A DNA stretch of 64,000 nucleotides from a virus (lineage: Duplodnaviria; Caudoviricetes), in the IMG/VR virus record IMGVR_UViG_3300033068_000963, positions 32,175 to 96,174 of that record, one strand, 5' to 3'. This document shows, piece by piece, positions 1-64,000 of the stretch. The position numbers were made by a program, and so were the translations under genes. The notes under the pieces are model-generated. The model saw only the letters and a program-made list of their open reading frames with translations, had not been told where the DNA came from and did no database searches. Within the stretch, counting starts at the first letter, position 1. Each line of letters begins with the position of its first letter.

Positions 1-49
1 GCGCCAATCCCAGCGCCCGGCCTAGGCCCGGCCCGAAGGACCCCTTCCT

Positions 50-1252
50 ATGCCCAACACCATCCTGACTCCGACCGCAGTGACCCGCGAGGCCCTCCGC
101 GTTCTTCACCAGAAGCTGAACTTCGTGGGCTCCATCGTCCGCGACTATGACGACAGCTTCGCCAAGCAGGGCGCCAAGATCGGCGACACCCTGAAGGTGC
201 GCCTGCCCAACGAGTACGTCGTCCGCACCGGCATGGTGATGGACGTTCAGCCGACGGTCGAGACCTCCGTCGACCTGAAGGTTCAGACCGTCAAGGGTGT
301 CGACCTCAACTTCACCGACGTCGACCTGACCCTGAGCCTGGACGACTTCTCCGACCGCATCCTTGAGCCGGCGATGGCCCGCCTGGCCGCCAACATCGAG
401 GCCGACGCGCTCACGATGTACAAGGACGTCTACCAGCAGGTGAACAACACCGGCGCCGCGGCCACCTTCGCCAAGGTGCTGCAGGGCCGGAAGATGCTGG
501 TGGACTCCCTGGCGCCGGTCGATAAGCGCACCGCCCTGCTCAACACCCAGGACAACGTCGATCTGGTCGACGCCCTGAAGGGTCTGTTCAACGACAAGGA
601 CTCGCTGAGCAAGCAGTACCGCGAAGGCTACATGGGCCGCACCGCCGGCTTCGACTTCGCTGAGAACACCCTGATCCCGTCGCACACTCGCGGCGCGGAG
701 GACACCGCCTACACCACGTCGACGCTCGTCGCTGCGATGCCGGTGTCTTCGACGGCCAAGTCGACCATCACCGTCGCCTCGGGTACGGGCGCCGGCAAGA
801 AGGGCGACGTCTTCACCATCGACGGCGTCTTCCGCGTCCACCCGGAGTCGAAGGCCTCGACCGGCGTGAAGCAGCAGTTCGTCCTGACCGCCGACTATGT
901 GGGCGGCGCGGGCGACATGTCGATCGCTCCGGCCATCGTCCTGGCCGGCGGCGCGCAGAACGTGACCATCCCCTCGACCTCGGCCACCGCCGCGCTCACC
1001 TGGGCTGGGACCGCCTCGGCCGCGCACGGCATTTCCCTGGTCTACCAGCGCGAGGCCTTCGCCTTCGCCTCGGCGGACTTGGTCATGCCCAAGGGCGTCG
1101 ATTTCGCCGCTCGCGAGAACTACGACGGCGTGTCCATGCGCATCGTGCGCCAGTTCGACATCAACAACGGCAACTACCCCTGCCGCCTTGATGTCCTCTA
1201 CGGCTTCAAGACCCTGCGTCCCCAGCTCGCCGCGCGCCTGGCCAACAACTAG
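50..1252 (+). CDS. Major capsid protein, P22 gp5-like coat family
   Basis: 400 aa; GAKIGDTLKVRLP near the N-terminus and CRLDVLYGFKTLRPQLA at the C-terminus are typical of this family; GAAGGA RBS. Confidence 0.9.
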   Translation: MPNTILTPTAVTREALRVLHQKLNFVGSIVRDYDDSFAKQGAKIGDTLKVRLPNEYVVRTGMVMDVQPTVETSVDLKVQTVKGVDLNFTDVDLTLSLDDFSDRILEPAMARLAANIEADALTMYKDVYQQVNNTGAAATFAKVLQGRKMLVDSLAPVDKRTALLNTQDNVDLVDALKGLFNDKDSLSKQYREGYMGRTAGFDFAENTLIPSHTRGAEDTAYTTSTLVAAMPVSSTAKSTITVASGTGAGKKGDVFTIDGVFRVHPESKASTGVKQQFVLTADYVGGAGDMSIAPAIVLAGGAQNVTIPSTSATAALTWAGTASAAHGISLVYQREAFAFASADLVMPKGVDFAARENYDGVSMRIVRQFDINNGNYPCRLDVLYGFKTLRPQLAARLANN

Positions 1253-1276
1253 GGCCGACCTCACCCATGAACCTCT

Positions 1277-1308
1277 GGGCCGCTCCGAGCGGGCGGCCCG
1301 CTTTTCTT
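1277..1308 (+). terminator. Rho-independent terminator after the coat gene
   Basis: GGGCCGCTC-cgagc-GGGCGGCCC hairpin followed by gcTTTTcTT. Confidence 0.7.
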
Positions 1309-1324
1309 GAAAGGAACCGAGGCA

Positions 1325-1564
1325 ATGGCCATCGGCAAGTATCTCTCTGACGGCAACCCTGACGGCACCTCTCTGGGCCAGTCGACCTCCGATCTGATCC
1401 ACCTCTACGGCGGGACCGCTGTTTCCCAGCGCGCCGCCGCCGCCCAGGCCACGTCCCTGATCGGCACCGCCTCGACCACGGCGCTCACGACCGAGCACAA
1501 GGCGTTCCTGATCGAGGTGGGCAACACCCTCACCGCGATCGGCGCCTGGAAGGGCGCGGCTTAA
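1325..1564 (+). CDS. Small virion (head decoration-like) protein
   Basis: 79 aa from ATG 1325; Ala/Thr-rich; directly after the coat gene. Confidence 0.6.
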   Translation: MAIGKYLSDGNPDGTSLGQSTSDLIHLYGGTAVSQRAAAAQATSLIGTASTTALTTEHKAFLIEVGNTLTAIGAWKGAA

Positions 1565-2358
1565 TGACGGACGCCCCGGACGGCTCGCCCCGTCCGGGGC
1601 TTCTGCCTATCTTCGGTGAGAAGCCCACGGACCCCTTCGTCGTCATCTGCACGCCGACGATCACCAAGCCCTATCCGCAGTATCTGGACGCCCTGGAGGC
1701 CTCGCTTCCTCTGCTGGAAGCCGCGGGTATCCGCCACGCAAGCGTCAACACCGTCGGCTCGCCCTACATCTCCTGCGCGCGGGCCGAAATGCTTCGCAAG
1801 GCGCTCGACGCCAAGGCCGACATCATCGTCTTCATCGACCACGACCTGTCGTGGGACCCGGAAGACCTTCGCATCCTGATCGAGACCGAGGGCGATGTCG
1901 TCGCCGGGACCTATCGGTTCAAGATCGACGAAGAGTCCTACATGGGCACGATCAAGGTGAACCACATCACCACCAAGCCGCTCCTGCGAGAGAGCGACGG
2001 CGCCATCCGCGCCAACCTCATGCCGGCCGGCTTCCTGAAAGTCACCAAAGAGGCGGTCCACCGCTTCATGGAGGCCTATCCCGAGCTCTGCTTCGGGCCG
2101 AAGTTCAACCCCAGCGTCGACCTGTTCAACCACGGCGCCCACGACGGCCAGTGGTGGGGCGAGGACTACGCCTTCTGCCGGCGCTGGAACGCGCTTGGCG
2201 GTGAGGTCTGGCTCGTCCCGAACCTCAACCTGACCCACCACAGCGCCGACCAGGCGTTCCCCGGGAATTTCCTCGACTACAGCATGCGGCGCCCTGGTGG
2301 CGCTCGCGAGGGGCTCAAGCCCTGGTGGGTCGAGCAATCCCTGAAATCCGCGGCCTAG
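1564..2358 (+). CDS. Glycosyltransferase-like protein (GT-A fold)
   Basis: VVICTP beta-strand, ISCARAEML helix, FIDHD (DxD) motif, AGFLKV and GEDYAFCRRW motifs. Confidence 0.75.
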   Translation: MTDAPDGSPRPGLLPIFGEKPTDPFVVICTPTITKPYPQYLDALEASLPLLEAAGIRHASVNTVGSPYISCARAEMLRKALDAKADIIVFIDHDLSWDPEDLRILIETEGDVVAGTYRFKIDEESYMGTIKVNHITTKPLLRESDGAIRANLMPAGFLKVTKEAVHRFMEAYPELCFGPKFNPSVDLFNHGAHDGQWWGEDYAFCRRWNALGGEVWLVPNLNLTHHSADQAFPGNFLDYSMRRPGGAREGLKPWWVEQSLKSAA

Positions 2359-2380
2359 CCGCCAACCTCGAAGAGACCCC

Positions 2381-2971
2381 ATGGCCCGTCAATCCATCTT
2401 CTCCACCCCCACCCGCCTCTGGCATCCGACGCAGGGCTGGTTCACCTTCGGCATCGGCGAGCAGGATCCCGGCGCCTCCTGGTTCGAAAAGGAGGGCGGA
2501 GAGCCCGCCGGCGCCGCGACCACCAGCCAGGCGCTGAAGGACCTGATCGCCGCCCAGGATCAAATCGACCAGCGCGACAAGGCTCTGGCGGCCAAGGATC
2601 ACGATCTGGCCCAAGCGTCCAAGGCCCGCGAGGAGGCCGAGGGTAAGGTGGAGGGACTGGAGCAGGCGCTCAAGGCCGCGGAGACTGAGCGCGATGACGC
2701 GATGTCCGCCGCTGAAGACCTGACCAAGGAGCGTGACGCCGGGATCCAGGCCCTCGAGGCGTTGCGCGCCACCATCACCACGCTCGAAGGCGATCTCGCC
2801 GGCGCCTCCAAGGCCCGTGACGAAGCTAACGAGAACGCCGGCCTCTACGCGGAGGAAGTCCAGAAGCTGGGCGACTGCGTGAAGGAGCTCGAGGCCGAGG
2901 TGGCGAAGGTGGACGGCGACGGAGACGGCAAGGTCGGGGGCCGCAAGTCCAAGCCCGCCGAACCGGCCTGA
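2381..2971 (+). CDS. Coiled-coil hypothetical protein
   Basis: Long A/E/K/D heptad-rich region; C-terminal DGDGDGKVGG. Confidence 0.65.
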   Translation: MARQSIFSTPTRLWHPTQGWFTFGIGEQDPGASWFEKEGGEPAGAATTSQALKDLIAAQDQIDQRDKALAAKDHDLAQASKAREEAEGKVEGLEQALKAAETERDDAMSAAEDLTKERDAGIQALEALRATITTLEGDLAGASKARDEANENAGLYAEEVQKLGDCVKELEAEVAKVDGDGDGKVGGRKSKPAEPA

Positions 2972-3000
2972 TCCAAACCACGGCGCGCGGAGGCTTCTAG

Positions 3001-3654
3001 ATGGCCCTGACCACCTATGCCGAACTCTCCGCCGCCGTGGCCGACTGGCTGGAGCGCGGCGACCTGACCTCTCGCATTCCCGACTTCATCGCGCTCACCG
3101 AAAGTCGCTTGAACCGGGAACTGAAGATCAGGACCATCGAAACCACGGCGGCGCTCACGGGCGTCGTCGGTTCGCGTTTCATCGCTCTGCCGGCCAGTTT
3201 CCGTGAACCGCAGAACCTCTGGCGCTCCCCGGTCGACGGCCGGCGGGAGCCGCTGCGCTTCGTCACGCCAGAACTGATGCAGGCCGACACCACCCAGGGG
3301 GAGCCCCTGCAGTGGGGGATCGACGGGACCAACATCGCCTTCGAGCGGCCCTGCGATCAGGCCTACACCTTCGCCCTGCGCTATCTCGGCGTGCTGGACC
3401 TGGCGACGACGCTGACCAACCTCGTCCTGACCGAATACCCGGACCTCTACCTCTTCGGCGCGTGCTGCGAGGCTGGGCCGTTCCTGCGGGATAACGACCT
3501 GCTGACCATCTTCGACACCCGGTTCAAGGAGGCGCTCGCCCAGGCCAAGGCCAAGGAGTCGAGCAACAAGGCGGCTGTCACGCTGTCGACGGAACCTGCC
3601 TTGCTGGTCGGGCGCCGCAACCGAGACGGCTTCGACATCAGGACCGGGACATGA
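3001..3654 (+). CDS. Head-tail adaptor protein
   Basis: MALTTYAEL..AVADWL.R.DLT..IPDFIALTE.RLNR.L and TN.VL..YPDLYL.G motifs typical of podovirus adaptors; GGAGG RBS. Confidence 0.8.
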   Translation: MALTTYAELSAAVADWLERGDLTSRIPDFIALTESRLNRELKIRTIETTAALTGVVGSRFIALPASFREPQNLWRSPVDGRREPLRFVTPELMQADTTQGEPLQWGIDGTNIAFERPCDQAYTFALRYLGVLDLATTLTNLVLTEYPDLYLFGACCEAGPFLRDNDLLTIFDTRFKEALAQAKAKESSNKAAVTLSTEPALLVGRRNRDGFDIRTGT

Positions 3655-3896
3655 TCGTCGATCCCGTCGGCCCAGATGTTCCGGCGGCCCTGGCGCCGCT
3701 GCTGACCTCCATGCGCGACGCGATCATGGAACTATTCACGCCGACTGAGCCGCGGTCCGCCTTTCCGACCCTGGAAGCCGATCTGCCTCCCGCCGCCGCC
3801 TGGCCTTCAACCGTCGTGCTCGTCACCGACCTCAACGTCCTGGCCCACTCCGACGGTTCGGACTGGATCCGGGCCGATACTGGAGCGCCGATCTAA
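3651..3896 (+). CDS. Hypothetical virion protein
   Basis: 81 aa; ATGA coupling upstream and TAATG coupling downstream. Confidence 0.6.
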   Translation: MIVDPVGPDVPAALAPLLTSMRDAIMELFTPTEPRSAFPTLEADLPPAAAWPSTVVLVTDLNVLAHSDGSDWIRADTGAPI

Positions 3897-4477
3897 TGCC
3901 CTCTTCGTATACCGCCTCGCTGAGGTTCGAGCTGCAGGGCGTTGGGGAGAACCTCAACACCTGGGGCGTGCGCCTGAACAGCGCCCTGTCGCGGATCGAC
4001 AAGGCCATCGCTGGCTTCACCACAATCGCCCTGACCGCCGACTATGCGCTTACGAGCTCCAACGGGGATGATGAGGCGCGCTCAGCGCTCCTGAAGTTCA
4101 CCGGAGCGGGGCCGTGGGATGTCACCATTCCGTCGGTCAGCAAGCAATACCTGATCTGGAACGCCTGCACGGCGGCGCTGACGATCACCACGGGCGCGGG
4201 CTCCACCGTCACCCTCGACCCCGGCGCCAAGGTGGTCGTGTTCTGCGATGGGACCAATGTCAACGAGCTCGGCTTCGCGGGGCTCGGCCTCAAGACCTAC
4301 ATCGACAGCGCCGTCTTGGCCGCGACCGGCTCTCTCCCCGCCACGACAGGAAACGCCGGCAAGTTCCTCTTCTGCGACGGATCAACTTGGTATCCGAAAG
4401 CTCCCGTCGCCGCCGACATCACCGACTTCAACGACAAGGTTGATGCTCGCGCCATCGCCTTCGCCATCGCCCTTTAG
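3896..4477 (+). CDS. Tail/fibre-associated virion protein
   Basis: MPSSYT.SLRFELQG.GEN.NTWG..LN..L..ID.AIAG N-terminus and AIAFAIAL C-terminus common in phage tail-region proteins. Confidence 0.65.
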   Translation: MPSSYTASLRFELQGVGENLNTWGVRLNSALSRIDKAIAGFTTIALTADYALTSSNGDDEARSALLKFTGAGPWDVTIPSVSKQYLIWNACTAALTITTGAGSTVTLDPGAKVVVFCDGTNVNELGFAGLGLKTYIDSAVLAATGSLPATTGNAGKFLFCDGSTWYPKAPVAADITDFNDKVDARAIAFAIAL

Positions 4478-4486
4478 GATCTGATC

Positions 4487-4897
4487 ATGGCCGGCACTCC
4501 GAACGAAATCATCACGCCCCAAGGGATCCGGACGGCGCAGCAGACCTGCACTGCCGCGAAGACCACCTATGCCGATGCGACCAACGCCCTTCTGCTTCTC
4601 ACGGGCGCCGCGAACGGGAGCATCATCTACAAGCTCACCGGGTTGCCGAAGGGGACCACTGGGGCAGCTGGCCGCCTGCTTGTCTTCAGCTCCCTCAACG
4701 GCACGGACATGGTTCTGATCGGGACCGCGAACATCGCCGACTATACGCAATCGGTGAGCCTGGGCCCGGTTGCGGCTGACATTGGCTGGTCGGAAACGGC
4801 GCCTCGTCGGGTCGCTGCCGGTGAGCAGATTTGGGTCGCGACGAGCATTGCTGCGACGGCCGGCGTCGCCGTCGACTGCCAGCTCGAAGACCTCTAA
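4487..4897 (+). CDS. Hypothetical virion protein
   Basis: 136 aa, beta-rich, within the structural operon. Confidence 0.6.
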   Translation: MAGTPNEIITPQGIRTAQQTCTAAKTTYADATNALLLLTGAANGSIIYKLTGLPKGTTGAAGRLLVFSSLNGTDMVLIGTANIADYTQSVSLGPVAADIGWSETAPRRVAAGEQIWVATSIAATAGVAVDCQLEDL

Positions 4898-5578
4898 ATG
4901 ACCCAAGGCATCGCGCGCCGCGACATTGCTGGCCGCGCGGCAATCGCGCGCCGGCCCATCGCCAGCGTCTACGCAGACCAAAGCGCCCAGACGGCTGCGG
5001 CGAGCCCGCAGATGTTCCCGAGCGGCTCGTACACCTTCAGGCCGACCGTCTCGGGTCGCTGGAAGTTCGTGCTGTGGGGCGGCGGCGGCTATGTCAGCCC
5101 TGATGGGGGCGGCTCGGGCGCATACGCCGAGATCACCAAGTTCCTCACGACCGGCCAGACCGTCGCCCTCGTCACCGGTAGGGGCGCGAATACCGACGCG
5201 GCGGGGACCGATAGCACGGCGACATTTCCAGACGGGACCGTCGTCACGGCGGGCGCGGCATCGGGCAACACGGGCGGGGTCGCCACTGGCGGGGATGTCA
5301 ATCTCGACGGCTCAGACGGCGGTCTCGACATAGACAGCAGTGCGGGCGGCAATGGCTTGGGGACTGGCGGCGGCGCTGGTGGCCCGGGGACAGGCGTCAA
5401 CATCTACGGCGGCGGCGCGGGGGCGCCGGCCAATCTGCCGTTCCGCGGGGGAGCGGGCGGGAGCGGTCAAAACGTCGCCACGGGCCGCTCTCCCGGCGGC
5501 GGGTGCGCGTCTGGCGCCTATCCTGGGAAAATCTCCGGCGGCGATGGGCAGATCATCGCGTTCCTGGCGTCCAGCTAG
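4898..5578 (+). CDS. Glycine-rich tail-associated protein
   Basis: SGSYTF..., GGGSGAY, VTAGAASG and repeated GGG motifs. Confidence 0.65.
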   Translation: MTQGIARRDIAGRAAIARRPIASVYADQSAQTAAASPQMFPSGSYTFRPTVSGRWKFVLWGGGGYVSPDGGGSGAYAEITKFLTTGQTVALVTGRGANTDAAGTDSTATFPDGTVVTAGAASGNTGGVATGGDVNLDGSDGGLDIDSSAGGNGLGTGGGAGGPGTGVNIYGGGAGAPANLPFRGGAGGSGQNVATGRSPGGGCASGAYPGKISGGDGQIIAFLASS

Positions 5579-7374
5579 TGACCCGCGTCGCCCTCGACAT
5601 CCCCCCCGGCCTCAACGGGGACGACACCGCCTATGCCGCGGCCGGCCGCTGGCGAGACGCCTCAAACGTCCGCTTCTATCGCGGGCGAGCCCAGGTCATT
5701 GGCGGTTGGGAAAGCCTCACGGGTTCCCTTTTGACGGGCGTCTGCCGGAGCGTCTTTAACTGGACCGACCTGCAGACGAACCCGAACGTCGGGTTCGGCA
5801 CACACACCAACCTGGAGGTCTGGATAGGCGGCGGGCTTTACGACATCACGCCGACCCTGGAAATGCCGGCCGTCACCCTTGGGACGGATAAACTCGGCGT
5901 CGTCAACCTGTCCGCCGTCGTCACGGTTCAGCATCCTGGCCACGGTCTCGCCACGGCCGACACCATCATCGTCTCCGGCGCCGCCGCCATCGGTGGAATC
6001 ACGCCCAACGGCGGGCCCTTCGCGGTCACGCGCCTCAGCGCCGACGCCTACAGCTTCATCTTCACCTCGTCGGCGACGTCGACAGTCGCTGCGGGTGGCG
6101 GATCTGTCGTCGTCATCGCGCCTCAGGTCGCGTTCTCCGACGGCGCAATCGACGGCACGGGCGGTGCGGGCTACGGGACCGGGACCTATTCCACCGGGGA
6201 GTATAGCGAGCCCTCAACCTCCGACTATTTCCCCAGGACCTGGGCGCAGGGGGCCTGGGGCGAGAACCTGCTGGCCAACCCGCGCGCGGGGGCGATCTAT
6301 CAGTGGCAGAACGACACCGGGACCCCGGCCGCGCCGGTCGCCAACTCGCCCGCCAACGTCACCCACATGGTGATCGCGCCGCAGGATCAGGTCTTCGCGC
6401 TGGGCTGCAATCAGGAGGTCAGCGGCGTCTTCAATCCGCTCTGCATCCGGCACTCCGGCGTGCGGAGGCTCACGGTCTGGAACACAGCGGCCGACACCAC
6501 GGCTCGTGAATACACCCTGCCGGGCGGCGGGCGCATCGTCGCCGGCCGTGTGATCGGGCGCTATCTGTTGGTCTGGACGAGCCACGGCCTGTTCCTGGGG
6601 AGCTATGTTGGCTCGCCCGGACAGGTCTGGCGCTTCGACAGAGTTGGCGAGAAGTGTGGCCTGATCGGCCCCAACGCCGCTGTTGTGGTCGGCCAAACCG
6701 CCTTCTGGCTTGGTCCCGACCTGCAGTTCTACGCCTACAACCTTGGCGGCGCCGTCCGCCCCGTGGAGTGCCCGATCCGCGAGGACATGGCCGACAACAT
6801 CGCCGCCTCCCAGGGCGACAAGGTCATGGCGTCGTCGACTTCGACGTTCAGCGAGATCCGCTTCGACTACCCTGATGCTCGCGACGGCACCGAAAACAGC
6901 CGTTACCTCACCCTGATCGTCGACGGGAAGGATGCGGGCGCCTGGAGCCGCGGCGTCATGGCGCGAACGGCCTATGTCGACGCAGGCCCCTCAGCGTTCC
7001 CCATCGGCGTCACGCCGGGGGGTGCTGTCTACTACCATGAGCGTGGCAAGAGCGCCGACGGCGGGCCCTTCGCCTGGCATCTCGAAACCGCCGACACCTA
7101 CATCGACGACAGCCGCACCGCCCTCGTGAGGGGGCTCTGGCCTGACTTCGCCGATCAGATTGGCCCGATCATGGTCAAGATCACCTCCCTCCTGAAACCC
7201 CAGGACCCAGACCCGCGCGACAAGGGCGAGGTCGCCATGGCGGTGGGAGACTCAAAGGCCGATTACCGCATCAGCGGCCGGCTGTTCCGGGCGAGGTTCA
7301 GCGGCAACAGCGCTCCCACCTCGGCGAGGTTCGGGCGGATCAATTTCGACGTCGAGCGGACCGGCGGACGATGA
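5578..7374 (+). CDS. Tail nozzle / DNA-stabilisation protein
   Basis: GTG 5578 overlaps the upstream TAG; GRW.D..NVRF.RG...IGGW N-terminus and CGLIGPNA motif; position before a GNAT-like gene and the ejection genes. Confidence 0.7.
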   Translation: MTRVALDIPPGLNGDDTAYAAAGRWRDASNVRFYRGRAQVIGGWESLTGSLLTGVCRSVFNWTDLQTNPNVGFGTHTNLEVWIGGGLYDITPTLEMPAVTLGTDKLGVVNLSAVVTVQHPGHGLATADTIIVSGAAAIGGITPNGGPFAVTRLSADAYSFIFTSSATSTVAAGGGSVVVIAPQVAFSDGAIDGTGGAGYGTGTYSTGEYSEPSTSDYFPRTWAQGAWGENLLANPRAGAIYQWQNDTGTPAAPVANSPANVTHMVIAPQDQVFALGCNQEVSGVFNPLCIRHSGVRRLTVWNTAADTTAREYTLPGGGRIVAGRVIGRYLLVWTSHGLFLGSYVGSPGQVWRFDRVGEKCGLIGPNAAVVVGQTAFWLGPDLQFYAYNLGGAVRPVECPIREDMADNIAASQGDKVMASSTSTFSEIRFDYPDARDGTENSRYLTLIVDGKDAGAWSRGVMARTAYVDAGPSAFPIGVTPGGAVYYHERGKSADGGPFAWHLETADTYIDDSRTALVRGLWPDFADQIGPIMVKITSLLKPQDPDPRDKGEVAMAVGDSKADYRISGRLFRARFSGNSAPTSARFGRINFDVERTGGR

Positions 7375-7748
7375 TCGCGGCCTCTGAATGGGACCGCTGC
7401 GCTCCCTGGATTGAAGCCGCCCTTGATCATAGCGGCGGCTCTCACCTGATCGGCGACGTCCGACACCTCTGCGAGACAGATCCGGACTATCGGTTCCTGC
7501 CCGGTGAGGCCTCAGCGGCTGTCGTGCAGATCATCGAATACCCCCGCCTGAAACGGCTCCACCTCTGGCTCAACGGTGGCGACATGGCCGAATTGGTCGA
7601 GGTTCTCCTACCCATCGCCGAAGTCTGGGGTCGGAATCAGGGCTGCTCCCAGGTCACGACCGCCGGCCGCCCCGGTTGGGACCGCGTCATGGCGCGTTAT
7701 GGCTTCCAGCCGGCCGCCCGCATCTGCATGAAGGAATTGACGTCATGA
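7371..7748 (+). CDS. GNAT-like virion assembly protein (P22 gp14 / T7 gp13 position)
   Basis: YPRLKRLHLWLNGGD and GCSQVTTAGRPGWDRV motifs; lies between nozzle and ejection genes. Confidence 0.65.
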   Translation: MIAASEWDRCAPWIEAALDHSGGSHLIGDVRHLCETDPDYRFLPGEASAAVVQIIEYPRLKRLHLWLNGGDMAELVEVLLPIAEVWGRNQGCSQVTTAGRPGWDRVMARYGFQPAARICMKELTS

Positions 7749-8656
7749 GTTTCGGCCTGAGCGGCAGCAAGTCCAAGCAGAAGAGCTCGACGGATTCCAA
7801 CGTCACCGCGACCACGACGCCCAACGTCCTCGACTGGCTTCTGGAGCCGACCAAGGCCGCGGCGGCGAACATCACCAGGCTTGGCGCAACCGACCCCTCG
7901 ACGCTTGTTCCTGGGGCGGATCCGCTTCAGCAGCAGGCCTCGACGACGGCGGCCAGTCTGACCGGCTCGCCGTGGAATTACGACGCTGCGGCTGATGTCA
8001 CACGGGGTGTGCTGGCAAAGTCGGCGCCGACGGTGCAGGCCGCCAGCCTGCTCGAAAACCTCGACGGCTACATGTCGCCGTATCGCAAGGAAGTGGTCGA
8101 CACGACGGCGGCGGACTTCGACGCCATGGCCGGCAAGACTCGGGCCGCTCAAGACCTCGCGATTGCGGGTGAGGCGGCCTTCGGCGGCTCCGGCGCGGCG
8201 CTGACCAAGTCTGCCACCGAAGGCGAGCTGGCGCGCGGCCGGGCGACGACCATGGCGACGCTGCTGGACCAGATGTTCAACACTGGCGCGGGGCTCTCCA
8301 ACTTGGACGCGGGACGTCGCCAGTCGGCCAGCTCCGAGAACGCGGCCCTGGAAGCCGCGAACCGCGCTCAGCGCCTGGCCGCCGCTGGCCAACTCACTGA
8401 CATCTCCGCAGGCTTCGACGCCAACCAGCGCGCCAACATCGCTGCCCAAGAGGCCGCCGGCGCGGTCAATCGCGACATCGCCACCGAGAAGGTTCAAGCC
8501 CCCTTCAATCTGCAGGACTGGATCAACCAGGCCATGGCCGGACTTAACCCCGACCTGTTCACGGGCAAGACCACGACGGAAGTCGGGACCTCGAAGTCGA
8601 AGGGGTCCGGCAGTCAGATCGGCGCGCAGGCGTCCTACACCTATGGTGGGAAGTAG
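7745..8656 (+). CDS. DNA ejection (internal virion) protein 1
   Basis: ATG 7745; Ala/Gln-rich; YMSPY..EVVD and AAFGGS motifs. Confidence 0.65.
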   Translation: MSFGLSGSKSKQKSSTDSNVTATTTPNVLDWLLEPTKAAAANITRLGATDPSTLVPGADPLQQQASTTAASLTGSPWNYDAAADVTRGVLAKSAPTVQAASLLENLDGYMSPYRKEVVDTTAADFDAMAGKTRAAQDLAIAGEAAFGGSGAALTKSATEGELARGRATTMATLLDQMFNTGAGLSNLDAGRRQSASSENAALEAANRAQRLAAAGQLTDISAGFDANQRANIAAQEAAGAVNRDIATEKVQAPFNLQDWINQAMAGLNPDLFTGKTTTEVGTSKSKGSGSQIGAQASYTYGGK

Positions 8657-8659
8657 ACC

Positions 8660-10522
8660 ATGGCCAAGGCGAGCCTCGGCAAACTCGACACCCGCCAGCC
8701 GGTGACCGCGGACCTTACGAAGGTTCGCGACATCACTGCGCGAATGAACACGCCGGCCGCTCCGCCGCAGATGTCGGCCGACTTCATCACGCCCATCAAT
8801 GTCCCGCAGCCGAAGGCCTGGCGTCCGAACGCCCTGGCGGTGCTGGACGGGGTTCTCGGCGGCGGCATGACCTTCACCGAGAGCCGCCGGGCCGAAGAGG
8901 ATCGTCACCGCGCCGAGCTGGCCATGCCGCAGATGGAGGCGCTGAAGACCCGCCTGCTGACTGAGCTGGGCAAGGCCGGCCCTGACGAGCTGAAGGCCTA
9001 CCTGACCAACCCGGGCGAGTTCGGGAAGAACATCGCCACGCGCCTGGCCGCCTCCGACCTTGCTGCCGGCTCGTCGCGGGTCTACGGCAACCCCGACCAG
9101 GGCGGGAGCGTCTACACGGCGCCCAAGACCGACACCGCCGCCGGCCAAGCCTTCTCCTATGGTCCGGATGGGGTGAAGGCCCTCGGCGCGGTCCCCTTCG
9201 TCCCCGACTACGTGAACGTGAGCGAGGGCGGTAAGGCGGTCCCGAAGATGCCGATCTTGCCGCCTGGGTTCGGCGGCTCGGCTGATCCGACGGCGGGGCT
9301 GCCGAAGATCGGAGAGGCCCGCCCGGCTTCGGTCGCGCCCTCGTCCAGCGGCCAACCGCGCAGCGTCCGCAACAACAACCCGGGCAACCTCGAAGACGGT
9401 CCGTTCACGCGCTCGCAGCCGGGCTACAAGGGCACGGACGGCCGGTTTGCGATCTTCGAGACCCCAGACGCCGGCCACGCCGCCCAGGTCGCCCTGCTGG
9501 GCTCCTACGGCAAGCGCGGGATCGACAGCGTCGAGGGCATCATCAACCGCTGGGCGCCGCCGACCGAGAACGATACCGGCGCCTATGTGAACTTCGTGGC
9601 TCAGAAGGTCGGCGTCCGGCCGGGCGACAAGATCAACATGGCCGATCCGGCGGTGCTCGGGAAGGTCGCCGAAGCCATTCGCATCTTCGAGGGCGGCCCG
9701 GCTTCGAAGTCGAATGGGCCGGCCGTGGCTGTGGCGGCTCCCGCCTCCGGTGATCCGGCCGGCACGCTCTACGGCGCCGCGAAGGCCAAGCCGCCGCTTG
9801 CCCGGCCCGCCACCGACGCCGAGAAGGCGGTCTACGGCATCCCCTCCAGCGTCCCCGCCCAGATGAAGGCGGACGGCACGGTTGATGTCATTGCGCTGCC
9901 CAAGGGGACGGCGGATATCGAGCGAGACGCGCAGGCCAAGCAAGCTCAGGTTCTCAAGGCCAAAGACATTATCTCGACGGTGGACCACGCCATGTCGATG
10001 ATCGGCAAGGGGGAAGCCGGGTTCGTGGGGGCCAAGATGGCCGAAGTTCCTGGAACCAAGGCTTACGACGTCGCCCGGCAGATCGAGACCATCAAGGCCA
10101 ACCTGGGCTTTCAGGAGCTCGCGGCCATGCGCGCAGCCTCACCGACCGGTGGCGCCCTCGGCGCTATCGCGGTGCAGGAACTTGTCGCCCTGCAGTCGAC
10201 CGTCGCGAACCTCGACATCGGGCAGAGTGAGAGCCAGCTTCGGGGCAACTTGGCCAAAATCAAGGGCCACTATGAGCGCTGGCTGAGCGCCACTCAGGAG
10301 GGGCAGGCTCAGGGCCCCACTCCCGGCCCTGGTCGCGAAAAGGGGTGGTCCAAGGCGCTTCCCGCTCCCCAGGTCGACGCCGCGAAGCGGTTCAAGGGCA
10401 CGAAAGCCCCGGCCGGCGACCCGACGAACCCCTTCGTTCCGCGCAACGCGGCGGAGTTCAAGAACATCCCGCCGGGCAAGTCCTATATCGACGACGACGG
10501 CTCGGTTCAGGTGAAGAGGTAG
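8660..10522 (+). CDS. DNA ejection protein 2 with internal lysozyme-like domain
   Basis: RNNNPGNL..GRFAIF..G..A..II.RWAPP.ENDT.AY motif set at ~9356-9720. Confidence 0.7.
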   Translation: MAKASLGKLDTRQPVTADLTKVRDITARMNTPAAPPQMSADFITPINVPQPKAWRPNALAVLDGVLGGGMTFTESRRAEEDRHRAELAMPQMEALKTRLLTELGKAGPDELKAYLTNPGEFGKNIATRLAASDLAAGSSRVYGNPDQGGSVYTAPKTDTAAGQAFSYGPDGVKALGAVPFVPDYVNVSEGGKAVPKMPILPPGFGGSADPTAGLPKIGEARPASVAPSSSGQPRSVRNNNPGNLEDGPFTRSQPGYKGTDGRFAIFETPDAGHAAQVALLGSYGKRGIDSVEGIINRWAPPTENDTGAYVNFVAQKVGVRPGDKINMADPAVLGKVAEAIRIFEGGPASKSNGPAVAVAAPASGDPAGTLYGAAKAKPPLARPATDAEKAVYGIPSSVPAQMKADGTVDVIALPKGTADIERDAQAKQAQVLKAKDIISTVDHAMSMIGKGEAGFVGAKMAEVPGTKAYDVARQIETIKANLGFQELAAMRAASPTGGALGAIAVQELVALQSTVANLDIGQSESQLRGNLAKIKGHYERWLSATQEGQAQGPTPGPGREKGWSKALPAPQVDAAKRFKGTKAPAGDPTNPFVPRNAAEFKNIPPGKSYIDDDGSVQVKR

Positions 10523-10525
10523 GGC

Positions 10526-12565
10526 ATGGGCACCTTCGCTGAGCTCGACAAGGCCAAGCCGGCTCCGAAGGCGGGCGGGACGTACGCCAAGCTGGACGCC
10601 GCCGGAAAGGCCAAGGTTTTCCAGCCGGTCGAGGACTACGCGGCGAGCGTCGGCGCGGCCTTCAAGGCGGCGGGCGACGAGGGCAAGAAGTTCTGGGACC
10701 GCAACAGTGTCGCCCGGCCCGCGCCTGCGAACCCTGTCGAGTTCGTCAAGCAAGGCGCCGGCGACCAGATGCAGTTGCTGAAGACCATCGGCGCTATGGC
10801 GAACGCGCCCCTGTCTCTGCTGACCGCGATTCCGGATGCACTGGTCGCGGCCCCGGCCGGCCGAGCGATCGCGCGCGGCGCGGAGGCGGCCGGCGTCGGC
10901 GCCTATGATGGAGGCGGCCTGGCAGTCGACGAAACGGGCGTCAGGCTGGCTCCGCTTCGGCGGATGTCGCCCCAAGAGTCGGAAGACGCCATGCGCGGCG
11001 CGATCAACAGCGCGATGATGGCGGCCAGCCCTGCGCGCGGGCTCCCCTTGAAGGCGCGCGTCATGGGCCCCGAGCGCCCGGCGCCTACCCTGCGCCCTGC
11101 GCGAACAGCGCCGGCTATCGAGGTTCAAGCGGGCGCCCCGATGCCGGATGTCGCTGCGGCTCCGACTCGCCCCTCGCTCAAGCCCGACAACGAAGCCCTG
11201 CGATACGTCGAGAAGGTGGTGAAGGCCGGCGCGCCCGATCTCGCGACCCTGAAGACGGCGCCTGATCTGATCACCGGCGCTGAGGCGGTCGGTCAGCCCG
11301 GCAAGGCAGCGCTCGCCAGTCTCAGCCGCCGGGAAGGCGCGACGGGCAATGCGTTGAATGCCGAGGTCTCCACCCGACAACTGGGTCGCCCAGCCCGCAT
11401 ACTTGACGCCTTCGCCGATGCCAGCGGCGTGGCGCCGGAAGCGGCCTCGGGCGACATCCAGGCTCTGGTGACCGCTGGCCGAGCCAAGGCCGCGCCCCTG
11501 TACGCCGAGGCCTATGCCAGCGGCCCGGTCGAGACCCCCGCCTTGCGCGGCCTGCTTCAGCGCCCCTCCGTCAAGAAGGCGATGGGCAACGCGCTCAAGA
11601 TCGCCGCCGAGGAGGATCGCAACCCGGGAGATCTCGGATTCCAAGTCTCGCCAGCGTCGGGCGATATTCCCGAGATGATCACGGTCAAGAGCCCGACGGC
11701 CGAGACCTGGGACCTCGTGAAGCGCGGGCTGGATGATGTGCTCGAGACCTATCGCGACAAGACAACCGGCAAGCTTGTCCTCGATAATGAGGGCAGGGCG
11801 GTCCTGGGCACGCTGAAATCGCTGCGCCAGGAGCTTGTCGACGCCAACCCTGCCTACGGCAAGGCATTGGCCGCGAGTGGCGACTACCTTAGCGCCGACC
11901 AAGCCTTCCTGGGCGCTGGCAAGGACATCTTCAACGCCGGCCTCACGGAAAAGCAGTTCGCCGAGCGCATCGCCAAGATGAGCGCCAGCGATCTGCAGGC
12001 CTATCGCGGAGGCATCGCCAACCGCTTCTACGACCTGGCCCAGACCGGCCGCCTGGACCCGAAGGTGGTCAAGACGCCCCGGGTTCAAGCCAAGCTGCGG
12101 GCCGCGCTGGGCGACCAGGCCGCCGACCAACTTCTCGCCGTCGCGGGCCGAGAGGGCGACATGCTGGCCTTTGAGCGCCGGTATGCGCCTGGCGCGGGCT
12201 CCATCACCGCCGAAATGCAGGCTGCGATGGCGGAGCAGGACTCGGTCGGCCGCGGCGCCCAGATGGCTGGGGATTTCGCTGGCGGCATCGCTCAAGGCCG
12301 GGGCCCGGTTGGCGCCGCGACGGGGGCGATTGGCCGCCAACTTCAAGCGATCCTCGACGCAGTCGGCCCGACCCGAGGCATGTCGGTGGCGGCGCGAGAT
12401 AAGGCTGGTGAGGCGCTGATGCTCCCGCCGGCAGAGCTCGCCAAGGCGATCGAGGCCTATCGGGCTAGTCGCGGCGTCGTCCTGCCAGGCGCTCCGCGAG
12501 CGCGTCAGCTTGCGCCTGCGGTATCCGGCGCTTCGACGTCAGCGCAGCCCAAACGAAAACCATAG
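10526..12565 (+). CDS. DNA ejection protein 3
   Basis: 679 aa, Ala-rich and helical; AKAAPLYAEAY, WDLVKRGLDD and NPAYGKA motifs; last of three large genes. Confidence 0.65.
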   Translation: MGTFAELDKAKPAPKAGGTYAKLDAAGKAKVFQPVEDYAASVGAAFKAAGDEGKKFWDRNSVARPAPANPVEFVKQGAGDQMQLLKTIGAMANAPLSLLTAIPDALVAAPAGRAIARGAEAAGVGAYDGGGLAVDETGVRLAPLRRMSPQESEDAMRGAINSAMMAASPARGLPLKARVMGPERPAPTLRPARTAPAIEVQAGAPMPDVAAAPTRPSLKPDNEALRYVEKVVKAGAPDLATLKTAPDLITGAEAVGQPGKAALASLSRREGATGNALNAEVSTRQLGRPARILDAFADASGVAPEAASGDIQALVTAGRAKAAPLYAEAYASGPVETPALRGLLQRPSVKKAMGNALKIAAEEDRNPGDLGFQVSPASGDIPEMITVKSPTAETWDLVKRGLDDVLETYRDKTTGKLVLDNEGRAVLGTLKSLRQELVDANPAYGKALAASGDYLSADQAFLGAGKDIFNAGLTEKQFAERIAKMSASDLQAYRGGIANRFYDLAQTGRLDPKVVKTPRVQAKLRAALGDQAADQLLAVAGREGDMLAFERRYAPGAGSITAEMQAAMAEQDSVGRGAQMAGDFAGGIAQGRGPVGAATGAIGRQLQAILDAVGPTRGMSVAARDKAGEALMLPPAELAKAIEAYRASRGVVLPGAPRARQLAPAVSGASTSAQPKRKP

Positions 12566-12740
12566 GCCAATAGAGAAGGGCCGCGGAAACCGCGCCGATA
12601 GTGGTCGCCGGGTCCTGCGCCGACGCTGCGATCCAGATCGTCGTGCCGCCGAAGAGCGCGAACGCCAGGATGTGACCCCACGGAATACGCGCGCGGGGCT
12701 CAACCTCTTCGAACTCGGCGTCAATGATCTCTTTGCTCAT
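12465..12740 (-). CDS. Small two-TM membrane protein (antisense moron; candidate superinfection exclusion)
   Basis: Two hydrophobic segments; convergent with and overlapping the end of ejection gene 3. Confidence 0.6.
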   Translation of the reverse strand: MSKEIIDAEFEEVEPRARIPWGHILAFALFGGTTIWIAASAQDPATTIGAVSAALLYWPMVFVWAALTSKRRIPQAQADALAERLAGRRRD

Positions 12741-13051
12741 GGAGCGCAGAACGCCTTAACTTCGCGAGCGAGCGGCAGGTTAGAGCCTGAGAGCGCGACC
12801 CTCACCGCCTCGTCGCATTTGCCTTCGGCCAGCAAGCCCGTCACGACCTTCCGTAGGTCTCGATCAGCGACCGCCGCCCTGTGGTCGCTCGCTGAGCACC
12901 CGACCAGAAACCAGTCTTTGCCGAGGCAGGCGCCTGGCGCTGGCGAGGTCGATTCTCTGGTTTTGCAAGTCGTCGTCCCGATGACGTTCGTATCGCAAAC
13001 CGTCGTCATATCGCCTGCGGCGAGCAGCATCACCAACGCGGTCGCGATCAT
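12737..13051 (-). CDS. Small exported Cys-rich protein (antisense moron)
   Basis: ATG 13051 with GAAGG upstream; signal-like MIATALVMLLAAG; six Cys; ATGA-coupled to the 12465-12740 gene. Confidence 0.6.
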   Translation of the reverse strand: MIATALVMLLAAGDMTTVCDTNVIGTTTCKTRESTSPAPGACLGKDWFLVGCSASDHRAAVADRDLRKVVTGLLAEGKCDEAVRVALSGSNLPLAREVKAFCAP

Positions 13052-13176
13052 CCTTCGTCCCCGGCTTCGGTTTGCTTCTGACCCATGCCGCCCAACATGC
13101 CACGGCCTAGCCCCGGCGTGAACCCACCCAGCCCGCGCCGTCGAGAAGACGCCGCATTCCCTCGAAGGAGCGTCCC

Positions 13177-13404
13177 ATGGATGCGAGCCAAATCCCCACG
13201 AACGCCGTGATCGCCACGCCGAGCGACACCGCGCCCCTCGCTGGCCTCGGCCTGATCTTTGCCGGCGGCCCGTGCGCGGTTGAGACCGACAAGGGCGACA
13301 TCGTGATCCTGCCGGTCGACTTCGCCGGCATCGTGATCCCTCTCCAAATTCGGAGGGTCCGCGACACTGACACGACCGCCACCAGCATTCTGGTGTTCCG
13401 TTGA
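13177..13404 (+). CDS. Small tailspike-associated protein
   Basis: 75 aa; AAGGAG RBS; A..ATPSD...IPLQIRRVR.T.TTAT.I pattern; coupled to the tailspike gene. Confidence 0.6.
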   Translation: MDASQIPTNAVIATPSDTAPLAGLGLIFAGGPCAVETDKGDIVILPVDFAGIVIPLQIRRVRDTDTTATSILVFR

Positions 13405-14861
13405 GTCTAGGCCTCGCCCTCAAGTTCTCCGCTGCCCCCCTCCTCAAGGGTGTGGGGGGTGGCAGGGTCGAGCAACTGCGCGCCTTGATCCTGGCGGGCG
13501 GGGTGACGACCTTGCGCCCGATGGTGGCCATCGGAGACAGCCACACCGACGATACGACGGCGGCCCAATACCTCTGGGACGACCTGCAAGCGGCCTATAA
13601 CAAACCCGGCGAGGGCCTGGAGGGTGTCGCCTCGGCGGCCATCGTGCCGAAGGGCAACAACGGCCAACTCCTCTCCAACTACCTGACCGGAGCGGGTCCC
13701 AACACCTTCGCCGCCGCCATGGCGCTGAACCCATCTGTGGTTGTCCCTTGCTGGCTGACCAACGACGTGCGGCTGGGCGGCCTGGGCCTGACTGTCGAGG
13801 CGGTCACGGCCAACGGCGCGGCGCTGCTGAACCAGCTTATCGCCGACATCAAGACCTCCGTCCCGGATGCGCTGATCGTTCTGCGCATCCCGGCGCCCTA
13901 CCTGACCGTCAACACCGGCGGCCTCAACTACATCCAGGACGGGTCGGGCAACATCAACCCGGCTGGCTTGGCCCAAATCTACACGACCGGCGTTCGCGCG
14001 GCCTACTACGCCGCTGCTGCTGGCAAGCGCAATGTGATGATCTACGACCCGCAATCGCGCCTGTTCGGGGTGACTTCCCCAGTGGCCGTCGGGACCAACT
14101 TCGCCGATCAGATCCACCAGAATCAGGTCGGCTACGAGGCCGAAGCGCAGGACTTCGCCAACTGGGTCGCGGCGGCGGTCCCGTACTCGCAAGCCCTGAC
14201 AGACGCGGCCCTGATCTCCCAGCCCTACACCCCCTGGCTCGCCTACAATCGCGCCGTGGAGGACACGAGCCGGTTCGTGCAGATTTCGTCGGCCTATGCC
14301 GTGACCATCACGGCGCCCAACACCTACGCAGATTTCGGCCCCTCCGTGCCGGATGCAGACCCCACGCTGATCGCGCCCTATGACATCATGGAGCCGACAG
14401 CGTCACAGGTGAGCTTCCGTCTCCCCTCTGGGGCCGCAGCGAGCGCGTCGGCGGCGAACACGCGGGTTACGGGTTTGGCGGCCATCACGGCATCGGCTGT
14501 CGCCAAGACCCACACCAAAGTGTTCCGCCAGACGCGCTCTGGCGACGCGGCCCTGAACGCGGCGCTGGACGCAGCGCGCGCGGGCGGGACCTTCCTGAAG
14601 ACGGGCCGGATCGGCGGCGGCAGCACGAGCTTCATGGATATTGGAGCGTCCAGCCTCACGGCGATCAAGCCGACCGAGACCGCCGCAGCTTGGGTTCCGA
14701 ACATGCTGGCGGGGGACAAGGTATACGTGGAAGGGCGGGGCGGAACGCCGATCACCCTGACCAGCAACTTCGCCGCCTCGGGCTCCAACTGCCGCGTCAC
14801 CGGACTGGCTGGCTTCGACTACTCCACCATCGTGGGCCGCATCGCCATCGTGGTCCGTTAG
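13401..14861 (+). CDS. SGNH/GDSL-hydrolase tailspike (receptor-binding esterase/deacetylase candidate)
   Basis: AIGDSHT (block I), GNNG (II), TND (III), DQIH (V). Confidence 0.75.
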   Translation: MSLGLALKFSAAPLLKGVGGGRVEQLRALILAGGVTTLRPMVAIGDSHTDDTTAAQYLWDDLQAAYNKPGEGLEGVASAAIVPKGNNGQLLSNYLTGAGPNTFAAAMALNPSVVVPCWLTNDVRLGGLGLTVEAVTANGAALLNQLIADIKTSVPDALIVLRIPAPYLTVNTGGLNYIQDGSGNINPAGLAQIYTTGVRAAYYAAAAGKRNVMIYDPQSRLFGVTSPVAVGTNFADQIHQNQVGYEAEAQDFANWVAAAVPYSQALTDAALISQPYTPWLAYNRAVEDTSRFVQISSAYAVTITAPNTYADFGPSVPDADPTLIAPYDIMEPTASQVSFRLPSGAAASASAANTRVTGLAAITASAVAKTHTKVFRQTRSGDAALNAALDAARAGGTFLKTGRIGGGSTSFMDIGASSLTAIKPTETAAAWVPNMLAGDKVYVEGRGGTPITLTSNFAASGSNCRVTGLAGFDYSTIVGRIAIVVR

Positions 14862-15044
14862 ACCCCCACACCCTCACTCAATGTGGGGTCGAGCATAGTC
14901 CGCCCGACGGTGCTGTAACACCGCCGGGCGCGGCCTTCGGGCAGTGAGTCCCTAGACCGACCTCGCGCGAGGCGTCGGCCAGGGACCACGAAAGCTGAGC
15001 CATGAAAACCCCCATCAACAGCCGAGCGAAGTGAGACGCCCGAC

Positions 15045-15368
15045 ATGCTGAGCGAATATCTCCCCATCGGCCTTGCGGCGGTCGCCGCTATCGTCTGGCT
15101 CGTCCGGCTTGAGGGCCGCGTGAATGCTTCCGAGAAGGCCGGCTCCGCCATCGCCGCCACGGGGGAAAAGGCCGACGAAGCCCTGCGTCTCGACATCGTC
15201 GCGATCAAGGCCGCCCAGACCGCCCGCGAGGCCAAGCACGACCAGATGAACGAGAACCTGATCCGGGTGCAGGAGCAGCTCAAGCATCTGACGAGCCTCT
15301 TCGAGCGGCACTTCGTTGAGCCGCAGCCACCATCAAATCCCACCCGGCGCCGGACGCCGCAGTCGTGA
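15045..15368 (+). CDS. Membrane-anchored coiled-coil protein (holin-like)
   Basis: N-terminal TM segment ending WLVRLEGRV; first gene of the lysis region. Confidence 0.55.
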   Translation: MLSEYLPIGLAAVAAIVWLVRLEGRVNASEKAGSAIAATGEKADEALRLDIVAIKAAQTAREAKHDQMNENLIRVQEQLKHLTSLFERHFVEPQPPSNPTRRRTPQS

Positions 15369-15553
15369 CCCTGGCCCCGGTCGAGATGAACTATCTCCCG
15401 GCGGTCTCCAAGCTCCTCCAGGCCCGTTACGAAGAGGCCCGCCGCCTCTGGGTCGCCGAACCCTCAAACGGCCTGCTACCCTATCCCAAGCGGCGCACGT
15501 CGAAGCGCAAGCCGATCCCCGCGACCCTGGACGCGCCAGAGGTCGAGGGATGA
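15365..15553 (+). CDS. Hypothetical protein
   Basis: 62 aa; GTGA/ATGA coupling on both sides. Confidence 0.5.
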   Translation: MTLAPVEMNYLPAVSKLLQARYEEARRLWVAEPSNGLLPYPKRRTSKRKPIPATLDAPEVEG

Positions 15554-16731
15554 GCGCGCCAACTCAGATCGACCCTGGCCTGCTGGACTTCGCCTCACCC
15601 GCCCAGCGCCGGTACTGCGAGGCCATCAACCTGCATGGGTCGGCCCGCGCCGCCGCCCGCGCCCTTGGTGTGGCGCCCAACGCGGTGAGCGGGGCCATCG
15701 AACGGCTTCGCAGGCACGCCGCTGATCGAGGCTACTCCCCAGACCACGACATGACCCGCACCGTTCCCGATGGGTTCAAGGTCCGGGGCGTCTCCACCTA
15801 CTACGACAGCGAGGGCAAGGCGCGCGGCCAGTGGGTCAAGAGCGCAGCGGACGATGAGCGCCGGGCGGAAATGCTGCGCGCCGCGGTTGCCGCGATGGCG
15901 GAGGATCTGCCCCGCGTCGATCCGATCGAGGCCCCGGCCTGGGCCATGGCGTCGCTCGCGAACCTCTACACCATCACCGACTATCACCTCGGAATGTACG
16001 CCTGGGCCAAGGAGAGCGGTTCGGCGTGGGACATCAAGATCGCCGAAAACACCATGCTCTCGGCCTTCACCCACATGGTGACGAGCGCGCCCAAGGCCCG
16101 CCTAGGCATCATCAACATCCAGGGCGACTTCCTCCACACCGACGGCCCGACGCCCGTGACGCCGATGCACGGCCATGTCCTCGACGCCGCCGGTCGATAC
16201 TCCGAAATGGTCGCCGCCGCCGTGCGGGTCCTGCGTCGGGTCATCGACCTGGCCCTGATGCGCCACGAAGCCGTCGAGCTTCTGATCTGCGAGGGCAATC
16301 ACGATCTGTCGGGCTCGATGTGGCTGCGGCACATGTTCTCCGCGCTCTACGAGAACGAGCCCCGCCTGGCCGTGAACGACAGCGAGTTGCCGTTCTACGT
16401 GATCCAGCACGGCCAAACCATGCTGGCTTTCCACCACGGCCATCAGGTGAAGAACGAGGCGCTCCCCCTCCTGTTCGCCGCGCAGTTCCCGAAAATCTGG
16501 GGCGCGACCTCCAAGCGGTACGGGCATTGCGGCCATCGCCACCACACCGACGAAAAAGAGCACGCGGGGATGAAGGTCATCCAGCACCCGACTCTGGCCG
16601 CGCGTGACGCCTACGCGGCGCGGGGCGGCTGGATCGCAGAACGCTCCGCCATCGCCATCACCTACCACGACCGCTTCGGGGCCGTTGGCCGCGTCGAGGT
16701 GACGCCGGAAATGCTGGAGGACGCCGCATGA
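15550..16731 (+). CDS. Calcineurin-like metallophosphoesterase with N-terminal HTH
   Basis: TDYHLG, GDFLH, GNHD, HHGH and GHRH motifs; SARAAARALGV..NAVSGAI HTH; ATG 15550. Confidence 0.8.
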   Translation: MSAPTQIDPGLLDFASPAQRRYCEAINLHGSARAAARALGVAPNAVSGAIERLRRHAADRGYSPDHDMTRTVPDGFKVRGVSTYYDSEGKARGQWVKSAADDERRAEMLRAAVAAMAEDLPRVDPIEAPAWAMASLANLYTITDYHLGMYAWAKESGSAWDIKIAENTMLSAFTHMVTSAPKARLGIINIQGDFLHTDGPTPVTPMHGHVLDAAGRYSEMVAAAVRVLRRVIDLALMRHEAVELLICEGNHDLSGSMWLRHMFSALYENEPRLAVNDSELPFYVIQHGQTMLAFHHGHQVKNEALPLLFAAQFPKIWGATSKRYGHCGHRHHTDEKEHAGMKVIQHPTLAARDAYAARGGWIAERSAIAITYHDRFGAVGRVEVTPEMLEDAA

Positions 16732-16991
16732 CCATCGACGAGTTCAAGAGCCTGATCGGCGACCTCTCCCGGCCCCTGTCGATCATCCTGGCCTCCGCGT
16801 CGGGCTCCGTCGCCACCATCGTCATCGCCTTCAAGGTGACGACGTTCGGGGAGGGCGCGCTGTTCATCGGCGCGGTCTGGACCGGCGTCGTCGGGCTCTA
16901 CACCGCCAAGGCCTGGGAGGTGTCGCGCGCCGGGAAGCAGGCGGCGGACGTGGAGATCGCCAAGACCCAAACCCCAGGACCGGCGCAATGA
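16728..16991 (+). CDS. Holin (2 TM)
   Basis: Two TM segments and a charged C-terminus; immediately before the endolysin. Confidence 0.65.
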   Translation: MTIDEFKSLIGDLSRPLSIILASASGSVATIVIAFKVTTFGEGALFIGAVWTGVVGLYTAKAWEVSRAGKQAADVEIAKTQTPGPAQ

Positions 16992-17398
16992 CCTTCGCCC
17001 TCAGCAAGACCTCGCTCGCCCGCCTCGAGGGTGTGGATCCGCGCCTCGTCGCCATCGTCAAACGCGCGATCCAGATTTCGACGGTGGACTTCATGGTCGT
17101 GGAGGGCGTCCGCACCCTGGCCCGCCAAAAGCAACTCTATGCCCAAGGCCGCACCGTCCCAGGCAAGGTCGTAACGTGGACCCTCAAGTCCCGGCACATT
17201 GACGGGGAGGCGGTCGACCTGCTTCCCGCGCCCTACGACTGGAAGGACCCCAAGGGGTTCGATGCCGTGAACCGCGCCATGATGCAGGCGGCGGATGAGC
17301 TTGGCGTCGGCCTGCGCTGGGGGGCGGATTGGGATCGTGACGGCAAGCCCCGCGAGAAGGGCGAAGGCGACTCTCCGCATTGGGAGCTTGCGGCATGA
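16988..17398 (+). CDS. Endolysin, M15-family (L-Ala-D-Glu-type) peptidase
   Basis: EGVRT..RQ..LYAQGRT, SRHIDGEAVD, WGADW and DSPHWE motifs. Confidence 0.9.
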   Translation: MTFALSKTSLARLEGVDPRLVAIVKRAIQISTVDFMVVEGVRTLARQKQLYAQGRTVPGKVVTWTLKSRHIDGEAVDLLPAPYDWKDPKGFDAVNRAMMQAADELGVGLRWGADWDRDGKPREKGEGDSPHWELAA

Positions 17399-17793
17399 TG
17401 ATCGCCCTCAAGTTCTGGCGTGAAATCCTGATCGCCGCCCTCGTCGCCTCCCTCGCCCTGGCCGGCGCTTTCATCAAGCACCAGGCCGGAAAGATCGGAG
17501 ACCAGCGCGACGCCCTCACAACCGCCGCAGACGCCCTCAGGACGGCTGCTGACGCGATCCGCGACCGAGACGACGCCTTGAGCCTCAACGCCGCTCAGGA
17601 GGCCTCAGACGCCACCCAAACCGCAACCTTCTACCGAGGAGCCGCACGCGATGCGTTCAACGCTGGTTATGCCTCTCGCCCTCGCTGTCCTGGCGAGCCC
17701 GCTCCTGTCGGGGTGCAGCCTGATCTCCGGGCGCTCTGGTCCGCAGGCGCCATCCCCGGTTCCGCTGGTCTGCCCGGCAAGCCTCGCGGCTGA
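17395..17793 (+). CDS. Inner-membrane spanin (Rz-like)
   Basis: N-terminal TM segment plus coiled coil; overlaps the lipoprotein gene. Confidence 0.7.
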   Translation: MMIALKFWREILIAALVASLALAGAFIKHQAGKIGDQRDALTTAADALRTAADAIRDRDDALSLNAAQEASDATQTATFYRGAARDAFNAGYASRPRCPGEPAPVGVQPDLRALWSAGAIPGSAGLPGKPRG

Positions 17794-17962
17794 AATCCCC
17801 GCCGAGCCCCTGCCTCCCGAGGGTATCGACCCCTCAACCCTCCCGCCCGCTCTGTCGGCGTTCCTGTGGGGCGAGTGGGTTCCGTGGTCCAGGGCCAACG
17901 CCCATCGGCTGGGGCAGGCTCAGAGATGGTGCATCGGCAAGACGCATCCTCCTGACGGCTAG
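17651..17962 (+). CDS. Outer-membrane spanin (Rz1-like lipoprotein)
   Basis: Lipobox LLSGC; Pro-rich; overlaps the Rz-like gene in another frame. Confidence 0.7.
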   Translation: MRSTLVMPLALAVLASPLLSGCSLISGRSGPQAPSPVPLVCPASLAAEIPAEPLPPEGIDPSTLPPALSAFLWGEWVPWSRANAHRLGQAQRWCIGKTHPPDG

Positions 17963-18057
17963 TGAAAGGCAGAGGGACGTTCCGCGTTCCACTGGCTTGC
18001 TAATGAAAGGCAGGCCTTCACCACCCCCAGCGTTGAGCCTTAGCGGCTCCGCTTGAT

Positions 18058-18090
18058 AGGCCCCTCGGTTCACGCCGGGGGGCCTTCTTC
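18058..18090. terminator. Terminator hairpin between the convergent late and early operons
   Basis: AGGCCCCTCGG-ttcacg-CCGGGGGGCCT hairpin. Confidence 0.7.
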
Positions 18091-18343
18091 ATGTCTGGGC
18101 CAAGGCGGCGTCCAGCGCCGCGTCGAACCCCATCCCGCCCGCGACAGAGCTCAAGACGGTGCAGACGATCTCAGGCGTGTATCCGTATAGGTCCCACGCC
18201 TTCTCAATCGCAATGAAGGCGTCCAGGGCGTCGGGGTTGCGCATGAGCGCGACGTAGGCCTTGAGGTCCGCGTCGGCCGCCCACATCTGAGCCTCCCAGC
18301 CGTCGTACTGGGCCTGCATCTTCATCTCCATGTCGCTGCTCAT
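18089..18343 (-). CDS. Hypothetical early protein
   Basis: ATGA-coupled chain of leftward genes. Confidence 0.55.
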   Translation of the reverse strand: MSSDMEMKMQAQYDGWEAQMWAADADLKAYVALMRNPDALDAFIAIEKAWDLYGYTPEIVCTVLSSVAGGMGFDAALDAALAQT

Positions 18344-18531
18344 TCCGGCTGTCCCTGTTGCCATTGGCCCTCCGCTCGACACCACGAGTCGGCGCATTCC
18401 TGACAGAGGTTCTCGCCGTCCAGATTGGTGACGCGAGCGCGGTCATCGTGGTTGACGCAGCCCGGCGGCATGACTTCGTGCTCGTCATCCAGAAAGGCGT
18501 TCAGGATGGGGATGTGGAGATCGCCGGTCAT
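18340..18531 (-). CDS. Small Cys/His (Zn-binding-like) early protein; paralogue of 63324-63518
   Basis: CVNH...CQEC; near-identical protein at 63.3 kb. Confidence 0.75.
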   Translation of the reverse strand: MTGDLHIPILNAFLDDEHEVMPPGCVNHDDRARVTNLDGENLCQECADSWCRAEGQWQQGQPE

Positions 18532-18830
18532 TTCAGGCCATCCACCATCGCGATTGCGCTGTCCGCCCCGCGCCAAGCTTCGATGCTGTCGGCGTCCTGA
18601 TCGTCGTCTTCCCAGTTCGAGGGCCGGGCGTGGTCAACGAGATCGCAGATCACCTCATGCAGAGCGGCGCGCTCCAAGAGGGCGGCTGTCAGCGCCTCCC
18701 CGGCCCGCTTGTTGTAGTCGCGGAGATCCATTGCGCCCTCGGTTGCCGACCGGCGCCAGAGAGCGATCTTGTCCTGCAACAGGGTGAACTGATCGCGGGT
18801 CAAAGGTCCGCCTCCAACAGTTCGGCGCAC
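18528..18830 (-). CDS. Hypothetical early protein (start may be TTG 18803)
   Basis: Coupled to both neighbours. Confidence 0.5.
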   Translation of the reverse strand: MRRTVGGGPLTRDQFTLLQDKIALWRRSATEGAMDLRDYNKRAGEALTAALLERAALHEVICDLVDHARPSNWEDDDQDADSIEAWRGADSAIAMVDGLK

Positions 18831-19039
18831 CGCTCAAGGCAGAAGCGCAGGTCCGGCCCCATCATGCCCGGAAGGTCGGAAAGCTCAGCGGTCTCCGACC
18901 AATACCGCGCCATGGACGCCACAGAGGCGCGAGAGGCGTCGTCGCGCTTGGTTCGGCAATGACCTACGCAATAGCGGCTGTCGGCGCACAGGCGGCGCAT
19001 TTCGCAGCCGTCACCGGTCTTGAAGGGTTCGCTGCTCAT
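18800..19039 (-). CDS. Hypothetical early protein
   Basis: 79 aa, Cys-rich, ATGA-coupled. Confidence 0.5.
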   Translation of the reverse strand: MSSEPFKTGDGCEMRRLCADSRYCVGHCRTKRDDASRASVASMARYWSETAELSDLPGMMGPDLRFCLERCAELLEADL

Positions 19040-19374
19040 GGGAAGCGGGCTCCAACTTTCTGAAGGTACGCGACGACGGCCTTTGCGCCGTCCCGCGAGG
19101 TCCAGTCCATATCCATGCTGTCGCTGATAGCGTCAGCGATGTCGTCTTCGAGGTCGCCCCAGTCGACTCCCTCGTAGACCCACGCGTGCTCAGTGATCTT
19201 GAGCGACCAGAGCGGACCGCGAAGGCTCAGCCGGAAGGCGTCGGCCGCCGTGCGGTTTTCCCATTTCAGCGCCTCGTTCGGGTCGCTGGTGAACGTGCCG
19301 TGCGCGGCGTTTTCCAGCCATCGGCCCTCGTCGTTTTCCAGGAACCACCACGTCTTCGGGTCAGTAGTCGTCAC
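19036..19374 (-). CDS. Hypothetical early protein
   Basis: Likely GTG start ~19374 (VTTTDPKTWW...). Confidence 0.5.
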   Translation of the reverse strand: MTTTDPKTWWFLENDEGRWLENAAHGTFTSDPNEALKWENRTAADAFRLSLRGPLWSLKITEHAWVYEGVDWGDLEDDIADAISDSMDMDWTSRDGAKAVVAYLQKVGARFP

Positions 19375-19702
19375 GGTCGTCGCTCCCGGCCCATTCCATC
19401 TGATGATCGCGGTCGCTCGCCTCCGACAGCATGGCTTCCGTGTGGTTCTGAGCGATGGCCTGAAGGATCGCCGCTTCGTCGCGCTGATCGAACGGGCCTC
19501 CGACGCCATCGACGGAAAGCAGCTTCAGGTCCTCGACCTCATCAGGGGCGCCGGGGTCGTAGCCCTCTGGCGGGCCGTAGTTGCCGGTTTCGGGTGAGCC
19601 CCAGGCGACGGTGAAGGAGACCTCCACCTCGACCTCATCGGCCTCGGGAATGTCCCCGGTGCTGTAGGGCAGGGTGCAGGCGTAGGTGTAGCGGGTCGCC
19701 AT
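19361..19702 (-). CDS. Hypothetical early protein; paralogue of 63512-63928
   Basis: MATRYTY...VEVSFTVAWGSPETG..GPPEGYDPG.P.EVED shared with the 63.5-kb gene. Confidence 0.75.
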   Translation of the reverse strand: MATRYTYACTLPYSTGDIPEADEVEVEVSFTVAWGSPETGNYGPPEGYDPGAPDEVEDLKLLSVDGVGGPFDQRDEAAILQAIAQNHTEAMLSEASDRDHQMEWAGSDDRDDY

Positions 19703-19774
19703 CACTCCCACCCCGCGCTCAGGCCGTGGTGGGGCGTGAAGGTGTACTTCTTGCCGTTGGTGGGGTTCCAGAGG
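19698..19774. repeat. 77-bp direct repeat, copy 1 (copy 2 at 63924-64000 runs off the window)
   Basis: gccatcactcccacccc...gttccagagg is identical at both sites; offset 44,226 bp. Confidence 0.95.
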
Positions 19775-19893
19775 CGGTAGTCGTCGGGACGGTAGTCGCC
19801 GGGGGTGGGGATGCACTCGACCACTTCCAGGGTCAGGAAGCCGACCTTGACGGAAGCGCCGGGGGTCCAGTCTTGCTTGGTGCGGGTGATCAT
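19702..19893 (-). CDS. Small early protein, first gene of the leftward operon
   Basis: MITRTKQDWTPG.SVKVGFL.L...YTFTPHHGL; GGAG RBS; 3' end duplicated at the window end. Confidence 0.7.
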   Translation of the reverse strand: MITRTKQDWTPGASVKVGFLTLEVVECIPTPGDYRPDDYRLWNPTNGKKYTFTPHHGLSAGWE

Positions 19894-19914
19894 GGGGTGT
19901 CTCCGTTGTTGATT

Positions 19915-19962
19915 GAAGATACGAAACGTACCCAATCACGTCAACGACTAAATGTACCCAAT
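19915..19962 (-). promoter_or_regulatory. PL-like promoter with two operator half-sites
   Basis: Minus strand TTGACG-17-TATCTT; YGTACCCAAT at 19927-19936 and 19953-19962. Confidence 0.75.
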
Positions 19963-19971
19963 CACGCTTTT

Positions 19972-20307
19972 TTAGCCCGCCGCTTTGGAAAGCCGGATCG
20001 CCCGCTCCCGTTCCTCGGGGCTCATTTCCTGCCACGCCGCCTCCGCAGCATCTCGCCTGGGCGGTCCCTTGCCGGTTGTCAGCCATAGGGCGTTGACGTG
20101 GAAAGCCCGCGTGTAGCGTTCGACGTACTTCTGCTTCAGCCCCTCGGCCTGGCGAAGGCCCTGCTCGTGGCTCTTATAGGTGTTCTCGTTCCAGCCATGC
20201 GCCTGAGCTGCGGAACGGGCGGACGTGAAGTGCGCCTTCTCCCTTGCCCAGCGCAAGCGCCCGCCAATGGTGTCCAGGTCCGGGGGTTCGATTGAGAACT
20301 TAGCCAT
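19972..20307 (-). CDS. CI-like repressor (XRE HTH, no S24 peptidase domain)
   Basis: IGGRLRWARE....SARSAAQAHGWNENTYKSHEQG; VNALWLTTGKG; divergent from cro. Confidence 0.85.
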   Translation of the reverse strand: MAKFSIEPPDLDTIGGRLRWAREKAHFTSARSAAQAHGWNENTYKSHEQGLRQAEGLKQKYVERYTRAFHVNALWLTTGKGPPRRDAAEAAWQEMSPEERERAIRLSKAAG

Positions 20308-20316
20308 CGGCGCAGA

Positions 20317-20381
20317 ATGTACCCGCCGATTGGGTACAATGGGTGTTGACGTGATTGGGTTCATGACGTACCCAATGGGGT
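20317..20381 (+). promoter_or_regulatory. PR/PRM switch region with operators
   Basis: TTGACG-17-TACCCA ending 7 nt before the cro ATG; ATTGGGTAC/GTACCCAAT copies at 20329, 20354 (partial) and 20367. Confidence 0.7.
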
Positions 20382-20615
20382 ATGGTTCAGAGCTTCAAAG
20401 ACATCATCGAAAAGTTCGGCGGCCCGGCCAACTTCGGTCGTGCGGTCGGCATGTCCCCCGGCGCCGCAAAGCAGGCGGGCCGCCGTGACAGCATCGCCGC
20501 TGAGTGGTTTAGCGCCACGGCCCGCGCTGCTCATGAGCGCGGCTTCGGCGAGATTACGGAAGCCAGATTGGCCGAGTTGGCGGAACAACGCCGGACGGCT
20601 CCGAAGGCCGCGTAA
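20382..20615 (+). CDS. Cro-like protein
   Basis: SFKDIIEKFGGPANFGRAVGMS..AAKQ..RRDSI..EW; divergent from cI. Confidence 0.8.
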   Translation: MVQSFKDIIEKFGGPANFGRAVGMSPGAAKQAGRRDSIAAEWFSATARAAHERGFGEITEARLAELAEQRRTAPKAA

Positions 20616-21057
20616 TGCCCTGCCTCGCCATCACCTTCGGACAGGCTCCACAAGCCGTACATCGGCGCTTGAGCCAATCCGCCACGATGGCGTCGCGCAC
20701 CCTGAGCATGGGCCGCTTTGACGGCGGGTTTTCCAACACCTTGAGCGCCCGCTTGACGCCCTTTCGGCAAGCCTTCGTGGCCTGCTTGTCCACCACTGCA
20801 CGCAACAAACCACTCACCCACGAAATCGCAGGACCGGCCACCATGACCGGTTGCGGCGAACCCTGGGGGAGCGAGTTCACCGACCGCGTTACGCGAACTA
20901 CGACTCACAACCTTGGCCGTTGCAATCGCCTCGCGGTTGATTTGCTCCCCGGTATGGTGCGGCAGGACGCCACGTCGATCTGGCGCCAAACGCATTTTGG
21001 GTGTCCGGGGCTCGACGCTCAACGTGTGGCTCTCGACACTCATAGCGGGGTGGCGGG

Positions 21058-21732
21058 ATGAGCGTTCGCACCGAGATCATCGGAGACTCGACGCTGTATC
21101 TCGGGGACTGCCGGGACATCCTTCCGACGCTTGGCAAGGTGGACGCGGTTGTGACCGATCCGCCTTATGGGATCAGCGCCGCCAAGAAGGGGGCGCACTC
21201 CTCGATCCGAGACAACGCGTCCTGGGCGCCTGCGGATTGGGATGATGGTCGACCGCCCGCTCTGATCTTTGATGCCCTTCTGTCCGCTCGCGAGGTGGCC
21301 ATCTGGGGCGGCAATTATTTCGCCGATCTCCTTCCGGCCTCTTCGGCTTGGCTGGCATGGGTGAAGCCGGAGGCAGATACAGGATTCTCGCTCGCGGACA
21401 TGGAGCTTTGCTGGACCAACCTCGGATTTGCAGCTCGGACCAAGAGGCTTCCCCGTCGAGATGGGAATGATCATCCGACGCAGAAACCCGTCGCCGTGAT
21501 GGCCTGGACGCTCGGTTTTGTGTCGTCGCAAACTATCCTCGACCCCTTCATGGGCTCGGGAACCACTGGTGTCGCCTGCGCCAATCTTGGCCGCAAGTTC
21601 ATCGGCATTGAGCGCGAGCCGTCCTACTTCGACATCGCCTGCCGCCGCATAGAGGCCGCTTACCGCCAGCCCCGGCTGTTTGACGAGCCGGTGGCTAAGG
21701 CCGTCCAGCCGTCCCTTCTGGAGTCGCTGTAA
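21058..21732 (+). CDS. DNA N6-A/N4-C methyltransferase (beta order)
   Basis: VVTDPPY, HPTQKP, ILDPFMGSGTTG and FIGIE motifs. Confidence 0.92.
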   Translation: MSVRTEIIGDSTLYLGDCRDILPTLGKVDAVVTDPPYGISAAKKGAHSSIRDNASWAPADWDDGRPPALIFDALLSAREVAIWGGNYFADLLPASSAWLAWVKPEADTGFSLADMELCWTNLGFAARTKRLPRRDGNDHPTQKPVAVMAWTLGFVSSQTILDPFMGSGTTGVACANLGRKFIGIEREPSYFDIACRRIEAAYRQPRLFDEPVAKAVQPSLLESL

Positions 21733-21997
21733 TGCGCTCCCCCCATTCCAATTCACGCACACCCGCGAGCCCCCCCAGGGTGCGCGTGAGGGGAAGGGCT
21801 GTTCTCCAGCGGTCCTTCCCCAACCTCATCCAGCAACGCTCTAGCGCGTTCGCTATGGGCGTCGGCAAGCTTCAACAGCCCGCCGAGCCCGTCTCCGTTC
21901 TCCCTCACGAAACACCTCAGCTTGCCGGCGAGTGTCGCGTGATCCAGTGCGCGTTCGATAGCCTCCATGTCCGTCCGTCCTCTGTGGAGCCCCCACA

Positions 21998-22465
21998 ATG
22001 ACAACATGGATGGACGGTTTCGTGCCCGACGATGGACAACTTATCCGGCGCACCATGGGCGAAACGCTCGCTCAAATGGTCCGCAACCGGTGGCCCCATA
22101 ATACCGCAAAGCACGTCGCGCGGGCATGGGATTTAGACCCCACGACGGCGAAGAACCTGACGAAGGGGCACGCCAGCGAGCGGACCCTGACCAAGGCGAT
22201 CCGAGCGGAAGGGTTCGAGTTGCTTGACGCGCTCGGCCACGCCCTGACCGGCCAAACCCACCACGAGTGGGAAGAACAGAAACTCACCCGCATCATCGAG
22301 GAAGCCAACAATGCAGCATCCAACGCTCAAGAGCGTGTGCGGCGGCTTCATTCACGCCGCGCTCTCCTGGCTGAAGAGGCCGGGACCGTGGGCGAAGCTG
22401 ACGCTGGGTCACACGCTGACCCTACGCGGTCTGCGCCGCCTCGCAAAATCCGAAACGCTGGCTGA
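21998..22465 (+). CDS. Hypothetical DNA-binding (CII-position) protein
   Basis: RWPHNTAKHVARAWDLDPTTAKNL, HTH-like. Confidence 0.55.
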   Translation: MTTWMDGFVPDDGQLIRRTMGETLAQMVRNRWPHNTAKHVARAWDLDPTTAKNLTKGHASERTLTKAIRAEGFELLDALGHALTGQTHHEWEEQKLTRIIEEANNAASNAQERVRRLHSRRALLAEEAGTVGEADAGSHADPTRSAPPRKIRNAG

Positions 22466-22537
22466 CCTGGGTGAGGCTGATGTCTCGCGCGGACGACGGC
22501 TGGCGAACGAAGCAACCGACGAACTGAGGGACAGAAC

Positions 22538-22723
22538 ATGACCTTCCTCCTCAAAGCCCGCCAATGGTTCACCTCCCACAAGGCTGAACGTATCGCCCAA
22601 GCCCGCAGGATCGCCCTGGACGCCTATGACGAGGCTGTAAGGCGGAAGGATACCCGCAAGCAGGCTGAACGCTGGCTGGCGGCTTTCAGGGCCACAAATG
22701 ACGCGCTGCGGGGTGGGCTGTGA
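22538..22723 (+). CDS. Hypothetical protein
   Basis: 61 aa; GAGG RBS. Confidence 0.55.
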   Translation: MTFLLKARQWFTSHKAERIAQARRIALDAYDEAVRRKDTRKQAERWLAAFRATNDALRGGL

Positions 22724-23211
22724 TGCCGATGTACTCCTACTTCGATGAAGACGACGCGACCGCGTTTGAGATCACCTCTGAAGAGGTCGAGGCGTGCAGC
22801 GACATTCCCCAACTGGTCGAGTGGCATGATGGCCTTGAGGAGATGTCGGAAGACCTCCGCGCGCAACTCCAGGCGGCGGCGATCTTCAACCGACACGACG
22901 ACTCCTGGGTGTTTCGCTGCACTCAAAAGCTGGGCTGGACAGGGCGTGGCCGAACTCGGGTTCGCAAGCGCCTGAGGGCTCTGGGATACGAGGTAAACCC
23001 CCAAGGGAAAGAGCTTCAAAACCTGCGAACGGAACACGCTCAACTGAAGGCAGAGAGCGCCGTGGCGGTGAAGTTCCTCCGCATCGCCGCGCTACAGATG
23101 GTCCCGGCTGAATACAAGGCGATCACTCAGGCCGCCCTGGCAGAGGTCGAGGCCGACGCCAAGAAAGCTGAAGACCGGAAAGCCTACTTCGAAGCGAGGA
23201 AGGTGGCATGA
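22720..23211 (+). CDS. Hypothetical protein
   Basis: Coupled to neighbours. Confidence 0.55.
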   Translation: MMPMYSYFDEDDATAFEITSEEVEACSDIPQLVEWHDGLEEMSEDLRAQLQAAAIFNRHDDSWVFRCTQKLGWTGRGRTRVRKRLRALGYEVNPQGKELQNLRTEHAQLKAESAVAVKFLRIAALQMVPAEYKAITQAALAEVEADAKKAEDRKAYFEARKVA

Positions 23212-23567
23212 CCTGTCCCAACTGCGCCAGCATGGCGGCGGAACTCGCTGAGCTTCGGAGCGCCCTAGGGCTTGCCGAGATGAGCGGAGCGGTTTTCGCC
23301 GTGCGCGAGGCTCTTGGCCTGAGCCCGACAACCGCCCGTCTGGTCCTGAAACTATACAGCGCGGCGGGTCGCCCCGTCGAGAAGAAAGCCCTGGATTCGG
23401 TCTTGTCCGAAGGGGTCGGGGGCCAATGCCTAAAGGTCCATATCTGGCGCATTCGCCAGTTGGTGGGCGCCGACCTGATCGAGACCGTCCCCGGCTATGG
23501 CTACCGGCTTTCCCCGAGCGGGATGGACTGGGTTGGCCTGATCATCAGCCCGAAAGTTGCAGCATGA
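23208..23567 (+). CDS. Winged-helix (OmpR/CtrA C-terminal-like) DNA-binding protein
   Basis: LSPTTARLV..L, LKVHIWRIRQ and IETVPGYGYRL motifs. Confidence 0.75.
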   Translation: MTCPNCASMAAELAELRSALGLAEMSGAVFAVREALGLSPTTARLVLKLYSAAGRPVEKKALDSVLSEGVGGQCLKVHIWRIRQLVGADLIETVPGYGYRLSPSGMDWVGLIISPKVAA

Positions 23568-23881
23568 CCGACGTTTTCACAACCGGCTGGGGCTGGAACG
23601 TCCCGGCGCCCATCGTTCCGCGCCCTACCACAACGATGAAGACAATCCTTGCGGAGGTTGCCGCTGATCATGGCTTGCCTCCGTCCGCCATCACCGGAGA
23701 TCGGCGCTTCATCCACCACGTTCGCGCCCGCCAGGACTTCATGTGGCGAGCCCGTCAGGTGAAGTGGCTGGACGGCAAGCCACGCTACAGCCTCCCCCAG
23801 ATCGGCCAATTCGTCGGCGTTGACCATTCCACCGTTCTGCATGGGGTCCGCACCCACGAGAAGCGCATGGGGGCCAACTGA
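23564..23881 (+). CDS. DnaA C-terminal-like HTH protein
   Basis: RARQDFMW...YSLPQIGQFVGVDHSTVLHGVR. Confidence 0.8.
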   Translation: MTDVFTTGWGWNVPAPIVPRPTTTMKTILAEVAADHGLPPSAITGDRRFIHHVRARQDFMWRARQVKWLDGKPRYSLPQIGQFVGVDHSTVLHGVRTHEKRMGAN

Positions 23882-24276
23882 TGCTCAAGCCCTGGACCAG
23901 ATCCGAAGACGACAGGGTCAAGAACGACTGGCGGGATGGCGTTATCGCCCCCGTCACCGCCAAGGCGCTTTGCCGGTCTGCAAGGGCCGTCCGTCACCGC
24001 CGAAGCCGCCTGGGGCTATCTGCCGAGGATCACACGCCTGATGTCGAGCGTGAGCGCCTGATCAACCTGCGCGCCGCTCGCGCGTCTACGGCGCTTCAGG
24101 CGCAACGTCTCAGGGCGATCCCAGAAACGGCCAACCGTGATGACACCTATGTCGCTGCGTGCATGGCGCTGGGAGGGTTCTGCGCTCTGTCGGAGCGGAG
24201 GATGCCGAGGGGCGTGGTCGTGGTGAGCCTGCCGCTCGTCTGGCCCAGCAAGACCGCGCAGGGGAGGGCTGCGTGA
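23881..24276 (+). CDS. Hypothetical (HTH-like) protein
   Basis: PWTRSEDD...AKALCRSARAVRHRRSRLGL. Confidence 0.55.
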   Translation: MLKPWTRSEDDRVKNDWRDGVIAPVTAKALCRSARAVRHRRSRLGLSAEDHTPDVERERLINLRAARASTALQAQRLRAIPETANRDDTYVAACMALGGFCALSERRMPRGVVVVSLPLVWPSKTAQGRAA

Positions 24277-25118
24277 CCCACCCGTGCCTGCCACTGTGGA
24301 TTGACGACTATGACGCCGCCACGTCTCACCTGACGGCGGCTGAAGACGGCGTTTATGGGCGCCTGCTGCGGCTGGCTTGGCGCACGCCAGGGTGTTCGCT
24401 GCCGAACGATCACGCCTGGATAGCCCGCAAGATCCGACTGTCCGCAGAGGACTTCGAAACTGTCGCCAAGCCGGTGCTGGATGAGTTCTTCAAGGTCCAG
24501 CGTGGGCGTCTCACTCAGAAGCGGCTCAAGGCCGAATACGACAACATCTCGCGTAAGAAATCTGCGAGGCAAGGAGCCGGTAAAAAAGGCGGCGACGCCA
24601 AGGCCCTGAAAAACAACGAAAATGATCCTAGCAATGCTACCGTTTTGCTAGGAGACACGCGCGCGTTTCCTGAACCTAAATCTGAACCGGACCCTGAAGT
24701 TATAGAACCCACCATCTCCAAGGCGGGCGTGCCCGTTTGGAAAACGATGCTGGAGGAAGCGATCTCCACGGCGGGCGACATGGCCGACATGACGCGCACG
24801 GCGATGAACCACGCCGCCGATCTCCGAGCCCTCGTTGAGCCCAAATCTGGCGAGCCCTGCGAGTGGGCAGAGGTCTTGGTGGCAATCGAGATGGTGGCGA
24901 TGCGCCAGCGCCAGCGCGGTAAGCTGATCCAGTCGTGGGGCTGGGTGAAGGACGACGCCCTGGCCCTCCGAGACAAGCGCCTCAACGCCGTGAACCCGGC
25001 GCCCAACGTGGTCCCGATCACCGGGGCGCGTCCCTCAAACCTCACCGAACAAATCGGCGCGAACAACGACGAAGCGCGCCGCCTCGCCTTCGAACGCATG
25101 GATGCTGAAAATGGCTGA
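24273..25118 (+). CDS. Replication initiator, DUF1376/YdaU-like
   Basis: LPLWIDDY.AATSHLTAAEDGVY.RLL..AW...SLPND; QKRL..E; GTG 24273. Confidence 0.8.
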   Translation: MTHPCLPLWIDDYDAATSHLTAAEDGVYGRLLRLAWRTPGCSLPNDHAWIARKIRLSAEDFETVAKPVLDEFFKVQRGRLTQKRLKAEYDNISRKKSARQGAGKKGGDAKALKNNENDPSNATVLLGDTRAFPEPKSEPDPEVIEPTISKAGVPVWKTMLEEAISTAGDMADMTRTAMNHAADLRALVEPKSGEPCEWAEVLVAIEMVAMRQRQRGKLIQSWGWVKDDALALRDKRLNAVNPAPNVVPITGARPSNLTEQIGANNDEARRLAFERMDAENG

Positions 25119-25629
25119 TCGCCTCGACATCGCCAACGCCCTGGAAAGCCTCGCCGTCCACTGTCGCCCCCCTCTGATGAGCGTGGAAGACCGCTCCCGC
25201 TGGATGGTGGATTGGTGTTCCGACCTCGCCAGCTTCCCCATTGAGGCGATCAAGCTGGCCTGCACCCGCTGGCGCCAGAGCGAGAACACTCGCTTTCCCA
25301 CGCCCGGCCAATTGCTGCCGATGGTCCGCGCCGTTCTGCCGGCCAAGGGCGACGGTCCGAAGATCGAGGCATGGCGCCCGATCAGCGACGAGGAATACCG
25401 GCAGCTTCCGATCCGCGACAAGATCCGCCACCTCCAGATCGTCCGCTCCGAGCTGATGACTGCCGCAGGGCCGATGCTGGTCAATGAGGGGAAGTTCAAG
25501 GGTCGCCTCCTGACGCCGGATGAGATGCCGGCCAAGTGGCATGAGGCCAGGGCCAAGGCGAAGGTGATCGACGCCGAGATCAGCCGTTTGCGTGGGGCGA
25601 TCAAGAATGCCCAGGAGCGCGCCGCATGA
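25102..25629 (+). CDS. Replication accessory (helicase loader/inhibitor-like) protein
   Basis: W..DL..FP.EAI..AC..WR......FPTPGQL; directly after the initiator. Confidence 0.6.
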   Translation: MLKMADRLDIANALESLAVHCRPPLMSVEDRSRWMVDWCSDLASFPIEAIKLACTRWRQSENTRFPTPGQLLPMVRAVLPAKGDGPKIEAWRPISDEEYRQLPIRDKIRHLQIVRSELMTAAGPMLVNEGKFKGRLLTPDEMPAKWHEARAKAKVIDAEISRLRGAIKNAQERAA

Positions 25630-25805
25630 TGCCCGTCACTGAAGCTGCCGCGCAGCGCGTGGCCGATATCAGGGGCGAGGGTTGGCGCTGGTCTCCCTCT
25701 TCCAGCACGCAAAACCCCTCGGGTGGCGAGCAAGACGAGCCACTAAGGCAAGCTCCGGGAGGCCCCCAAACCCTTTCCCCCTCCCACCCCGAAAGGCGAT
25801 AGACA

Positions 25806-26402
25806 TTGACCAAGCGCAACCGCAATCGCAAACCATCCGACCCGATGGAGATCATGCGCCAGGCCGCAGAACGCCGAGACCGTGACGCCGAGATCACCCG
25901 CTTGAAGACCATGGGCGCCACAGTCACCATCGACAACCGCAACGGACGCATCCTCGGGGCCTATCGCTCGTCGGTGTTCAAAATCCTGCTGGAGTCCAAG
26001 GCGATCAATCAGAACCAGTTCAACGCCGCTCAGGAGCTTGTCGAGCAATGGGCGACGTGGAAGGGCCTGTCTGGTAGCCAAGGGGCCTCTGCGGGCTTCG
26101 TAGACGGCGGGACGGGGTGTGTGGAGCTGGTGACGGACCGGATGATCAAGGCCGGCAAGGACGTGGCCCGCATCCTCGCCCACGTCGGCCCGATGGACCG
26201 CGAGTTGATCGAGGCCTTCATGGTGGCCGTGGTGGAGGAAGACCGGGCCATGGTCTGGCGGGGCATCGTCATGAAGGTCACGGGGATCAGCCAGCCGATC
26301 CGGCAGTCTCAGGTCGTGGTGAGCGCCCTGGAGAACCTGCGCCGGGTGATGGAGGGCACACACGATGTTGTGCTAATCCGTCGCAGGGTCGCAACAGCTT
26401 GA
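25806..26402 (+). CDS. Putative late-gene regulator (Q position)
   Basis: Last early gene, immediately followed by a strong promoter and the packaging genes. Confidence 0.5.
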   Translation: MTKRNRNRKPSDPMEIMRQAAERRDRDAEITRLKTMGATVTIDNRNGRILGAYRSSVFKILLESKAINQNQFNAAQELVEQWATWKGLSGSQGASAGFVDGGTGCVELVTDRMIKAGKDVARILAHVGPMDRELIEAFMVAVVEEDRAMVWRGIVMKVTGISQPIRQSQVVVSALENLRRVMEGTHDVVLIRRRVATA

Positions 26403-26427
26403 CAGCCTAAGCCGTAGGGGGTAATAA
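26399..26427 (+). promoter_or_regulatory. Late promoter (pR'-like)
   Basis: TTGACA-17-TAATAA. Confidence 0.7.
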
Positions 26428-26608
26428 ATCACTAGAGGCCGATGTTGCGCCAGACGCGCTCCGGCCAACCTCTTTCGCCCCCCGAACAACGCCTCGACAC
26501 ACAAAGCGTTTGTAACCCTCGCGTCTGATCGCGGGGGCTCCTCCTTCGCTCCCGATGGACGAACACCCTCGCATCATTGCCTAGCGCCCTGATCGTGGAG
26601 CGAACCTA

Positions 26609-26791
26609 TTGCCCATCTGGTCCATCAAGCTCCCCCTCCTTCGCCCCACTGACTACACCGGTGACATAGCGGTTGAAGGCGGTGTTCTCATGCTGATCAC
26701 CAAGGGCGAGACAGAAGACACCCTCGACAAGGCCTATGCGCCTGGATCGTGGGAGTACGTCGAGCGCAAGCCGTCTCCGAGCGGTGAGTGA
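26609..26791 (+). CDS. Small hypothetical protein
   Basis: 60 aa; TTG start with GGAG upstream. Confidence 0.4.
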   Translation: MPIWSIKLPLLRPTDYTGDIAVEGGVLMLITKGETEDTLDKAYAPGSWEYVERKPSPSGE

Positions 26792-26837
26792 AGCAGACAG
26801 TTAGCCAGATGGCTAAGCAGCAAGAAGCAAGCAGGCC

Positions 26838-27200
26838 ATGACCGATAATACGGACGGAAACGGGCCGCGCGACGACAAAGGCCGCTTTGGTCCTGGCAAC
26901 CCTGGAAAGCCCAAAGGCTCGCGCCATGCGCTGGGTGAGGCTTTCATCAAGGCGCTGCACGACGACTTCGCGGTGAACGGCGTGGCGGTCATCGAAGCCG
27001 TTCGCACAGAGAAGCCCGACCAGTACATGAAGGTCGTCGCCTCGCTGCTGCCGAAAGAGTTCAAGATAGAAACCACGAGTGACCTCACTGATGAGCAGCT
27101 CGACGCTCGCATTCGCACCCTCGCCAATCTCATTGAAGTCGGAATTGGTCAGCCTGCTGGAGGAGGCGAAGAGGCGGAAGGACCGCAGACGGCTCACTGA
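26838..27200 (+). CDS. terS: Terminase small subunit
   Basis: RDDKGRFGPGNPGKPKGSR, DF..NG..VIE.VR.EKP..Y.KVVASLLPK and DLTDEQL motifs. Confidence 0.8.
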   Translation: MTDNTDGNGPRDDKGRFGPGNPGKPKGSRHALGEAFIKALHDDFAVNGVAVIEAVRTEKPDQYMKVVASLLPKEFKIETTSDLTDEQLDARIRTLANLIEVGIGQPAGGGEEAEGPQTAH

Positions 27201-27786
27201 GTACCGGCCCTACGCCAAGCAGCGGGAGTTTCACGACGCGGGGGCAATCCACCGCGAGCGGCTCCTGATGGCGGGTAACCAGCTCGGGAAGACCTACTGC
27301 GGCGCGGCGGAGGCCGCCATCCACCTCACCGGCCAATACCCACCCTACTGGAAAGGGCGCCGCTGGGATCGCCCGGTGCGCGCCTGGGCCGGATCCAAGA
27401 CCGGCGAGGTGACGCGGGACGGTGTGCAACGCTACCTGATCGGCGAGCCTAAGGATGAAGGCCAGTGGGGAACCGGGATGATCCCGGCGGACAACCTGCT
27501 GGACTGGGGCCGGCGCCAGGGTGTCGCGGACGCCTTGGACAACGCCATCGTCAAGCACGCATCGGGCGGAACCTCGACCATCGGGTTCAAGAGCTACGAC
27601 CAAGGGCGCCAGAAGTGGCAGTCGGAAACCCTGGACTTCGTGTGGTTCGATGAGGAGCCGCCGATGGACATCTACATGGAAGGCCTGACGCGGACGAACG
27701 CAACGGGCGGCATGACCTTCATCACCTTCACGCCCCTGCTGGGGATGTCGGACGTGGTGAGCATGTTCCTGGACGATGCGGAATGA
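27091..27786 (+). CDS. terL: Terminase large subunit, N-terminal ATPase half (P22 gp2-like)
   Basis: PYAKQREFHDAG, Walker A AGNQLGKT, Walker B FVWFDEEPP, TFTP. Confidence 0.88.
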   Translation: MSSSTLAFAPSPISLKSELVSLLEEAKRRKDRRRLTEYRPYAKQREFHDAGAIHRERLLMAGNQLGKTYCGAAEAAIHLTGQYPPYWKGRRWDRPVRAWAGSKTGEVTRDGVQRYLIGEPKDEGQWGTGMIPADNLLDWGRRQGVADALDNAIVKHASGGTSTIGFKSYDQGRQKWQSETLDFVWFDEEPPMDIYMEGLTRTNATGGMTFITFTPLLGMSDVVSMFLDDAE

Positions 27787-27887
27787 GCCGCTGAGAGTGC
27801 ACTACGCTCCAGCTCCAGCCCGGCGATGGGCAGGTCCCTGTCGTGACTTGCAGGGGCCAGCGGCAGGTAGGAATTAGCATGAGCCGC
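27783..27887 (+). other. 96-bp structured insertion with 9-bp flanking direct repeats between the TerL halves
   Basis: ATGAGCCGC at 27783-27791 and 27879-27887; GCCGCTG/CAGCGGC closing stem with three internal hairpins. Confidence 0.65.
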
Positions 27888-28634
27888 AACGTCACTCAAA
27901 TGACGATTGACGACGCGGAGCACTACACCCCTGCGGAGCGCGAGGCGATCATCGCCAGCTATCCGGCACATGAGCGCGAGGCCCGCATCAAGGGCATCCC
28001 GTCGATGGGCTCGGGTCGTGTGTTCCCGATCTCTGAGGAAGAGATCACCTGTGACCCGTTCCAGTGGCCTGCGTTCTGGCCGCAGATCGTCGGCATCGAC
28101 TTCGGCTGGGATCACCCGTTCGCGGCGATGCGCCTGGTCTGGGATCGGGACGGCGACATCGTCTACGTCGTCAACGAGTACGCTCAGCGCGAGAGCACGC
28201 CGGTCATTCACGCTGCTGCGGTCAAGCCCTGGGGGTCGTGGATCCCGGTAGCCTGGCCGCACGACGGTTTGCAACACGACAAGGGATCGGGCGAGAGCCT
28301 TTCCCACCAGTACCGAGCCCAAGGCCTCAACCTGCTGTCCGAGAAAGCCACCTTCCGAGATGGCGGGAACGGCGTTGAGGCTGGCGTCATGGACATGCTG
28401 GACCGGATGCAGACGGGGCGCTGGAAAGTGTTCTCCACCTGCGGCGGCTGGCTTCAAGAGTTTCGCCTCTATCACCGGATAGACGGCCTGATCGTCAAAG
28501 AGCGCGACGACCGCATCAGCGCCTCCCGCTACGGGCTGATGATGCTTCGCTACGCCAAGACAGAGCCGCGAGAATACGACGATGACGAGCGGTACAGCGG
28601 CAACGACGGGCGCAGCGAACATGCGGGGTACTGA
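27879..28634 (+). CDS. terL: Terminase large subunit, C-terminal nuclease half
   Basis: MTIDDAEHYT...YPAHEREAR..GIP.MGSGRVF, GIDFGWDHP and DD.ISASRY motifs; own AGGA RBS. Confidence 0.88.
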   Translation: MSRNVTQMTIDDAEHYTPAEREAIIASYPAHEREARIKGIPSMGSGRVFPISEEEITCDPFQWPAFWPQIVGIDFGWDHPFAAMRLVWDRDGDIVYVVNEYAQRESTPVIHAAAVKPWGSWIPVAWPHDGLQHDKGSGESLSHQYRAQGLNLLSEKATFRDGGNGVEAGVMDMLDRMQTGRWKVFSTCGGWLQEFRLYHRIDGLIVKERDDRISASRYGLMMLRYAKTEPREYDDDERYSGNDGRSEHAGY

Positions 28635-30724
28635 TGACTGACCTCGCATACGCCACCGACGACGATACGGAAGCCCTGGAGCCCATCAACGATGACGTTG
28701 AGGGTGGAGTGGCCGAAAGCCCGGAGTGGCTGTCTATCGCCCTCCAGAGCCCCAACCTCGCCTACGAGCTTGACGCCTCGGTTCTGACCGACATCGCGGG
28801 CAAGGTCTGCGACGAATACGACCTCGACTGCGACAGCCTGGAAGAGGCCGGCTGGTTCAAGAACGACGAGGATGCGGTCAAGCTGGCCATGCTGGTCAAG
28901 GAAGCCAAGAGCTATCCTTGGGAGGGCGCCAGCAACATCAAATACCCGCTGCTGACCACGGCCTGCATTCAGTTCGCGGCTCGGGCCTATGGGGCGATTG
29001 TCCCCGGCTTCAACGTGGTCAAGGGCAAGGTGCTGGGCAAGCCCACGCCCGAGAAGACCGACCGGGCAGACCGCATCTCAAGCCACATGTCCTACCAGCT
29101 TCTGGAGGAGATGGAGGGCTGGGAGGAAGACACCGACAAGCTGCTGCACATGCTGCCGGCGCGTGGGTGTGTGTTCCGCAAGACCTACTTCGACCCGACG
29201 CGGGGAACGAACGTCTCGACCCTGGTCCCGCCGGACAAGTTCATCGTCAACTACTGGACCCGCGACCTCGAATCCTGCCCTCGCATGACCCACCTGTGCG
29301 AGTATTACCCCAACGAGATCGAGATCAAGTTCCGGTCTGGGCTGTGGATGCGTGTGGACCTCGGCCAGCCCGAGACCGACGCCGACGATCCCTATGCGGC
29401 GCGTGAGTTCCTTGAGCAGCATCGCTTGCTGGATCTCGACGACGACGGCCTGCCGGAACCCTACATCGTCACCGTCCACCACGAGAGCCGCCAAGTGGTT
29501 CGCATCGTGGCCCGGTTCGATGAGGAGGGGATCGAGGTTGGACCGAAGGGTGAGGTTGTCCAGTTCAAGGCCGACCGCTACTTCACCAAGTACACGTTCA
29601 TTCCCTCGCTCGACGGTAGCTTCTACGACATCGGCTTCGGCTCTCTGCTGAGTGCGCTGAACGACGGCATCAACACCACCATGAACCAACTGTTCGACGC
29701 GGGCCACCTGGCCAACGTCCAGGGCGGGTTTATCGGGTCGGGCGTGTCGATGAAGTCGGGCGCCATGCGGTTCAAGCCGGGCGAGTGGAAGCGGGTTGAG
29801 AGCACGGGCGGAAGCCTGCGTGATAACCTCATGCCGCTGAACATGCCGGGGCCGAGCCCTGTGCTGTTCCAGCTCCTGCAATTCCTGATCCAGGCCGCGC
29901 AGGACGTGACCTCGACCAAGGACGTGCTGACCGGGGACACGACGCCCACCAACCAGCCTGTCGGCACCACGATGGCGCTGATCGAGCAGGGGCTGAAGGT
30001 CTACAGCGCGATTTTCAAGCGCATCCACCGGGCGTTCAAGTGGGAGTTGGCGGTGCTTCGCCGGCTGAACCGCAAGTACCTCGACCCGGAAAGCTACTTC
30101 GTCTTCCAGGACAAGGAAGGCGTGATCGCTCAGGCGGACTACGCCGAAGACGACGTTGACGTGATCCCGGTGTCTGACCCGACTGTGGTCATGGACAGCC
30201 AGCGCCTGGCCCGCGCGCAGTACCTGGGCCAGTACATGCAACTTCCGTTCATGAACCAGCAGGAGATCGTCAAGCGGTCCCTGGAGGCGGCGGACATTCC
30301 CGAGATTGATGCGCTGTTCGTGGAGCAAGGGCCGAGCCCTGAGGCGATGATCAAGGGCGAGGAACTGAAGCAGTCGGGCCAGAAGCTTCAGATCGACGCC
30401 AAGAAGGCCGAGACCGAGCACATGAAGGCCGAAGCCACGGTCAAGAAGGACACGGCCACCACCATCAAGACCCTGTTCGACGCCGCAGCCATTCAGACGG
30501 AATACAACCTTGCCCCGATTGACCCAGGAGAGCTTCAACGAGTGGAAGCGACACCCGTTGACGGAGGCGTTCCGGCTGTTCCTGAGGGACTACCGGACCC
30601 GGCTGGCGGACAAATGGGTGGAGGGGAGCCTCAACCCGGCGGAATGCCCCCTGGTCCAGAAGCAGGCCCAGACCCTATGGGAGCTGGAGACCCTGGAATG
30701 GGAAGCGGTGGACCGGCTCTATAA
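28634..30724 (+). CDS. Portal protein
   Basis: 696 aa after TerL; K.YPWEGASNIKYPLL..A..QF.ARAY; Pro/Gly-rich tail. Confidence 0.85.
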   Translation: MTDLAYATDDDTEALEPINDDVEGGVAESPEWLSIALQSPNLAYELDASVLTDIAGKVCDEYDLDCDSLEEAGWFKNDEDAVKLAMLVKEAKSYPWEGASNIKYPLLTTACIQFAARAYGAIVPGFNVVKGKVLGKPTPEKTDRADRISSHMSYQLLEEMEGWEEDTDKLLHMLPARGCVFRKTYFDPTRGTNVSTLVPPDKFIVNYWTRDLESCPRMTHLCEYYPNEIEIKFRSGLWMRVDLGQPETDADDPYAAREFLEQHRLLDLDDDGLPEPYIVTVHHESRQVVRIVARFDEEGIEVGPKGEVVQFKADRYFTKYTFIPSLDGSFYDIGFGSLLSALNDGINTTMNQLFDAGHLANVQGGFIGSGVSMKSGAMRFKPGEWKRVESTGGSLRDNLMPLNMPGPSPVLFQLLQFLIQAAQDVTSTKDVLTGDTTPTNQPVGTTMALIEQGLKVYSAIFKRIHRAFKWELAVLRRLNRKYLDPESYFVFQDKEGVIAQADYAEDDVDVIPVSDPTVVMDSQRLARAQYLGQYMQLPFMNQQEIVKRSLEAADIPEIDALFVEQGPSPEAMIKGEELKQSGQKLQIDAKKAETEHMKAEATVKKDTATTIKTLFDAAAIQTEYNLAPIDPGELQRVEATPVDGGVPAVPEGLPDPAGGQMGGGEPQPGGMPPGPEAGPDPMGAGDPGMGSGGPAL

Positions 30725-30737
30725 CGGGGACGAGTGA
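30510..30737 (+). CDS. Small head-region protein overlapping the portal C-terminus
   Basis: F.EWKRHP.T..F..FL pattern seen after portals of this type; alternate frame. Confidence 0.55.
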   Translation: MPRLTQESFNEWKRHPLTEAFRLFLRDYRTRLADKWVEGSLNPAECPLVQKQAQTLWELETLEWEAVDRLYNGDE

Positions 30738-31024
30738 GGTCCGCCACCGATCTCATGCAGGAAGCCATCCGCCCCCTCTGTCGTGGCGTACCCACCCAAG
30801 AAGGTGTGAACCACGACTAGCGGCAAGTCCACTTTCATCCGCCATTTGATGTCCTTTGTGGTGAAGCCATCCGCGCCGTCATCGGCCGGCGAGTTCTCAG
30901 GCAGATCAACGCCTTTGGTCATCTCGGGCCGCATAGTGCGTTGGACGCCCGTAATCTTCTCAACCTCCAGCCGAACAGCTTCAAGCTGCTCTAAGAGGTC
31001 TTTCAGATCAGGCTCTTGGCTCAT
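30719..31024 (-). CDS. Antisense moron, hypothetical
   Basis: 101 aa; lower-GC codons; TGcTAGGCT ends 6 nt before the ATG. Confidence 0.5.
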   Translation of the reverse strand: MSQEPDLKDLLEQLEAVRLEVEKITGVQRTMRPEMTKGVDLPENSPADDGADGFTTKDIKWRMKVDLPLVVVHTFLGGYATTEGADGFLHEIGGGPHSSPL

Positions 31025-31034
31025 CCCAACAGCC

Positions 31035-31319
31035 TAGCAGAAATCACCCTCACAGCGAGGGGATAGTCCCGCAGAGGGACGTTATTCGGACACAACACGA
31101 CCGCCGCCGCGCTCAACCTCGCGGATAAGCAAGGCGATCATCTCGGGGCTCCAATCGCCCCAATCAGTCACGCTGAACGAGGCGGAAACCTCAGTCCATT
31201 TGTACCGTTCGTCGGAGGGCAAGACCTCTTCGGGGAGCTGTTCGTAGGGCGACTGTACCATGCCTCCGAGCATAGCAGAAATCCGCTCAAAGGGAGCGGC
31301 TTAGTCCCTAACCGGGACT
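31035..31319. repeat. Two copies of a TAGCAGAAATC + double-hairpin motif (31035-31080, 31273-31319)
   Basis: Identical 11-mer followed by two 5-6-bp stems with 5-nt loops; stems differ in sequence but still pair. Confidence 0.7.
31082..31261 (-). CDS. Antisense moron, hypothetical
   Basis: 59 aa; TGcTATGCT ends 7 nt before the ATG. Confidence 0.45.
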   Translation of the reverse strand: MVQSPYEQLPEEVLPSDERYKWTEVSASFSVTDWGDWSPEMIALLIREVERGGGRVVSE

Positions 31320-31341
31320 TCATTTAGCCAAGAGAACCCCA

Positions 31342-31650
31342 TTGTCAGACAATCCCTCGGGCATCCGTCCGTTGGACCTTCAAGTGCTGATTCAGCTTGA
31401 GGAAGTCCCTACGAAAGTCGGGAATATCCTCCTGCCGGACGCCGTGAAGGACCGAAAGCAGTACGCAGGAACCAAGGCCAAGCTCCTCGCGGTAGGTGAG
31501 AACGCCTTCCTCGAATGGGGAAAGGCCACCAAGCCCGAGCCCGGCCAGACTGTGATCATCGCCCAATATGCGGGCGTGAAGCAGGAGGGCGTGGACGGCA
31601 AGGACTACACCATCTGCCAGGACAAGGACATTCTGGGGGTGCTCGCATGA
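31342..31650 (+). CDS. GroES/Cpn10-like co-chaperonin
   Basis: IRPLDLQVLI..EE..TKVGNILLPD..K, LAVG, YAG and DILGVL motifs. Confidence 0.85.
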   Translation: MSDNPSGIRPLDLQVLIQLEEVPTKVGNILLPDAVKDRKQYAGTKAKLLAVGENAFLEWGKATKPEPGQTVIIAQYAGVKQEGVDGKDYTICQDKDILGVLA

Positions 31651-32453
31651 GCGAAGCCCTGGAAGCCCCCGAAGTCCAGCACGACGACGCCCCGCAATCC
31701 GAACCCGCCGACGTTCGCGCCCGCCGCATGGGCTGGACGGACAAGGAGGAGTTCAAAGGCGACCCCGCCAAGTGGGTGGACGCCGAGACTTTCGTCAAGC
31801 GCGGGGAGGAAATCCTTCCCATCGTGCAACACCAGAACAAGGTTCTTGAAGCCGCCCTCCGCAAAGCCGAGGGCGAGATCAAGGACTTCCGCAAGACCCT
31901 GACGGAGTACAAGAACTTCGCCGACAAGGCCGAGCAGCGCAGCTACGAGCGCGCCCTGCGTGACCTCGAAACCCAACAGGCCGAAGCTGTGGCCGCCGGC
32001 GACGTTCAGGCCGTCCGCGAGATCACCAAGGACATCGCGGCCCTCGACAAGGAGGTCCGGTCGGAGGCTCCCAACGACGGGCGCCCAAAGCTCACGCCGG
32101 ATTACCAAGAGGCTGTCGATACCTTCAAGGCCGACAACCCCTGGTTCGACACTGACCGCGCCATGTCGGCTTGGGCCGTCGCCAAGGACGGCGAGCTGGC
32201 AGAGGCTGGGATCGAGGAAAAGGCCCGGCTGAAACAGATCCACCGGCTCGTCCGCGAGGAGTTCCCCGGCAAGTTCAAGAACCCCAACCGCGATGCGCCT
32301 GGCGCTGTGGAAGGGGGCCGAATGGGCGCCGCAAGGGGAGGGGCCAAGACGTGGGCCGATCTCCCCGCCGACGCCAAGGCCCAGGCCGAGCGCTTCATCA
32401 AGAAGATCCCCGGCTTCACCCGTGAAAAGTTCCTGAAGGATTACGACTGGTGA
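31647..32453 (+). CDS. Scaffolding protein
   Basis: ARRMGW..KEEFKGDP.KWVDAETFV.RG, NPWF and T..DLP.DAK...E..LKDY motifs. Confidence 0.75.
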   Translation: MSEALEAPEVQHDDAPQSEPADVRARRMGWTDKEEFKGDPAKWVDAETFVKRGEEILPIVQHQNKVLEAALRKAEGEIKDFRKTLTEYKNFADKAEQRSYERALRDLETQQAEAVAAGDVQAVREITKDIAALDKEVRSEAPNDGRPKLTPDYQEAVDTFKADNPWFDTDRAMSAWAVAKDGELAEAGIEEKARLKQIHRLVREEFPGKFKNPNRDAPGAVEGGRMGAARGGAKTWADLPADAKAQAERFIKKIPGFTREKFLKDYDW

Positions 32454-32953
32454 GCGACACCTACACCCCCAAGCGCGCCTATACGCGCCGTGAGCCGGCT
32501 GCTGACGCCGCCGAGCCCCAAGACACCACCCAGGCCGTTGAACCCACCCGTCGTCGCCAGCGCGCGAACCTCGGGGGCTTCTCTCAGCGGCTCGCGGTAG
32601 AGGCCCGCCCCGGATTCGTTCGGCGCTGGGTCAACGATGACGGTAGCGGGCGCCCTGAGCGTCTGCATACCGATCTGGCCTACGATTTCGTCAATGACCC
32701 CTCGGTCAAGAGCGACGTTGCAGGCTCTCGGATCGCCCGAAACGTAGGCAAAAAACCCACGGGTGAACCGATGCTCGCTTATCTCATGGAGACCCCCGAA
32801 ACGGAGTACGCCGTGGGTGTTGCGGAGAAGGAAGACCGCCTCAAGCCCTTCGAAGAAGCCATCAGTTCCAACAGGGACACGACGGGGCAACTGACTGAGG
32901 CGGACAACGTCTACGCGCCACGCGGTGGCCGTAGCTCTCTCAAACGCTCTTAG
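32450..32953 (+). CDS. Head-region hypothetical protein
   Basis: PGFVRRWVND motif; lies between scaffold and capsid genes. Confidence 0.65.
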   Translation: MSDTYTPKRAYTRREPAADAAEPQDTTQAVEPTRRRQRANLGGFSQRLAVEARPGFVRRWVNDDGSGRPERLHTDLAYDFVNDPSVKSDVAGSRIARNVGKKPTGEPMLAYLMETPETEYAVGVAEKEDRLKPFEEAISSNRDTTGQLTEADNVYAPRGGRSSLKRS

Positions 32954-32965
32954 GAGTTTTCCAAC

Positions 32966-33544
32966 ATGGCTAACGCCAACGCGCCGTTTGGGCTTCGGCC
33001 CATTCGCGACGTGTCGAGCGGCTATGTGACGGGTGGCGCTCGACGTTATTCCGTCTCTGCCGACGACGCGACCGCGATCTATCTCGGCGACCTCGTGAAA
33101 CTCGCCGGCACCGGCCAGACCATCGACGGGAATGTCTACCCCGACGTGATCAAGGCCGCTTCCGGTGACACCTTCATCGGGGTTGTCGAAGGTTTCGTCG
33201 CCACCACGCGCGACTCGACCATCTACCGCGCTGCTTCGACCCAGCGCATCGCCCTGGTCTGTGACGACCCCAACGGCCTCTTCGCCGTCCGCGAGGGTAG
33301 CTCCGGCACCCCTCTCACCGCCAACGATATCGGCCTCAACGCCAACATCAGTGTCGTCGCCGGCTCCACCGTCACTGGCCTGTCCGGCTCCGTGCTCCTC
33401 AACACCAGCGAGGACACCACGAACACGCTCGATCTGAAGATCGTCAACTTCGTCAACGCGCCTGACAACGCGATTGGGCTTTCGGCCATGTGGGCCGTTC
33501 GCATCAACCGCCACGTCCTGGTCAACCAAACTGCGGGGGTCTAG
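32966..33544 (+). CDS. Capsid cement/decoration protein
   Basis: MANANAPFGLRP, IYLGDLVK and DDPN.LF motifs; directly before the capsid gene. Confidence 0.7.
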   Translation: MANANAPFGLRPIRDVSSGYVTGGARRYSVSADDATAIYLGDLVKLAGTGQTIDGNVYPDVIKAASGDTFIGVVEGFVATTRDSTIYRAASTQRIALVCDDPNGLFAVREGSSGTPLTANDIGLNANISVVAGSTVTGLSGSVLLNTSEDTTNTLDLKIVNFVNAPDNAIGLSAMWAVRINRHVLVNQTAGV

Positions 33545-33547
33545 GTC

Positions 33548-34462
33548 ATGGCTGGCGGTGTGATTTCCACTGGTTCAATCCCCAAGCTTCTGTGGCCAGG
33601 CCTGAATGCGGTCTGGGGGCAGGAGTACAAGGACTATCCCCAAGAGTGGCGCGACCTGTTCGAGATCAATTCCTCGGACATGAACTATGAGGAAGACGTC
33701 CTCCTCGCCGGCTTCGGGCTTGCCCCGGTCAAGCCGGAGGGTTCCTCGATCTCCTACGACACCACTCAGCAAGGGTTCACCTCGCGCTATACGCACATCG
33801 CGTACGGCCTGGGGTTCATCCTCACTGAGGAAGAGATCGACGACAATCTCTACGAAAAGGCCGCGCTGAACCGCACGAGCAAGCTTGCCCGTTCGTTCCG
33901 GCAGACCAAGGAGAACGTCGGCGCCAACGTCTACAACCGAGCCTTCAACAGCTCGTATGTCGGCGGCGATGGCGTTGAACTGATCTCGAACGCTCACCCG
34001 ACCCAAACGGGCAACCAGAGCAACCGTCCGACCGCCTACGCGGATCTGTCGGAAGCCGCCCTGGAAGACATGAGCATCCAGATCATGAACGCGGTCGATG
34101 ACCGTGGCCTGCGCATCGCCCTCATGGGCCGTTCGCTCCACGTCGCGCCGGCCAACGTGTTCGAGGCCACTCGTATTCTGCAATCGCAATTGCAGAACGA
34201 CACGGCCAACAACGCGATCAACGCCATGAAGTCGATGGGCCTGTTCCCGGACGGCGTGAAGGTGAACCACTACTTCACCGACGCGGACGCCTGGTTCATC
34301 CGCACCGACTGCCCGGACAGCATGAAGATGTTCAACCGGAAGACGGCGACCTTCGCTCAGGACAACGACTTCGACACGTCGAACCTGAAGTACAAGGGCT
34401 ACGAGCGCTACAGCTTCGGCTGGAGCGATTGGCGCGGGACCTACGGCTCATCGGGTTCTTGA
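33548..34462 (+). CDS. Major capsid protein (HK97 fold; no evident similarity to the module A coat)
   Basis: KLLWPGLN..WG..Y, GFGLAPVKPEG, NHY.TD.DAWF and ERYSFGWSDWRG.YGS.G motifs. Confidence 0.88.
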   Translation: MAGGVISTGSIPKLLWPGLNAVWGQEYKDYPQEWRDLFEINSSDMNYEEDVLLAGFGLAPVKPEGSSISYDTTQQGFTSRYTHIAYGLGFILTEEEIDDNLYEKAALNRTSKLARSFRQTKENVGANVYNRAFNSSYVGGDGVELISNAHPTQTGNQSNRPTAYADLSEAALEDMSIQIMNAVDDRGLRIALMGRSLHVAPANVFEATRILQSQLQNDTANNAINAMKSMGLFPDGVKVNHYFTDADAWFIRTDCPDSMKMFNRKTATFAQDNDFDTSNLKYKGYERYSFGWSDWRGTYGSSGS

Positions 34463-34499
34463 GCCCCCGACATCTGGACCACCTGAAACAGTAGTCCTC

Positions 34500-34532
34500 G
34501 GGGCGGCTCTACGGGGCCGCCCCACCCCTTTT
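34500..34532 (+). terminator. Hairpin/terminator after the capsid gene
   Basis: GGGGCGGCTC-tacg-GGGCCGCCCC followed by accctttt. Confidence 0.55.
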
Positions 34533-34606
34533 CCCCCACATACCGACCCCCGCTGAGGCTCCCACCTTGGCTGCTCCTGCTGGCGCGGGTCTGACGGAGA
34601 CTTCCC

Positions 34607-35644
34607 ATGGGACTGACCAATTTCCCCAACGGCGTGTCGAGCTTCGGCGTGCCCGTTCTGCCCGGCGTCGCTGGGCTCCCCTTCACCGGCAACGCCTATT
34701 TCGTTGACCCTGCGACGGGCTCCGACGGCAACACCGGCCTCTCGCCGAACAAGGCCTTCGCCACCCTCTACAAGGCGCACGCGGCCTGCACCGATGGCAA
34801 CAACGACGTGGTCTATCTGATCGGCAACGGTCAGTCGTCCGGCTCGGCTCGGCTCTCCACCGCCCTGGCCCAGACCGTGGACTCGACCGCGACCACGGGC
34901 ACGCTCACCTGGTCGAAGAACGCCACCCACCTCGTCGGCATCACCGCGCCGACCGGCGTGGCCCAGCGCGCCCGCATCGCGCCTCCGACCGGCACCTACA
35001 CGATGGCGACCTTCGGGTCCGGCAACTTCATCGTGGTCACCGCTTCCGGCTGCATGTTCGCCAACTTCTCCATCTTCCACGGCTTCACCACGGGCGGCGC
35101 TTCGCAGATCGCGTGGACCGACAGCGGCGGGCGCAACTACTACGACAACGTCCAGTTCGGCGGTGCTGGCGATGCGGAATCGGCCCAGGCCACCACCTCG
35201 CGGTCGCTGCTGATCACCGGGACCACGGGCGAGAACACCTTCGTCAACTGCGAAATCGGTCTCGACACCGTGACCAAGACGGTCGCCAACGCCTCGCTGG
35301 AATTCGCCGGGGGCACGCCGCGCAACACCTTCGTCGGCTGCAACTTCCCGTTCCAGACCTCGTCGGCCAACGTGATCGGCATCATCGGCACCGGCGCCGC
35401 CTGCATGGATCGCTGGCAGAAGTTCGACCGCTGCACCTTCATCAACAACATCAAGTCCACCTCCACGGCGATGACCGTTCTGACCACGCTCTCCAATGCG
35501 TCGCCGGGCGGCCTGCTCCTGATGAAGGACTGCACCCTCGTCGGGATTGGTGAGTATGGCGGCACCAACGGCCTGGCGAACACCTACATCGACGGCGGCA
35601 CGGTCACTGCGGCGACCTCCGGCATCGCCGTGAACCCGACCTAG
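34607..35644 (+). CDS. Beta-helix-like virion protein (head fibre/spike candidate)
   Basis: LTNFPNGVSSFG N-terminus; YFVDP..GSDGNTGLSP.KAFATL; repeated F.NC.F strands. Confidence 0.65.
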   Translation: MGLTNFPNGVSSFGVPVLPGVAGLPFTGNAYFVDPATGSDGNTGLSPNKAFATLYKAHAACTDGNNDVVYLIGNGQSSGSARLSTALAQTVDSTATTGTLTWSKNATHLVGITAPTGVAQRARIAPPTGTYTMATFGSGNFIVVTASGCMFANFSIFHGFTTGGASQIAWTDSGGRNYYDNVQFGGAGDAESAQATTSRSLLITGTTGENTFVNCEIGLDTVTKTVANASLEFAGGTPRNTFVGCNFPFQTSSANVIGIIGTGAACMDRWQKFDRCTFINNIKSTSTAMTVLTTLSNASPGGLLLMKDCTLVGIGEYGGTNGLANTYIDGGTVTAATSGIAVNPT

Positions 35645-35654
35645 GGGTGAGAGC

Positions 35655-35780
35655 ATGGACAAGCCCAAGCAAACCCTTACGGCGGCCAACCTCGCGAAGA
35701 TGAGCGGCCAAAACGCCGTTCGTCAACGCTACGCCGTGGCGACCTGCTCCATGCCCAAGAGCAAGCCGAAGAATGCCTAA
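35655..35780 (+). CDS. Small basic protein (41 aa)
   Basis: MDKPKQTL...KSKPKNA; fills the gap between neighbours. Confidence 0.4.
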   Translation: MDKPKQTLTAANLAKMSGQNAVRQRYAVATCSMPKSKPKNA

Positions 35781-36024
35781 GGCCCGCAACTGGCAGGGCG
35801 AACAGCGCAAAGGCGACTTCCGGCGGATCGACGACAGGACAGGCTTCAAAGTCTGGGCTTCGGAGACCCGCCGGGAGTGGGACAACCTGATCTGCGTCGA
35901 TCCTGACAAGCGCAACCCTCAGGACTTCGTAACGGGCGTCCCCGACCGCCAGGTCGTGCCAAACCCGCGCCCCGAGCCGCCGAACGTCTTCCTCTCGGCC
36001 ACCGTCACTCCCGAAGACCTGTGA
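35773..36024 (+). CDS. Hypothetical virion-module protein
   Basis: DDRTGFK....R.EW..L....D.RNPQDFV.GV.D.Q....RPEP. Confidence 0.65.
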   Translation: MPKARNWQGEQRKGDFRRIDDRTGFKVWASETRREWDNLICVDPDKRNPQDFVTGVPDRQVVPNPRPEPPNVFLSATVTPEDL

Positions 36025-36032
36025 GATAAACC

Positions 36033-36713
36033 ATGGCCGTATCGGGATCGACGGACTTCAACCTCGACGCTCGTCAGATCGTCACCCAGGCGCTGCGTAT
36101 CATCCGCGTGACGCCTGGGGGATCTGAGCCGAGCGCCAACGACGCCGCTGATGCGGAGGTCGCGCTTAACCTGCTGCTCAAGACATGGGGCACGCATTCC
36201 CACCTGTGGATCGTCACGGCGGGGACGCTGGCCCTGGTGGCGAACCAGATCGAGTATTCTGTTCCCAACGCGCGCCGGATGATCTCGGTTCGTCGTCGCT
36301 ACACCACGTCGGCCATCGACACGCCGATGTCGGAAATGAGCCGGCAGGAATACGACGACCAGCCGAACAAGGAAACCGCGTCGGTTCCGATCATGTGGTA
36401 CTTCAACCCGCAGAGATCGTCCCGCACGCTCTACCTCTGGCCCCCGGCTTCGGCCCAGACGGTGACGCAGTACAGCCTGCGCTACACCTACTATCGCGTG
36501 ATCGACGACATCGACTCGCTGAACAACGACGCCGACCTGCCGCAAGAGTGGCTGGAATGCCTGGTGTGGAACCTGGCCGACCGGCTGATGGAGCCGTACA
36601 ACGTCAACTACCCCGGCGTGACGGCGCGAGCTGCGGCCCTGCTGAGCCAGCTTTCGGGCCAGGATCAGGAAAGCGCCTCGGTCTACCTCCAACCCCAGGT
36701 CGGATTTCAGTGA
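36033..36713 (+). CDS. Head-tail adaptor protein
   Basis: SGSTDFNL...IV..AL, LNLLLKTW...HLW and DLPQEW.ECL.WNLA.RL motifs. Confidence 0.75.
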   Translation: MAVSGSTDFNLDARQIVTQALRIIRVTPGGSEPSANDAADAEVALNLLLKTWGTHSHLWIVTAGTLALVANQIEYSVPNARRMISVRRRYTTSAIDTPMSEMSRQEYDDQPNKETASVPIMWYFNPQRSSRTLYLWPPASAQTVTQYSLRYTYYRVIDDIDSLNNDADLPQEWLECLVWNLADRLMEPYNVNYPGVTARAAALLSQLSGQDQESASVYLQPQVGFQ

Positions 36714-38125
36714 AGGTTCCGCTCTCTTACGGGGCCTATGACCGGAGCGTTGGAGCCTTCCCGCATCTGGCTCAGATGAACATGGTGGCCGAGCGGACGC
36801 CGACGCAGCTTGAGACGCCGCTCGCCCTGATCACCCGACCGGGCCTGACCTTCTTCGCCAATGTCGGATCTGGAAGCCTGCGCGGTATCAACCGCAAGAA
36901 TGGCCTGTTCGATGAGGCTGCGGTCATCGTCAGTGCGAACGAAGTCTACACGCTGTCCACGAGTGCCGTCCCTGTCGTCCAAACCGGCGACCTTGAGACC
37001 AGCATGGGCCGCGTGCAGATCGCCTTGGGCAGAGACCCCAGTGGGGTGAGCCAAGCGCGCATCGTGGACGGAACGCGGATCTACCTGACACAGAACGGGA
37101 CCACGACCGCCGAGAACTTCCCCTCCGCGCTGGAGACGGACGGCGCCACATCGGTGGCCTATATCCGCCAATTCTGGCTCGCGGTGAAGGCCAGCACGGC
37201 TCAGGTCTATTACCTCGTGCCCGGTGACACCGAATGGAACGCGCTGGACTTCGCCTCGGCGGAATACCAGCCCGACCCTATCGTCTGCATCGGCATCCTC
37301 GGAGAGCAAATCTTCCTGCTGGGTTCGTCCTCAGCTGAGGTCTGGGCTCTGACGGGCTCCACAAGCCCCGCAATCGCCCCCTACGGCGGCCTTGCGTGGA
37401 ATGTGGGGTGCAAGGCCCGAGACACCGTCGTCAACGTCCGCAACACGCTGGTGTGGGTCTCTGATCGCGGTGAGGTGGTTCAGTCTACCGGCGGCGAGCC
37501 GATGATCATCTCCGATCACGGGCTGGACGAGCAAATTCGCCAGTCGGACCCGACGACGCTGATGGCCTGGACGTTCACGGTGGACGGCCACACCTACTAT
37601 GTCCTGTCGCTTGAGGATCAAACCTGGGTCTACGACATGGTGACCAAACTGTGGTCGCGAGCGTCGTCTCGGGATTACAACTACTGGCGCGCCGGCCTCG
37701 GTTGCGACGTGTCGGGCAATGCCTACGCCGCCGACATGCGCCCCGGCTCCAACATCATCTGGAGCGTCGCCCCCGACACGATGTCGGATGACGGCGACGA
37801 GATCATCCGGACCTGCACGGCCTTCTTCGAAATGCGCGACGGCAAGCTCGCCTGCGGCAATATCTCCATCGTCTGTTCGGCGGGCCAGGGATTGCAGAAC
37901 GGGCAGGGGGCGAACCCGCTCATCGGGATGTCCTATAGCGACGACTACGGGCAGACGTGGTCCGATTACGAGTACATCTCCTCGGGTCTGGTGGGCCAAT
38001 ACAACTACCGTGTGAGGTGGAACCGCAAGGGCTCCCTGCACTCGCCGGGCCGGTACTTCCAATTCCGCTGCTCTGACCCTGTGACATATCGGATGAGTGA
38101 TGTCCGAATGAACGAGATCCTTTGA
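36710..38125 (+). CDS. Packaged-DNA stabilisation protein, P22 gp10-like
   Basis: GTG 36710; LDFASAE.QPD.I, GHTYYVL, TWVYD..TK.W and SDDYG.TWS....S.G..G.Y..RV.W.R.G motifs. Confidence 0.85.
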   Translation: MKVPLSYGAYDRSVGAFPHLAQMNMVAERTPTQLETPLALITRPGLTFFANVGSGSLRGINRKNGLFDEAAVIVSANEVYTLSTSAVPVVQTGDLETSMGRVQIALGRDPSGVSQARIVDGTRIYLTQNGTTTAENFPSALETDGATSVAYIRQFWLAVKASTAQVYYLVPGDTEWNALDFASAEYQPDPIVCIGILGEQIFLLGSSSAEVWALTGSTSPAIAPYGGLAWNVGCKARDTVVNVRNTLVWVSDRGEVVQSTGGEPMIISDHGLDEQIRQSDPTTLMAWTFTVDGHTYYVLSLEDQTWVYDMVTKLWSRASSRDYNYWRAGLGCDVSGNAYAADMRPGSNIIWSVAPDTMSDDGDEIIRTCTAFFEMRDGKLACGNISIVCSAGQGLQNGQGANPLIGMSYSDDYGQTWSDYEYISSGLVGQYNYRVRWNRKGSLHSPGRYFQFRCSDPVTYRMSDVRMNEIL

Positions 38126-38129
38126 TTCC

Positions 38130-38402
38130 GTGGCGTTTTTTGCTACTGTGTCGCTAGTCCAAAACGGCCGCTCGACCACGCCCTTCAAGGCGATCTGGCG
38201 GCAGAAGATAGCCCTGCTAACGCTCCCCAACCTTCCGATCCCGGACGCGCTTCCGGTCGTGGATGATGGCGGCTATCCGACGAAGGACTTTGCTCAACTG
38301 TGGAAATCGGTCATGCCGGTAACGTTGTCGAGTTCCGTCCCCATGGTGGACGCGAACGGCCTTCCGACCCCGGCGTTCACGCGGGTCTGGACATCGTTCT
38401 AG
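38130..38402 (+). CDS. Small tail protein with internal repeat
   Basis: Three P.VD..G.PT..F..W-like units. Confidence 0.55.
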   Translation: MAFFATVSLVQNGRSTTPFKAIWRQKIALLTLPNLPIPDALPVVDDGGYPTKDFAQLWKSVMPVTLSSSVPMVDANGLPTPAFTRVWTSF

Positions 38403-38851
38403 ACCGGGATACGGCCTTCTGGGATGGCGTCGCAAGCCACCCTGAGGTCGCCCCGCACGTCTTCCTGGGTCAGCAGGGCCTGAGCTTCATTGAGTGCGTC
38501 TCCCACCCCTCTGTGACGCCCCTGAGGGCCGAACACGGCGGGTTCATCTTCGCCAAGCTGGACGGACTGGGGCGGGTCTATGAGCTTCACACGCTGTTCA
38601 CGCCTGAAGGCTGGGGCCGTGAGGTTTTCATCGCCGCCCGTCAAGCCTTCAACCGGATCTTCGACCAGGGCGCCCAAGTCATCGTGACCTACGAGGTTGA
38701 GGGGTGGTGGCGCTCTAGGCCTCCCAAGACCTTCCGCTTCGCCCCTGCTGGCGACTTCGAACCGGCCCCTCCTGAGTACGGGGTCAATCTCCGCACTTGG
38801 ATACTGACGCGCGACGCTTGGGAGAAATCCCCGGCTCGCGGGAGGATGTAG
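38300..38851 (+). CDS. GNAT-like virion assembly protein (start uncertain, probably near 38390)
   Basis: HPEV.PH and YELHTLFTPEGWGR motifs; P22 gp14 position. Confidence 0.6.
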   Translation: MEIGHAGNVVEFRPHGGRERPSDPGVHAGLDIVLDRDTAFWDGVASHPEVAPHVFLGQQGLSFIECVSHPSVTPLRAEHGGFIFAKLDGLGRVYELHTLFTPEGWGREVFIAARQAFNRIFDQGAQVIVTYEVEGWWRSRPPKTFRFAPAGDFEPAPPEYGVNLRTWILTRDAWEKSPARGRM

Positions 38852-40006
38852 ATGCCCGCACTTCCGTTCATTGCTGCGGCGGCCACTGTCGGCGGCTCGA
38901 TCTATTCGGCGAACAAGGCGTCTCAGGCCAATGACAAGGCCATTGCTGCGCAGACGGCGGCGAACGACGAAGCGACCGCGCTTCGACGCCAGGCCTTCCA
39001 GACGATCACCGCCAACAACGCCCCGTTCATGCAGGCCGGGACGGGCGCTCTCGCCCAGCTCTCGCAGCAGTTCGGATTAGGAACCTACACGCCGAGCTAT
39101 GGCGGCACAGGTGCGCCGGCCAATCAGAACGCGCCGAAGTACGATGTTGGGGCCTATATCTCCCAGAACCCCGACGTTCAGGCCCGCGCGCAGGAACTGA
39201 CCAATTCCGGTGAGATCGGCCCGAACGGTCAGTGGAAGTCGGTTGAGGATTGGGTTGGTCAGGTCCAGCTTCCCAACGCGCAGGCGGCGGGCGAGCAACG
39301 CGCCTATCCGACCCTTCCGCAAACCCCGAGCGATCCCTCCACCCAACCCGGCACGGGTCAGAACTACGGCCCGCAGGTTGCCGAGCGCGCGACTTACACG
39401 CGCCCCGGAATGCCGGACCTGTCGGCGGAATCCTATCGTAAATCTCCCGGCTACGAGAACCGCCTGAAAGAGGCTGGCCGGGCGACGAACGCGCAGTTCG
39501 GGGCCAAGGGCCTGCTGCAATCTGGCGCCGCCGCGACCGAGTTCGGGCGTCGGATGCAGGGGATCGCGGACGAAGACTTCACCCGCTGGCAGGACCGCGA
39601 GATCGGCCTGTACAACATCGGGAACCAGAACTTTAACTCCGACCGCCAGTACGGAACCGGTGTCTACGACGCCGACCGGAATTACCTGACGAACCGGTTT
39701 GACCAGAACGTGGGCGATCTGTTCCGCCTCACCGGCATTGGTCAGAACGCGGCCTCTAACCAAGGCTCGGCGGCGTCCAACTACGCCAGCAACGCCGGGA
39801 ACCTGGCGCAGAACAACGCCAACAACCTCTCCAGCGCCTACGGCAACCAAGCGCAGATTGCGGGCGGCCTGGCCGGGAACATCACGGGCGTCGCGCAAAA
39901 CCTGCTGGGCAATTACGGCGGCGGGGGCGGCTACACGAACCCCGGCTCCTACGGCGTCTCGACCCTCGGCAACACCCCTGACTCCGCTTTCAACGGACTC
40001 TACTGA
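38852..40006 (+). CDS. DNA transfer/ejection protein (P22 gp7-like)
   Basis: APFMQAG..AL.QL, SPGY..RL..A and GLLQSGA motifs; Asn/Gln/Gly-rich. Confidence 0.75.
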   Translation: MPALPFIAAAATVGGSIYSANKASQANDKAIAAQTAANDEATALRRQAFQTITANNAPFMQAGTGALAQLSQQFGLGTYTPSYGGTGAPANQNAPKYDVGAYISQNPDVQARAQELTNSGEIGPNGQWKSVEDWVGQVQLPNAQAAGEQRAYPTLPQTPSDPSTQPGTGQNYGPQVAERATYTRPGMPDLSAESYRKSPGYENRLKEAGRATNAQFGAKGLLQSGAAATEFGRRMQGIADEDFTRWQDREIGLYNIGNQNFNSDRQYGTGVYDADRNYLTNRFDQNVGDLFRLTGIGQNAASNQGSAASNYASNAGNLAQNNANNLSSAYGNQAQIAGGLAGNITGVAQNLLGNYGGGGGYTNPGSYGVSTLGNTPDSAFNGLY

Positions 40007-41718
40007 TGAACGGTCTCGACGCCTTCAACACGAACCGCCGCGCGTCCTACGACGATCAGCAGGGTATGCAGGATCTTGTGACCCGCAAGCAGGCTGGCCG
40101 CGCGCTTTCGGCTGGTGACTACGGCGGGTCGTCATCGACGCTCTACGGCGCCGGAATGCTGGACGCCGGCAGGACTGTGCAAGGCATGGGCCGGGCCGAG
40201 GAAGACCGCGCCGATGAGCGCGCCGGGATGGAGCAGAAGGCCGCGAAGGATCAGCGGCTGGAGGAACTCGGGTTCCTGAAGGACTCGGCCACGATCCTCG
40301 CGCGCATCCCCCAGGACCAACGTCAGAAGGCGTTCAACGAGGCCATTGCCCCGGCCCTCAAGATGCAGGGGATGCCGGAAGACCTGATCGCGCAGATTCA
40401 GCAAAGCCCGCTGGACGACACGACCCTGCAAGCGTTTGGTTCGCAGGTTGATGAGGCCATCAAGGGCGTCGTCATGGCGCCCGGCTCTCAGCTCCGCGAC
40501 CCGCGAACCGGCGACCTGCTGGCCGAAGCCCCCTTCGCTCCGAAGCTGGAAAAGCTGGGGGAGGGCGACACGCTGGTGGAAGTCCCCGGCTCCAACCCTT
40601 CGGGCGCTCCGAAGGGTGGTCCGCGCAACATGCGCAACAACAACCCCGGCAACATCGAAGACGGCCCGTTCGCGCAGTCCCTGCCGGGCTATGCGGGCTC
40701 CGATGGCCGCTTTGCGATCTTCACCGACCCCAAGGCCGGATCGTCCGCGCAAGTGGCTCTGCTGGGCTCCTACGGGCGGCGCGGGATCAAGACCGTACAG
40801 GACGCCATCAGCCGTTGGGCGCCGGCCTCCGACAACAACGACCCGGTCGCCTACGCCAAGTTCGTGGCGCAGCGCCTGGGCGTCTCCCCAAACCAGGAGA
40901 TCGACCTGACGGACCCGGTTATCGCGTCGGACATGGCTTCGGCCATTCAGCAGTTTGAAGGCGGTCCCGCGTCGAAGTCGAACGGCTCCCAACCCGGCGC
41001 TCGGGTGCTGGCCCAAGGCCCGGCCAAGACCCCCGAGTGGGCGCCTGACGGGCAAGGGAACCTGATCAATCAGAAGACGGGAGACCGCAAGGTTGACCCG
41101 ACGATGAAGAAGACCGGCGCGTCTCTGGCTCCCCAGGACCGGAAGTACATTTCCGACACGCGCACGGCTGCGGCCCAACTCGCCAACACCGTCCCTCTCG
41201 TAAAGCGCTTCCTGAAGCTCAACGAGGAAGTCGGGACGGGCGGGGCGCTGGGGAACAATGCGCTCGCCAGCACCACGGCGATGTTCAACCCCAAGGTTGC
41301 GGAGATGAAGTCGATTACGGATCGGCTCACGCCTGCCATGCGCCAAGGGATGCCGGGCGCTGCGTCTGACCGTGATGTCGCCATGTTCCAATCGGCCACC
41401 GTTGGCCTGGGCAAGCCTGGCCCGGCGAACCAAGCAGTTGGTCAAGCCATCATCGCGGCGTCAAAGCGTCAAAGCGACTACGTGGCCTATCTGGAAGACT
41501 ACGCCAAGAAGAACGGTTCGCTGCTGGGCGCTCAAGAGGAGTGGGACGCCTACGCTGCGGCCAACCCGATGTTTGACGAGGGTTCTGGCGGGAAGCTGAT
41601 CGTCCGCAAGACGACGCCGTGGCGGCAGTACATGGGGGCGGACTCCCCTGCTGCCGCGCCGCGTGCTGCGCCCGCATCTGGCGAGCGTCCTCCGCTCTCT
41701 GCGATCTTCGGTCAGTAA
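40006..41718 (+). CDS. DNA ejection protein with internal lysozyme-like domain
   Basis: RNNNPGNI..GRFAIF..RWAP.SDNNDP.AY at ~40621-40986; GAASDRDV motif. Confidence 0.7.
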   Translation: MNGLDAFNTNRRASYDDQQGMQDLVTRKQAGRALSAGDYGGSSSTLYGAGMLDAGRTVQGMGRAEEDRADERAGMEQKAAKDQRLEELGFLKDSATILARIPQDQRQKAFNEAIAPALKMQGMPEDLIAQIQQSPLDDTTLQAFGSQVDEAIKGVVMAPGSQLRDPRTGDLLAEAPFAPKLEKLGEGDTLVEVPGSNPSGAPKGGPRNMRNNNPGNIEDGPFAQSLPGYAGSDGRFAIFTDPKAGSSAQVALLGSYGRRGIKTVQDAISRWAPASDNNDPVAYAKFVAQRLGVSPNQEIDLTDPVIASDMASAIQQFEGGPASKSNGSQPGARVLAQGPAKTPEWAPDGQGNLINQKTGDRKVDPTMKKTGASLAPQDRKYISDTRTAAAQLANTVPLVKRFLKLNEEVGTGGALGNNALASTTAMFNPKVAEMKSITDRLTPAMRQGMPGAASDRDVAMFQSATVGLGKPGPANQAVGQAIIAASKRQSDYVAYLEDYAKKNGSLLGAQEEWDAYAAANPMFDEGSGGKLIVRKTTPWRQYMGADSPAAAPRAAPASGERPPLSAIFGQ

Positions 41719-43632
41719 ATGGACCGCTCCGCACAGATCGCCAAGGCCCGCCAAGCCGGGTACTCGGACGCCGAGATCATCAGCTATCTCGGTACGTCCG
41801 ATCCTGCCGTGGGAAAGGCGAAATCCGCAGGCTACGGCGATGCGGAGATTATCGGATACCTGACCAAGGCCCCGGCTGCGAAGCCTGCGCCGAAGGCCGT
41901 TGTGCCAAAACCTGCCGCCAAGCCCGCGCCGATGGGCCTGATGGATCAGGTGACGGGCTTCATGGCAAACGTGAACCGAGGCTCTGGGCTCGGAGACGAG
42001 CTTGCGGCGGTCGGCAACACCGCGCTCAGCACGGTCAAGGGCGCGATGGGCCTTGGCCCACAAGTCATCAAGATCGACCCCAAGGGCGGCGATGCCTCCA
42101 TGCAAGGCCTCTCCCAACTTCGGGGGGAGTTTGGCCGCCAGATGGGCCGCCAACGCGCCGTCGAAGATCAGTACGCCGCAGAGAAGCCGAAGACGGCGGC
42201 CTTTGGCCGTGGGCTTGGGACTGCGGCGACGGCGGCTGTGCCGACCGCGCAGGCTATCCAGGGCTCCAACCTCGGCATGAACATGTTGCGCGGGGCGACG
42301 ACTGCCGCAACCCAAGCCGCAGGTTACGGGCTTGCGGATCGTGGGAGCGTACTTGAGCGCGCCAAGGCGGCCAATGCGTCGGCCTTCAACCCCCTCACAC
42401 TGGGACTCGGGGCTGCTGGCGGGGCTCTAGCGACGCCGCGCGCTCAACGCGCGCCGAAGGAACTCACGCCACAGCAGCGTAACGTCCAGATATTGGAAGA
42501 CGCTCAAGTGTTCATGACGCCGGGCCGAAAGGGAGGCGCATTCGCCAAAAATGCCGAAGACTTGGCGAAACGCGCGCCTATCCTTGGGGCTGCGATCAAG
42601 GGTGCTGATGCACGTAGCGTCGACAGCCTGAACCGGGCCGTGGCGGATCGTGCCCTAGAACCTGTGGGGGCTTACCTCCCCAAGGGCGTGGCGACGGGAC
42701 ACGACAGCGTTTCTCACGTCGCCAAGGCGCTGGGGAAGGTCTACGACGACGCGGCGGATATGGTCCCTGCGACGGCCCTTGATGAACCGTTTGACAGCGC
42801 GGCCCAGCAGATCGGCGTTCGGCTGAAGGAGCAGCCCCAAGGGGTGCGCTCGCAGTTTGATTCTATCGTGGAAAACCGGCTTGAACACCTTCGCGGGAAG
42901 ACCGTGACGGGCGCTCAAATCCGCGAGGTGCAATCCCAGATCGGCAAGCTGGCGGCCGATTTCTCCGCGAGCGATGATGGCGCTCAGCGGGCGCTTGGCG
43001 GGGCCTTGGATGACCTATCCGACGAACTCGCCAACGTCATCGGACGCAACAATCCTGAAGCCGCCGCCCTGATCGACAAAGCCAATACCGGCTGGTCCGT
43101 ATACACCCGCATCCGCAATGCTGCCTCCAAGGCCAAGGGCGGCATCTTCACGCCCGGCCAACTGGCGACCTCAGTTCGCACACTGGATCGTTCGGTGGGG
43201 AAGGGCAACGTCGCCAAGGGTCAAGCAGTCTTGCAAGACCTATCGAATGCGGCCTGGGAAACGCTTCCAGACACCTACGGCAATCCCGGAACAGCCGACG
43301 CTCTAAGCGCCATGAGCCTTGGGGGGGCAATGGTAGCGCCGCAGACCGCGCCCGTAGCCATTCCCACGGCGATGGGTCTGGCCGCCGCCTCGACGCCCTA
43401 TTTCATGATGGGTCGCAAGGTGGTGGAGCGCATTCCAGGCAACGCCACTAAGGCGCAGCTTCAAGCCGCTGACCGGGAACTCGCCGTCCTGATGGCGAAG
43501 GACCCGTCTATAGCCGCTCTGCGTCGTCAGGTGGCGGCAAGGCTTTCAAGGGCGGGGGGAGCCGCAGGCGCTTCTCTGGTGCGCGAGCAAGGAGACGCTT
43601 CGCGAAACTCTCTAAGTGGAGCCATGCGATGA
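41719..43632 (+). CDS. Large DNA ejection protein
   Basis: Duplicated AGYSDAEII.YL N-terminal repeat; Ala-rich and helical. Confidence 0.65.
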   Translation: MDRSAQIAKARQAGYSDAEIISYLGTSDPAVGKAKSAGYGDAEIIGYLTKAPAAKPAPKAVVPKPAAKPAPMGLMDQVTGFMANVNRGSGLGDELAAVGNTALSTVKGAMGLGPQVIKIDPKGGDASMQGLSQLRGEFGRQMGRQRAVEDQYAAEKPKTAAFGRGLGTAATAAVPTAQAIQGSNLGMNMLRGATTAATQAAGYGLADRGSVLERAKAANASAFNPLTLGLGAAGGALATPRAQRAPKELTPQQRNVQILEDAQVFMTPGRKGGAFAKNAEDLAKRAPILGAAIKGADARSVDSLNRAVADRALEPVGAYLPKGVATGHDSVSHVAKALGKVYDDAADMVPATALDEPFDSAAQQIGVRLKEQPQGVRSQFDSIVENRLEHLRGKTVTGAQIREVQSQIGKLAADFSASDDGAQRALGGALDDLSDELANVIGRNNPEAAALIDKANTGWSVYTRIRNAASKAKGGIFTPGQLATSVRTLDRSVGKGNVAKGQAVLQDLSNAAWETLPDTYGNPGTADALSAMSLGGAMVAPQTAPVAIPTAMGLAAASTPYFMMGRKVVERIPGNATKAQLQAADRELAVLMAKDPSIAALRRQVAARLSRAGGAAGASLVREQGDASRNSLSGAMR

Positions 43633-43723
43633 CCCCGGCATACATGAACACGAAGATTCCGGGCACGAAGCGGCTTTCCGCCATGATGCGTTCACCGACT
43701 TCCCAGCGGATTTCCGTCTTCAT
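43508..43723 (-). CDS. Small membrane protein (antisense moron; candidate superinfection exclusion)
   Basis: TM segment FVPGIFVFMYAGVIAWL; overlaps the end of the last ejection gene. Confidence 0.55.
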   Translation of the reverse strand: MKTEIRWEVGERIMAESRFVPGIFVFMYAGVIAWLHLESFAKRLLARAPEKRLRLPPPLKALPPPDDAERL

Positions 43724-43752
43724 CACCACCACGCATAGCACGGGAGGCTGAC

Positions 43753-44802
43753 TTGGGCCAACTCTACAACCTGAGTTACAACCCGGCCTTGGATGGCAAC
43801 GCCGAGCCCTATTCCGGGGCCTGGCTGCACACCTACATCCCAGGCACGACGACGCCGAAGGCCACCTATACGACCGACGCGCAAAGCGTGACGAACGCCA
43901 ACCCGCTGGAGGCCGATTCCGCTGGCCGCTTCGGCGCCATGTTCGCCACGGAAGGGGAGGTGTTTGACCTCTACCTCACCGATGCGGACGGGGGCAATGG
44001 GCGCACGTTCAGCGACGTGATCGCGCTGGGCGGCACGTCTAATGCGTTCGAGAAGGACTTCGGCGCCAACGGTCGAATCCAGATTTACGGCGAGGCCGGC
44101 GTTGTCCAGATCGAAACCGGCGACCCGAGCCCCGATGATGTCGGTGGGCGCGGGCGCATTGGTGGCTGGGATGGCACCCAAGGCACCGACCTTGAACTCG
44201 ACTATACCACCACGACTCTTACGGGCGACGCCGATGTTTCGGGGAGCGCGACCGTTGGCGACGACCTGATCATCACCAATCCCACTAGTGCTGGGTCGGT
44301 CTACGCCAAGCTCGCATCGGGGACCGCCACGGCCCAGACGGCGGTTGATATCCCGCTCGACGCCGACTTCAACGCCTACGTCCTGGAAATACAGTACCTT
44401 ACGGCTCCCGCGTCCCCAAATATCGGGCTTCAGTTGGCCTTCGATAGCACGCCGACGTTCAAGTCCGCCTCTGGCGACTATGCGGGGGTGAATCAGTATC
44501 TCGGCGGAACTGCGCCGGGAACGACAAGCAACAGCACCAGAATTGACCTATTTCCGTCCGGCATTGTCTCTGGCGCGGTTCTATACTCACGTTTCCACCT
44601 GATGATTGATAGCCGCGCTGCGGCGGAAACGATTGTCTCGGGAATGGTGAGCGTCATCAACATGAGCGGTGGCCCGGTTACTTTCTGGCCGCAAGGTGCG
44701 ACCAACGCCAAAGACTACGGCAAGGCCACCTACGTCCGCATTCTCACCGCCGCCAGCACGATCTCGTTCCGCTGGTCGCTTCTCGGCATTCCCGGCCTCT
44801 AA
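43753..44802 (+). CDS. Tail fibre/spike adaptor protein
   Basis: D.N..PYSGA.L.TY..GTTTPKATYT....NANP..ADSAGR particle-binding N-terminus; GGAGG RBS with TTG start. Confidence 0.7.
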   Translation: MGQLYNLSYNPALDGNAEPYSGAWLHTYIPGTTTPKATYTTDAQSVTNANPLEADSAGRFGAMFATEGEVFDLYLTDADGGNGRTFSDVIALGGTSNAFEKDFGANGRIQIYGEAGVVQIETGDPSPDDVGGRGRIGGWDGTQGTDLELDYTTTTLTGDADVSGSATVGDDLIITNPTSAGSVYAKLASGTATAQTAVDIPLDADFNAYVLEIQYLTAPASPNIGLQLAFDSTPTFKSASGDYAGVNQYLGGTAPGTTSNSTRIDLFPSGIVSGAVLYSRFHLMIDSRAAAETIVSGMVSVINMSGGPVTFWPQGATNAKDYGKATYVRILTAASTISFRWSLLGIPGL

Positions 44803-44833
44803 CCCCCACACAATCTGACCAAAGGAGCCCGCA

Positions 44834-45145
44834 ATGGCTGCACCTGTCACCGGCACGTTCACAGCGACGGGCCAAAGCGCGACCTTCCAACCGATCATCC
44901 GTGAGCGGTCCTGGGGACAGATGAACGTCTCTGCTTCGGGAACGTTCGTGGCGACCGTTCAGCTTGAGCGCTCCTTCGACAGCGGTTCGACGTGGTTCGT
45001 CTGCTCGGCTGATGGCTACGGGACGGCTGCGGCCTACACCGCGCCGTTCTCAGTTGTGGCCGAAGAGAACGTCAACGGCACCATCTACCGGCTGAATTGC
45101 ACCGCCTACACCTCGGGGACGGTGGCGTACCGTATCAGCCAATGA
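44834..45145 (+). CDS. Small tail-associated beta protein
   Basis: SGTFVATVQLERSFD.G.TW and YRLNC..YTSGT motifs; AAGGAG RBS. Confidence 0.65.
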   Translation: MAAPVTGTFTATGQSATFQPIIRERSWGQMNVSASGTFVATVQLERSFDSGSTWFVCSADGYGTAAAYTAPFSVVAEENVNGTIYRLNCTAYTSGTVAYRISQ

Positions 45146-45336
45146 GCGTAGTTCGTGGCGTCGTCAACGGCGTCGTCCGAGGCGGGGTCCGGGGCCTCAC
45201 CTCTAACAAGGGTGTGGGGGCTCCCCCCGGATACCTGTTCCTCCGTGGCCTCTCCTCGGCAGGCGTGTCCATCGGCCTGCGTGGTCTTAGCTCGTCTGGC
45301 CAGTCCATCCCTCTTTACGCAAAAAAGGTGTCCTGA
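45142..45336 (+). CDS. Small basic protein
   Basis: ATGA-coupled; VVRG repeats. Confidence 0.45.
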   Translation: MSVVRGVVNGVVRGGVRGLTSNKGVGAPPGYLFLRGLSSAGVSIGLRGLSSSGQSIPLYAKKVS

Positions 45337-47045
45337 TGGCTGAAGGCCAACTCTCTGTCTATGCCCCCATCGCGACTGAGGCCTCGATCCGCGCCGCCGC
45401 AAATGCGGCCATTGCGGCGGGCGTCGGAACGGTCCTGCTGCCTGTGGGGTCGATCACCCTAACGTCGCCGCTGCCGCTCGCCAGCGGCGTTCGTTACGTC
45501 GGCGTTGAGCCGGTCATCGTCTTCCAGGGGTCAATCCCTGACACCGACTGGACGTTGGTCGGGGGCACGATCCTGGTTGGCGACGGAACCTTCCAAGCGT
45601 TCTCCGGCAACACCACATCCAAGGGCAGTCCTGACGTTCCGTTCTGGGACAACGCACTGGCGAACTGCGGCGTTGAGAACATCGGGTTCAGCAACTTCAC
45701 CTATGCGATCCAGACGGGCGCGCAGAACAATATGGGGGTGATGTATTCGACGTTCCGAAATCTCTACATCACTGGCGCGACCCAGTGGGGCCTTGAGTTC
45801 CAGAACTTCATGCACTGCAAGTTTGAGCGCATCTGGGTTCGCGCCTCGGCCAATGGGATGCGCTTTACCGCGAACGTCGCAAATGATGTTCTGGCGACGG
45901 GCAACTCGGTTACTGAGCACCTGTTCGTCGTCAACACGACCAGCCTGAGCGCGCGAGGGATCGTGTTCGAAAGCGTTGGCACGAACGCGCAGATGGACCT
46001 CATCTCGGGCCACCGAATCCAGGTCAATTTCTTCCGTGAAAGCGAGGCGGCGTCACAGTCGGCGACCTTCACGAACGCCTCGACATCCATCGGCGTCTCC
46101 GATGGGACCAAGTTCCCCGTGGGGATGCCGGTCAGTTTCAGCGCGTCTGGAAACGGATTCCTCGCCACCCAGATCTATTTCGTGCTCTCGCAGAGCGGCA
46201 ACGCCATCACGCTCGGCAATTCGCGCAGCGGCTCGGCCATCGCTTCGACCGGCACGACTGGTCTGACGATCCGCACCTATGGCTTCCCCAATTTGGAAAT
46301 CATCGGCACGGGCGGGGCCATCGGCACCACCAACATGACGCTGACCGATGTCGATCTTGAGGGCCACGCGACTTGTAGTCTCTATCTGGAGGGTGGCGGC
46401 AGCAACCGGGTCGAAATCTCGTCGTTTGGCACCTCCTATGCGACCTACTGCGTGCGCGGAACTCAAACGTCGCAGATCGACAGCGTGGGAACGACTGCCG
46501 TTGCCGACATCGACGGCGCGTCGAGCTTCTTCCGCTATGGCGGGCAAATCGCGCGCTGGCTTCAGTACACCGGCTCGGGCCAATGGTATGACAGCGTGCG
46601 CGCAGTCCAATCGCTCTCTCTGACCAACCGCTCCTGGTCGAAATCAGACCTGCATGTCCGGTCGCCCAACTCCAACTTCCTCTATCCCGACACGCCCATC
46701 GGCCAGAAGATCACAACCTGGGATGCCGATCTAAATGTCTCGGCTGACCAAGGCGGGGTCGTCACCTTCACGGACACGACCCCAAGGACGTACACCCTCC
46801 CCACGATCACCGACGACAACGTGACTGTGAGTGGTTCCTACAAGGGGTTTGAGGTCAGCTTCGTGAACCTCAGCCGGACGGTAAACCTGACGGTCAACAC
46901 CAATGGGACTCAGACCTTCAACAACATTTCTGGCAAGACGAGTTACACCCTGACGCCGGGGCAAAGTCTTCGGGTGGTGGCGGCCAAGGGCGGCACGGGG
47001 GGTGTGCTGTGCTGGGCCGCGTTCCCGAGTAACGGCGTCACCTAG
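45336..47045 (+). CDS. Tailspike / receptor-binding protein (beta-helix depolymerase-like)
   Basis: IRAA..AA..AG.GTVLLP.G...LTSPL.L.SGV...G pectate-lyase-like entry motif; 569 aa, beta-rich. Confidence 0.7.
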   Translation: MAEGQLSVYAPIATEASIRAAANAAIAAGVGTVLLPVGSITLTSPLPLASGVRYVGVEPVIVFQGSIPDTDWTLVGGTILVGDGTFQAFSGNTTSKGSPDVPFWDNALANCGVENIGFSNFTYAIQTGAQNNMGVMYSTFRNLYITGATQWGLEFQNFMHCKFERIWVRASANGMRFTANVANDVLATGNSVTEHLFVVNTTSLSARGIVFESVGTNAQMDLISGHRIQVNFFRESEAASQSATFTNASTSIGVSDGTKFPVGMPVSFSASGNGFLATQIYFVLSQSGNAITLGNSRSGSAIASTGTTGLTIRTYGFPNLEIIGTGGAIGTTNMTLTDVDLEGHATCSLYLEGGGSNRVEISSFGTSYATYCVRGTQTSQIDSVGTTAVADIDGASSFFRYGGQIARWLQYTGSGQWYDSVRAVQSLSLTNRSWSKSDLHVRSPNSNFLYPDTPIGQKITTWDADLNVSADQGGVVTFTDTTPRTYTLPTITDDNVTVSGSYKGFEVSFVNLSRTVNLTVNTNGTQTFNNISGKTSYTLTPGQSLRVVAAKGGTGGVLCWAAFPSNGVT

Positions 47046-47077
47046 ACCCCCACAACCCTACTCAACAGGAGTCCGCC

Positions 47078-47377
47078 ATGGGCGACGTTCGTACTGCGCC
47101 GGTCAAGGCGAAGCGGATCGAGGACATCGACGCCGAGCCTGATCTCCCCGGTGCGTTCGAGTATTATCAGGCCGGGGACCAATACCCTGCGGGCCTGATC
47201 TACATCTGCCCCTGCGGCTGCAAACGCACCGGCGCGCTGGCGTTTAGGAACCAGGGCGGCGAGCGACCAAGCTGGGAGTGGGACGGCAACCTGGAAGCGC
47301 CCACGCTGTTCCCCTCGGTCCACCATGTCGGTCACTGGCACGGGTATCTTCAGGCGGGCGTCTGGACCTCCTGCTGA
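47078..47377 (+). CDS. Small Cys/His metal-binding protein (DUF6527-like)
   Basis: CPCGC, W.WDGN.EAPTL.PS and HWHG.L..G.W motifs. Confidence 0.7.
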   Translation: MGDVRTAPVKAKRIEDIDAEPDLPGAFEYYQAGDQYPAGLIYICPCGCKRTGALAFRNQGGERPSWEWDGNLEAPTLFPSVHHVGHWHGYLQAGVWTSC

Positions 47378-47539
47378 GTTTCAGCACCACCCACGCCCCC
47401 GCATCAAAAGCCTACCCAACCCTCAGCCCTCCGGAGTGCTTGAGACACCCCGGAGGACCCAGCCCCGTGCGGGGGGCCGACCTGTACAGGCGGCCCAATG
47501 CAAGCCCTCAGACGTTTAACATTTGATGGATTTGAAACC

Positions 47540-47749
47540 ATGACCACTCCGACCCCTGACGAACTTGTCGCCCAAGCCGCAGCCCTCTTTGAGGCCCTTC
47601 ACGCCGCCGTGGAGGCCCATGAGGACGGGCCCCTGAAGCGGTACGCCGCCAAGCGGGTGAACGCCGCCCACGCCCTTCTGGAGGACGTTCACGAGAAGGC
47701 GTCTGCCGGCGGCGTCTCGATCATGTCCCCCATCCCCAAGCCGCAATAA
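47540..47749 (+). CDS. Hypothetical protein
   Basis: 69 aa, helical. Confidence 0.5.
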   Translation: MTTPTPDELVAQAAALFEALHAAVEAHEDGPLKRYAAKRVNAAHALLEDVHEKASAGGVSIMSPIPKPQ

Positions 47750-47755
47750 CCCGGT

Positions 47756-48277
47756 ATGGATGCTTCTTGGGTCACGCCGGCCAGCTTCGCCTTATGCGGG
47801 CTGGTCTACCTCCTGAGCCGCATGATGCCCAGGTCGAAGGCTCGCGCCGACGCCGAGGGGATCGCCCTGGCCGTTACGGTGTCGTGCGGGGTCTACACGA
47901 CCCTCTACAACGCCGGGACGTGGCCCGAGAACGTTCGTCTGTTTGCCCTCACAGACCTTGCCTGCGGTCTGTTCATCCTATCCCGGTGCTTCTTCCTCGG
48001 AAAGGATGGGGAGATCGTTCAGGACTGGGCGCCATACAAGGTCGTCCTCCTGGCTCTGCTGTCGGCCCAAATCGGGTGGCACGCGGGCTTCTGGTTCCTG
48101 CGGCCCGCCAATGCGCCAATCGGTAGCATCGATGCTTACTACGCGCTCGGATTGAGCGTGCTAGGATTTGGTCAACTCGCTGCGGGTGGCTGGCCGGGGG
48201 CTCGCGATGTTGAACGCCGCATTCGCGCTTTTGTGCTTGGCGGTCCTGCTGGTCGCCATCATGCGGGTGCGTCGTGA
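47756..48277 (+). CDS. Multi-TM membrane protein of the lysis region
   Basis: Four to five hydrophobic segments. Confidence 0.6.
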   Translation: MDASWVTPASFALCGLVYLLSRMMPRSKARADAEGIALAVTVSCGVYTTLYNAGTWPENVRLFALTDLACGLFILSRCFFLGKDGEIVQDWAPYKVVLLALLSAQIGWHAGFWFLRPANAPIGSIDAYYALGLSVLGFGQLAAGGWPGARDVERRIRAFVLGGPAGRHHAGAS

Positions 48278-48468
48278 TGGATCTCAAGCACGTCGAGGAC
48301 CTCGCAGACCTCAAGGCCAGGATGAAGGCGATTGAGGACGACAGGCTTCCCGAGAGGATCGGCGCCCTTGAGCGGTTTCAGTCGGTCATGTCCACCGGGA
48401 TCTTCCTGATCGGGGTTCTGATCGGGGCTTTGCGGGATCAGATCATGAACCTGTTTCATATCAAATGA
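48274..48468 (+). CDS. Small coiled-coil + TM protein (holin-like)
   Basis: RIGALE followed by a C-terminal TM segment. Confidence 0.55.
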   Translation: MMDLKHVEDLADLKARMKAIEDDRLPERIGALERFQSVMSTGIFLIGVLIGALRDQIMNLFHIK

Positions 48469-48800
48469 TCGGCTCAATCTGGCGGGCAATGCTGTCTGCG
48501 GCCCCGGTGAAAATCTGGGCGCAGATCGGCGCGGCTATGGCCTGGACGGTCGTGCTGGTGTCGTTCGAATTGGCGATCTGGCTTGGCCCGTGGGATACCT
48601 CTCGCCAAGCCCAGCAAATCGACTGGCTCGGGTACGGCGTCGTCATTGCGGGCGCCCTGGCTCTGGTATCACTGGCTGCGATCACCGGCCTCAACATCAA
48701 CTTCAAGGGCGGGAAGGATGGGGTCTCAGGCTCCATTGATCAGGATGAACCCGCTGCTGTCGTCACCACCACCACGACAACGGAGGTGGGGAAGGGTTAG
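48465..48800 (+). CDS. Holin candidate (2 TM)
   Basis: Two TM segments; upstream of the endolysin. Confidence 0.55.
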   Translation: MIGSIWRAMLSAAPVKIWAQIGAAMAWTVVLVSFELAIWLGPWDTSRQAQQIDWLGYGVVIAGALALVSLAAITGLNINFKGGKDGVSGSIDQDEPAAVVTTTTTTEVGKG

Positions 48801-49042
48801 GCGGGACTGCGGTTTATCCAGCGGCGAAGCCATCGAGGCGGCGGGGCGAACATCGCATAGGAGATGGCGCACACCGCCGTGAAGAACCCGCCACCCAAAC
48901 CCGCTGCGCGGAGCGGGTCGCCGTAGACGAACCAGTACGCGCCCCCAACGCCAAGAGCCGATCCGCCGACGTAGAACGCCCCTACGCCCCAACCGAGGAT
49001 GTCGAGCCTTGAAAGTCGTCTGTTGGCCGCGCCCTCTTCCAT
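48797..49042 (-). CDS. Small two-TM membrane protein downstream of the tRNA-like RNA
   Basis: GGAGG RBS; two Gly-rich hydrophobic segments; basic C-terminus. Confidence 0.6.
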   Translation of the reverse strand: MEEGAANRRLSRLDILGWGVGAFYVGGSALGVGGAYWFVYGDPLRAAGLGGGFFTAVCAISYAMFAPPPRWLRRWINRSPA

Positions 49043-49062
49043 CTCTCGTCCTCCAATAGGGT

Positions 49063-49256
49063 GTGAAGCGGGCCGGGCTTGATACCGGCTGAGGTTGTTT
49101 GAGCTGAGGCGGCAAGCTGGATCGGACCCCGGAGGGGAATTGGTGCCACCTGCGGGACGCTACCCCCGCCACCTCCGCCTTACGAAGGCGGCGCTCTCGC
49201 GTTCTCGTTCCCATTCCAGATACAGGGCCGCATGTCCATCCACGCCGCCGCTTCAC
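49063..49256 (-). ncRNA. tRNA-like shell (acceptor, D and T arms, no anticodon arm) enclosing a permuted tRNA
   Basis: GTGAAGCGG (49256-49248) pairs with CCGCTTCAC (49071-49063); D arm GCGT-GGATGGAC-ATGC; T arm GCCGG-TATCAAGC-CCGGC. Confidence 0.7.
49101..49196 (-). tRNA. Circularly permuted tRNA-Thr(CGT)-like gene, broken in the D loop
   Basis: 3' part 49196-49141: GAGC-G-CCGCC-TT(CGT)AA-GGCGG-AGGTG-GCGGG-GGTAGCGT-CCCGC-AGGTGGC-A-CCA; 5' part 49113-49101: GCCGCCT-CA-GCTC, downstream of the CCA. Confidence 0.7.
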
Positions 49257-49263
49257 CCTTTGA

Positions 49264-49292
49264 TCATCCCCCAAATCACCTGTAGAATCAAG
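49264..49292 (-). promoter_or_regulatory. Candidate promoter for the tRNA-like RNA
   Basis: Minus strand TTGATT-17-GATGAT, ~7 nt before the outer stem. Confidence 0.4.
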
Positions 49293-49309
49293 CATCAAGG
49301 GGCGACCTG

Positions 49310-49747
49310 ATGAAGCTCTCACCCAACTTCACCTTGGCGGAAATGACGGCCACCCGAACGGGCCTGCCGAACGTCGCCCCGCCCGCCATCATCACCAGCC
49401 TAACCGCCCTCTGCGTCAACGTGCTGGAGCCGATACGAGCCCACTTCGGAAAGCCCGTTCAGGTCAACAGCGGCTATCGCTCCCCTGCCGTAAACCGAGC
49501 CGTTGGATCATCCCCCACCAGCCAGCACGCCAAGGGCGAAGCGGCAGACATCGAAATCCCCGGCGTTCCCAATACCGAGCTTGCCCGGTGGATTTCTAAG
49601 AACCTGCGCTTTGACCAATTGATCGCGGAGGAAGTCAGGGCCAACGATCCGAGCGCGGGCTGGGTTCACGTCTCTTTCGGCCCCCGGATGCGTGGTCAAG
49701 TCCTGACCATGAAGGGCGGGAAGTATACCGTGGGGTTGGCGGCGTGA
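49310..49747 (+). CDS. Endolysin, M15A-type peptidase
   Basis: LSPNFTLAEM, VNSGYRSP.VN.AVG...TSQH.KGEAAD and WVHVS motifs. Confidence 0.9.
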   Translation: MKLSPNFTLAEMTATRTGLPNVAPPAIITSLTALCVNVLEPIRAHFGKPVQVNSGYRSPAVNRAVGSSPTSQHAKGEAADIEIPGVPNTELARWISKNLRFDQLIAEEVRANDPSAGWVHVSFGPRMRGQVLTMKGGKYTVGLAA

Positions 49748-49839
49748 CCCCCGACCCCTTCGCCGCCTACATGCTCACCATCTGCGCCGGGTGTGTTCTG
49801 CTGTTTGCTGGCCTGGCTTGGCTGGGGTTCCGTAAGTGA
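49744..49839 (+). CDS. 31-aa TM peptide between endolysin and spanin
   Basis: VTPDPFAAYMLTICAGCVLLFAGLAWLGFRK; GTGA coupling at both ends. Confidence 0.45.
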   Translation: MTPDPFAAYMLTICAGCVLLFAGLAWLGFRK

Positions 49840-50186
49840 TCCCGCGCATCGTCGCCTGGATCGCCGCAGCGGTCGCGGTGGCCGTCTTGGTGCTGTTCGG
49901 CCTTCATGGGCTCGGCTTCCGGTTCGACCCCTTCAACACTGCCGGGAAGGCTAAGGCCGCCCTCGACGCCGCGACGCAGGGCCGGGCGGTGGCTCAGGCT
50001 CAAGTCCCCATCGTGGAGCACTACGGAACCACGACCCGCGTCATCATTCAACAGGCCGAAAAGGGCGCCGCCGATGTCCAGAAGCTACCGGGGGCGGATG
50101 ACCGCCTTGACCCTGCTTTCGCTGCCGGCCTTCGTGGGCTGCTCGACCCTCCAGCCGTCGTCCCCGATCCTGACCATCCCCGATAG
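49836..50186 (+). CDS. Inner-membrane spanin (Rz-like)
   Basis: N-terminal TM segment; overlaps the lipoprotein gene. Confidence 0.65.
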   Translation: MIPRIVAWIAAAVAVAVLVLFGLHGLGFRFDPFNTAGKAKAALDAATQGRAVAQAQVPIVEHYGTTTRVIIQQAEKGAADVQKLPGADDRLDPAFAAGLRGLLDPPAVVPDPDHPR

Positions 50187-50388
50187 CCTCAAGGCGCGCT
50201 GCGAGCGGCCTCAGGCGGCGTTTGAGACGGTGGGCGACCTTGGGGCCTACGCCATCCGCATGAAAGGCGCAGCAGACTGCGGAGAGGCGAGGGCGGACAG
50301 CATCGTCGCCCTGGTGGATAGCTTCAACAGGATCGTTCACCCGCCTAAGCGGAAGTGGTGGCGTTTCGGCAAGCCCGACGACGGCTAG
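50098..50388 (+). CDS. Outer-membrane spanin (Rz1-like lipoprotein)
   Basis: MTALTLLSLPAFVGC lipobox; IP.SL...C..P. Confidence 0.7.
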   Translation: MTALTLLSLPAFVGCSTLQPSSPILTIPDSLKARCERPQAAFETVGDLGAYAIRMKGAADCGEARADSIVALVDSFNRIVHPPKRKWWRFGKPDDG

Positions 50389-50454
50389 TTATATTTCCCA
50401 CCTCGGGATTATATTTCCCACCCCCAGCGTTGAGCCTTAGCGGCTCCGCTCAAT

Positions 50455-50487
50455 AGGCCCCGTTGGCTTCGGCTGGCGGGGCCTTCG
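50455..50487. terminator. Terminator hairpin after the lysis cassette
   Basis: AGGCCCCGTTGGC-TTCG-GCTGGCGGGGCCT. Confidence 0.75.
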
Positions 50488-50499
50488 TCATGTCTGGGG

Positions 50500-50757
50500 C
50501 TAGGCGTCGGTCCCGCCGACAACTGTTAGGGTTGGCCGCTGGGTCGCTCCACGGCGCGTCGGGGGACCTAGCACGTTGAACCCCGCCTCGGGGTAAGCGG
50601 CGCCCGCCCAGACGCGAGCATCAGCCTCCGCGTATGGTCCGCTGAAATCCGCGCGGTGGACCCCGCCGTCGCTGTCGATTGCCTCCGCAAGCCAACACCC
50701 CGGCGAGCCCTCGACGGGCGCTAGGTTCACTTCCACAATCGGATCGCGTTCAGTCAT
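50500..50757 (-). CDS. Hypothetical protein
   Basis: MTERDPIVEV...; overlaps the end of the Lar-like gene. Confidence 0.5.
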   Translation of the reverse strand: MTERDPIVEVNLAPVEGSPGCWLAEAIDSDGGVHRADFSGPYAEADARVWAGAAYPEAGFNVLGPPTRRGATQRPTLTVVGGTDA

Positions 50758-50938
50758 AGTTCTCGGCTCCACCACCTCGCCCACCGGCGCGCGAGTTCCA
50801 GTACACCGCCGCCGCCTCGAAATCCTCAAACTCCGCTTCATCGCAGGCTAGACAGGTAAAGCGGACGCCATCGGGGCGAGTGTGATCATACGCCGGTTGC
50901 GCGCCGCAGAACGGGCAGGGCTTGAGGGGCGCGGTCAT
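50750..50938 (-). CDS. Lar-like (restriction alleviation) Zn-finger protein
   Basis: LKPCPFCG...C..C...AA..WN.R. Confidence 0.7.
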   Translation of the reverse strand: MTAPLKPCPFCGAQPAYDHTRPDGVRFTCLACDEAEFEDFEAAAVYWNSRAGGRGGGAENYD

Positions 50939-51008
50939 TTCCGAAGCGCCTCTATCGCAGCGCGCTTCTCGGGACTGACCGCGGAGCCCTGATCCATCGG
51001 CGTTCCGC

Positions 51009-51212
51009 TCACTCTTGGTACTCAGCCATTTTCCTGGCGAACCAAGCATTCACGGCGGATTCAGGGAAAGCAATCCGGTTCGCCGAGATCTTTATCGAGG
51101 ATGGAAACTCTCCACTCTTGATGGCCTCATAGAGTTTGGCCCGCGACCAGCTCGTGCGGTCGAGCACGACCGAAATGGGCAAGAAGCGCTCTGCTGAAAC
51201 GTCAGTAGTCAT
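51009..51212 (-). CDS. AlpA-family regulator / excisionase candidate
   Basis: RFLPISVV..RTSWSR..LY..IK.GEFP..IKIS.NRIAFPES.V..W. Confidence 0.85.
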   Translation of the reverse strand: MTTDVSAERFLPISVVLDRTSWSRAKLYEAIKSGEFPSSIKISANRIAFPESAVNAWFARKMAEYQE

Positions 51213-51634
51213 TGTCTGTCCTTGCTTGCTCGACGCCTATGCGACGGGACTGGATTCAATATAGCACAATGGCATGACGTTGGAATCCCCTTCGTGCGAG
51301 CGGAAAGCTTGCACCCTGGCGTTGGATTCGCTAAGGTTTCTGCGTTGCGGCGGCGTGGAAAGCAGACACGCGCCATGGACCAAATGGCAAGCGGTGGCGG
51401 GATTGGTCGCCCGCCGTAAAACTGGAGAGCGAGACGCCCGTTTCGTCCCGCACCGATCCCGCAGCCGGATTAGCGCCCGGCCCGCAACATCACCACCCCG
51501 CCTAGCCCTGCGGAACACAAACACCACACCCCACACCAATATCCCCCCAGAGATCAGGATAGCCGCAGCAAGTAGGGCTATGATCCCAGCCCAAGGGAAC
51601 CACCATTTAGAGGTCAGGTGGGAGAGGGGAGGCA

Positions 51635-51970
51635 TTAGGGGTTGGTGAAGGGGACAAACGGCAGGCCATAGCTCAGGTAAGCGGAGCGGCCCGCTGGCGT
51701 CACAGTGTAGACTGTTGGCTGCATCCCACCTGTCACGGCAAGCTGCGCATAGTGCGCGCTGCGCTCCATCCCCATCATTCGGAGCTTATGGAGATCCTGG
51801 GCGCCATCAACGGACAGCAGGCCGCGCAGGGCGAGCGTATGAACCGCGTGAGCCCAGTTGCCAGGGGCCACATTCATGAGCGGGTGAACCGAGACGCGAC
51901 CGCTGGATAAAACGCGGTGTTCCTCTGGGGTTAGATCGTCGCGAACCAACGTCGTTTCCATACCCACCAC
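51635..51970 (-). CDS. Hypothetical protein
   Basis: ~108-111 aa; GAGG upstream; ends Y.VTPAGR, wHTH-like. Confidence 0.45.
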   Translation of the reverse strand: MVGMETTLVRDDLTPEEHRVLSSGRVSVHPLMNVAPGNWAHAVHTLALRGLLSVDGAQDLHKLRMMGMERSAHYAQLAVTGGMQPTVYTVTPAGRSAYLSYGLPFVPFTNP

Positions 51971-52039
51971 TCTACCTCAACTGGCCTTGGATTTGAACCG
52001 AAAGCTTGCGCGAAGGGGCGGGATTGGGTAGGGTATTCG

Positions 52040-52177
52040 GACTGTCACAGGTGGGCGGTTCGGGAAACTGACCCGCCCGGTTACGCTGCCTTCCAAGGGG
52101 CTGCGAGGCGTATCGGGTCTGATTCACCTGAGCCGCCACTCAACCGAGCCCGCCGCCCACCATAGCGGCGGGTTTCG
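52040..52177 (+). ncRNA. Candidate structured small RNA next to attP
   Basis: TTGCGC-17-TAGGGT upstream; CAGGTG/CACCTG closing stem; GGGCGG..GAAA..CCGCCC hairpin; terminal CCCGCCGC/GCGGCGGG-TTT hairpin; no ORF. Confidence 0.5.
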
Positions 52178-52304
52178 TGTATCTGGCTCTCAGCTCAAAT
52201 CCCGTAAAGCCCTACGCCCTATGGAACATTAGGAGAGGAGGCCGAATGAGCTAGTCGTGCCTGGCGCTACTTGGCGCCAACTGAGGGGCGCGCTGAATCT
52301 GGAT

Positions 52305-52536
52305 TTAGGACGGCTTTGAGGACGCGGCCTCTAGGCCCTTCGCGAAATCCCTACCACACAAGGGATTGAGGCGGTTCCAATGGCTCCCGGAGCAGATATC
52401 GAACGCGAATGTATAGGGAACGCCAGGGCTCCGCAAAAGCCTTGCGGTGAAAGGGTTCCGGCGAGCAAGGTGTCGCATGTAGACGCATGGGTCGCCTGAC
52501 GAGCGCGCCCCGCTTTTAGGACGGAAAGGGGGACGG
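52305..52536. other. attP-like site: tRNA 3'-end core with arm-type repeats on both sides
   Basis: Minus strand 52404-52381 GTTCGATATCTGCTCCGGGAGCCA resembles a tRNA-Asn T-arm/acceptor end; TTAGGACGG tandem repeats at 52305-52325 and 52516-52536. Confidence 0.75.
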
Positions 52537-52542
52537 AACCAG

Positions 52543-53787
52543 ATGGCGCGCCGCCAGGCCAACCGATTGACCCACCGCGAGGTGCAGACGATCAAGGCGT
52601 CAGGCCGCCACGCGGACGGGATGGGGCTCTATCTCCACGTCGATCCGGCGACCCAGCAAGAGGGCCAACCCGAGAAGGTCGGGGCCAAGCGATGGGTGTT
52701 CGTCTTCCAATGGGAGGGCAAGCGCCGCGAGATGGGCCTGGGGTCTGTCGATAACGTCGAGCTGAAGGAAGCCCGCGCCCTACGCGACGCGGCGCGCAAG
52801 CTGGTGGCCGACCGCGTTGACCCGGTTGAGGAGCGGCGACAGAGCCGCATCGTCCCGGCTGCGGTCCCGACCTTCGGCGACTTCGCCCGCGAGATCGTGG
52901 CGGGCCTGACCCTGAAATCCGACAAGCACCGGATGCAATGGGAGAAGACCCTCACCGAATATCAGCCCAACCTTCAGGCCAAGCCGGTGGACCAGATCAC
53001 CACCCAGGACGTGCTAACCGCCCTGCGCCCGCACTGGACCACCATACATGAGACGGCGGAACGCATCAGGGGCCGCACAGAGCGGGTCCTAGACGCCGCC
53101 AGGGCCGCCGGACATATCTCCGGGCCTTGGGAGAACCCCGCCCGCTGGAAGGGCCACCTGGCGCTGCTGTTGCCCCGCCCCGACGTGAAGGTGAAGCATC
53201 ACGCCGCGCTGCCCTACGCGCAGCTTCCGGCCTTCATGGCGGCGTTGCGGGAGAGGCCGTCGATCAGCGCGCGGGCGTTGGAGTTCCTGATCCTCACCGT
53301 GGCGCGGACGGAAGAGATACGGTTCGCGGTGCGAGGTGAGGTCGAGGGCGATGTCTGGACCGTGCCGGCGGGGCGGATGAAGGCCGGGCGGGAACATCGG
53401 GTTCCGCTGACCCAGGCCGCGCTCGACGTGTTGGCGAAGGTCTGGCCGCCGGAAGACATGGCGCCGCGAAGTGAATGGATCTTCCCGAGCCGCGACCTGA
53501 TCAAGCCGCTCTCCAACATGGCGATGGACAAGATACTGCGTCTGGACGGGCTAGAGGTGACGGTTCACGGCTTTAGGAGCACGTTCAAAGACTGGGCGGA
53601 AGACTGCACCAACTTCTCGAATGGAACGATTGAAGCGGCCTTGGCTCACCAAGTCGGTGACGAGACGGAGCGGGCCTATCGCCGGGGCGACGCGCTGTTG
53701 AAGCGGCGCAAGCTGATGGAGGCGTGGGCGGGGTTCTGCGGTGGCCGGACAGGGAAGGTCATTCCTATGTCGCGGGGCGTAGGCTAG
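52543..53787 (+). CDS. int: Tyrosine integrase (P4-like, arm-binding N-terminal domain)
   Basis: GRHADG.GLYL, G.RREMGLG, R(TVART), K(RMK), HGFR, LAH and AY.R motifs. Confidence 0.95.
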   Translation: MARRQANRLTHREVQTIKASGRHADGMGLYLHVDPATQQEGQPEKVGAKRWVFVFQWEGKRREMGLGSVDNVELKEARALRDAARKLVADRVDPVEERRQSRIVPAAVPTFGDFAREIVAGLTLKSDKHRMQWEKTLTEYQPNLQAKPVDQITTQDVLTALRPHWTTIHETAERIRGRTERVLDAARAAGHISGPWENPARWKGHLALLLPRPDVKVKHHAALPYAQLPAFMAALRERPSISARALEFLILTVARTEEIRFAVRGEVEGDVWTVPAGRMKAGREHRVPLTQAALDVLAKVWPPEDMAPRSEWIFPSRDLIKPLSNMAMDKILRLDGLEVTVHGFRSTFKDWAEDCTNFSNGTIEAALAHQVGDETERAYRRGDALLKRRKLMEAWAGFCGGRTGKVIPMSRGVG

Positions 53788-54236
53788 GCCTCGACCTCCC
53801 AGAGCAGTTTCGGCTCGATGGGGTGCTTGTCGTCACGCGGGCGGCTGGGCACGCTCCACGACTTGCCGGGCGTCTCGCTGATCAGGGTCCAGCCTGCGGC
53901 CTTTAGGGACGTTCCGGGCTCGCTCTTGAGGGTGTAGGTCCCGATCCTGCGGAACCCCATTGCGAGGGCGGCGCGGGCGGCTTTGCCGTAGAGGAATGAG
54001 CAGGCGTTCGGCTCGTCAGGCAGGACACAGAGCCGCGTCACTTCGGCGGTCAGGCCGTCATCCCGCCGCCGCGCAACCGGACGCCCGACAATCACCACGC
54101 CCACCAGCTTGTCGCCACGGAACGCGCCGACGCTGAACAGATGGCCGACCGGCTGCGTGTGGTGGCGGTGATGCTCGCTGACGAACGCCGCCGCATAGGC
54201 GAAGTCGATGCGTTGGTGGCGAAGACGCTCGATCAC
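53784..54236 (-). CDS. XF1762-like (GNAT-like) protein, copy 1
   Basis: HHRHH, GRPVARRRDDGLT.EVTRLC, NACSFLYG, E.G.SL.AAGW and SWS.PSRPR.DKHP motifs. Confidence 0.75.
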   Translation of the reverse strand: MIERLRHQRIDFAYAAAFVSEHHRHHTQPVGHLFSVGAFRGDKLVGVVIVGRPVARRRDDGLTAEVTRLCVLPDEPNACSFLYGKAARAALAMGFRRIGTYTLKSEPGTSLKAAGWTLISETPGKSWSVPSRPRDDKHPIEPKLLWEVEA

Positions 54237-54418
54237 GCCGCCAACCTCCCTGACGCCTTGTCGATCTCCCGTTGCAGGACATCGGCCCGGATGAGCGTCC
54301 GCCCCGCATAGCTGAACGCCTCCAGCTTGGCGGCCTTGATCAGACGGAAGATCGTGGCCTTGCTGATGCCGATGGCGGCGGCGGCCTCGGGGACCGTGTA
54401 AGAGAGCTTCTCGGTCAT
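54233..54418 (-). CDS. Excisionase-like HTH protein
   Basis: LSYTVPEAAAAIGISKATIFRLIK..KL....GRTLI. Confidence 0.8.
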   Translation of the reverse strand: MTEKLSYTVPEAAAAIGISKATIFRLIKAAKLEAFSYAGRTLIRADVLQREIDKASGRLAA

Positions 54419-54834
54419 GTCGTCTCTCCCCCTTGTCGATGGGAGGGTGTGGGATTTGTTGGCCTCCCGGGGCCTACCGAGGCGTTCGGAGGTGTCCGCG
54501 TCGGGTCGGCCTGCGCCTCAATACGTGCCATCTCAGCCTCGTACTGCGCCAGAATGTCGGGGTGGTCCTTTAGAACTTCGCGCATCCGCTCCATCCTTGC
54601 CACGTCATCCGCCGCGATCTTGGCGCGGACGTCGGCCTTTTCATCGGCCTCGCGCGCCAGTCGCGCACGCCAGACGTCGTAGGAGGTGGAGGTTATGCGC
54701 GGAGGCGGTCGGCCAGCCTCGAAATCTTCCTGCGCCTTGAAGCATTCCAGAATATCCAAGCCGCCGATCAGGCCTCCCTGCTCATCGCGAAGACCTTGCG
54801 CGATCTCCCGCTTGCGGGTTTCGCTCTGCCTCAT
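54415..54834 (-). CDS. Hypothetical early protein
   Basis: Likely start MRQSETRK; coupled to the xis-like gene. Confidence 0.5.
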   Translation of the reverse strand: MRQSETRKREIAQGLRDEQGGLIGGLDILECFKAQEDFEAGRPPPRITSTSYDVWRARLAREADEKADVRAKIAADDVARMERMREVLKDHPDILAQYEAEMARIEAQADPTRTPPNASVGPGRPTNPTPSHRQGGETT

Positions 54835-54943
54835 GCCTCGCCCTTTCCAGTGTCTAAGAGGATATGGGCGATTAGCTTGAGGCTGGCGGCGATGCTGATC
54901 AGGGGGAACAACAGCAGCACGATAGCGAAGGCAACAGTTCCCA

Positions 54944-55174
54944 TCACCCTTCCCCTCCCTGATCATCAGTAGGGATGCCGAGAGCCTTTCGCGCGATGGC
55001 CTTGGCGCCCTCAACCGTGCTGGTGGCGAGGATGTCCTGTAGCGCGGTCCGCAGGTCATTCCGTGCGCGGCCCAGATGTCGCGCGCGGGTGGAGGCGGTA
55101 TCGCCTCGCCGGATCGCCTGTTGCGCCGCATAGGGCAAGCCGTAGAAGTCGCTACGCATCGGCTTCTGCTCCAT
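54944..55174 (-). CDS. Hypothetical early protein
   Basis: In the leftward operon. Confidence 0.45.
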   Translation of the reverse strand: MEQKPMRSDFYGLPYAAQQAIRRGDTASTRARHLGRARNDLRTALQDILATSTVEGAKAIARKALGIPTDDQGGEG

Positions 55175-55844
55175 CAGTAGGGATGATGCGGTAGGCGATG
55201 ATGTCGTAGACCCTCACGGGGCTGTTCTCAGGGGCGTGTTCCCAGCAGAGTTGGCTTGACGGGGCTGCGCCAGACACGATCGTGCTGAGTTTGTAGCGAA
55301 CCTCCACCACCTTCCCCGGCGCTGGGTTCTCTCCTCCGTTCCATTGGATGAAGGGGGGGGTTGAAGGAATGGGTTCCTCCCGGGAACTTTCACCTTCGAC
55401 CTGAGGTGTCTTCGGATGAGCCGGAAGGTCTCGCCAATGGCTGACGAAATCCCACGCCTGCAAAGGGTTGAAGGTCAGGCCGTCCTCATCGACGCCATAC
55501 CAGCTTCCGCCCTGCCACTTCGCCATGGCAATGTAGCCTAGAAGCTCGTCGCGCGGCGGGTTGTAGAGCAGAACGAACCTGTCGTGCGGAGCCGTCTCGA
55601 TGGGTTGCCAGTCTACTCGCTCCATCCCAGGAGCGGAGACCGGGGCGGCGAGAAGGGCGCGCAGTTCTGCGGCGCACATTTTCAGCCCAGCCGCTCGCCC
55701 TTCGGCTTCCGCCGCCTCGAAATCGCTCGCCCTGCTGCTGTTCGCATAGGCCTCGGCGCGCTTGCTGGCCTCCTCCCAGTTACGGGTAAGGTCCACTAGT
55801 CCCGAACCGTCCATGGTCCCGGCGCCTTCATCACGGGCGGTCAT
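55152..55844 (-). CDS. Composite early protein with WQPIETAP (DUF551-like) module
   Basis: WQPIETAP...SHWRDLPAHP; WNGGENP...DIIAYRI module. Confidence 0.65.
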   Translation of the reverse strand: MTARDEGAGTMDGSGLVDLTRNWEEASKRAEAYANSSRASDFEAAEAEGRAAGLKMCAAELRALLAAPVSAPGMERVDWQPIETAPHDRFVLLYNPPRDELLGYIAMAKWQGGSWYGVDEDGLTFNPLQAWDFVSHWRDLPAHPKTPQVEGESSREEPIPSTPPFIQWNGGENPAPGKVVEVRYKLSTIVSGAAPSSQLCWEHAPENSPVRVYDIIAYRIIPTDGAEADA

Positions 55845-56206
55845 TGGTCGGCTCCGGTGGCTTTGGCGTGGATGGCGCGGGCATTGGCGCACATCGTGGA
55901 TTCAAGGTATTCCGGGCAGACGCTGGCGATGATCCCGAGAAGGTCGGTGATGGCCTCGGGCATCTCAGGCGCTGCGGCGTAGAGTTTGGCGTCGGCCTCG
56001 CGCCACACGTAAGCCGTAGCGCCAGCGTGGGGCGTATAGACCTCCCACCACGGTGGGCCGGAGTTGGGGTCATCCATCCCGGTGTGACCGTAGGTGAGCG
56101 GCCCGCGCGTGAAAGCCGCAGCAGGCTCGGCGGTAGCGTTAGAAGGGGTAGGGTCCCCTTCGCGCACGACTGGCTCGGGAGGGGCTAAGTTCTTGTTCTC
56201 CATCAT
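55841..56206 (-). CDS. Hypothetical early protein
   Basis: FTRGP...ADAKLYAAAPEM...ARAIHAKATG, a common phage motif. Confidence 0.65.
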   Translation of the reverse strand: MMENKNLAPPEPVVREGDPTPSNATAEPAAAFTRGPLTYGHTGMDDPNSGPPWWEVYTPHAGATAYVWREADAKLYAAAPEMPEAITDLLGIIASVCPEYLESTMCANARAIHAKATGADQ

Positions 56207-56772
56207 TCATCTCCACTAGAGGGGGAGGCAGCCGATAGGCTGGCTGTAATGCCGGGCCCCAAGAGCGATCTGGCCGGGATGCCCCACTCGTCCGCGAGGG
56301 TTGCGATCATCGCTTTGCTGAGCGAGCGCTTCCCGGCGAGGATTTCTGACGCGTGGCTCCGGTTCCCGATCAGCTTCGCGAAGTCGGTCTGCGAGTGGCC
56401 GCCCTGCTCCATGCGGAACTTCAGAGCGTCGAGCGGCGTAGGTGGGCCGATTTCCCCTTCGACCTCGCTCGCATCCGATAGGCTGGCGGTGAAGGTGAGG
56501 GCGCCCGGATCGCCCTTGGAACAGACGGCCCAGCATTCGTCGTACTGTCCGTCGCTGGCGATGCCTCCAACGTCGCGGAGGTAGACGACAGGGCCATCAT
56601 ATCCAGACGGTTGGGCTTCGGAGCGGGCGGCAGCGGTGCGGAGTTCAAGCGCTGCTTCTTCCAAGACGATGTGGTCGATAGTCCTGCCGTTGCGGACGGC
56701 GTATGATTGGTTCATCAGAGCGTCGGCGAGGGCGTGGCGCCTAGATTGCGGCGCGGCGGTGTCAGTGGTCAT
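56203..56772 (-). CDS. Composite protein with C-terminal HigA-like HTH
   Basis: P.PLDALKFRMEQ.G.SQ.DFAKLIG.RS.ASEIL.GKR.LS..MI..L...WGIPA.SLL. Confidence 0.7.
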   Translation of the reverse strand: MTTDTAAPQSRRHALADALMNQSYAVRNGRTIDHIVLEEAALELRTAAARSEAQPSGYDGPVVYLRDVGGIASDGQYDECWAVCSKGDPGALTFTASLSDASEVEGEIGPPTPLDALKFRMEQGGHSQTDFAKLIGNRSHASEILAGKRSLSKAMIATLADEWGIPARSLLGPGITASLSAASPSSGDE

Positions 56773-56924
56773 TTTCGGCGTTCCTAAGTTCTGGGAAAAC
56801 GGCGTCGATCAGGGCGCGCTTGGCCCCCTCGCAGTCGTATTCGGCCTCGTGGAGGTCGCCGCAGATGGCACAGCGATCACCGTCCAAGATCTCGCGGATG
56901 AACTGCCGCTGGGCTTCTGTGGGT

Positions 56925-57560
56925 TCACCCATGGTCAGCGTCCTTGTTCTGGGAGGCGAGAAGAAGGGGTTCGTCCGTTGCCGAGAGTGCGGCCTCGGTT
57001 CCCTGCGGCCCCGAGAGGCCTGGGGTGGTTGGATTGGAGGGCTTCTTGCCTGTGACCCAGAACTCGCCGTACATGGCGATTAGTCGCGTCTTCATCTCGG
57101 GAGTGGGCTCGGGCCATGAACCCCATCCCCACGCAACCTTGTCTTCGGTGGGGTGCTTGTCGGTGCGGGGGCGAGAAGGGCAATCCCAGCTGCGCCCCTT
57201 GACGATCCATAGGGGCCGCAAACCCGACGCCTGTAGGCTCGCGCCGCCCTCGCTGGCCAAGATGTACGTCAGGCCCCTCCGATAGCCCTTCGTGCCGCCA
57301 GCGCGTCGCCACGCGCCGTACATCATAGAGCAGGCGTTGGGGTGCCCGTCCGTCGCCATGCGCGTCAGCTCGGTCGTGAGGCCATCGTCAAGCTCTCGGG
57401 CGACGGGACGCCCGCAGACGGCGACACCCACCAGGGCCCCATCGTCATCCTGCACGCCGTGACACCAAATGTAGCCGGTCGGCACGTTGTGGTGGCGATG
57501 ATGAGCCTTGATGAACGGAAAGGCGTCGTCGCGCTTTACGGGGCGCAGTTCAATACCCAT
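56925..57560 (-). CDS. XF1762-like (GNAT-like) protein, copy 2
   Basis: HHRHH, GRPVARELDDGLTTELTR, NACSMMYG and SWDCPSRPRTDKHP motifs. Confidence 0.75.
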   Translation of the reverse strand: MGIELRPVKRDDAFPFIKAHHRHHNVPTGYIWCHGVQDDDGALVGVAVCGRPVARELDDGLTTELTRMATDGHPNACSMMYGAWRRAGGTKGYRRGLTYILASEGGASLQASGLRPLWIVKGRSWDCPSRPRTDKHPTEDKVAWGWGSWPEPTPEMKTRLIAMYGEFWVTGKKPSNPTTPGLSGPQGTEAALSATDEPLLLASQNKDADHG

Positions 57561-57660
57561 CAGCCTCGCCCTCCATCGGAGTGCTGAGCGGAAGTCAGGA
57601 TGGGCGGGGCCCCATCCGTGCACGGCTGGCTCTGGGACTCCAAGTCATTGTTTCCAACCA

Positions 57661-58323
57661 TTACTCTTGCTCCAGGGGAGGGGTGAGAAGGGCTCGGGCA
57701 GCGCGGGTCGTTCTGTCCAGCCTCTCAAGCCCGAACATCGCGGTGATTGAGCGGTCGTCTGGTAGGTGCATCCGTTCAAACCGATCCCGCTCTACTCGGG
57801 CCCCAATCTCCACGAGGGACAGGATCGCCGCGCTCTCCCCCTCTAGCTCCCCCGCCCTTGCCTGTAGGGTTTCGACCCGTGCGGTGAGATCGGCGTCAGG
57901 AGCTTGCATGGCGGCGGTGATCCCGGCGATGGCATTGCCGCGCAGGTAGTCGATATGGCGCTCGTCGGTGACGCGCTCGGCGTCTCGGAACCCTGTCCGA
58001 TAGGTCGTCTCCGCAGCCGCAGCCATGAGGGCGCAGACGAACTCGGCGGACTTCCCGAACCTGATGGCGCATTCGTAATGGCGCGGCCCCCAGGTGTGGC
58101 AGTCAGTGCCATGGGTGCCGATGCGGTTATCTCGCTCATTCTGGTATCGGACGGCGACGCGAAGGCGCTGATTGTCCGCCTGTAGGGCGGTGAGGGCGGA
58201 GAGGAGGGCGGTCAGGTCGGCGGAAAGCTCGTCGGCGTCCTGCTTCGTCATGTCGGGCGCGAACTCGACAATCTGGGCGGCGTAGGCCTTAACCCTATCT
58301 GCGGCTTGTTCTGTAGGGGTCAT
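57661..58323 (-). CDS. Composite hypothetical early protein
   Basis: Start MTPTEQAA; [15 protein letters not shown] module. Confidence 0.55.
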
Positions 58324-58480
58324 GAAAGCCCCCAGAAAATGGTGAAAAGGCTCATGATGGAGAGCAGCGCCAACGCCAACTTCAGGCTGATGTTGAGCAA
58401 GGTGTCCGACTTCCACATTGCGAACAGGAGCCCGGCAAGAGCTGCGGCGACATAAGGCTGCGATGCGATGATGAGGTCTT

Positions 58481-58696
58481 TCATTGGTCACCTGTCGGAT
58501 TGAGGTAGGCCTTGCCGGCGTCGGTCAGTTGGAAGCCGGGGTTGGAGCCAAGGTGGCGTTCGCGGATCAAGCCTTCGTCCAGCAAGCCTTGGAACTCGCG
58601 GCGAGCCTCCTCGAACTTGATCGGACGGAAGCCGCAGCGGCCTTGAGGCTGAGCCGCCAGGAGGGCGAGGAACTTGCGCTCGGTTGGCGTCTTCAT
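58481..58696 (-). CDS. Small wHTH-like protein
   Basis: L..EGLI......[11 protein letters not shown]. Confidence 0.5.
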
Positions 58697-59028
58697 CGGA
58701 ACCCCCGCGACTGGATTTTCTGTTTCGATTTCGGCCAGGTCCCGAGGTGCTTGGCGCGCATCCGGTAGACCTTCGACTTCTCGGCCACGTCCTCGGCGGT
58801 CTTCTCGCGGTGCTTGTCGCGCAGCGCCGGGGCCAGGTTGCTTTCGCGGTGCTCCCCGCCGTTGATCAGGGCCTTGATGTGGTCGCAGTCCCATTCCTCG
58901 CCAGCGCGGATCTTCCGTCCTGACAGGTGGCAGACGCCGCCATCGCGTTCGAACACGCGGAGCCGGACGCGGGGCGGGATGGGGGTGTCGTGGGTCTTGC
59001 CGATCCACTCGGGGACAGAGCGGGCCAT
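58693..59028 (-). CDS. HNH endonuclease
   Basis: VFERDGGVCHLSG..I...EEWDCDHIKALINGG..RESNL......HREKT. Confidence 0.85.
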   Translation of the reverse strand: MARSVPEWIGKTHDTPIPPRVRLRVFERDGGVCHLSGRKIRAGEEWDCDHIKALINGGEHRESNLAPALRDKHREKTAEDVAEKSKVYRMRAKHLGTWPKSKQKIQSRGFR

Positions 59029-59460
59029 CTAAGCAACCTCGCGGGCAGGGTTATTGACCCCACCCGCGACCTGGTTGCTGTCGAAAGTCGTCACGCCGCG
59101 CTCGGCGCAGAACTTCAGGATAAGCTCGATCAGGTCGGACATTTCCGCCTTGGAGAGCTTGGAGGATGAGCGGCCAAGGCTGACGAAGCCCGTGCCGTCG
59201 AGGTTCGGGACCAGCCGCATTTCCTGATTGAGCGCGGCCATGAAGATCAGCTTATAATCATCAGCCGAGAGCTTCACGCCGTGCCACGGGACCTGGGTCG
59301 CGATGTCGGTAAGCAGGTCCCACATCATGGAATTTTGGTCTGCCGTCCGCTTGGCCTCCGCGAAGGTGATGCGGGTTCCGAGGGGCGCGTTGAGGCACCA
59401 GCGCGACGCCTGTTCTCGCCGGGCCTTACAGTCGAGGGTGAGGGTCGCGCGGGCCATCAC
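59029..59460 (-). CDS. ninB: NinB/Orf-family recombination mediator
   Basis: KRTADQNSMMW.LL.DIA.QV.WHG.KL; VPNLDG.GFV.LG.SSSKLSK.EMSDLIE. Confidence 0.85.
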   Translation of the reverse strand: MMARATLTLDCKARREQASRWCLNAPLGTRITFAEAKRTADQNSMMWDLLTDIATQVPWHGVKLSADDYKLIFMAALNQEMRLVPNLDGTGFVSLGRSSSKLSKAEMSDLIELILKFCAERGVTTFDSNQVAGGVNNPAREVA

Positions 59461-60248
59461 GCAGCCGCCACCTGACGGTCGCTCCCGGCCATGCCGCTTG
59501 CACTTGCCGGACCCACCGCGCCGCGAAAGCCCTCGTCAAGGTCGGCTTCGGCGTCCAGGGATTCCGGCGGACGCTTCAGTTCGTTCTCACGGTCGGTGAG
59601 GCGATCCCTCAGGGCGTCCAGCCATTGGACCGGCGCGTCGGCGGTGTAGCTGTCGAAGTTGGTCAGCCAGTCGATCACGCCCGCTTGGTCCAGCTTGGCG
59701 AACTCGGTCATGTACTTCTCGTGGTCTCCGTCGCGCTTGGCCTGGGCCGGGGTCTTGCGGCCCTTGCTGGCGATCTCCTGGGCGGTGGCGACGTTGGCCT
59801 GCGTCTTGTCGTAAAGCGCCAGGCCGAACTGATTTCCCCACGTCTTGAGGGCGCGCTTTTCGGCGTCCGACGCGGCTTCCTTGACGGCGCTCTCGTGAGC
59901 TTGGCCAGGATCAGCGTCGATCCCGTGGCCGGCGCCCACACCCTCGCGGGTGACGAACGCCCCATCAATGCAGACATCGACGCGGACGGTGCAGACGTAG
60001 GAGACGGACCAGCCGGGCTTCTCGTAGCTGCTGCCCTTGCCGATGGTCACTTCGCGCTCAGAGACGAGGCGAAGGTCTTTGATCGTGCTATCCCAGCCGT
60101 CGTATCCGAAGATCCGATTGGCCTCGGACTCGGCGAACCAAGACTCTATGTAAGACACCTCGCGCCCGGCCTGCTTGCGGCCCTTGACGTTGTCGCGGTT
60201 GAGGGGCGCTTGGAGCGCGGCGATCTGATCGGGGGTCAGGCGGGTCAT
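59457..60248 (-). CDS. Rad52/22-family (Sak-like) single-strand annealing protein
   Basis: VSYIE......EANRIFGYDGW, REGVGAG and AHESAVKEA.SDA.KRAL.TWGNQFGLALYDK motifs. Confidence 0.88.
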   Translation of the reverse strand: MTRLTPDQIAALQAPLNRDNVKGRKQAGREVSYIESWFAESEANRIFGYDGWDSTIKDLRLVSEREVTIGKGSSYEKPGWSVSYVCTVRVDVCIDGAFVTREGVGAGHGIDADPGQAHESAVKEAASDAEKRALKTWGNQFGLALYDKTQANVATAQEIASKGRKTPAQAKRDGDHEKYMTEFAKLDQAGVIDWLTNFDSYTADAPVQWLDALRDRLTDRENELKRPPESLDAEADLDEGFRGAVGPASASGMAGSDRQVAAA

Positions 60249-60487
60249 GCGGAGAGCCTTTCAAGCTTGGCCCTAAACGCGGCTTGCGAGGCGGCTTCCG
60301 CTGTCGCGCGGGACTTCCTCTCGGCTTCGTTCAGGGTGTAAATTGCATCAATGGCGGCCTTGCGGACGGCCATCAGGGCGTTGCGTGTTTCGTCGGTGTC
60401 GGGCTGCTGTCCGCAGGCCTCGGCCCTCATGCGGACAGTCGCGAGCGCATCGGAGACCTCGCGGGCTTCATGGGGGAAAAGCTTCAC
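60245..60487 (-). CDS. Hypothetical early protein
   Basis: Coupled leftward chain. Confidence 0.5.
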   Translation of the reverse strand: MKLFPHEAREVSDALATVRMRAEACGQQPDTDETRNALMAVRKAAIDAIYTLNEAERKSRATAEAASQAAFRAKLERLSA

Positions 60488-60715
60488 GCCGCAGCCCTCC
60501 CGCGAGCTTCCCGCTTGGCGTCAGCCCTTATCGCTCTCGCATGGATGCGGAGTTCACGGGCCTGGATCGACAGGCGTTGGGCGGCGAGTTCCATCCGGTC
60601 CAGGGCGTCAGGTGTGATGAACCCTGCCGATGTTGCGGTCTGGATGGTACGAAGGTCAGACGCAGCAGAGGCGACAAGGATGGTGGTGGGGGAGGGGATG
60701 GGGATGGCTGACATC
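60484..60715 (-). CDS. Hypothetical early protein
   Basis: GGAGG RBS before MSAIPIP. Confidence 0.5.
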
Positions 60716-60897
60716 AGAGCCTCCAATGGGTGATGACAAAGGCGATGAACTTCACCGCAGGAATCCACGACAGGGCGGCTAGGACGGCCCAGATCGTGAG
60801 GCAGGTTCCGGGGCTGTAGCGTTCGCTCATCACGTCACCGGAAGGGCGAGAGCAACGGCAAAGAAGCCGATAAGGACCAGGGGCCAGGAGGAGCGGG

Positions 60898-61086
60898 TCA
60901 CAGGCCTTCCGCCTTCAGCGCGCGGTGGAGGGCTTGGCGAAGCTCCCAGAGGGCGACGTGCGCGCCTTGAAGCTCCGAAATCTCGGCTGTGATCGGGTAG
61001 GTGGATTTGCCGCCGGTCGCCTTGTCGATGCGGGCCTCAACAGCCTCCATCGCGGCATCCACGGCGTTGAACACGAGTTGGGTCAC
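60898..61086 (-). CDS. Hypothetical early protein
   Basis: Coupled leftward chain. Confidence 0.5.
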   Translation of the reverse strand: MTQLVFNAVDAAMEAVEARIDKATGGKSTYPITAEISELQGAHVALWELRQALHRALKAEGL

Positions 61087-61337
61087 GAACCCCCCCTCCC
61101 ATATTGCCTATCAAGGACCTCAAGACGCCTCTTGGCCCATTCGAGGGTTGTGGTTGAACTTGACCACTGGTAGCCGCAGAGGATCGCCAGCTCGGTCACA
61201 CGGAGATAAGCCGCGTTATCCAGGGCGAAGGCCGCAGGGCACTGAACAAGGTCAGCAACCCGCGTCTGACGTTCTGAGACCTCAACAGCCTTGCGGAGAG
61301 CTTCGTGGTCAGCCGTGGAGCCGGGGGCGGGGGTCAT
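61083..61337 (-). CDS. Hypothetical early protein
   Basis: Coupled leftward chain. Confidence 0.5.
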   Translation of the reverse strand: MTPAPGSTADHEALRKAVEVSERQTRVADLVQCPAAFALDNAAYLRVTELAILCGYQWSSSTTTLEWAKRRLEVLDRQYGRGGS

Positions 61338-61531
61338 GGCTGCATAACCTCAACCGTGACCCGCACAACGGCGGGGCCAGCGAAGTCCTCGGGGTCCTCA
61401 GGGTCCAACTCCACCGTGAATGTGAAGCTGTTGCCGCTCTGCGAGGAGCAACCAACGGGGATTGCGTTCGAGGCCTCATCCTCCAAGATCATCCCGTGAA
61501 TGAACCGGCCAATAGCTTCGGTGCGGTCCAT
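61334..61531 (-). CDS. Hypothetical early protein
   Basis: Coupled leftward chain. Confidence 0.5.
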   Translation of the reverse strand: MDRTEAIGRFIHGMILEDEASNAIPVGCSSQSGNSFTFTVELDPEDPEDFAGPAVVRVTVEVMQP

Positions 61532-61767
61532 TACGCCGCCTCCAACTTAAAAGCCGAAGCCTCGGCAGCGACCCTCAGAACCCGCCGCTCACACAGCGAC
61601 ACTTCGTAGATCGCCCCATCCGGCAGGAACCCGTTCGTCCAGCCCAGAGGACGTGTCATGGCCTCATCTGAAAACATGAAGGTGGTGGGCTCAGACATCC
61701 CGCGACCGGCAAGACCGTGCTTGGCGAAGACCGGGACCGGGGCGGGCTGTTGGTAGGCGGGGGTCAC
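61531..61767 (-). CDS. Hypothetical early protein
   Basis: Coupled leftward chain. Confidence 0.5.
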   Translation of the reverse strand: MTPAYQQPAPVPVFAKHGLAGRGMSEPTTFMFSDEAMTRPLGWTNGFLPDGAIYEVSLCERRVLRVAAEASAFKLEAA

Positions 61768-61958
61768 GATTGCACCGCCGCGCGGTCATCGTCGCAGGCT
61801 TGGCAGATCATCCCGCCGTTGCGGTAGTTGCGGTCAATGTTGATGTCGATCTGATCAATCAGGCAATCGCACCACTCGCAGACGGCAGCGTAATCGGGCT
61901 CGTTGTCGATGGCCGCTTGGGTCTTGCGGTCCCAGAGATCGTGATCGGTGATGGACAT
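61764..61958 (-). CDS. Small CxxC...CxxC Zn-finger protein
   Basis: CEWC...CQAC; first gene after the internal promoter. Confidence 0.55.
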   Translation of the reverse strand: MSITDHDLWDRKTQAAIDNEPDYAAVCEWCDCLIDQIDINIDRNYRNGGMICQACDDDRAAVQS

Positions 61959-62005
61959 CTGCGTCGGGCCTCATCGGGGGCGGGTTAGCCGCTGTTGATG
62001 AAAGT

Positions 62006-62051
62006 AGGATACGTCGCGTACCCAATTGGGTCAACACAAAACGTACCCAAT
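62006..62051 (-). promoter_or_regulatory. Second PL-like promoter with the same operator
   Basis: Minus strand TTGACC-17-TATCCT; CGTACCCAAT at 62017-62026 and 62042-62051. Confidence 0.75.
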
Positions 62052-62067
62052 GAGAAGAAAGCTTCGG

Positions 62068-62409
62068 TCAGGTTTCGGAAGAAGTTTTCCCACCAAGGGC
62101 CTCGCGCAGCCTCCGCGCCGCGATCTCGTAGGCGTCGGCATGGGAGCCGAAGGACCGGCTGTTGCGCCCGCGCTCATCCATCCACATCAGAACGTCCACC
62201 ACGCGGCGGTCGATTTCCTCGATCAGCTTGGCGGTGCGGGCGTAAACTTGGAGGTCGGCAAGTAGCGACGCGATGCAGCCTGCCGCCTCGTCCAACAGGT
62301 CGGCGGTGTGCGCTGCGCTCTCGCCCGATTGGCGGTAGCTCTCGGCGCGCTCGTGAAGCCGGGTGATCACGTCTTGGGAGTAGGGGTAGCCTTGGAGGTG
62401 TTCGGTCAA
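62068..62409 (-). CDS. Hypothetical early protein
   Basis: Coupled leftward chain. Confidence 0.55.
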   Translation of the reverse strand: MTEHLQGYPYSQDVITRLHERAESYRQSGESAAHTADLLDEAAGCIASLLADLQVYARTAKLIEEIDRRVVDVLMWMDERGRNSRSFGSHADAYEIAARRLREALGGKTSSET

Positions 62410-62738
62410 TCGAAGACTCCCGGCTCGCGCCCGACAGAGTCGAAGTGGTAGGCGACGCCGGCCTCATCATCGTCACCCTTCGCGCGCTCGTTCGCCTCAT
62501 CCCAGTCAAACGTCATGGCCTCCCCGCGCAGCAATTCGCCAGCCATCCGCCCGACTTCCCGCTGGAACATCAGCTGGGGCACGCCGTCTTCGCCTTGCTC
62601 TGCGATGAGGTCGCGCATGTACTTTTTGGCGGCCCCGCGCGCGGCGGCCTTGAGCGTGAAGTATCGCCGACCGCCGCCGCTGTAGACGACCGCAATCTCC
62701 TGCGAGATGACGGCGCGGTTGAAGGTGGACCCGCTCAT
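62406..62738 (-). CDS. Hypothetical early protein
   Basis: GRRYFTLKAAAR motif. Confidence 0.55.
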   Translation of the reverse strand: MSGSTFNRAVISQEIAVVYSGGGRRYFTLKAAARGAAKKYMRDLIAEQGEDGVPQLMFQREVGRMAGELLRGEAMTFDWDEANERAKGDDDEAGVAYHFDSVGREPGVFD

Positions 62739-62983
62739 ATTGGCGACACTCCTAACCGGAGGAGCGCGGCGCGCGCTGTGCCCGTGGGCGGCCCGCGTTC
62801 GTCGGCAGCGGCAATCGAGCGCAGCACCTCGATGGCGTAGGCGAGCGCCGGATCGGTTGCTAGATAGGCTTTGACAGCTTTCTCGACGCCAAGGCGATTG
62901 ATTTGCTCGTGTGCGCCGGTAGCGATCTCGTCATAGGCGTCTTCTGCCGAGATCAACGCCGTCTGGCTAATCAGGAAAGTCAT
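62735..62983 (-). CDS. Hypothetical early protein
   Basis: Start MTFLISQT; ATGA-coupled. Confidence 0.5.
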   Translation of the reverse strand: MTFLISQTALISAEDAYDEIATGAHEQINRLGVEKAVKAYLATDPALAYAIEVLRSIAAADERGPPTGTARAALLRLGVSPI

Positions 62984-63327
62984 TGTCCGTTCGTCACCGC
63001 CGGTTCGTCGGCGATGCTCCCTGTTGAGTGAAGGGCGACCACAAATCGCCGGGCGGCGTTGTGGAGGTTGCGGGCCTCGACGCTCATGTCGGCCGTCGAG
63101 GCCGCGTCGGAGACGGGGAAGCCGTAGGTTTCCAGGGCGCGGAGAAGCCCGGACCCTGCGATGTGGATGGCCCGCGACCGCTCGCGCTCGGTATCCAGCG
63201 CCCGGTTGATCTCCCGCAGGAAGGCGCACCAAGTCGCCCAGCTGAATTGATTGCCGACAGAGGCGATCTTCTCGATCCACCGAGCCAGTTGCGGGTGACG
63301 CTCAAGGGGTTGGACATCGGTCATCAT
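62980..63327 (-). CDS. Hypothetical early protein
   Basis: Start MMTDVQP; ATGA-coupled. Confidence 0.5.
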   Translation of the reverse strand: MMTDVQPLERHPQLARWIEKIASVGNQFSWATWCAFLREINRALDTERERSRAIHIAGSGLLRALETYGFPVSDAASTADMSVEARNLHNAARRFVVALHSTGSIADEPAVTNGQ

Positions 63328-63518
63328 TCCGGTTGCCCCTGCTGCCACTGGCCCTCGGCGCGACACCACGCGTCGGCGCACTCCTGGCAGAGGTCTTCGC
63401 CGTCCAGATTGGTGACGCGCACCCGGTCATCGTGGTTGACGCAGCCGGGGGGCATGACCTCGTGTTCGTCATCCAGGAAGACGTTCAGAATGGGGATGTG
63501 GAGTTCGTCGCTCACCAC
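63324..63518 (-). CDS. Small Cys/His protein; paralogue of 18340-18531
   Basis: LHIPILN.FLDDEHEVMPPGCVNHDDR.RVTNLDGE.LCQECAD.WCRAEGQWQQGQPE. Confidence 0.75.
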   Translation of the reverse strand: MVSDELHIPILNVFLDDEHEVMPPGCVNHDDRVRVTNLDGEDLCQECADAWCRAEGQWQQGQPE

Positions 63519-63928
63519 GGCTCTCCCGTGCTGTCAGCCTCGCGCGCCATCTCGCGCCGGGCCTCGTATTGCCGCTCGGCGGCTTCATCGGCGCGGGCGT
63601 CCTCGACCCCAGCGGCCTCTTGGATCATCGCCTCGAGGTGGCGCTCGCTGCCTTCGATCTTCTCGATGCAGTCGGTCGCGAACTCGTCGTCCTCGTTGGC
63701 GATGTAGCCGTGGTACATGCCCCAGGGGCGGGGCTTGCCCTCGACCTTCTCAAGCCGGATGTCCTCGACCTCGGATGGGCTGCCAGGGTCGTAGCCCTCG
63801 GGCGCCCCGAAGCGTCCGGTCTCGGCCGAACCCCAGGCGACCGTGTAGGAAACCTCGACATCGACCTCGGCGGTCGGCTCATCGCCACCCCAGGAAAGGG
63901 TCGTGGCGTAGGTGTAGCGGCGGGCCAT
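63512..63928 (-). CDS. Hypothetical early protein; paralogue of 19361-19702
   Basis: MARRYTY...VEVSYTVAWGS.ETG..G.PEGYDPG. Confidence 0.75.
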   Translation of the reverse strand: MARRYTYATTLSWGGDEPTAEVDVEVSYTVAWGSAETGRFGAPEGYDPGSPSEVEDIRLEKVEGKPRPWGMYHGYIANEDDEFATDCIEKIEGSERHLEAMIQEAAGVEDARADEAAERQYEARREMAREADSTGEPW

Positions 63929-64000
63929 CACTCCCACCCCGCGCTCAGGCCGTGGTGGGGCGTGAAGGTGTACTTCTTGCCGTTGGTGGGGTTCCAGAGG
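63924..64000. repeat. 77-bp direct repeat, copy 2 (3' end of a second copy of gene 19702-19893; truncated by the window)
   Basis: Identical to 19698-19774. Confidence 0.95.

Follow-up and report, generated by a model that had tools for sequence, protein, structure and literature searches.

A circularly permuted tRNA-Thr(CGT)-derived sequence in the leader of an antisense cassette inserted between phage lysis genes

What is a tRNA sequence in the wrong order doing between the lysis genes of a phage? In the window, by which we mean the whole 64,000-nucleotide stretch analysed (positions 32,175 to 96,174 of IMG/VR record IMGVR_UViG_3300033068_000963), the minus strand of 49063-49256 holds a near-complete tRNA-Thr(CGT) that is circularly permuted, its 3′ part preceding its 5′ part. 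The question is whether such a sequence still makes a tRNA, imitates one, or is what remains of one. The surrounding locus is laid out as follows:

48465-48800, plus strand: holin-like gene, whose stop adjoins the cassette
48801..49309, minus strand: inserted antisense cassette of 509 nt, between the holin-like stop and the M15 endolysin ATG
49042-48797, minus strand: ORF81, a small orphan protein with a pair of hydrophobic segments (from the list of open reading frames)
49054-49049, minus strand: RBS GGAGGA of ORF81, part of 48797..49054
49257..49304, both strands: promoter box of ~48 nt, conserved across cassettes
49291-49286 (TTGATT) and 49268-49263 (GATGAT), 17 nt apart, minus strand: putative promoter with a start near 49256
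49260-49288, plus strand: promoter TTGATC-17-TAGAAT, facing the endolysin
49310, plus strand: ATG of the M15 endolysin, the other flank of the cassette

The antisense position within a lysis cassette, as claimed in a preliminary description of this DNA, is borne out by an M15 endolysin and an Rz1-like LysC. The inserted cassette consists of the promoter box, a leader, an RBS and an orphan membrane ORF of 81 amino acids, the stop of which overlaps that of the holin-like gene. ORF81 has a GC3 of 0.74, similar to that of neighbouring genes; searches found neither homologues nor a protein family for it, and no clear intrinsic terminator was seen in the cassette. The closest relative, L002, with an endolysin 71% identical, has no insert, and its holin-like stop overlaps the endolysin ATG; the same two genes abut directly, again without an insert, in L254-L259, L261, L262 and L293-L297. 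Judged from sequence, the insert has the marks of a moron, being discrete, missing from close relatives, equipped with a promoter-like box and an ORF, and present in varied contexts. The likely hosts are Caulobacteraceae. A tyrosine integrase gene lies at 52543-53787, 3.3 kb from the tRNA site of the cassette.

The promoter box appears to face both ways. Its plus-strand promoter scored 9/12 in a scan, whilst the minus-strand promoter, read by eye, matches the consensus at 8/12 positions and, because this falls below the threshold of the scanning tool, is counted as putative; transcription of the minus strand from the box is thus what we infer. The box is ~90% identical among the window and two other loci, L205 and L251, and is recognisable in L212/L215 and L252.

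The elements listed in the preliminary description are all present on the minus strand, on which the stretch reads in this order:

49256-49248, minus strand: 5′ strand of an outer 9-bp stem, GTGAAGCGG, an exact inverted repeat
49245-49230, minus strand: D-like hairpin GCGT-GGATGGAC-ATGC of the 5′ frame (read directly)
49197-49141, minus strand: 3′ piece of tRNA-Thr(CGT), from A21/G22 to A73 plus an encoded CCA (from Rfam and alignment)
49184-49182, minus strand: CGT of the anticodon arm CCGCC-TTCGTAA-GGCGG (read directly)
49164-49157, minus strand: non-canonical 8-nt loop GGTAGCGT of the T stem GCGGG/CCCGC (read directly)
49140-49114, minus strand: 27-nt spacer from the CCA end to G1, with CCCC-TCC-GGGG (read directly)
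49113-49083, minus strand: positions 1-21 of tRNA-Thr(CGT), interrupted (from alignment to real genes)
49113-49100, minus strand: 5′ piece G1-A14, GCCGCCT-CA-GCTC-A, 13/14 identical to positions 1-14 of Phenylobacterium tRNA-Thr(cgt)
49099-49090, minus strand: 10-nt insert AACAACCTCA splitting the D arm, flanked by the 7-nt direct repeat CCTCAGC
49089-49083, minus strand: D loop G15-A21, GCCGGTA, equal to tRNA-Thr positions 15-21
49089-49072, minus strand: 3′-frame hairpin GCCGG-TATCAAGC-CCGGC, abutting CCGCTTCAC; the whole 3′ frame is 49063..49089
49071-49063, minus strand: 3′ strand of the outer stem, CCGCTTCAC, pairing with GTGAAGCGG and adjoining the 3′-frame hairpin

A linker of 32 nt separates the D-like hairpin from the 3′ piece, which comprises the D-stem 3′ strand, the anticodon arm, a 5-nt variable loop, the T stem and the acceptor strand AGGTGGC. 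In tRNA numbering the order is positions 21-76 including CCA, the 27-nt spacer, and positions 1-21 interrupted by the 10-nt insert. The inner D loop had been described as replaced by the outer module; it is in fact present after the insert, and because this GCCGGTA equals positions 15-21, the permutation break is placed between A21 and G22. An exact 11-nt match, CTCAGCCGGTA, covers positions 11-21 of real tRNA-Thr(CGT). Not one of the 21 base pairs in the four Thr stems is broken (acceptor 7/7, D stem 4/4), the Thr identity bases G1-C72, C2-G71, G35 and U36 are present, CCA is encoded, and the 7-nt anticodon loop has U33. One strand carries both halves of a single tRNA, the 3′ one first, and the acceptor strands are complementary, which is the arrangement of a circularly permuted tRNA gene. 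Only A21 overlaps between the two junctions, which have no common core of 6-8 nt. The 8-nt loop GGTAGCGT is unrelated to a canonical T loop, the motif of which is missing.

The proposed origin from tRNA-Thr(CGT), and its permutation, stand up to comparison with real genes. Those of Alphaproteobacteria have an acceptor, D stem and anticodon loop identical to those of this stretch; the 3′ piece aligns with positions 20-76 of Phenylobacterium tRNA-Thr(cgt) and equals real tRNA-Thr(CGT) genes at 41/53 positions, with paired differences at 31/39 and 52/62, and G4-U69 is another difference that preserves pairing. A chain made of a 3′ half and then a 5′ half of the same tRNA scores 50, a value reached in 0/150 shuffles, and in tRNA-likeness the tile ranks first of 1920 in the 96-kb record, with a score of 36 (mean 20.3, sd 2.35). 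Several further resemblances were rejected: the likeness of the spacer to the leader of a native tRNA-Thr gene (L084) was reached by 10% of shuffles, that of the frame to an initiator tRNA or a tRNA-Val anticodon loop was not significant, and a pattern for the tandem or permuted Thr junction had one chance match in viral_contigs, within a coding region.

Standard tRNA scanners were expected to miss the stretch, and they do. For this stretch ARAGORN called 0 tRNA genes and no tmRNA; Rfam found no match at its gathering score in the window or the whole 96-kb record, nor in E-value mode over 48700-49500, and the 3′ piece alone gave a 5′-truncated match to RF00005 of 19.4 bits, against a gathering score of 29. 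A ‘tRNA-Thr(tgt)’ called by relaxed ARAGORN at 48829-48906 is background, there being 105 calls of that sort in the window. There is no contiguous cloverleaf above threshold and no 7-nt T loop (T54-Psi55-C56-R57-A58), and the D arm is split. Re-ordering the pieces (49113-49100 followed by 49197-49141) had been suggested as a way to recover a tRNA call; ARAGORN gave none at any threshold tried, nor did a version extended by the D loop give one down to ps80/85, whether it kept the 10-nt insert or not. Only a control that lacks the insert and carries a canonical T loop in place of the 8-nt one is called as Thr(CGT).

Predicted folding favours the frame and disfavours the tRNA within it. In the window, 7/9 pairs of the outer stem have an ensemble probability of at least 0.96, the 3′-frame hairpin has one of at least 0.92, and the D-like hairpin only 0.02. 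The nested fold proposed earlier lies 8-24 kcal/mol above the minimum free energy (MFE) structure, and the ensemble probability of the inner helices of this nested fold is at most 1%; in the MFE structure the 27-nt spacer is paired with the 5′ frame. The outer stem pairs in the MFE structures of the window, L205, L207, L212 and L252. The leaders tested have weak folding z-scores (-0.9 to -2.1), that of the stretch in the window being -1.55.

The cassette has sisters, and it is these that bear most directly on what is kept. Sister cassettes lie on five other contigs, also counted as four further distinct ones, and have the promoter box, the 3′ frame and the RBS in common with the window. The search for cassettes used patterns for the 3′ frame and the box in viral_contigs, and for the 3′ frame in metagenome_contigs, where 2/19 matches were true. 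None was found in 401 alphaproteobacterial genomes or in GenBank phages, and 103 loci neighbouring endolysins held no cassette beyond L205. The outer shell, as had been suggested, is found with other tRNA cargo: the 3′ frame occurs in 5/5 of the other contigs, whose cargo is Arg and Pro (both permuted), Arg in normal order, Ala as a 3′ half only, and in one case no tRNA piece. Counting the window, tRNA-derived cargo thus occurs in 5/6 cassettes, from different tRNAs and in the sense orientation in every case, and permuted halves of one tRNA occur in three (the window, L251 and L212), from three different tRNAs. No homologue carries the same Thr(CGT) cargo. Rfam in E-value mode found nothing in the window region, L212, L215, L251, L252, L260 or L207, and a tRNA only in L205, where a near-intact, Rfam-grade one lies at the equivalent place (36.7 bits, E 3.5e-6).

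The frame is conserved to a degree that its contents are not. GCCCGGCCCGCTTCACACC is exact in 6/6 cassettes; the 5′ frame is kept in 4/5 sisters; and the outer stem sequence is invariant wherever it is present, in a sample of six cassettes only, L251 being without the 5′ strand. The 3′-frame hairpin is retained in 5/6 cassettes with a variable loop sequence (L251 lacks its 5′ strand), and in L205 one G-C has changed to U-G. The D-like hairpin of L207, GCGT...ACGC, shows a G-U to G-C change, and that of L205 differs, GGCGCG/CGCGCC. The spacing between the frame and the RBS and ATG is constant in four cassettes, and L252 has GTG where the ATG would be. The small ORFs are unrelated to one another, with 81, 58, 62, ~55, 70 and ~25 aa, that of L252 having 25 codons at most. 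The damage to the tRNA pieces differs from cassette to cassette: in L205 the anticodon loop is deviant and three pairs are irregular, with mismatches at 1-72 and within the T stem and a G.A pair within the anticodon stem; L251 has no anticodon arm, no CCA and 6/7 acceptor pairs; L212 is missing the acceptor strands and has no acceptor pairs; and L207 has no recognisable tRNA piece. Because of the acceptor defects of L251 and L212, the missing outer strand of L251 and the tRNA defects of L205, we conclude that the family does not retain the requirements of a chargeable two-piece tRNA. L212 and L215, whose flanks are unrelated, share at 98% identity a block of 481 nt that spans box, leader and ORF, and the L207 cassette is located elsewhere together with 40 nt of the end of the holin-like gene, so the cassette moves as a unit.

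The reading that fits these observations best, although we put its chances at no better than even, is that of a non-decoding tRNA relic in the leader of a mobile moron. The stretch would be the transcribed leader of a small antisense cassette that has settled between the holin-like and endolysin genes of a temperate phage with a Caulobacteraceae-like host. Its interior would be the relic of a permuted tRNA-Thr(CGT) gene with the T loop overwritten and the D arm split, neither decoding nor chargeable. The likely working parts are the conserved ones, namely the bidirectional promoter box, the 5′ and 3′ frames, and the RBS with its start codon. The frame ends GTGAAGCGG and CCGCTTCAC, predicted to pair in 5/6 cassettes, would seal the leader, beginning with its first nucleotides and ending shortly upstream of the RBS, and this 5′-terminal stem may act as a leader or stability element for expression of ORF81. 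The interior would be exchangeable, filled by pieces of different tRNA genes that were probably joined through recombination between tRNA-like sequences. The absence of the insert from relatives, the exchangeable cargo, the cassette-specific damage and the unfavoured inner helices argue for the relic. Against it stand the 21/21 pairs, the differences that preserve pairing, the CCA and the Thr identity bases, which fit either recent capture or continued selection; three permuted cassettes, poorly explained by unrelated accidents, which hint at a directed process or a function; and the ORF of at most 25 codons in L252, as a result of which the RNA itself may be the payload. The 8/12 match of the minus-strand promoter and the weak folding z-scores also weigh against it.

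Other explanations have to be set against this one. Chance resemblance in G+C-rich DNA could appeal to the 105 spurious ARAGORN calls at relaxed thresholds and to a z-score of only -1.55, but the Rfam-grade tRNA at the equivalent place in L205, the tile ranking and the shuffle test refute it for practical purposes, and we give it next to no credence. The model put forward in the preliminary description, in which a nested permuted tRNA-Thr(CGT) yields a chargeable two-piece RNA serving as a nuclease-resistant supplement or as a regulator of ribosome or synthetase, is very improbable. The full set of stems, U33, CGT, G1-C72, C2-G71 and the encoded ACCA speak for it, as does the Thr(CGT) call on the repaired control. 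However, the tRNA elbow formed by T loop and D arm is relied on by RNase P, EF-Tu and the ribosome, and from general knowledge of tRNAs it is unlikely to form with an 8-nt T loop devoid of the motif and an insert in the D arm. The two-piece tmRNAs of the likely host class and of phages (PMC9004378) would lend this model a precedent by analogy, but there is no tRNA call, the inner cloverleaf has at most 1% ensemble probability, neither the acceptor pairing and chargeable ends nor the 5′ outer strand is kept throughout the sister cassettes, and the 5′ piece would stay joined to the ORF81 mRNA.

A non-decoding but functional tRNA mimic is possible, though we would not expect it. Factors that process or bind tRNAs would recognise the permuted body, with its acceptor and T stem and the spacer as a loop. 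In one version RNase P would cut before G1 and 3′ trimming would halt at the CCA, leaving as the downstream piece the ORF81 mRNA with a paired, protected 5′ end; in another the RNA would sequester, as a sponge or decoy, a host enzyme that is directed at tRNAs, with different cassettes offering different tRNA bodies. The intact stems, encoded CCA and Thr identity bases point this way, as do the recurrence of sense-oriented tRNA cargo, the permuted order in the window, L251 and L212, and the near absence of an ORF in L252; the likely Caulobacteraceae hosts, moreover, process permuted two-piece tmRNA precursors (PMC3985003, PMC9004378). Yet the family keeps none of the tRNA body throughout (the T loop, the anticodon loop, acceptor pairing and the CCA have each been lost in some cassette), L207 has no recognisable tRNA piece, and the inner fold is predicted to be thermodynamically disfavoured. 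The bolder proposal, that the cassette RNAs display permuted Thr, Arg and Pro bodies of directed origin which host RNase P and 3′ trimming turn into two-piece mimics serving as guards of mRNA 5′ ends or as decoys, is unlikely; if true, it would give bacteria or phages their first permuted gene of tRNA type. Quite unlikely also is a scar of the att type, in which the fragments would derive from integration, aberrant excision or recombination with a host tRNA and play no role as RNA, the frame being promoter and RBS. A related prophage in a Phenylobacterium contig does end beside tRNA-Thr(GGT) in the same orientation as the fragments here, alphaproteobacterial genomes contain tRNA-Thr(CGT) genes truncated after the anticodon loop, the integrase gene is 3.3 kb off, and prophage ssrA fragments have been attributed to imprecise excision (PMC9004378). 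Nevertheless, the junctions lack a 6-8-nt core and overlap in A21 only, 5′ tRNA parts normally missing from attP sites are present, the site is not repeated elsewhere in the record (no repeat of at least 16 nt), and the prophage end of the integrated relative lies downstream of the entire lysis cassette rather than in the holin-endolysin gap. Neither the exact 26-mer nor a 21-mer from the anticodon arm occurs in 185,579 species genomes or in viral_contigs. No tRNA of a sampled host is identical, in a sample that may not include the host, and the integrase is not adjacent. An origin through reverse transcriptase was dismissed, as the 96-kb record has no RT gene.

According to the literature searched, permuted tRNA genes occur only in algae and one archaeal lineage, and permuted tmRNA in a few bacterial lineages and some phages. 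New here is a permuted tRNA-derived sequence in a phage, a pattern that recurs with other tRNAs in two sister cassettes. Should a process underlie it, bacteria would have a route of recombination or copying that joins tRNA 3′ ends to 5′ ends, and processing of the RNA would make it a new sort of mRNA-attached tRNA mimic. If the sequence is a relic only, the holin/endolysin junction of these phages would be an insertion hotspot served by a conserved frame of promoter, leader and RBS, and tRNA scanners would be seen to overlook such relics.

Red and green algae and the archaeon Thermofilum pendens have permuted tRNA genes (PMC3978253, PMC3218864), which are the closest structural parallels. As here, the 3′ part lies upstream on one strand, with a short intervening sequence and complementary acceptor strands, and the origins proposed for those genes, namely tandem duplication with outer loss or copying of a circularised precursor, could apply here too. 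Algal and archaeal genes, however, give normal tRNAs via a bulge-helix-bulge, the splicing endonuclease and a circular intermediate. We know of no splicing endonuclease, bulge-helix-bulge route or circular intermediate of this kind in bacteria. Their junctions fall mostly at 37/38 (PMC3978253), whereas this sequence has its junction at 21/22 in the D arm and a destroyed T loop, forms part of an mRNA leader and is not called as a tRNA; the literature searched holds no report of permuted tRNA genes in bacteria or phages. Two-piece permuted tmRNA genes of Alphaproteobacteria and some phages (Keiler et al. 2000 as cited in PMC3978253; PMC9004378) share the likely host class and a CCA-bearing acceptor 3′ strand upstream of the 5′ strand, and by analogy RNase P and 3′ trimming could cut one precursor into two paired pieces. 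Here, in contrast, there is no tag ORF, pseudoknot or G3-U70 (3-70 is C-G) and an anticodon arm is present; neither the ARAGORN tmRNA search nor the Rfam tmRNA models found a tmRNA. Decayed phage tRNA genes are known, for instance in some APSE phages, which carry a tRNA-Lys pseudogene with internal degradation (PMC7313666), and these are likewise temperate-phage tRNA sequences below scoring as tRNA, but the present one is permuted and sits in a conserved frame with mostly paired ends that holds different tRNAs. An attP site with a tRNA 3′ part would similarly show a CCA-ending fragment, and relatives integrate at tRNA-Thr, although a 5′ fragment as found here, junctions without a common core, a non-adjacent integrase and non-identical sampled host tRNAs set this stretch apart. 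Morons are independently transcribed accessory cassettes in the late operons of temperate phages. To our knowledge, a conserved tRNA-derived leader with a variable interior is not a described moron feature. The cassette resembles morons in being a short late-gene insert in the opposite orientation, missing from relatives, with a promoter-like box, an RBS and an orphan ORF, and differs from them in its conserved tRNA-derived leader of ~120-240 nt, the interior of which varies.

The tRNA-like stretch lies on the minus strand, in the leader of a cassette set among the lysis genes. Its neighbours, a holin-like membrane protein gene (48465-48800), an M15 endolysin gene (49310-49747) and Rz/Rz1-type spanin genes, bear out the antisense placement given in the preliminary description. 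No such interval separates the holin-like and endolysin genes in the nearest relative, L002, whose holin-like stop codon overlaps the endolysin ATG, and the two genes also abut directly in many other relatives; 48801-49309 is accordingly an insert, 509 nt long. It carries, on its minus strand, a conserved box, a 194-nt leader, GGAGGA, an ATG and ORF81, a small ORF with gene-like GC3; the ORF81 product is an orphan and has two hydrophobic stretches. The box has promoter-like hexamers on both strands, found on the plus strand by promoter scan and on the minus strand by reading of the sequence. The plus-strand candidate within it, a sigma-70-like promoter (TTGATC-17-TAGAAT, 49260-49288), is immediately ahead of the endolysin gene, and the insert may supply its own promoter to the downstream lysis genes. 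The phage host is probably a member of the Caulobacteraceae, because the homologues of the holin-like protein are from Phenylobacterium.

All the elements previously listed are present on the minus strand of 49256-49063.

Layout of the permuted tRNA-Thr element
49256-49248, minus: 5′ strand of the outer stem, GTGAAGCGG, pairing with CCGCTTCAC
49245-49230, minus: D-like hairpin
Between the D-like hairpin and the tRNA 3′ piece, minus: 32-nt linker
49197-49141, minus: tRNA positions 21-73 and CCA
49140-49114, minus: 27-nt spacer
49113-49100, minus: tRNA positions 1-14
49099-49090, minus: 10-nt insert splitting the tRNA 5′ piece
49089-49083, minus: tRNA-Thr D loop, GCCGGTA
49089-49072, minus: hairpin GCCGG-TATCAAGC-CCGGC
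49071-49063, minus: 3′ strand of the outer stem, CCGCTTCAC, pairing with GTGAAGCGG

The inner D loop had been described as replaced by the outer module, but GCCGGTA, behind the 10-nt insert, is identified as that loop by an exact match of 11 nt to real genes (their positions 11-21). The whole tRNA-Thr is thus there, interrupted between A21 and G22 and running along the minus strand as 3′ part, spacer, 5′ part.

Judged by its sequence, the stretch is derived from tRNA-Thr(CGT), and chance resemblance is rejected. Scanning 185,579 species genomes by pattern gave at least 120 real tRNA-Thr(CGT) genes that agree with the element in their acceptor strand, their D stem and their anticodon loop; most of the matches listed are alphaproteobacterial, including Caulobacteraceae, Phenylobacterium and Sphingomonas. 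The 3′ piece is identical to real genes at 41 of 53 positions; the mismatches are mostly in the T loop, and the stem changes retain pairing (A31-U39 to C-G, U52-A62 to G-C and G4-C69 to G-U). Against the 29 tRNAs of one Phenylobacterium genome, tRNA-Thr(cgt) was the top match for both halves, in permuted order, and the score of this permuted chain (50) was equalled in none of 150 shuffles. The element's tile ranks first in tRNA likeness among 1920 tiles of the 96-kb record, and its tRNA matches are on the sense strand only.

Standard tRNA scanners had been expected to miss the element, and ARAGORN and Rfam indeed reported no tRNA in the window or the whole record; the isolated 3′ piece matched RF00005 in truncated form at 19.4 bits, under the cut-off of 29. 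The proposed check by in-silico re-ordering did not yield a tRNA call, and Thr(CGT) was called only in a control that had a canonical T loop in place of the 8-nt loop GGTAGCGT and lacked the 10-nt insert. Of the nested fold first put forward, the outer stem and 3′ hairpin have ensemble probabilities >0.9 and the inner helices 1% or less. The energy of that fold is -63.8 kcal/mol, compared with -79.8 for the best structure compatible with it and -87.8 for the MFE, in which the 5′ frame pairs with the spacer and acceptor 5′ strand. Folding z-scores were unremarkable.

Five other contigs, L205, L207, L212/L215, L251 and L252, have the same box, 3′ frame (hairpin and CCGCTTCAC) and RBS. The 5′ frame strand is kept in four of the five; L251 lacks GTGAAGCGG, and its 5′ end pairs with the Arg 5′ piece instead. 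The frame ends pair in five of the six cassettes. The small ORFs are unrelated to one another and to ORF81, that of L252 having about 25 codons at most. The frame and a tRNA-derived interior recur.

tRNA-derived cargo of the six cassettes
Window: tRNA-Thr(CGT), permuted order
L205: Arg-like tRNA in normal order (36.7 bits), with an aberrant anticodon loop, mispairing at 1-72 and within the T stem, and a G.A pair in its anticodon stem
L251: tRNA-Arg(tct), permuted (T arm and acceptor 3′ strand, 6 nt, acceptor 5′ strand and D-stem strand); anticodon arm and CCA absent
L212: tRNA-Pro(tgg), permuted (3′ piece, then D arm); acceptor strands absent
L252: tRNA-Ala(cgc) positions 34-66; T loop mutated
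L207: no recognisable tRNA piece on comparison of the leader with tRNAs

Permuted order is thus seen in three cassettes, each with a different tRNA (Thr, Arg, Pro), and the suggested search for the frame with other tRNA cargo turned up two further permuted ones, in L251 and L212. No one tRNA feature is conserved throughout the family, and Thr(CGT) is confined to the window cassette (n = 6). In the literature searched, permuted tRNA genes are known from algae and archaea only (PMC3978253, PMC3218864), and no report was found of a permuted tRNA-type sequence in a phage; two-piece tmRNA is known from Alphaproteobacteria and 53 phage genes (PMC9004378), and degraded phage tRNAs have been described (PMC7313666).

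Comparison of the contigs indicates that the cassette moves as a unit. L212 and L215 have a 481-nt block in common (98% identity, leader identical) within unrelated flanks, the L207 cassette lies in a different genome region, accompanied by 40 nt from the end of the holin-like gene, and L253 bears another insert at the holin/endolysin junction, a 126-aa minus-strand ORF (L253:740-1400). This different insert at the same junction marks it as a hotspot, and on such comparisons the lysis-cassette junctions of relatives (holin/endolysin in L253, endolysin/Rz in L002) are insertion hotspots. In L002 a 69-aa ORF is inserted between endolysin and Rz (L002:3448-3673).

The box, leader frame and RBS give the impression of a frame for expressing exchangeable small ORFs, and the leader interior that of a mosaic of tRNA gene fragments. 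Taking these two impressions together, we interpret the Thr element as a relic that does not decode, an interpretation to which we give roughly even chances. A functional role as a tRNA mimic or in processing would be consistent with the intact Thr stems, the presence of CCA and identity bases, the permuted order seen again in sister cassettes and the nearly ORF-less L252; we regard it as possible, if unlikely. A related prophage adjoins tRNA-Thr(GGT) in the same orientation, which makes an att-type origin plausible. However, the junctions have no common core, the 5′ tRNA parts are present, and there is neither a repeat of the site in the record nor an exact host match among the viral contigs and 185,579 species genomes, so that we consider this origin improbable. 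The chargeable two-piece tRNA of the preliminary description appears very improbable indeed.

On the Phenylobacterium sp. contig JBBKVV010000074.1, an intact tRNA-Thr(GGT) gene (L293:5026-5100, minus) stands beside the end of the related prophage, about 0.9 kb past the prophage's own lysis cassette. Since the prophage ends there, with host genes (DUF2948, histidinol dehydrogenase) beyond, the phage group integrates at tRNA-Thr genes. Several alphaproteobacterial tRNA-Thr(CGT) genes (among L084-L203) end just past the anticodon loop and give way to unrelated DNA, presumably at the junctions of integrated elements. The 96-kb record (G000:C1 1-96174) has two tyrosine integrases, at record 786-2162 and 84717-85961 (the latter window 52543-53787), and two sets each of structural and lysis genes, and has the look of a chimeric assembly or of two tandem phage genomes. 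Its second phage is in vegetative order (lysis genes, small ORFs, int). A 15-nt exact match to the Phenylobacterium tRNA-Thr(CGT) anticodon arm, GGCGCATTCGTAATG (58066-58080), sits within a minus-strand ORF about 4.3 kb past the integrase; it may reflect chance or mark a core-like site. The second-ranked tile of the record in tRNA likeness, at 28174-28198 in the terminase region, is a 25-nt stretch that, allowing one gap, resembles positions 2-26 in the 5′ part of tRNA-Val(gac).
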